Below are positions 1 through 20,000 of a stretch of 20,000 bases of DNA, in pieces. Location of the stretch: IMG/VR virus record IMGVR_UViG_3300018475_001895, one strand, 5' to 3'. The notes under the pieces were generated by a model, which had not been told where the DNA came from, did no database searches, and worked only from the letters and a program-made list of their open reading frames with translations. A program made the position numbers and the translations under genes. The first letter of the stretch is position 1. Each line of letters begins with the position of its first letter. The DNA is from an uncultured virus (IMG/VR IMGVR_UViG_3300018475_001895) (taxonomy: Duplodnaviria; Heunggongvirae; Uroviricota; Caudoviricetes).

Positions 1-631
1 GAATATCCTTGAGTTTAAAGAGAAAGGTGATACTCTTAATTTTACGGGGGAAATTACTGAAATCTTCTATGAAGACTATTTGAACAAAATGCCAGGTGGG
101 ATTCCAAGGCTTCTTCCCCAGAAGCATGCGTTGAATCTTAAACTTGTATCAGTTCAAGCCAATCGCATTGTAAGGAATATTACCATATTGATCACGGATG
201 TTATTACATATGAAACTGATGAGAACTACAACAGCTGTAGAATTACAGTCAAGTATGCAAGAATTCCTACAGGGGATACTGATCCTCGATCTTTGGTGAC
301 AATTCGTCCTGTAGTCTCTCATATTTTTCACAGTGATGGCTTTATCGGCCTCACGCTCGAAGGTGATATGAAAGCGATCATGCATATGGCTAGCCGGGAA
401 CTTCGTGTATTCTGTCATGGTGGGATTGTTTATTATAACGGTGATTTGACTATGTTGAATACCACTATGGAGGACAAACCTACTATTGATAGTATACGAT
501 ATAACACAATTGGCATACTAACAGCATCAGCATTGAAAATTCCTGTACAGGAGGAGTATAGGAGATTTAAAGATGCTTTTAAACATTTTGTGAAAAATAT
601 CTACGGTTTGGATAATATCGCAGATATTTGA
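1..631 (+). CDS. Hypothetical phage protein, 5'-truncated by window edge
   Basis: Frame of ORF 80..631 is open back to position 2 (NILEFKEKGDTLNFTGEITEIFYEDYL...), ends TGA; no recognisable motif. Confidence 0.7.
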   Translation, partial: NILEFKEKGDTLNFTGEITEIFYEDYLNKMPGGIPRLLPQKHALNLKLVSVQANRIVRNITILITDVITYETDENYNSCRITVKYARIPTGDTDPRSLVTIRPVVSHIFHSDGFIGLTLEGDMKAIMHMASRELRVFCHGGIVYYNGDLTMLNTTMEDKPTIDSIRYNTIGILTASALKIPVQEEYRRFKDAFKHFVKNIYGLDNIADI

Positions 632-654
632 TATGAAATAAGGAGGAAGTATAT

Positions 655-1641
655 ATGAGCTATGCTGATTTTAAATTCATTGGTAACTGTAAGAAGATCC
701 TTGCGGAGGGATTCTCTGATGAATCATTCCAGGTTCGTCCTAAGTGGGAAGATGGTACTCCCGCACATACGAAGAAGCTGCTACATGTAGTTGACCATTA
801 TCAGCTTGCACAGGATTCTATTCCCATTATGACCATGCGCAAAACAGGATTTAAGACCTGTATTGGTGAGATTCTTTGGATCTATCAGAAAGCATCCAAT
901 GTCATTAGTGAGCTCGGTTCTCATATCTGGGATGAGTGGGATGTTGGTAATGGTACAATCGGAAAAGCTTATGGCTATCAGATCGGTAAACTCCATCGAC
1001 ATCATAAGCATACTCCTGGAGAAAATCTGTCTGACTACCCGTCTGCTGGTGAAAAGGACGGCTGGATTTATCTGAATCAGATCGATGCCGTTATTTGGGA
1101 CCTGAGAAATAATCCTGGTTCTCGGTCTATTATTACGAATATGTACAATCATGAAGATCTCAGCGAGATGGGTCTTCGTCCCTGTGCATATTCTATGACA
1201 TATAATGTCACAAAAGACTCTGATGGAAATATGGTTCTGAATTCTATTCTGAACCAGCGTTCACAGGATATGCTCACCGCCAATAATTGGAATGCCGTTC
1301 AATATTCTGTTCTGACTCATATGTTGGCTCAGATTTGTGGCATGAAGGTTGGTAAATTTACCCATGTAATTGTAGATGCGCATATTTACGATCGACACAT
1401 CCCTGTTGTGGAGAGTATGATCAAAGAGTATGAGAATGTGTTGGTTAAAGCCGTACATAATATCGACTCTGGTTATGATGATCGTACTATTCAGGAACTG
1501 CGCGAAGTTCTGCCATATCGTAATCCTAAGTTCTGGATCAATCCTGATATCAAAAGTTTCTATGACTTTACTACAAAGGATTTTGAGCTGAAGGATTATC
1601 ATTACGTTCCGTTCGACTATAAAATCCCTGTGGCAGTCTAA
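655..1641 (+). CDS. thyA: Thymidylate synthase
   Basis: GTIGKAYGYQ, catalytic LRPCAY, QRSQD, DAHIYDRH motifs, C-terminal IPVAV; AAGGAGG RBS. Confidence 0.97.
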   Translation: MSYADFKFIGNCKKILAEGFSDESFQVRPKWEDGTPAHTKKLLHVVDHYQLAQDSIPIMTMRKTGFKTCIGEILWIYQKASNVISELGSHIWDEWDVGNGTIGKAYGYQIGKLHRHHKHTPGENLSDYPSAGEKDGWIYLNQIDAVIWDLRNNPGSRSIITNMYNHEDLSEMGLRPCAYSMTYNVTKDSDGNMVLNSILNQRSQDMLTANNWNAVQYSVLTHMLAQICGMKVGKFTHVIVDAHIYDRHIPVVESMIKEYENVLVKAVHNIDSGYDDRTIQELREVLPYRNPKFWINPDIKSFYDFTTKDFELKDYHYVPFDYKIPVAV

Positions 1642-1653
1642 TGAGGTGACTAT

Positions 1654-1956
1654 ATGAAAGTGTTTCTGAGTCATCCAATGCACGGGATTTCTGAGGAAGA
1701 GTGTCTTGCATATCGAGATAAGGCGATGGAGCATATTTGTGAAAGATTTCCGGATGCAGAATTACTTGAAACATTCATTCATGAAAATGCTCCTGTTAAT
1801 GCTACACGTCAATGGCATCTTGGAGAATCTATTAAGTTCATGGGAGATGCTGATATAGTATTCTTTTCAAAAGATTTCCGAGAAGCTCGTGGATGTTGCG
1901 TAGAGTATCAAGTGTGTCTCGAATATGGGATCCCATTTGAAATTCTACAAATTTAA
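1654..1956 (+). CDS. DUF4406 / nucleoside 2-deoxyribosyltransferase-like small protein
   Basis: MKVFLSHPMHG N-terminus and ADIVFF...ARGCCVEY...YGIP C-terminal pattern; lies between thyA and DHFR. Confidence 0.7.
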   Translation: MKVFLSHPMHGISEEECLAYRDKAMEHICERFPDAELLETFIHENAPVNATRQWHLGESIKFMGDADIVFFSKDFREARGCCVEYQVCLEYGIPFEILQI

Positions 1957-1973
1957 GAATTGAGGTGAATGTT

Positions 1974-3077
1974 ATGATCGCGATTGCTCTTGTAGATCAA
2001 AAGTGGGGCATCGCAGCCAATGGCAAGCAAATCATATTTATTCCGGAAGATCTGAAACGGTTCAAGAAGCTTACTGAGGGTCATCCAGTTATTATGGGTC
2101 GTAAAACATATGAAGCCCTTCCCGGAAAGAGACCACTTCCAGGAAGACGTAATCTGATTCTATCCAGGAATATGGAGACTGCACCAGAAGGATTTGAGCT
2201 TGGTAGCCTCATGGCTAATGATCCCGATACATGTGTAATAGGTGGTGAGTCGGTCTATGCGCAGCTACTTCCTTTATGTGATCATATCTACCTCACTGTA
2301 GTAGAATATGATTTCGAGGCTGATCAATTTTTCCCCAATATTACTCATGATGGAAGTGATTGGGAGTTAAGATCCCGTGGACCTGATCTTGAGTATAATG
2401 GATATGTATACCATTTCGATGAATATGTTCGCAAAGGTTCTTTTGATCTTGTTGAACCTACGAAATCGGTAGAAGAAGATCTGCAGCAGTTTAATAAAGC
2501 TGAAATTCTTGCTGTTGCAGAAACACTTATCCAGCAAGCTCAAAAGGAGCATACGAATGAAGAGGCCCAAGCCTCAGCCATCTTAGCAAATCTGGCAGTA
2601 TTGTGTTATTCTCAGGGTATGAATGCAACCTGTAACAAAGGTGTGAAAGCTTTTGCATCTACCGATGATATTTTTGCTGACGTTATTGCAGAGGCGCAAA
2701 TTCGTTGGGAGTGGATCATCACATACTGTCACGATGTGTTAAACATTGATCTTCATCCATTGGCAATGCTATTTGTATTGCGATTTATCACATCTAGCGA
2801 GAACGATGTGTATGCTCCACATGTTCTTGCGGGTATTGAGCGTGTCAGCAAACAGTTGGATGAAAAGATCGCTGAAGATGTACAAGCAGCGGATGCTGAA
2901 ATCGATCCTGAGATTGAAAGTTTTGATGGGAGTATGGCAACTTTGGTTGTAGAATATTTCAAATTGCTTGAGGAAATCGGAACATTCCATCGGGATCGCG
3001 ATAAGTACGAGACAGAAGAACAGAAGAAACTACATGATCGAATTGTTACGATTTATCGTAAGATCGGTCGTACATAA
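1974..3077 (+). CDS. folA: Dihydrofolate reductase fused to a ~210-aa acidic C-terminal domain of unknown function
   Basis: PEDLKRFK, VIMGRKTYEAL, RPLPGRRNLILSR, VIGGESVY, ADQFFP; ATG 1974 preferred because the GTG at 1965 is part of the GAGGTG RBS. Confidence 0.9.
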   Translation: MIAIALVDQKWGIAANGKQIIFIPEDLKRFKKLTEGHPVIMGRKTYEALPGKRPLPGRRNLILSRNMETAPEGFELGSLMANDPDTCVIGGESVYAQLLPLCDHIYLTVVEYDFEADQFFPNITHDGSDWELRSRGPDLEYNGYVYHFDEYVRKGSFDLVEPTKSVEEDLQQFNKAEILAVAETLIQQAQKEHTNEEAQASAILANLAVLCYSQGMNATCNKGVKAFASTDDIFADVIAEAQIRWEWIITYCHDVLNIDLHPLAMLFVLRFITSSENDVYAPHVLAGIERVSKQLDEKIAEDVQAADAEIDPEIESFDGSMATLVVEYFKLLEEIGTFHRDRDKYETEEQKKLHDRIVTIYRKIGRT

Positions 3078-3078
3078 C

Positions 3079-3098
3079 CTCTCGAAATACATATTATA
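3079..3098 (+). promoter_or_regulatory. Putative phage early-type promoter, copy 1 (CTCTCGAAATACATATTATA)
   Basis: 18/20 identical to 14323-14342; core resembles the phiKZ early promoter TATATTAC; directly after the DHFR stop. Confidence 0.55.
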
Positions 3099-3146
3099 TC
3101 AGTGGATGTAGAGCCTTCATACATAAGGTTTTGCATCCACTGATAT
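3096..3146 (+). promoter_or_regulatory. 22-bp RNA hairpin with CAUACAU loop in the leader of the HTH gene
   Basis: ATATCAGTGGATG/CATCCACTGATAT perfect 13 bp, then TAGAGCCTT/AAGGTTTTG fully paired using three G-U wobbles; 7-nt loop; no U tract. Confidence 0.75.
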
Positions 3147-3179
3147 TGTAATTCAAAATATAGAGAGGAGTATGAAACT

Positions 3180-3470
3180 ATGACAAGAAGACAGAGACGA
3201 GATCTTGTAATTGATCAGAAGAGAGCCGCACTTGCATATGCAGCTCGTGATGTTTCTCAGCAAGAATTAGCCGAAGAGTTCGGTGTTACTCAGAGCACTA
3301 TTTCCAGATACATTAAACTGGGCGAATTAGCGATCCTCGCAGAGTGTAATATCAAAGAAGCCGATAGTCCGAGCACAGTGCGAGCTAAAGCTAGTAGAGC
3401 TGGTTATCATGACACCAGTGATATTCAGCGTATACATGGTCATTGTGTTCGACGATATCAGAAAGTGTAA
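3180..3470 (+). CDS. Helix-turn-helix DNA-binding protein
   Basis: SQQELAEEFGVTQSTISRYIK HTH signature; GAGGAG RBS. Confidence 0.85.
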   Translation: MTRRQRRDLVIDQKRAALAYAARDVSQQELAEEFGVTQSTISRYIKLGELAILAECNIKEADSPSTVRAKASRAGYHDTSDIQRIHGHCVRRYQKV

Positions 3471-3518
3471 TTTAAATAAGCATACATAAAATACGAAAGA
3501 AAAGGAGAGTGAAATTGT

Positions 3519-4859
3519 ATGCAGGCAATCCGTGCTGGGGACCTTTATTTCTTGCAGTCCCCGTTTCATACGCAACCGTCAGATACAGGAGCTGCTGTAG
3601 AAAAGAGGCTTAGTTATCTGCTCGGTACAGTTTCATCGAGACCGGTGGTAGTAATCCGGCCTCCCGCATGGTGGGATCGTTTCAACACCTGTACTGTCAT
3701 ACCCGCACTGTCCCACGGTGAACCGGCTATTGTTTATAAGCTGATCGACCGCTACGGAGGGATGACGAAAGCTGACTATCCCTTTGTGCCTCATAATCCA
3801 CATACCATTCCTGTTTCACGACTGGGCAAGTTTATGGGGTCAATGACAGATGAAGAATTAGAACCTCTTCTCTATGCATATAAGTGGATCCATGATCCCT
3901 TTATGCAGATGGATACACAGAACTATCCTGTACCAGAGGTATATCGAGATGTGATGGCGAAAAAGATTCCGCCTCACAGTTGGAGAGTGAATAAAGATGC
4001 CAGAGCTGGTGTAGATATCCGTATCACGAAAGATATGGAACTACAAAGTGAAACTAATCCTGAGCTGAACCGTTTCAATATTGGCTCTGCGATGAAAACC
4101 AAGATCTCTCCCACTGCTGAGAGAGCATTGAACTGTGACAAGATTTATGTTCCAACGGAGAACCCTCTTCCTGATTCCGTTGAAATGGGGATTAATGAAA
4201 TATCTTGTCCGGTAGAAAAATCATTCCCGCCATCAATATTTGATACGGAGACGCTGAACAGGGTTGCCAGCAGGTTTACTATCAGCGATGCGTATTATAA
4301 TAACGATAAATCTATTCGAACACCAGATATCCTTACAGCGTCTGAAATTTCAAATATCCGTTGTGAGCTGACCGATTCTGAATTCAATGAGATCATTCAG
4401 TTCTACAAGAAGATGACACCGTTGGATGCATATATACTTGGTCCGCGTCTTCCTCTTGAAGTTCTGGCTGATATTACTGAGATGCCCACATCTAAGGCTG
4501 TCGCTCTGAAAAGGCTCTGTAATTATATGCGCGATCTTCCTTGCGAAGATTATGATAATAGAGTCAAAGAGCTTGAAGATAGGTTAGAGTCTGAAAAGGA
4601 AGAACAATCTGAAGTCGAAGAAGAGATTAAACAGCAAGGCGCAAATAAGTCTCCATCCATGTATGTGAATGAGCTTCAGAAAGTTAAACCATATCTGAAT
4701 CAGAAATCTATCATGAGCATGCCAGATGATGTCGCCAGGCTATTCCTCGAAATGCCGATGTATCTCATTAAGAGAAATTATAATGGGACTCAGTTTAATA
4801 AACCATATGCGAAAGCTATGGAATACTATAAAGAGAAACTAAGTAAAACACCAGCTTGA
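3519..4859 (+). CDS. MazF/PemK-like endoribonuclease domain (aa ~1-127) with a ~320-aa C-terminal extension
   Basis: IRAGDLYF...SRPVVVI...CTVIPALS...HTIPVSRLGKFMGSMTDEEL follows the PemK/MazF pattern (RGDIY, RPxxVI, VxPITS, RTIDKxRL..IG.L); AAGGAG RBS. Confidence 0.7.
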   Translation: MQAIRAGDLYFLQSPFHTQPSDTGAAVEKRLSYLLGTVSSRPVVVIRPPAWWDRFNTCTVIPALSHGEPAIVYKLIDRYGGMTKADYPFVPHNPHTIPVSRLGKFMGSMTDEELEPLLYAYKWIHDPFMQMDTQNYPVPEVYRDVMAKKIPPHSWRVNKDARAGVDIRITKDMELQSETNPELNRFNIGSAMKTKISPTAERALNCDKIYVPTENPLPDSVEMGINEISCPVEKSFPPSIFDTETLNRVASRFTISDAYYNNDKSIRTPDILTASEISNIRCELTDSEFNEIIQFYKKMTPLDAYILGPRLPLEVLADITEMPTSKAVALKRLCNYMRDLPCEDYDNRVKELEDRLESEKEEQSEVEEEIKQQGANKSPSMYVNELQKVKPYLNQKSIMSMPDDVARLFLEMPMYLIKRNYNGTQFNKPYAKAMEYYKEKLSKTPA

Positions 4860-4872
4860 TTGGAGAAGAGTA

Positions 4873-4903
4873 AAACGGGGGCCTAGCGTCCCCGTTTCTT
4901 TTC
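4873..4903 (+). terminator. Rho-independent terminator
   Basis: AAACGGGGGC-CTAGC-GTCCCCGTTT stem-loop followed by CTTTTC, right after the MazF-like gene. Confidence 0.75.
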
Positions 4904-4916
4904 CTGTCAATATATT

Positions 4917-4928
4917 AACACAAATGTA
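4917..4928 (+). promoter_or_regulatory. Putative AACA-N6-TA phage RNAP promoter
   Basis: AACA-CAAATG-TA between the terminator and the sbcD RBS; matches the AR9 non-virion RNAP promoter consensus. Confidence 0.5.
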
Positions 4929-4950
4929 CAAATAGGAGGTGAAATATAGT

Positions 4951-6132
4951 TTGCGTGACTTTAAAATCATAGCAGCTATGGCAGATTTGCATATTGGAGT
5001 ACGTCATGTTAGTGCAAAGACGCTTAAAGTTCAGCTGAAGAAACATTTCTTTGACGTTCTGAGGAATATGAAATATCTTGATGGAATTTTTCTGCTTGGG
5101 GATCTTCTTCATACAGTGATTACATTGGATTCAGATTATTCAGAACTGTTTCATTGGTTCATAGATAAGGTTTATAAGATTGCAAAAAAGAAAGGTGCCA
5201 CTGTGGTTATTGTACGAGGCACTCAAGCACACGATGCAACCCAGCTTGATAATATAAAATATCTTCAGAGAAATGAAGATGGTGTTGATTTCCGTATCTA
5301 TGATACCGTGGAAGAGATAACTCTCTGGAATGATTATAAGGTTCTGGTACTTCCCGATGTAAAGGTGAAACAGCTCAAAGATGTTGGCAAGTATTTTAAA
5401 AATTCTGATAAATATGATCTGATTCTTGGTCATGGGCTGATTACACAAATGCAGTTCTTTGCACAGGAATCTGAGAATATGCCAACAAAGACTTATGTTT
5501 TTGATGCAGATGAGCTCAATTCTGCGTGTAAAGGTCCGGTTTTATTTGGTCATATCCATCAGTACCAGTCAATCGGAAATCAATTCTACTATGTAGGCCC
5601 GTTTACGATGCTTGAGCGTGGTAATATTGATGCTGGTTTTGTTGTTATGGGTATCTATGATAATGATCGGACAAAATATAAAGTTGAGCATTATATCAAT
5701 CCGGATTCTGCAGCCTATCATGAGATTGATGTAACTGCAAAGATCCTTCGTGATATTCCTATTGATGAGATCGTTGAGGCGATTGATTCTATCGCGACCG
5801 ATGCAAAAGAGAATGATCTCATCACTCTTCGAATTACCCGTGGTGATGAGACTGAGGCTGCAGAGAAAGTGATGATACTGGAGAATCGATATCGAAAAGA
5901 TAAAAGATTTTCAATCATCAAGAAAGTTAAAAATAAACGGGAAGAAGAGCATGATAAACTGCAAGCGGATAGGAAAAAGAGATATGAGTATTTAATGGAT
6001 GAGAATATGGAACTTCCATCTATTCTGTACACATACTATCTTTCAGATGTAATTCCAACTCTTCCTGATAAGAAGAGTGTTGCTGCTTGTCTGACTGAAG
6101 ATGATTTCCGTAAAGCGTTAGGAGTTGAATAA
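4951..6132 (+). CDS. sbcD: SbcD/Mre11-like metallophosphoesterase nuclease
   Basis: DLH, GDLLH, RGTQAHD (variant of GNHD), GHG, GHIH motifs; TTG 4951 preferred since the GTG at 4939 overlaps the AGGAGG RBS. Confidence 0.85.
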   Translation: MRDFKIIAAMADLHIGVRHVSAKTLKVQLKKHFFDVLRNMKYLDGIFLLGDLLHTVITLDSDYSELFHWFIDKVYKIAKKKGATVVIVRGTQAHDATQLDNIKYLQRNEDGVDFRIYDTVEEITLWNDYKVLVLPDVKVKQLKDVGKYFKNSDKYDLILGHGLITQMQFFAQESENMPTKTYVFDADELNSACKGPVLFGHIHQYQSIGNQFYYVGPFTMLERGNIDAGFVVMGIYDNDRTKYKVEHYINPDSAAYHEIDVTAKILRDIPIDEIVEAIDSIATDAKENDLITLRITRGDETEAAEKVMILENRYRKDKRFSIIKKVKNKREEEHDKLQADRKKRYEYLMDENMELPSILYTYYLSDVIPTLPDKKSVAACLTEDDFRKALGVE

Positions 6133-6134
6133 AT

Positions 6135-6395
6135 ATGACCCAACAAGAACTTGATAAATTAAATACTCTTACTAAGAAGTATGGGTATGAATTTAGATCT
6201 CTTAGAGAGATCAAGAAATATACACGCAAAGTGCGGAGAGATATTCGTGAGAAATGTAAAGCTATGGGAATTCGTGTCGATGATAATACCATAAGAATTT
6301 ATCGGACATGGAAACCAAAGAAGAGATTTGATAATCTCTTAATCCGTCCTGGATTGAAGAAGCGTTATATTCAATTAAAATACAAAGGAGATTGA
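6135..6395 (+). CDS. Small basic hypothetical protein
   Basis: 86 aa, K/R-rich, tightly packed between sbcD and infA. Confidence 0.7.
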   Translation: MTQQELDKLNTLTKKYGYEFRSLREIKKYTRKVRRDIREKCKAMGIRVDDNTIRIYRTWKPKKRFDNLLIRPGLKKRYIQLKYKGD

Positions 6396-6400
6396 TACGC

Positions 6401-6628
6401 ATGGCTAATAGTGAAATGATGGAACTGGAAGGTACTGTGGTTGAAGCATTCCCCAGTCTGATGTTCAAAGTTGCTGTAGATGTTGGAGGAAAGACTCATC
6501 ATGTGATGTGTACGCTTTCCGGTAAGTTGAAGATGAACTATATCCGGGTGCTGGTAGGAGATAAAGTTATGATTCAGATGTCTCCATATGATCTGACAAA
6601 GGGTCGTATCACCTGGAGATACAAGTAA
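6401..6628 (+). CDS. infA: Translation initiation factor IF-1
   Basis: ELEGTVVEAFP...FKV...SGKLKMNYIRVLVGDKV..MSPYDLTKGRITWRYK; AAGGAG RBS before ATG 6401. Confidence 0.96.
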   Translation: MANSEMMELEGTVVEAFPSLMFKVAVDVGGKTHHVMCTLSGKLKMNYIRVLVGDKVMIQMSPYDLTKGRITWRYK

Positions 6629-6718
6629 CAAAGGCGCTCTATTAAAGGTTGATCTGTGGGTAAACGTATCTATACATACCCATACTAAATCTTAAAATTC
6701 CGAAAGTGGGATTGATAT

Positions 6719-8506
6719 ATGAGTGCTAATTATCTCAAACTTTTATCGGCAACGGATAAACTTCCAGTGCATACTGATTTAGATACACTGGATATCTACT
6801 GTGAATATCTGTTGAACGATTCCAGCAAATACATAAACTATGCAAATTTAACGAATCTTCAGGATTACATATCGAGAATGGATCCGAAGATCTTTATGAC
6901 GAATGATGCAAAGATGGCTCGATATGAATTCATCAAGTGCTATCTGGAAGCTCGTATCAGTCGTGGTGTAGTTTCTCGTAAGATGTGTCTCCGATATGTA
7001 AGTGAAACTGTAGATCATAAGTATTGGAAGATCATCCAGCGAGAGATTCTTAATTCGATTGAACCTGATACACTGAAGAAGAAAGATATTGAATTTATCA
7101 ATGATATGATCTTTGCTCAATTGAACGTCATGTTTCTGCATGCATACAAGGCTCCGATTGTGCGACTTATGGAAGAATTGGAGACGAATGAGTTCGGTAA
7201 AACTCCTGAGAGTTGTACGAATGCAATCCAGTTATTCCAGAGTATGTTGAATGAGCTTATGAAAGCTCAGCGGAGATCTAAGCAGGACAATAGATTCAAT
7301 CTGACAGACGTGAACCATTTTAATGCTATTATGACTGAAGCATGGGATAGACTGTTATCTGAAAGTCAATTCTGGCAGACTGGTATGCAGGGTATGAATA
7401 ACATGCTTGGTGGTGGCTTTGAGAATGGTCGAGTGTACAATTTCATTGGTGCAACAGGTGGTTTTAAATCTGGTTTGTTGTTAAATCTGATGAAGATGAT
7501 CAAGCTTCATAATAAGGGCCATGAACACAAAGATCCAAATAAACGTCCAACCATACTCTTTCTCTCTCAGGAAAATAATATCTGGGAGACTATTTTACGT
7601 ATTTTTGGTATCTTTGGAACAACCAAGAACATTCGGAATTTTACACCGGATGAAATTATGGAGATTCTAAAGAAAGGTGGCTTCTGTCTTGTAAATGATG
7701 AGCAGGATATCGATATCGAGTTTCGATACTATGGAAATATGGATATCGGTGCAAGTGATATTCGAGGTATTGTCGAAGAGCTTGACAATGCAGGTAGAGA
7801 AGTTATTTGTATCCTGCAAGACTATATTGAGAGATTGAGACCGCCGATTATGTCGGCAGATCGTAGAACACAGCTTAATGACTGTTCTAACCAACTTCAT
7901 GATCTGGCGATTGAGCTGGATATTCCTATTATCACCGGTTCACAGTTTAACCGAGATGGTGTAGCAACAATCGAAGATATGAGAGCTGCTGATAAGCATG
8001 ATATCGGTAAGAAAGTTGGTAGCAAGAATGTTTCCGAGTCATTTGGTATGTTGAAGAACTTCGATGTAAATATTAGCATTATCATCGAGTATGACGCAAC
8101 AGAAGAACGATTCTGGTTGTCATTTAGACGTCTGAAATTCCGTGGTGATGATACGGATGCTCTTGACTATTTTGTTCAGCCGTTTGTCGGAAAGAATAGC
8201 AAAATCCAGCTGATGGAAGATATCAATGCGGATGTTCCTGTGTATCGTAAATCTATGGTAGATGAGATTGCTGCAAATATTGTGGATGATGCTCAGTCTA
8301 TCGGAGATATTACCAGACGCTCGAGAACTCTGCTTGAACCTGTAACGGATGATGCAGATGATATTGAGATTGCAAACTTCATGGGACAGTTTGTAGACGA
8401 TCTGGAACATTCTACTGGTGAGAAACCCGATGGAAGAATTACCGACAGTGACGGCTTCTATGTACTGATCCCGGCTATGCCGGGCAATGTCATCATGAGC
8501 CGTTGA
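6719..8506 (+). CDS. dnaB: DnaB-like (SF4) replicative helicase, jumbo-phage type
   Basis: Walker A GATGGFKS, FLSQEN, ILQDYIE, ITGSQFNR motifs; long N-terminal domain and acidic tail. Confidence 0.88.
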   Translation: MSANYLKLLSATDKLPVHTDLDTLDIYCEYLLNDSSKYINYANLTNLQDYISRMDPKIFMTNDAKMARYEFIKCYLEARISRGVVSRKMCLRYVSETVDHKYWKIIQREILNSIEPDTLKKKDIEFINDMIFAQLNVMFLHAYKAPIVRLMEELETNEFGKTPESCTNAIQLFQSMLNELMKAQRRSKQDNRFNLTDVNHFNAIMTEAWDRLLSESQFWQTGMQGMNNMLGGGFENGRVYNFIGATGGFKSGLLLNLMKMIKLHNKGHEHKDPNKRPTILFLSQENNIWETILRIFGIFGTTKNIRNFTPDEIMEILKKGGFCLVNDEQDIDIEFRYYGNMDIGASDIRGIVEELDNAGREVICILQDYIERLRPPIMSADRRTQLNDCSNQLHDLAIELDIPIITGSQFNRDGVATIEDMRAADKHDIGKKVGSKNVSESFGMLKNFDVNISIIIEYDATEERFWLSFRRLKFRGDDTDALDYFVQPFVGKNSKIQLMEDINADVPVYRKSMVDEIAANIVDDAQSIGDITRRSRTLLEPVTDDADDIEIANFMGQFVDDLEHSTGEKPDGRITDSDGFYVLIPAMPGNVIMSR

Positions 8507-8546
8507 TGTATAAACACTGTAAATTATTTTAAGGAGGAAATAATCC

Positions 8547-9263
8547 ATGCCTACTCTGAAAGAAAACGGAATTCCTAAGAAAGTCCCTCTTCTCATTAAA
8601 CCTGAAAACATCACGTTTTATGACATTGAGATCAATGATGCGTTCGATTACGGCGCTCTGACACCTGAAGAGGTAACAGAGATTCAGCAGGCTAATGCAG
8701 ACTTTGAAGCCAAGGTTCTGCAGCCTGAGCTGATGGGACGTGCACATCCCTGTGTTTGTATGCAGGAAAAGATCATGGAGCGTGCAATTACCCGTATGAA
8801 GCTGACTAACCAGCAGCCTGTAAATGGTCAGATCCCTGTTGAACTGACTCAGGAAGATATCGATATGAAGCAGTTTGGTGTTGTTGTCAATACTGCTAAT
8901 GGTCGATATGATGGGATCCTGGCCATTCTGTCCCGCTGTAAGGGTTGCAGTGATATTCGCATTTGGGGCACTATTGAGCCTCTGACCGCTATGGTTGCTA
9001 TGGCATATAACGACTATATGAATCGCCAGCCCCAGCGTGTTGCTGTTCAGCAAGCTCTTGACGAGCGTGAGCAGAGTGATATCGCACCTGATGGTGATGA
9101 TACTGCTCCTGTTGTCGAACCCAATACCGCTGCTGATGGTCCTATGTTCATGCTGGAAAATACCGAGACTGGAGAGAAGCATGCTGCAGATAATCTCAGC
9201 GAGGCTCTGTTTGGCGGCGGTAACAGCGAGTTCAAGATGACTGAAGCAAACGGCAAGGAGTAA
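8547..9263 (+). CDS. Hypothetical protein, possibly Zn-binding (HPCVC...CKGC), acidic tail
   Basis: AAGGAGG RBS, CTG/CAG-rich codon bias, followed by a terminator. Confidence 0.8.
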   Translation: MPTLKENGIPKKVPLLIKPENITFYDIEINDAFDYGALTPEEVTEIQQANADFEAKVLQPELMGRAHPCVCMQEKIMERAITRMKLTNQQPVNGQIPVELTQEDIDMKQFGVVVNTANGRYDGILAILSRCKGCSDIRIWGTIEPLTAMVAMAYNDYMNRQPQRVAVQQALDEREQSDIAPDGDDTAPVVEPNTAADGPMFMLENTETGEKHAADNLSEALFGGGNSEFKMTEANGKE

Positions 9264-9276
9264 GTCCCGTTGAGTG

Positions 9277-9324
9277 AAAGAAGATATGGATGGGACGTCA
9301 TTGGTCCCATCCATATTCTTTTTT
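9277..9324. terminator. Bidirectional Rho-independent terminator between convergent genes
   Basis: ATATGGATGGGAC-7nt-GTCCCATCCATAT perfect 13-bp stem flanked by AAAGAAG and TCTTTTTT. Confidence 0.85.
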
Positions 9325-9757
9325 ATTCATTGACGTCATTTCCGACTCTTCGGATATATCTATTCCAGTTGGTTTGAAGTCGTGTAGCAGATTTTGTTAC
9401 AATCGTATCATATACATTATTCAGATACTCAACTGGAATAAGTCTCACTGTCTGTTTTATATAGAACTTCGAGGCACATTCTCGGTCATTAAGCATCATA
9501 ACCATCCATCCAAGACTTGGCGTGCCGTATACATCAAGACTAAGAAGATACGGTTTGAATCGATAATATTGCCTCTCTGCATCGCTCACTTTATATGTGG
9601 CGACATAAGGGCGAATATATCGCATATAGATTTCAAATAGATTTTTATCCGGAATGATTAATGTCTTATCATCTGTTTGGGTAAAAAATGTAATTTTGTT
9701 GATATCATATCGGTCTTCTCGATTAATGATATCATCCAGCGTTTTGATTACTGCCAC
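9323..9757 (-). CDS. Putative baseplate wedge protein (T4 gp53/LysM-like)
   Basis: YRFKPYLLSLDVYGTPSLGWMVMMLN resembles the RPD.lS..lYG....wW.l...N pattern; GTG start at 9757 follows GAGGAGGAG. Confidence 0.6.
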   Translation of the reverse strand: MAVIKTLDDIINREDRYDINKITFFTQTDDKTLIIPDKNLFEIYMRYIRPYVATYKVSDAERQYYRFKPYLLSLDVYGTPSLGWMVMMLNDRECASKFYIKQTVRLIPVEYLNNVYDTIVTKSATRLQTNWNRYIRRVGNDVNE

Positions 9758-10142
9758 CAGTTTTCTCCTCCTCTTCTTTTTTATCATTCAGAAAAACGAG
9801 ATACCCTTCCTCAACTTTACCTGTTGGATAGTATAACATAAATTCTGCACCTTTCTTGAAACGAACAGGCGCAAAAGTTCCATGCATGATAGGAAGGGTA
9901 AGATAATGTACAGATTTGATGATATCCTGTGTGACAGGATAGTTGGTATTCATAAAGTACCCAGACTGTACTACAATATTTGTGTAGCTATCATCCTGCG
10001 GCGTAGTCGGAAGATACTCCGGTACATTTACTTGTACGTAGTTATCGACTCTCCGCGTTACATCTATATAGTCCCTTGCGGCATACACTTTCATTTGACC
10101 TCTAATTGTACTGGTGATGTTATTACCTACACCAGAGCCCAT
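9732..10142 (-). CDS. Hypothetical, probably virion/baseplate-associated protein
   Basis: AAGGAGGTG RBS before ATG 10142; beta-rich; overlaps the gp53-like gene by 26 nt; function inferred from context only. Confidence 0.65.
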   Translation of the reverse strand: MGSGVGNNITSTIRGQMKVYAARDYIDVTRRVDNYVQVNVPEYLPTTPQDDSYTNIVVQSGYFMNTNYPVTQDIIKSVHYLTLPIMHGTFAPVRFKKGAEFMLYYPTGKVEEGYLVFLNDKKEEEEKTGGSNQNAG

Positions 10143-10165
10143 AAATAACACCTCCTTGGTGATTT

Positions 10166-10177
10166 TATAGGGTTGTC
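10166..10177 (-). promoter_or_regulatory. Putative GACA-N6-TA promoter variant for the reverse-strand pair
   Basis: Minus strand GACA-ACCCTA-TA just upstream of the RBS; the overlapping TTGACA has no spaced -10. Confidence 0.4.
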
Positions 10178-10205
10178 AAACCAAATCTAACAGGAAGCGA
10201 GTTGA

Positions 10206-11594
10206 ATGAATTCTGTGAGTTATATTAAGAGATATGATACAAAGGATAAGAAGGTTAGTTCGCTTCTTGTTGGTAATAAAGCAAAAATTAAAAAGAGTGA
10301 GCTAACAGAAAGTCAGAAAGCTGCTGATGAGGTCTTTAATAATTGGTGGTTTCATAAAAATAAAGAACGAAAACAGATCCTTAGAATTGGAGGCCCTGGT
10401 GGCTCAGGTAAAAGCTATTTGGTTCGATATATCATCGAGCATTATGGTTTTAATGAATCGAATTGTTATGTTATGGCATATACAGGTCAAGCCACGAATG
10501 TTTTGAGACAATCTGGTATTATGGCAAGAACGATTCATTCTTCCATCATGATACCACGTGATGAACCTGTTCTTGATAAAAACACACATAAACCTATCTA
10601 TCGAAATGGTATCCCTCTTACTACTGTAAAGTTTAAACCTTTAAAGAAGCTTCCAAAAGGCATTAAACTCCTAATTGTAGATGAGGCATCTTTTCTACCT
10701 CTCGACATGGAGAATACGCTGAAAAGTTTTGGTATTCCTATTTTAGAGATTGGAGACCCTATTCAGCTTCCTCCAGTTAGTCGTGATGCTCAACCGTTTC
10801 ATTTACGGAATTTGGATTACATTATGACTGGCTCTATGCGACAGAAAGCTGGCAGTGAGCTCCTTGATTTCTGTACCAGATTTCGTAGATTAGAAAATAT
10901 TGATACCCGGCAATATCATGATGATGTCTTATTTCTATATGCACAGCCTACTTTAGAAGAAACATTCTGGAAGTTCTATCCATTTTTTAAGAGTGCAAAT
11001 GTGATTGTTACGGCTGATAATAAACAGCGTCAGGTTTATAATGATCTTTATCGGGAGCATATTCTAAAAACAAATTCCCCATTCCCGATTGAAGGTGAAC
11101 GAATGATCTGCAGACGCAACAACCATGCGATGTCTCTCGGACAGTATACTCTTGTGAATGGTACGCAAGGTATCTGTATGCGGGATGTAGGACGGTCTAT
11201 GGTAGACAAGGGTTCTCATGTATTTTATATGGATTTTCAGCCATTTACCTCTACAGATCCTGAGGAGTATTATGGGGATTTAATGTGTGACACAGACTTC
11301 TTACATAGACCTTATGGTGTGGATATGTTCAATCAATATAAACCCGGTGAGAAGTTTGAATATGCCCATGCTATTACAACACATCTGATGCAGGGTGCGC
11401 AAGAAGATACGGTTATGTTCATGGATACGTTTAAAGGAGATCAGGAGTATCTTTGGCGTCTACGATATACTGCTGCAACCCGTGCAAAGAAGCGACTCAT
11501 TTATGTCATTCCATATAGCCATAAACCCGGATGGAGTGATATCCGTTTTATGGAAGACTCTCTTGGTAGTGTGCTTGGAGATCTTGTTCGATAA
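10206..11594 (+). CDS. SF1B Dda/RecD-like DNA helicase
   Basis: GGPGGSGKS, AYTGQA, TIHS, VDEAS, GDPIQLPPV, MRQ, YAHAITTHLMQG, YTAATRAK motifs. Confidence 0.92.
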   Translation: MNSVSYIKRYDTKDKKVSSLLVGNKAKIKKSELTESQKAADEVFNNWWFHKNKERKQILRIGGPGGSGKSYLVRYIIEHYGFNESNCYVMAYTGQATNVLRQSGIMARTIHSSIMIPRDEPVLDKNTHKPIYRNGIPLTTVKFKPLKKLPKGIKLLIVDEASFLPLDMENTLKSFGIPILEIGDPIQLPPVSRDAQPFHLRNLDYIMTGSMRQKAGSELLDFCTRFRRLENIDTRQYHDDVLFLYAQPTLEETFWKFYPFFKSANVIVTADNKQRQVYNDLYREHILKTNSPFPIEGERMICRRNNHAMSLGQYTLVNGTQGICMRDVGRSMVDKGSHVFYMDFQPFTSTDPEEYYGDLMCDTDFLHRPYGVDMFNQYKPGEKFEYAHAITTHLMQGAQEDTVMFMDTFKGDQEYLWRLRYTAATRAKKRLIYVIPYSHKPGWSDIRFMEDSLGSVLGDLVR

Positions 11595-11613
11595 TGAAAG
11601 GAGAATTATATCA

Positions 11614-12123
11614 ATGAGTGGTGTAGCAATAATCGTTCATCATGATGATGGTAAAGAAAAGTGGCAATCCCATGAGGTATATCTTAAATATCCTATCACT
11701 TATGAGGGCTTTGAATTCAGTCAACGTGGATATGGATCTACATTGGAAGAAGCATATCAGGACTTCATTGCTAAGTACAATAATGCAATGAAAAATCTGG
11801 AAGCACAGAGTCATATGATTCTTGAGACCGATGCTCTTGAGATATTGGAAGTTGATTGTTTCGGTGACCCTATATTCCGGCTGAATAAAAAGATGTATGG
11901 GAAACTTTATCAAATCGGTGAGTTGCATACCAAAGTTTTATATGCAATGTATCTTGAGGTTGGTTCAGCAACACGTTCTGGTGATGTAAATGTTGTACGA
12001 GATGTTCTGAACAGAATTGAGAATGATAAGTTTTATTTTGCAGATCGATCTGAACCTTTGTATGCCAAGGACTATGGTAAGACGTGGCATGCATATAAAT
12101 CAGAGGGAACCATCTATAACTAA
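11614..12123 (+). CDS. Hypothetical phage protein
   Basis: AAGGAG RBS before ATG 11614 (MSGVAIIVHHDDGKEKWQSHEV); the longer 11395 start overlaps the helicase. Confidence 0.75.
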   Translation: MSGVAIIVHHDDGKEKWQSHEVYLKYPITYEGFEFSQRGYGSTLEEAYQDFIAKYNNAMKNLEAQSHMILETDALEILEVDCFGDPIFRLNKKMYGKLYQIGELHTKVLYAMYLEVGSATRSGDVNVVRDVLNRIENDKFYFADRSEPLYAKDYGKTWHAYKSEGTIYN

Positions 12124-12141
12124 CATTGGAGGTATATCATT

Positions 12142-12669
12142 ATGAGTAACCGACTCTCTAAGCCTTTATATTATCTCAGCATTGCTCAGTCTGTAGCATC
12201 AAGAAGTACCTGTATTAATAAGAAATGGGGAGCTGTTATTGTAAAAGGAGATGAAATTATCTCTACTGGATATAATGGGGCTCCTCGTGGTCGTAAGAAC
12301 TGCATTGATATTGGATCTTGTTATCGGTTGGTGAACAATATCCCCCGTGGGACTCAGTATGAATCCTGTAGATCCCTTCATAGTGAGGCCAATGCAATTA
12401 TCTCTGCGGCTAGAAAAGATATGATCAATGGTACTATGTATTTGTATGGTTGGGATGTTGTGAATCAATGTCTTGTAGAACATGCAGACAGTTGCATGAT
12501 GTGTAAACGGATGATTATTAATGCTGGTATCATTGAAGTTGTCGTAGCAGATGTCAATGGTATTGCTAAAGATCCTGAAGTAGGCTATGGTTATCGCATT
12601 ATCAAAGTCTCTGATTGGGTAAAAGATGATGATCTGAAGACTGTCAATGAGGGTAAGGCTGGGTATTAA
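12142..12669 (+). CDS. dCMP deaminase (ComEB-like)
   Basis: RSTC, STGYNGAPRG, HSEANAI, CMMCKRMIINAGI Zn-deaminase motifs. Confidence 0.93.
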   Translation: MSNRLSKPLYYLSIAQSVASRSTCINKKWGAVIVKGDEIISTGYNGAPRGRKNCIDIGSCYRLVNNIPRGTQYESCRSLHSEANAIISAARKDMINGTMYLYGWDVVNQCLVEHADSCMMCKRMIINAGIIEVVVADVNGIAKDPEVGYGYRIIKVSDWVKDDDLKTVNEGKAGY

Positions 12670-12676
12670 AGGCCAC

Positions 12677-12688
12677 AACATCACTATA
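12677..12688 (+). promoter_or_regulatory. Putative AACA-N6-TA promoter
   Basis: AACA-TCACTA-TA in the 44-nt gap upstream of the AAGGTGG RBS. Confidence 0.5.
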
Positions 12689-12713
12689 AACTGATAAGAA
12701 AGGTGGTACATCC

Positions 12714-13292
12714 ATGCCTAGTGTTGCCGATTTTTTGCTCAAGCGTGTACAGGAAAATGGCTGGTTTTCTGTTGGCAGCCTTTATTTTGATAACTGCTAT
12801 ACCCTTCAGCCTTTTGAAATTGATGGGCGCATTTGTCTCTCCCCGAGCGCTGAGCTGATTATTGCAATCAATAACTATGACGCGATTGATTCTGCAACGC
12901 TGGATGACTATCTGGTGCACGATGAGCGGCGCATTGGATACCAGCAGAATATCGCTATTTTCGGTTTCGAACATCTTCAGCATTTTGCTGTCAATCTTTT
13001 CAATTTGACGCATGTATATCCCAGCAAGGTTGAAGAGTTTCCTCTTCCTGCTATTCCCACTCCAGATGTAATCAACGGTATTACTTTGGATCCTGAAACC
13101 GGTTTGGCTGCAGATCAATCTGTTGCTCGTAAGATCACACGTAAGGAGATTGCCACTATGGATTTGTTTCCAGATCTGGAGATCTCTGATGCATCTGGTG
13201 CACGTATTAAGAAGTTGCAAGACTTCTATGCGAACCAGAAACAGTTCGCAGAAGCTATGAATAAGTTCCTCGGACTTTCGGACTGTATTTAA
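12714..13292 (+). CDS. Hypothetical protein
   Basis: 192-aa ORF with RBS, same orientation as neighbours. Confidence 0.75.
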   Translation: MPSVADFLLKRVQENGWFSVGSLYFDNCYTLQPFEIDGRICLSPSAELIIAINNYDAIDSATLDDYLVHDERRIGYQQNIAIFGFEHLQHFAVNLFNLTHVYPSKVEEFPLPAIPTPDVINGITLDPETGLAADQSVARKITRKEIATMDLFPDLEISDASGARIKKLQDFYANQKQFAEAMNKFLGLSDCI

Positions 13293-13305
13293 TGATCTGC
13301 GACCT

Positions 13306-13317
13306 AACAGAATAATA
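13306..13317 (+). promoter_or_regulatory. Putative AACA-N6-TA promoter ahead of the structured RNA
   Basis: AACA-GAATAA-TA immediately before hairpin 1. Confidence 0.5.
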
Positions 13318-13324
13318 ACCCTTT

Positions 13325-13464
13325 GGTCGTAGTATGCATTAGGAGTTCGAATTCCAAATACATACTATAGACTTGAACAACGGGGTGTCAGTGGTAATAC
13401 ACTGCGCCCCGTAGTTTACCTTTCTCATTCAGGAAAGGGTGTTAGTGTTGGCGCCAGCATTAAC
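13325..13464 (+). ncRNA. Unclassified structured RNA or 5' leader with four tandem hairpins
   Basis: Hairpins at 13325-13373, 13380-13412, 13419-13438 and 13441-13464, several with G-U pairs favouring + strand RNA. Confidence 0.6.
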
Positions 13465-13498
13465 GAGAAAATCTATTATATCAAGGAGGAATCCGACC

Positions 13499-14143
13499 AT
13501 GAGCAAGAAAAAGAAGAACAAGAAGAATTCTTGGAAGTATTTCGATGGGGGATACGACAAGAAGAAGTCTGGCAAGAAGGGCAAGAAGAATAAGCGTTCC
13601 GTTTATGATAAGCCCAAGATGAAGACCGTTAAGCCGACTCTGTCCAAGAAGGACGCAAAGGCTAATAAGAAGGTCGTTCTGTCTCCTGTGGAAGTCCCCA
13701 AGGAGTTCAGAAAGAATCGCCTGAAGTGCAACCATGCTGTGCGCATGATTACCCCTGAGGCATACCGCAACATGACTCCTACCTATGCGGCTTACACTCC
13801 GGCGCTGGAGCGTGTGGTCGAGAAGTATGGTGAGGATCATGTCCATGTCTGCAAGGACTGCTATGATGTTCTGGTTGATCGCAATCTGATCACTTCCGAT
13901 GAAGTCTATGATGCCATGACCACTCTGTATGTGGCTTGCAATGTTGCTGTTGCCAATAAGCGTCTGAAGGAAGATGAGGTTAAGGCTATTGCAAAGCTGA
14001 AAGATGTCGTCGAAGACTTCCGTCCTGTTCTGGACATCCTGGAGAAGATCGAAGAGGAAGGAACTGAGTCTGCTCAGCCTACCAATACCGCGAGCCTGAA
14101 TGCCAATAGCGGCGCTGTATTTGTAGATCCCAGTGATGACTGA
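13499..14143 (+). CDS. Lys-rich N-terminal, CxH...CxxC-containing putative nucleic-acid-binding protein
   Basis: AAGGAGG RBS before ATG 13499; MSKKKKNKKN...; CNH...HVCKDC; acidic tail; AAG/CTG codon bias. Confidence 0.8.
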   Translation: MSKKKKNKKNSWKYFDGGYDKKKSGKKGKKNKRSVYDKPKMKTVKPTLSKKDAKANKKVVLSPVEVPKEFRKNRLKCNHAVRMITPEAYRNMTPTYAAYTPALERVVEKYGEDHVHVCKDCYDVLVDRNLITSDEVYDAMTTLYVACNVAVANKRLKEDEVKAIAKLKDVVEDFRPVLDILEKIEEEGTESAQPTNTASLNANSGAVFVDPSDD

Positions 14144-14166
14144 TAATAGTCACTCAGTGCTACAAT

Positions 14167-14212
14167 AAAGAGGGACGAGCGGGTATAATCCCGCTCGTTT
14201 CTTTTTCTTTTA
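14167..14212 (+). terminator. Rho-independent terminator
   Basis: ACGAGCGGG-TATAAT-CCCGCTCGT stem followed by a long U tract. Confidence 0.9.
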
Positions 14213-14275
14213 TTTTTGTATATGTTAAGTAGCGAGTAGGTATTCGCATATTACTTATAATTTGATTGTGTTACA

Positions 14276-14287
14276 AACACAGTTATA
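14276..14287 (+). promoter_or_regulatory. Putative AACA-N6-TA promoter
   Basis: AACA-CAGTTA-TA downstream of the terminator, upstream of the HNH-gyrB operon. Confidence 0.45.
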
Positions 14288-14312
14288 CAAATGAGCCGAA
14301 GAATCCGGTTTA

Positions 14313-14342
14313 TTGACTGTATCTCTCGGAATATATATTATA
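14313..14342 (+). promoter_or_regulatory. Early-type promoter copy 2 overlapping a sigma-A-like promoter
   Basis: CTCTCGGAATATATATTATA (14323-14342, 18/20 to copy 1); also TTGACT-17bp-TATTAT (14313-14341). Confidence 0.6.
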
Positions 14343-14386
14343 GTATAGAGAAAAGAAAAGAAATTTCGAGAGGATGTGAATTATAG

Positions 14387-15235
14387 ATGAGCAAAAGAGT
14401 TATTAGAAAGTTTGATCCTAAAAAGATAAAGGGTGAAAGATGGGGCAAACTAGAAGTTGTTCGATTTGATCATGATGAGATCAAGCATGGAAAATACGGC
14501 AAATATAAAGTGCATTATGTATTGTTCCATTGCGAGTGTGGAAAAGAAAAGATACTCGATTATTATTCAGTCGCATCAAATACCAGAGGTGCGGTGAGAA
14601 GTTGTGGGTGTGCGTATTATGATAAAATGAAAGATGTGCGTAAATATCCAGATAGTATGCGAAATTCACCACTCTATAATGTATACCATAATATGGTACA
14701 TCGGTGTTATGATATTAAAGACAAAGATTATCATAAATATGGTGCGCGTGGTATTTATGTGTGTGATGACTGGATAAAACCTGACAAAGTTCAAGGTTAT
14801 ATGAACTTTTATAATTGGGCGATTAATAGTGGATATGCCGGATATGAACCCGGTACGCCACGTAAAAATAGACCTACGTTAGATCGTATTGACAATAATG
14901 GTCCGTATGCTCCGTGGAATTGTAGATGGACTACCTATATAGAGCAAGCTAATAATAGACGGAGTGCAAGATATATAACAGATCTTGATGGTGAAGTTCT
15001 TACTTGGGCAGAATTCGATAGGAAGCATAATCTTCCATATAGAACCACAAAACAGCGAAAGCATCTGTATAAAGGTCAATGTTGGTCCGATGATGCTGTA
15101 CTATATGCATCATATTACCAAGATAGAGGAATTCGCAAGAAGGTACGTACTGGTGAATTTATTGATAAAGATGGATTCAAAGTATTAATACCTACAAAAG
15201 AAACTTTAAGGAGGATTTTAAAGTATGGCTCGTGA
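14387..15235 (+). CDS. Free-standing HNH-family homing endonuclease
   Basis: GERWGKLEVV, CECG, SCGC, YHNMVHRCY, YGARGIYVCDDW, LDRIDNNGPYAPWNCRW...QANN; AAA-rich codons; overlaps gyrB by 11 nt. Confidence 0.88.
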   Translation: MSKRVIRKFDPKKIKGERWGKLEVVRFDHDEIKHGKYGKYKVHYVLFHCECGKEKILDYYSVASNTRGAVRSCGCAYYDKMKDVRKYPDSMRNSPLYNVYHNMVHRCYDIKDKDYHKYGARGIYVCDDWIKPDKVQGYMNFYNWAINSGYAGYEPGTPRKNRPTLDRIDNNGPYAPWNCRWTTYIEQANNRRSARYITDLDGEVLTWAEFDRKHNLPYRTTKQRKHLYKGQCWSDDAVLYASYYQDRGIRKKVRTGEFIDKDGFKVLIPTKETLRRILKYGS

Positions 15236-17594
15236 ATATACAGCAAAAGATATTCAGAGTATTAAAGACGATAGAGAAAGGGTGAGACTTAGGCCGACCA
15301 TATATGTACCTTCAACGTATAAAGATGGCGCTATACACATCATTTTCGAGATTGTCGATAACTCAATTGATGAACTTTCTATTAAAGATTCGGTCGGATC
15401 TCATCTTAATTTGACATTTGATACTAAGACTCGAGAAGTTGTTATTATTGATGATGGTCGTGGTATTCCGCATGAATCTTTGCTCGATGCATGTACAGTG
15501 CTTAATACTTCTGGCAAATTCGATAACAGTGAAACTTCTGCATACACTTATAGTGGTGGTATCAATGGATGTGGTCAGAAGTGTGCAGTTTTTCTGTCCA
15601 AATACTGTGAAGTCACCTCAATGCGTGATGGTAAAATGTTGACTTATGTATTTGAGGATGGCTATCTCAAAGACACTATTAAGGGTAAGTCTAAAGAACA
15701 TGGTACAATCAATAAGTTTACTATCGATAATAAACTGATCGAAGTAAATGATGTTACGCCCGACGACATCCGCAATCGTCTTATCGAAAAGAGCTATTGC
15801 TTCCCTGATATTCACATGACCTTTACAGTCCTGGAGAATGGTAAGGAGATTAAGACCTATACCTATTACGGCAATACTCTTCAGGATCTGGCTAAGAAAA
15901 TGAAGCCGGATACTGATATTGTACAAGTATCTGATACCAGAAAGGTTAAGACTCTTCGCAATATTACCGATGATGATATCAGTGAAGTAAAGGTTATCGT
16001 GGATGCATCGCTGGCATATAGTGAGAAAGCTCTTGACATGGATACAGATGCGATGATCATCAGCTATGCTAACTCCATTAAAACCTATGATGGTGGACAA
16101 CACGTTGAAGGTTTGAAGCTTGGTGTGATCAAATACTTCCGTGAGGTTGTAATTCCCAAGTCTTCTAAGAGAGACAAGGACCTTCCGATTATGCCAAGTG
16201 ATATCACATCTGGTCTCTGTGGTGTTGTGAGTGTTAAAATCTCTAAACCGGAATTCTCCGCACAACATAAGGCACGTCTTATGAACCAGGAAGTCAAGTT
16301 TGCAGTGCGTGATGCAGTATTTGATGCGCTTTGTGATCAGAAGGGTTCTGTCACAAATGCTATGGCGGATTTTGTTCGCAGAGTTACTCGAGGTCGTATT
16401 GCATCTAAAAAGGTTCGTAAGAAAGATGTGGATAATGCTTTCTCCACGGATCGTCCAGATAAGTATGATCCGATCATTTATAATATGAAAACCATTTCAC
16501 CAGAGGTGGTTCTTGTAGAGGGTGATTCGGCGGCTGGTCTTGCTTCATCTGCGCGTGACCCATATAACCAGGCAATCTATCCTGTGAAAAAGCCGAAGAA
16601 TATTTATGACGCTAATTCTGAGTCCATTATGCATGGAGCGCGTTCTGTGTTCAATGATCTGATGGATATCTGTGGCATCGAACCTGGTAAGAAGTGTGAT
16701 CCCAGTAAGTCTACTATGCGTCATATTCTGATGCTGACCGATGGTGATGTAGATGGTGACGGTATTGCAATCAGTGTTATCTGTCTGCTGGCCAAGCACT
16801 GTAGGCCGTTGATCGATGCTGGTATGGTTGGACGAATTCTACCTCCGGCATATTCCTTTCCGACTGAAAAGGGTAAGAAGAAGTTCGTCCGTTCCAAGAG
16901 AGAGTTCTTTGATCTTATCATGAAGAAGTTCGTTAAGGAGGTAACATTAACTGTTGGTGGAAAGAATCTCACAGGGGATAAACTGTATAATTTTCTGGAG
17001 GCTAACTTCAATTATGATCAGAAGCTGGAAAAGCTTGCCAACCGGTATTGCTGTGAACCTAAGCTGATGGAATATATCGCTTGGAAATATCATGGTAATA
17101 ATAAAGATCAGAAGAGATCCTACTGGCAACAGGCATTAAAACAGTATCCCGAATTCAAGATTCTCATTGAAGACGGAGTTGTTGTTATAGACGGCGATCT
17201 TCCTGGATTTGATTATATCAATTTGGCATTTGATGAGAACTTTGATCGACATCTCCGCAAGTTCAAAGACATCCAGTCTGAGAATAGTCAGATCTATGGT
17301 TATTCGGTGAATGGTAAAGATGGATACACTCTATATGAAGTGATGCATCTGTTCCGTAAGTATATGCCGAATGGCGTCAAGAGATTCAAAGGTCTCGGCG
17401 AGCTTGAGAGCAAAGATCTGCGTGAACTTTGTATGGATCAGGAGAAGAGAACCGTTGTTATCTTCAAGTTCAAAGATTTTGAGAAAGATATGTCTAAGAT
17501 CGATGTTATCATGTCTACTAAGGCAGAAGCAGCCGAAGCAAGATCTCGATTGTTAATGTCACTCAAAATTGATGAAATGGATCTTGACACCTAA
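15225..17594 (+). CDS. gyrB: Type IIA topoisomerase subunit B (GyrB/ParE-like)
   Basis: EIVDNSIDE, DDGRGIP, SGKF, VEGDSA, TDGDVDG, RFKGLGE; long TOPRIM insertion. Confidence 0.95.
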   Translation: MAREYTAKDIQSIKDDRERVRLRPTIYVPSTYKDGAIHIIFEIVDNSIDELSIKDSVGSHLNLTFDTKTREVVIIDDGRGIPHESLLDACTVLNTSGKFDNSETSAYTYSGGINGCGQKCAVFLSKYCEVTSMRDGKMLTYVFEDGYLKDTIKGKSKEHGTINKFTIDNKLIEVNDVTPDDIRNRLIEKSYCFPDIHMTFTVLENGKEIKTYTYYGNTLQDLAKKMKPDTDIVQVSDTRKVKTLRNITDDDISEVKVIVDASLAYSEKALDMDTDAMIISYANSIKTYDGGQHVEGLKLGVIKYFREVVIPKSSKRDKDLPIMPSDITSGLCGVVSVKISKPEFSAQHKARLMNQEVKFAVRDAVFDALCDQKGSVTNAMADFVRRVTRGRIASKKVRKKDVDNAFSTDRPDKYDPIIYNMKTISPEVVLVEGDSAAGLASSARDPYNQAIYPVKKPKNIYDANSESIMHGARSVFNDLMDICGIEPGKKCDPSKSTMRHILMLTDGDVDGDGIAISVICLLAKHCRPLIDAGMVGRILPPAYSFPTEKGKKKFVRSKREFFDLIMKKFVKEVTLTVGGKNLTGDKLYNFLEANFNYDQKLEKLANRYCCEPKLMEYIAWKYHGNNKDQKRSYWQQALKQYPEFKILIEDGVVVIDGDLPGFDYINLAFDENFDRHLRKFKDIQSENSQIYGYSVNGKDGYTLYEVMHLFRKYMPNGVKRFKGLGELESKDLRELCMDQEKRTVVIFKFKDFEKDMSKIDVIMSTKAEAAEARSRLLMSLKIDEMDLDT

Positions 17595-17606
17595 AGGAGA
17601 AAGAAA

Positions 17607-18062
17607 ATGTCTACTGAACCGTTGTATGAATTATCTGGTATGTCTCAGCAAGAATTTCAGTATCGGATAGCTGAAGGAATCGCATCGACAGAACCGAAAT
17701 ATGATCCTGACGCTTATGAAGAATATCTTAAGCTTGCTGTACCTGGATATAGAGACAAATTTATGGAAGACTACCAACCCGGTTCAAGATATGTAGGAGA
17801 TGCACCAGTGCGTATGGATGTTATCAACTTTATTGCAGATATGCTATATAATACTGGTGCAGATCCAATTTCAGTTCATAGGCTCTTCAAGTGTGGATAC
17901 TGTTATCATTTTGCAGTAATTCTTGAACATGAGTTTGGCGGGCGAATCTATTGGGTTAGAAACTGTGGCCACATGGTATGGGTTGATGAGAACAATCTTG
18001 CTTATGACATTGAAGGTTACAGAAACGATTTAGATATTGATGAACATCTAGCCACTATTTAA
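17607..18062 (+). CDS. Hypothetical phage protein (GYCYHFA motif), possibly truncated by a premature TAA
   Basis: AAGGAG RBS; frame stays open 26 more codons to TGA at 18141-18143. Confidence 0.75.
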   Translation: MSTEPLYELSGMSQQEFQYRIAEGIASTEPKYDPDAYEEYLKLAVPGYRDKFMEDYQPGSRYVGDAPVRMDVINFIADMLYNTGADPISVHRLFKCGYCYHFAVILEHEFGGRIYWVRNCGHMVWVDENNLAYDIEGYRNDLDIDEHLATI

Positions 18063-18178
18063 GAGCTGGAGCTTATTGGTGGTACAGATATTAAGAGAAA
18101 TCTTGAATCATTCCGTCATCGGTATTTAGATCTTAAACCATGAAGAAAAATATTATACAATAGGAGGTGCAACAGATA

Positions 18179-18559
18179 ATGGCAAATAAAGTATTATCTA
18201 CTGTACGAGGAGGACAGCTGACCGAGATCATCATTTCAGTCGATGGTCCGAATGAAGTGAAGATATACAGAGATCTGATGAAGATGGATATGCCAAAGTG
18301 TCCTCACTGTGGTAAAGATCTCTATCCCAATCCAGAAGATTGTGGGTTCACTGTAAGCAATCCTCTGGCATCTACGTTTGGTATGGAACTCGGTGTTCCC
18401 AAGACCAAGTGTCAGGTTTGTGGTAAAGAAATTATCGATGATACCACACTGGACCTGGACGCATTCCCCAGTATTGTGAATTATCTGAAAGGACTGCGGA
18501 CTGAGTACCAGCGTAGAGTGAAAGCTGCACAGCAGAAGAATAGGGGGAAGACTCAGTGA
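18179..18559 (+). CDS. Zn-ribbon protein
   Basis: CPHCG...CQVCG; AGGAGG RBS before ATG 18179; stop overlaps the gyrA start (GTGA). Confidence 0.8.
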   Translation: MANKVLSTVRGGQLTEIIISVDGPNEVKIYRDLMKMDMPKCPHCGKDLYPNPEDCGFTVSNPLASTFGMELGVPKTKCQVCGKEIIDDTTLDLDAFPSIVNYLKGLRTEYQRRVKAAQQKNRGKTQ

Positions 18560-20000
18560 GCAAAAAGAACAAGAATTCTGGGGAGTTCTTGTCTCTGAAA
18601 CCTATCCCTGGTGGACCTTTCGATGCTTATCTGAGAAAGAAGAAAACGGCGACAGAGAAACTTCCCAAAGACTCCAATGTTTATCTATATGACATGGTTG
18701 ACATCTATGGCAGCGATGAGATTGTCAATATGTCTGAGATTGGTATTGGTGACTATGCCTACGGTAAGGGTATTATTCATGCAATGAATATGAACGTCGG
18801 TCGAAATATTCCCTGGATCGAAGATGGTCTGAAATCCGTTGAACGACGTGTACTGTTTATCATGTGGAGAGATAAGCTATGGGGTAAACGAAATACCAAG
18901 GTTGCGAGTATCGTTGGTAATATGATCAACCTAGTGTATCCTCACGGCGATCAAGCTCCTGCGGATACGATCTTCCGTCTTGGTAGATCGAAGAGTATGA
19001 TGCTCCCCTATATCCAGGAACTTAGTAATTATGGTAACATGAAGGATCTTAAACCCGCCGCATCAAGATATGCAGATGCTAGTCTCTCTGACTATGCATA
19101 TGATTGCTTCTTTAGTGAGATTGGTCCTAAACGTCCTCTGTACGATGAAAAGGATACCTATGCATATGCGGGCAAGGAGCCGATTTACCTGACTAGTAGA
19201 TATCCGAATATTCTAATGCAGTGGAATCTTGGTATTGGTAAGGGTGCAATGTCCTGGCTTGGTGCATTCAATAGCACCGATATTTTCAAGACTGCGCTGA
19301 TTCTGATGGATGATCCTCGAGCAAAAATTGAAATCTATCCTGACACTCCAGTTCCTGTTGAGATTGTGAACAAGAGTGAATTGAAGAAGTGTTTCGATGA
19401 GGTATCTTTCAAGGTCAAGATGCGTGCACCGTATTATACAGAAACCGATCAGCGCATGAATGGTACTAAGGTAGAAGATAAGTATACCATCGTATTCACC
19501 GCACTTCCTCTGGGCGTCACTGGTAATCAGATCTCTGATGAGATTACAAAGATCAAGATGGAAGAAGCAAAGAAGAACAACAAGCGTCTTCCTGAGGTAG
19601 TTAACTGTGAGGTAATTGCTGAAGATGACACCCCTGGTGGTGTAAAGGTTATCATTGAGTATGTACGTGGATATGATCCCCATGTACTTGCTGAGAAACT
19701 TTACAAGTCCACATCTTTGGCAAAGACTGTCGGAGTAAAATATAATCTAATTTTTGATAATCAGCCTGGTGTAAGAACACCTCGTGAAATCTTACTCCTA
19801 TGGATTAATCAGAGATATGATCAGAAACGTCGATATTATCATCAGCTGGTATTGACTGCAGCAAGAGATCGTGCGATCTATGAAGCTCTTGCCACAATCC
19901 TTGGATCTAAAGATGCGATGGATAAAGCTATCAATATCATCCGGAACTCTGCGAACGATGAAGAGCGTATTGCAAATCTTCGTAAAGCGTTTGACTTCAC
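18556..20000 (+). CDS. gyrA: Type IIA topoisomerase subunit A (GyrA/ParC-like), 3'-truncated by window
   Basis: Translated by hand, open from GTG 18556 to the end: RNIPWIEDGLKSVERRVL, YPHGDQA, catalytic PAASRY (Tyr codon 19069-19071), YPNILM..NLGIG.G. Confidence 0.93.
   Translation, partial: MSKKNKNSGEFLSLKPIPGGPFDAYLRKKKTATEKLPKDSNVYLYDMVDIYGSDEIVNMSEIGIGDYAYGKGIIHAMNMNVGRNIPWIEDGLKSVERRVLFIMWRDKLWGKRNTKVASIVGNMINLVYPHGDQAPADTIFRLGRSKSMMLPYIQELSNYGNMKDLKPAASRYADASLSDYAYDCFFSEIGPKRPLYDEKDTYAYAGKEPIYLTSRYPNILMQWNLGIGKGAMSWLGAFNSTDIFKTALILMDDPRAKIEIYPDTPVPVEIVNKSELKKCFDEVSFKVKMRAPYYTETDQRMNGTKVEDKYTIVFTALPLGVTGNQISDEITKIKMEEAKKNNKRLPEVVNCEVIAEDDTPGGVKVIIEYVRGYDPHVLAEKLYKSTSLAKTVGVKYNLIFDNQPGVRTPREILLLWINQRYDQKRRYYHQLVLTAARDRAIYEALATILGSKDAMDKAINIIRNSANDEERIANLRKAFDF

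Follow-up and report, generated by a model that had tools for sequence, protein, structure and literature searches.

A MazF-fold protein behind a predicted early promoter in an AR9-like jumbo phage, and an upstream UACAU cluster without a conserved role

The window analysed here, a stretch of 20,000 nucleotides from an uncultured virus, raises the question of whether a phage may use MazF cleavage of its own mRNA as a switch. A sequence-only reading had noticed TACAT (UACAU in RNA) repeated upstream of a MazF-like gene, and had proposed that host or phage MazF destroys the leader and helix-turn-helix (HTH) part of the message while sparing the MazF-like cistron. The seven plus-strand sites are present as described (3031, 3071, 3088, 3120, 3309, 3433 and 3483), and the MazF-like coding sequence (3519-4859) contains no plus-strand TACAT.

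The identity of the phage can be read from a near-identical record of 230,855 bp (G001), which carries PF00562 (E 6e-17), PF00623 (E 9e-4), tubulin, phiKZ_IP and divDNAB. A genome of more than 200 kb, a multisubunit RNA polymerase (RNAP), a divergent DnaB, tubulin and phiKZ internal head proteins are the marks of phiKZ/AR9-like jumbo phages, and the top matches of the RNAP beta subunit are PBS1 and AR9, at 31%. Judged by gene content, this is a PBS1/AR9-like jumbo phage. A Firmicute host, as had been supposed, is probable, and gut Clostridia are the probable group; the neighbours of IF-1 carry the names Oscillospiraceae and Clostridia, and the phage encodes a CHAP-domain protein. For comparison of the upstream DNA we used six related loci, all distant (29-48% identity). 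A 73%-identical relative (P0002) was left out at the DNA level, three loci were treated as dependent (L002, from the same species, and L008 and L011, which repeat L004 and L006), and L010, with only 32 nt upstream, was counted for the coding sequence alone. Strains X8 and X9 are about 99% identical to the window phage; X14 and X17, with patchy regional coverage (8 and 17 of 30 bins), were left out of strain counts, and 10 variant rows likewise lie outside the variant listing used. Further locus scans added nothing beyond the loci already in the set, and pattern scans of limited sensitivity found no relative in GTDB genome contigs.

The unit had been described as bounded by a promoter and a terminator. 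An intrinsic terminator-like hairpin with a T tail indeed lies at 4873..4903 on the plus strand, where a terminator scan confirms a terminator at 4873-4897, and there is a promoter motif, but it is a phage early motif and not a sigma-70 promoter, a scan for the latter finding none on the plus strand upstream of the HTH gene. The motif AAATACATATTAT (3085..3097, plus strand, including TACAT 3088) agrees at 12 of 13 bases with the AR9 early promoter consensus, given in PMC5312081 as AAATATATATTAT-(6N)-G. By the AR9 spacing rule it takes the form AAATACATATTAT-6N-G and predicts transcription from G3104. There are 29 copies of the motif in G001, against 0-2 in five shuffles; the base at the +1 offset is a purine in 29 of 30 motif matches (G in 20), and many G001 promoters bear an additional TTTCCGATTTG upstream. 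An AT-rich consensus, a 6-nt spacer, a purine at +1 and repetition upstream of genes are all features of AR9/phiKZ-type promoters. In AR9 itself an early promoter is annotated in the syntenic position, ahead of SbcD and DnaB; both promoters are intergenic and co-directional, with the same spacing and G at +1, and ours likewise precedes SbcD-like and DnaB-like genes. The AR9 locus differs in holding a 67-aa gene product, gp001, and no MazF-like gene. An early promoter at 3085-3097 with a start at 3104 is thus a very probable prediction from this analysis, and 3085-4903 would form an early transcription unit read by the injected virion RNA polymerase.

Immediately upstream lies a dihydrofolate reductase (DHFR) gene (1965..3077, plus strand; Pfam DHFR_1, E 4e-36) fused to a tail of about 210 aa that, by eye, is a separate open reading frame in L003, L004, L009 and L011. 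The final 50 nt of this gene contain TACAT 3031 and 3071. The first gene of the unit (3180..3470, plus strand, with TACAT 3309 and 3433) encodes a 96-aa protein matching Pfam HTH_3, HTH_11 and HTH_28, the HTH call having been borne out for HTH_3 at E 3e-6. A spacer (3471..3518, plus strand) with TACAT 3483 and the Shine-Dalgarno sequence of the MazF-like gene follows. A small DNA-binding gene directly upstream, a single promoter and an inverted repeat recall a type II MazEF operon; the phage HTH, in contrast, is neither family-wide nor PF04014. It is restricted to this phage species (one cluster among nine candidates), with a full match in one of five related records, no match in the other four, and none in the six related loci. 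PF04014 (MazE) was found in none of the five related records, three of which are less than 60% complete. Between promoter and MazF-like gene, four of the six related loci have no gene and the others two unrelated open reading frames, so that no conserved cognate antitoxin of the type II MazEF kind is recognisable next to the MazF-like gene. The HTH protein would be a species-specific passenger of a unit whose family-wide product is the 446-aa MazF-like protein.

The claim that this protein has a PemK/MazF fold stands for residues 1-130 (3519..3908, plus strand) and not beyond them. The protein model has a pLDDT of 82, and its N-terminal domain shows the SH3-like barrel and the C-terminal helix of MazF and CcdB, matching 4mzm in Foldseek (E 6e-5) and, by VIA, 6kys (Z 10.6) and 4mzm (Z 10.1) with rmsd 3.1-3.2 over 108 residues. 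In UACAU-specific Firmicute MazF, a Gly18/Glu20 loop and Pro26 contact UACAU. The phage model has a helix (residues 22-35) before the catalytic R41, in a region unaligned to the Gly18-bearing loop. An HMM alignment to 4mdx equates R41, P42 and S65 with R25, P26 and T48 of B. subtilis MazF, and among 41 family sequences, down to 27% identity, R41 is kept in 40, P42 in 41 and S/T65 in 39. Arg25 and Thr48 are needed for MazF toxicity (PMC8634880). The protein shares the fold of its first 130 residues with B. subtilis EndoA (4mdx), S. aureus MazF (4mzm) and M. tuberculosis MazF-mt1 (6kys), but has only 15-20% identity to known MazF/PemK proteins (PF02452), is 446 rather than about 115 aa long, and comes without a MazE match. 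It scores 14.8 bits against the PF02452 curated cut-off of 23.1; matches at E<=0.1 come from 40 of the 41 family members, the best at 3e-6, and some relatives lie above the cut-off.

The rest of the protein (3909..4859, plus strand) comprises a linker and, at about residues 230-446, a C-terminal module that is conserved and helical. These roughly 310 residues are assigned to no family, and the Atlas gave no usable match for the module (best TM 0.34). The PemK-like phage proteins of BFVD (for example A0A8S5VG67, A0A8S5UF15 and the Lactobacillus phage ViSo-2018a toxin) are PemK folds, some of them extended (108-266 aa), but the matches cover the N-terminal domain only and none has this module. 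The family numbers 79 representatives at 50% identity. Among 50,697 cultured phage records there was no homologue at E<=0.01 (one chance N-domain match, E 4), PHROGs had no family for the window protein and weak MazF-like matches for three of ten relatives, and PADLOC and NCBIfam returned nothing relevant. Changes in the gene are mostly silent (22 synonymous to 1 non-synonymous in X8, 11 to 3 in X9), the pattern of a protein under purifying selection.

From residue conservation it seems somewhat more probable that the N-terminal domain is an active endoribonuclease than that it is inert; that such an RNase is aimed at the host is a slightly less than even proposition. The protein could instead cut nothing and serve as a decoy or RNA-binding scaffold against host MazEF, dampening it for example through mixed dimers. 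The helix before R41, the lack of a recognisable antitoxin and the existence of phage MazF inhibitors (AimX and YosL; PMC10769878) fit this idea, as does the absence of any telling avoidance of UACAU or other motifs: phage open reading frames contain 218 UACAU against 176 expected, and a search for a strand-specific avoided 4- or 5-mer that would name an RNase target gave nothing convincing, with crude gene calls and with codon heterogeneity inflating z. Retention of the catalytic Arg and Ser/Thr over such divergence argues against a decoy, and AimX is a MazE homologue rather than a MazF fold (bioRxiv 2023.04.27.537455). We regard the decoy as unlikely, and continue with the protein as a candidate RNase.

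The leader itself is strongly structured. It contains a 22-bp inverted repeat with three G.U pairs (3096..3146, plus strand); the fold predicted for 3078-3185 has z -8.1, and the early RNA is predicted to begin with a 14-bp hairpin at +1 (3104-3138) whose loop, CAUACAU, contains TACAT 3120. A hairpin from +1 is found in all seven loci with upstream DNA, despite unrelated sequence and with all loops different. It could be a control element, either shielding a toxic gene by terminating or attenuating the thyA-DHFR transcript, or being bound or cut by the MazF-fold protein for self-limitation. Besides its retention, this would suit its rank among early leaders (4/29, 2/7, 4/32, 5/11 and 3/21 in five sets), its listing by the terminator scan, and pairing that in three of the seven loci continues past +1 into the upstream sequence (8, 6 and 8 pairs), which is more than a pure 5' stabiliser needs. 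Against it, the hairpin is followed in the window by a weak T tail, the loop sequences have nothing in common, and equally strong hairpins occur in 19 of 99 early leaders; the hairpin is therefore not specific to the MazF-like gene. Of 23 strong leaders, 20 fold more stably in the sense than in the antisense orientation, which suits a 5' stabiliser; against that role, the first eight early leaders annotated in AR9 lack such a hairpin. Rfam gave no match at gathering score, only a generic hairpin at 23 bits against a 70-bit cut-off. A control role is improbable, and the hairpin is most likely a 5' stabiliser with which the early mRNA would open.

How unusual, then, is the TACAT cluster? Locally it is extreme. 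Against a background of 1.56 per kb in the 75.5-kb contig (118 sites) and 1.32 per kb in G001 (304 sites), a count of seven within the 500 nt that precede the MazF-like start has a Poisson P of 6e-6 to 2e-5, and four of 200,000 local shuffles reach seven. TACAT is the most enriched 5-mer of this stretch (P 6e-6), the cluster is the largest of G001 with both strands considered, and the predicted early transcript carries four of the sites (P 0.002-0.004), the maximum among 100 early promoters examined. Genome-wide, however, significance is only P 0.03 by random placement and 0.07 by 400 block shuffles, and for 49 of the 1024 5-mers an equally or more extreme cluster can be found. Other TACAT clusters, of 5-6 sites each, lie in the contig at window coordinates of about -3900, -19900 and -34000. 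Three of the seven sites are upstream of the predicted +1, four are in coding sequence (two of these being the sites that close the DHFR gene), and their flanks share little. A leader duplication around the HTH gene is weakly indicated (P 0.025, the best of three comparisons), and one or two sites may derive from it. We also considered the site-free MazF-like gene as a signal in itself and rejected it as ordinary: P0 is 0.12, synonymous recoding gives 0.43, and TACAT is lacking from 11 of 32 G001 open reading frames of 1.1-1.6 kb.

Conservation in homologous loci had been set beforehand as the test of a MazF-sensing or feedback circuit, and here the proposal fails: the matching upstream 500 nt hold 0-1 TACAT in each of the six related loci. 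The cluster has no conserved role, and it is probably no control switch because it is missing from related phages. Nor are cut sites kept in the leader and excluded from a spared cistron, TACAT being present inside the MazF-like coding sequence of four of seven relatives. In X8 and X9, 3121 A>G removes the loop site, and a TACAT is gained at 4487 inside the gene. The open reading frames of the phage, with more UACAU than expected, show no avoidance of the motif, which speaks against the circuit as well. A switch confined to this lineage, with host or phage MazF cleaving the leader and HTH region where UACAU is frequent, could still draw on the local enrichment exactly upstream of a MazF-fold gene and on the six of seven sites retained by X8. 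There is also a possible device. The element CCTCTC (3078..3083, plus strand), which only transcripts reading through from upstream would contain, is complementary to the HTH Shine-Dalgarno sequence (3162..3170, plus strand), which is predicted to be 0.26-0.30 unpaired with it and 0.62-0.74 without; a cut at 3088 would shed CCUCUC and open the site, predicted accessibility rising from 0.30 to 0.74 with a 5' end at 3089. The loop site is predicted to be 0.99 unpaired. A cut there, on the other hand, would lower predicted access from 0.62 to 0.42, pairing is predicted to cover most of sites 3433 and 3483 (0.36 and 0.21 unpaired), and 3088 is accounted for by the promoter, 5 of 29 copies of which start with TACAT.

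Precedents exist: E. coli MazF cleaves its own mRNA (PMC8749433), and phi3T and SPbeta, two phages of B. subtilis, are UACAU-enriched and respond to MazF (bioRxiv 2023.04.27.537455). Those phages, like ours, would face a UACAU-cutting host toxin and have UACAU-dense genes (in G001, 19 of 210 open reading frames have at least 4 per kb); they differ in being temperate, in encoding MazF inhibitors and in an enrichment that is genome-wide, whereas the window phage encodes a MazF fold and its cluster is local and not conserved. Overall the UACAU circuit is probably not real, and a lineage-specific switch is distinctly improbable. Slightly less credible again is a recent, one-species MazF sensor added to a family-wide RNase gene, in which, on top of early expression from G3104, a host MazF cut at 3088 in thyA-DHFR read-through would activate the HTH protein and an antitoxin-less MazF-fold enzyme once the toxin defence of the host is triggered. 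Least likely of all is a DNA operator for HTH autorepression, for although ATGTA-N9-TACAT (3106-3124, the sole pair of that spacing in G001) and TACAT-N13-ATGTA (3088-3110) overlap promoter and start, similar pairs with other spacings arise by chance across G001, the flanks of the seven sites have little in common, and two strains lose the pair through 3121 A>G. The cluster is quite probably a lineage accident without function.

The reading that we prefer, at a probability of roughly 55%, is that the unit encodes an RNase made early for host takeover, with no antitoxin that can be recognised and with a target other than UACAU, and that the cluster is accidental. It counts against this reading that no avoided motif points to another RNase target. 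The N-terminal MazF-fold domain would act as an endoribonuclease early in infection, and the helical C-terminal module would probably aim or restrain it, replacing an antitoxin.

We found no description of a MazF or PemK endoribonuclease in jumbo phages, or of a phage-encoded MazF together with UACAU, in the literature; 'MazF' and 'PemK' are absent from the main text of the jumbo-phage survey PMC7824862, the supplements of which may list such domains. AR9-like jumbo phages of the gut, an uncultured family, appear to keep a MazF-fold protein with an early promoter, a +1 hairpin and intact catalytic residues, joined to a large module of no assigned family and lacking any recognisable antitoxin. 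Should the protein prove to be an active RNase, it would be a concrete candidate for the reshaping of host RNA by AR9-like jumbo phages, and possibly a MazF with a new specificity.

Seven TACAT sites stand on the + strand at 3031, 3071, 3088, 3120, 3309, 3433 and 3483, as the sequence-only reading had counted, and none lies on that strand within the 1341-nt MazF-like CDS (3519-4859). Against a background of 1.3-1.6 per kb (the contig and G001, a near-identical record of 230,855 bp), the count over the 500 nt preceding the start of the MazF-like gene has a Poisson P of 6e-6 to 2e-5, is equalled in 4 of 200,000 local shuffles, and makes TACAT the top 5-mer of the stretch. The cluster is locally extreme and genome-wide modest: over both strands of G001 its P is 0.03 by random placement and 0.07 by 400 composition-preserving block shuffles; a cluster at least as extreme exists somewhere for 49 of the 1024 5-mers. 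The supposed sparing of the MazF-like CDS carries no signal, since a site is also missing from 11 of 32 comparably long ORFs and recoding yields none in 43% of cases. UACAU is not avoided across G001 ORFs (218 seen versus 176 expected; z in the ORFs of five records, -2.3 to +6.2), which argues against free UACAU cutting by the phage protein. Alignment also weakly links the leader to the HTH end and the spacer, placing 3120 opposite 3433 (P 0.025, the best value of three tests), so the sites may not all be independent. This weak similarity, 3093-3178 versus 3409-3498, suggests a former duplication of the hairpin leader around an HTH insertion. Smaller clusters (5-6 in 460 nt) lie on the + strand of the 75.5-kb contig at window coordinates of about -3923, -19982 and -34025, the first antisense to a long minus-strand ORF.

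The window lies within this virus contig, and G001 contains an identical copy of it; a scan of 152 G001 ORFs found RNA polymerase beta, tubulin, phiKZ internal head proteins, a divergent DnaB, a CHAP-domain protein and a weak match to an RNA polymerase beta-prime domain. The RNA polymerase beta best matches Bacillus phages PBS1 and AR9 (31%), and AR9 has the same gene order as here (early promoter, small gene, SbcD-like, DnaB-like, baseplate wedge). Translation initiation factor IF-1 (6392-6628, + strand, above the NCBIfam cut-off) is 60-67% identical to Clostridia-type IF-1, and its named neighbours, Oscillospiraceae and Clostridia, are only a hint at a Clostridia-type host. G001 also encodes polyphosphate kinase, FolD, a reverse transcriptase and a chaperonin-like protein (loci L012:6572-8422, L015:11940-12818, L023:7400-8902 and L021:3949-5823). 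Mobile-endonuclease-like ORFs, whose profile matches in G001 are HNH and LAGLIDADG, lie near gyrase/nrdD genes at window 14387-15235 (by eye only), L016:10647-11300 and L016:14012-14734. DHFR (1965-3077, + strand) is fused to a tail of ~210 aa which, by eye, is a separate gene in the relatives' loci L003, L004, L009 and L011.

The motif TA(C/T)ATA(C/T)TATA has 30 copies in G001, nearly always intergenic and facing the next ORF, with a purine seven bases past the final TAT in 29 of them (G in 20). The mapped AR9 early consensus is AAATATATATTAT-(6N)-G in the available text of PMC5312081, and AAATACATATTAT at 3085-3097 (+ strand), with G at 3104, matches it as a predicted early promoter. TACAT 3088 thus belongs to the promoter itself (TACAT opens 5 of 29 G001 promoters), and the sites at 3031, 3071 and 3088 fall off the predicted early transcript. 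The four left on it (P 0.002-0.004) are the top count among 100 early promoters in five records. In many G001 early promoters (32756, 134172, 156437, 164719, 172664, 176630, 199564 and 219346) the AT-rich core is preceded, ~15 bases upstream, by another conserved element, TTTCCGATTT(G); it is not at the window's promoter.

At 3096-3146 lies an inverted repeat of 22 bp, three of its pairs G.U, whose loop contains UACAU; it folds into a 14-bp terminal hairpin when the RNA begins at the predicted +1. Promoter and hairpin starting at +1 recur in all seven loci with enough upstream DNA (z -2.2 to -7.5); their sequences and loops are unrelated, and only the window has a UACAU loop. Bacterial mRNAs are stabilised by 5' stem-loops. 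In G001-G005, 19 of 99 early leaders have a hairpin of -19 kcal/mol or below, versus 6/99 in the next 60 nt, and the sense strand folds better than the antisense in 20 of 23 strong leader hairpins. Strong hairpins at or near +1 occur, for example, at G001 123302, 176630 and 88867; none was seen in eight AR9 early leaders checked. In several early leaders the inverted repeat reaches 6-8 bases back into the promoter, and because pairing extends upstream of +1 in several loci, termination or autoregulation through the hairpin is conceivable, if unlikely.

The structure model of the 446-aa MazF-like protein (pLDDT 82, pTM 0.44) matches MazF over residues 1-130. In a profile of eight N-domains, R41, P42 and S65 lie opposite B. 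subtilis R25, P26 and T48, reported in the available part of PMC8634880 as necessary for binding and toxicity, and these positions are retained in 40, 41 and 39 of 41 sequences; the MazF loop that reads UACAU via Gly18 had no alignment to the phage N-domain in that profile. Strain changes in the CDS are mainly synonymous (22:1 and 11:3 synonymous to non-synonymous in strains X8 and X9). Relatives number 52 at 90% clustering and 79 at 50%; contigs of 220-247 kb carry several of these, and a search of 50,697 GenBank phage records found no relative. Residues 230-446 are conserved and helical and fall in no assigned family; some database entries comprise just this region, as either split genes or fragments. 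Proteins P0139, P0142, P0143, P0144 and P0150-P0161 include such stand-alone forms, of 209-225 aa, and longer PemK-fusion relatives of 500-590 aa. PF04014 MazE was not found in any of the five records, and the protein would work like an orphan MazF, unlike a MazEF module. That it is a non-cutting decoy is improbable, about as much so as control through the hairpin.

The proposal that the UACAU-loaded leader and HTH region form a MazF-sensing or feedback circuit is probably wrong: the cluster is absent at relatives' loci, and in strains the loop site is lost and a CDS site gained. Among six independent relatives (29-48% identity), L003, L007 and L009 each have one TACAT in the 500 nt upstream of the start, and L004, L005 and L006 have none there; TACAT lies inside the MazF-like CDS in 4 of 7 relatives (L004 1, L005 1, L007 2, L010 2). 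X8 and X9 come from two studies, each as a single contig of depth about 5, with 30 and 23 differences listed over 2.4 kb. Both have 3121 A>G, which abolishes the hairpin-loop TACAT, and the synonymous 4487 C>T, which creates a UACAU within the CDS; X8 retains the other six sites. The pattern is what a chance extreme would show on regressing; recent selection acting in the window's own strain is the less likely account. Of the switch idea, the mechanism that survives best would be pairing of CCUCUC (3078-3083) with the HTH Shine-Dalgarno in read-through RNA, as predicted by folding. Predicted accessibility, 0.26-0.30 in that RNA, rises to 0.74 when the RNA begins at 3089 (0.62 from 3104), which would suit a lineage-specific MazF switch, but X8 and X9, without the loop site and with the new CDS site, leave it quite doubtful.

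The HTH protein (3180-3470) found solely its own cluster, with a match in one of five records, three of them incomplete; an operator for it is very improbable. In four related loci the start codon lies 51-68 nt past +1, and other ORFs intervene in L004 and L007. The slot from promoter-hairpin to MazF-like gene holds, in different phages, the 96-aa HTH, a 134-aa ORF or a 237-aa ORF, and the HTH would be a passenger in it.

PemK-like proteins encoded by phages are already known from database matches, and the available text of bioRxiv 2023.04.27.537455 describes phage-MazEF interplay for phi3T and SPbeta, a subject on which PMC10769878 is also listed. In the article texts searched, no description of the long MazF-fold form in jumbo phages was found: a term search of the PMC7824862 main text gave no 'MazF' or 'PemK', the available part of PMC9414953 only mentions host mazF, and that of PMC13282480 has nothing on such a protein under RNase and host-takeover terms. 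The family is a variant of the known phage PemK/MazF kind, its long form apparently undescribed in jumbo phages. The promoter motif, the hairpin, the MazF fold, the retained residues and the cluster's lack of conservation are observations. In the most likely reading the virion polymerase would make an early mRNA capped by the hairpin, and the chief product of this mRNA would be an RNase of non-UACAU specificity that aids host takeover, with its C-terminal module restraining or aiming it.
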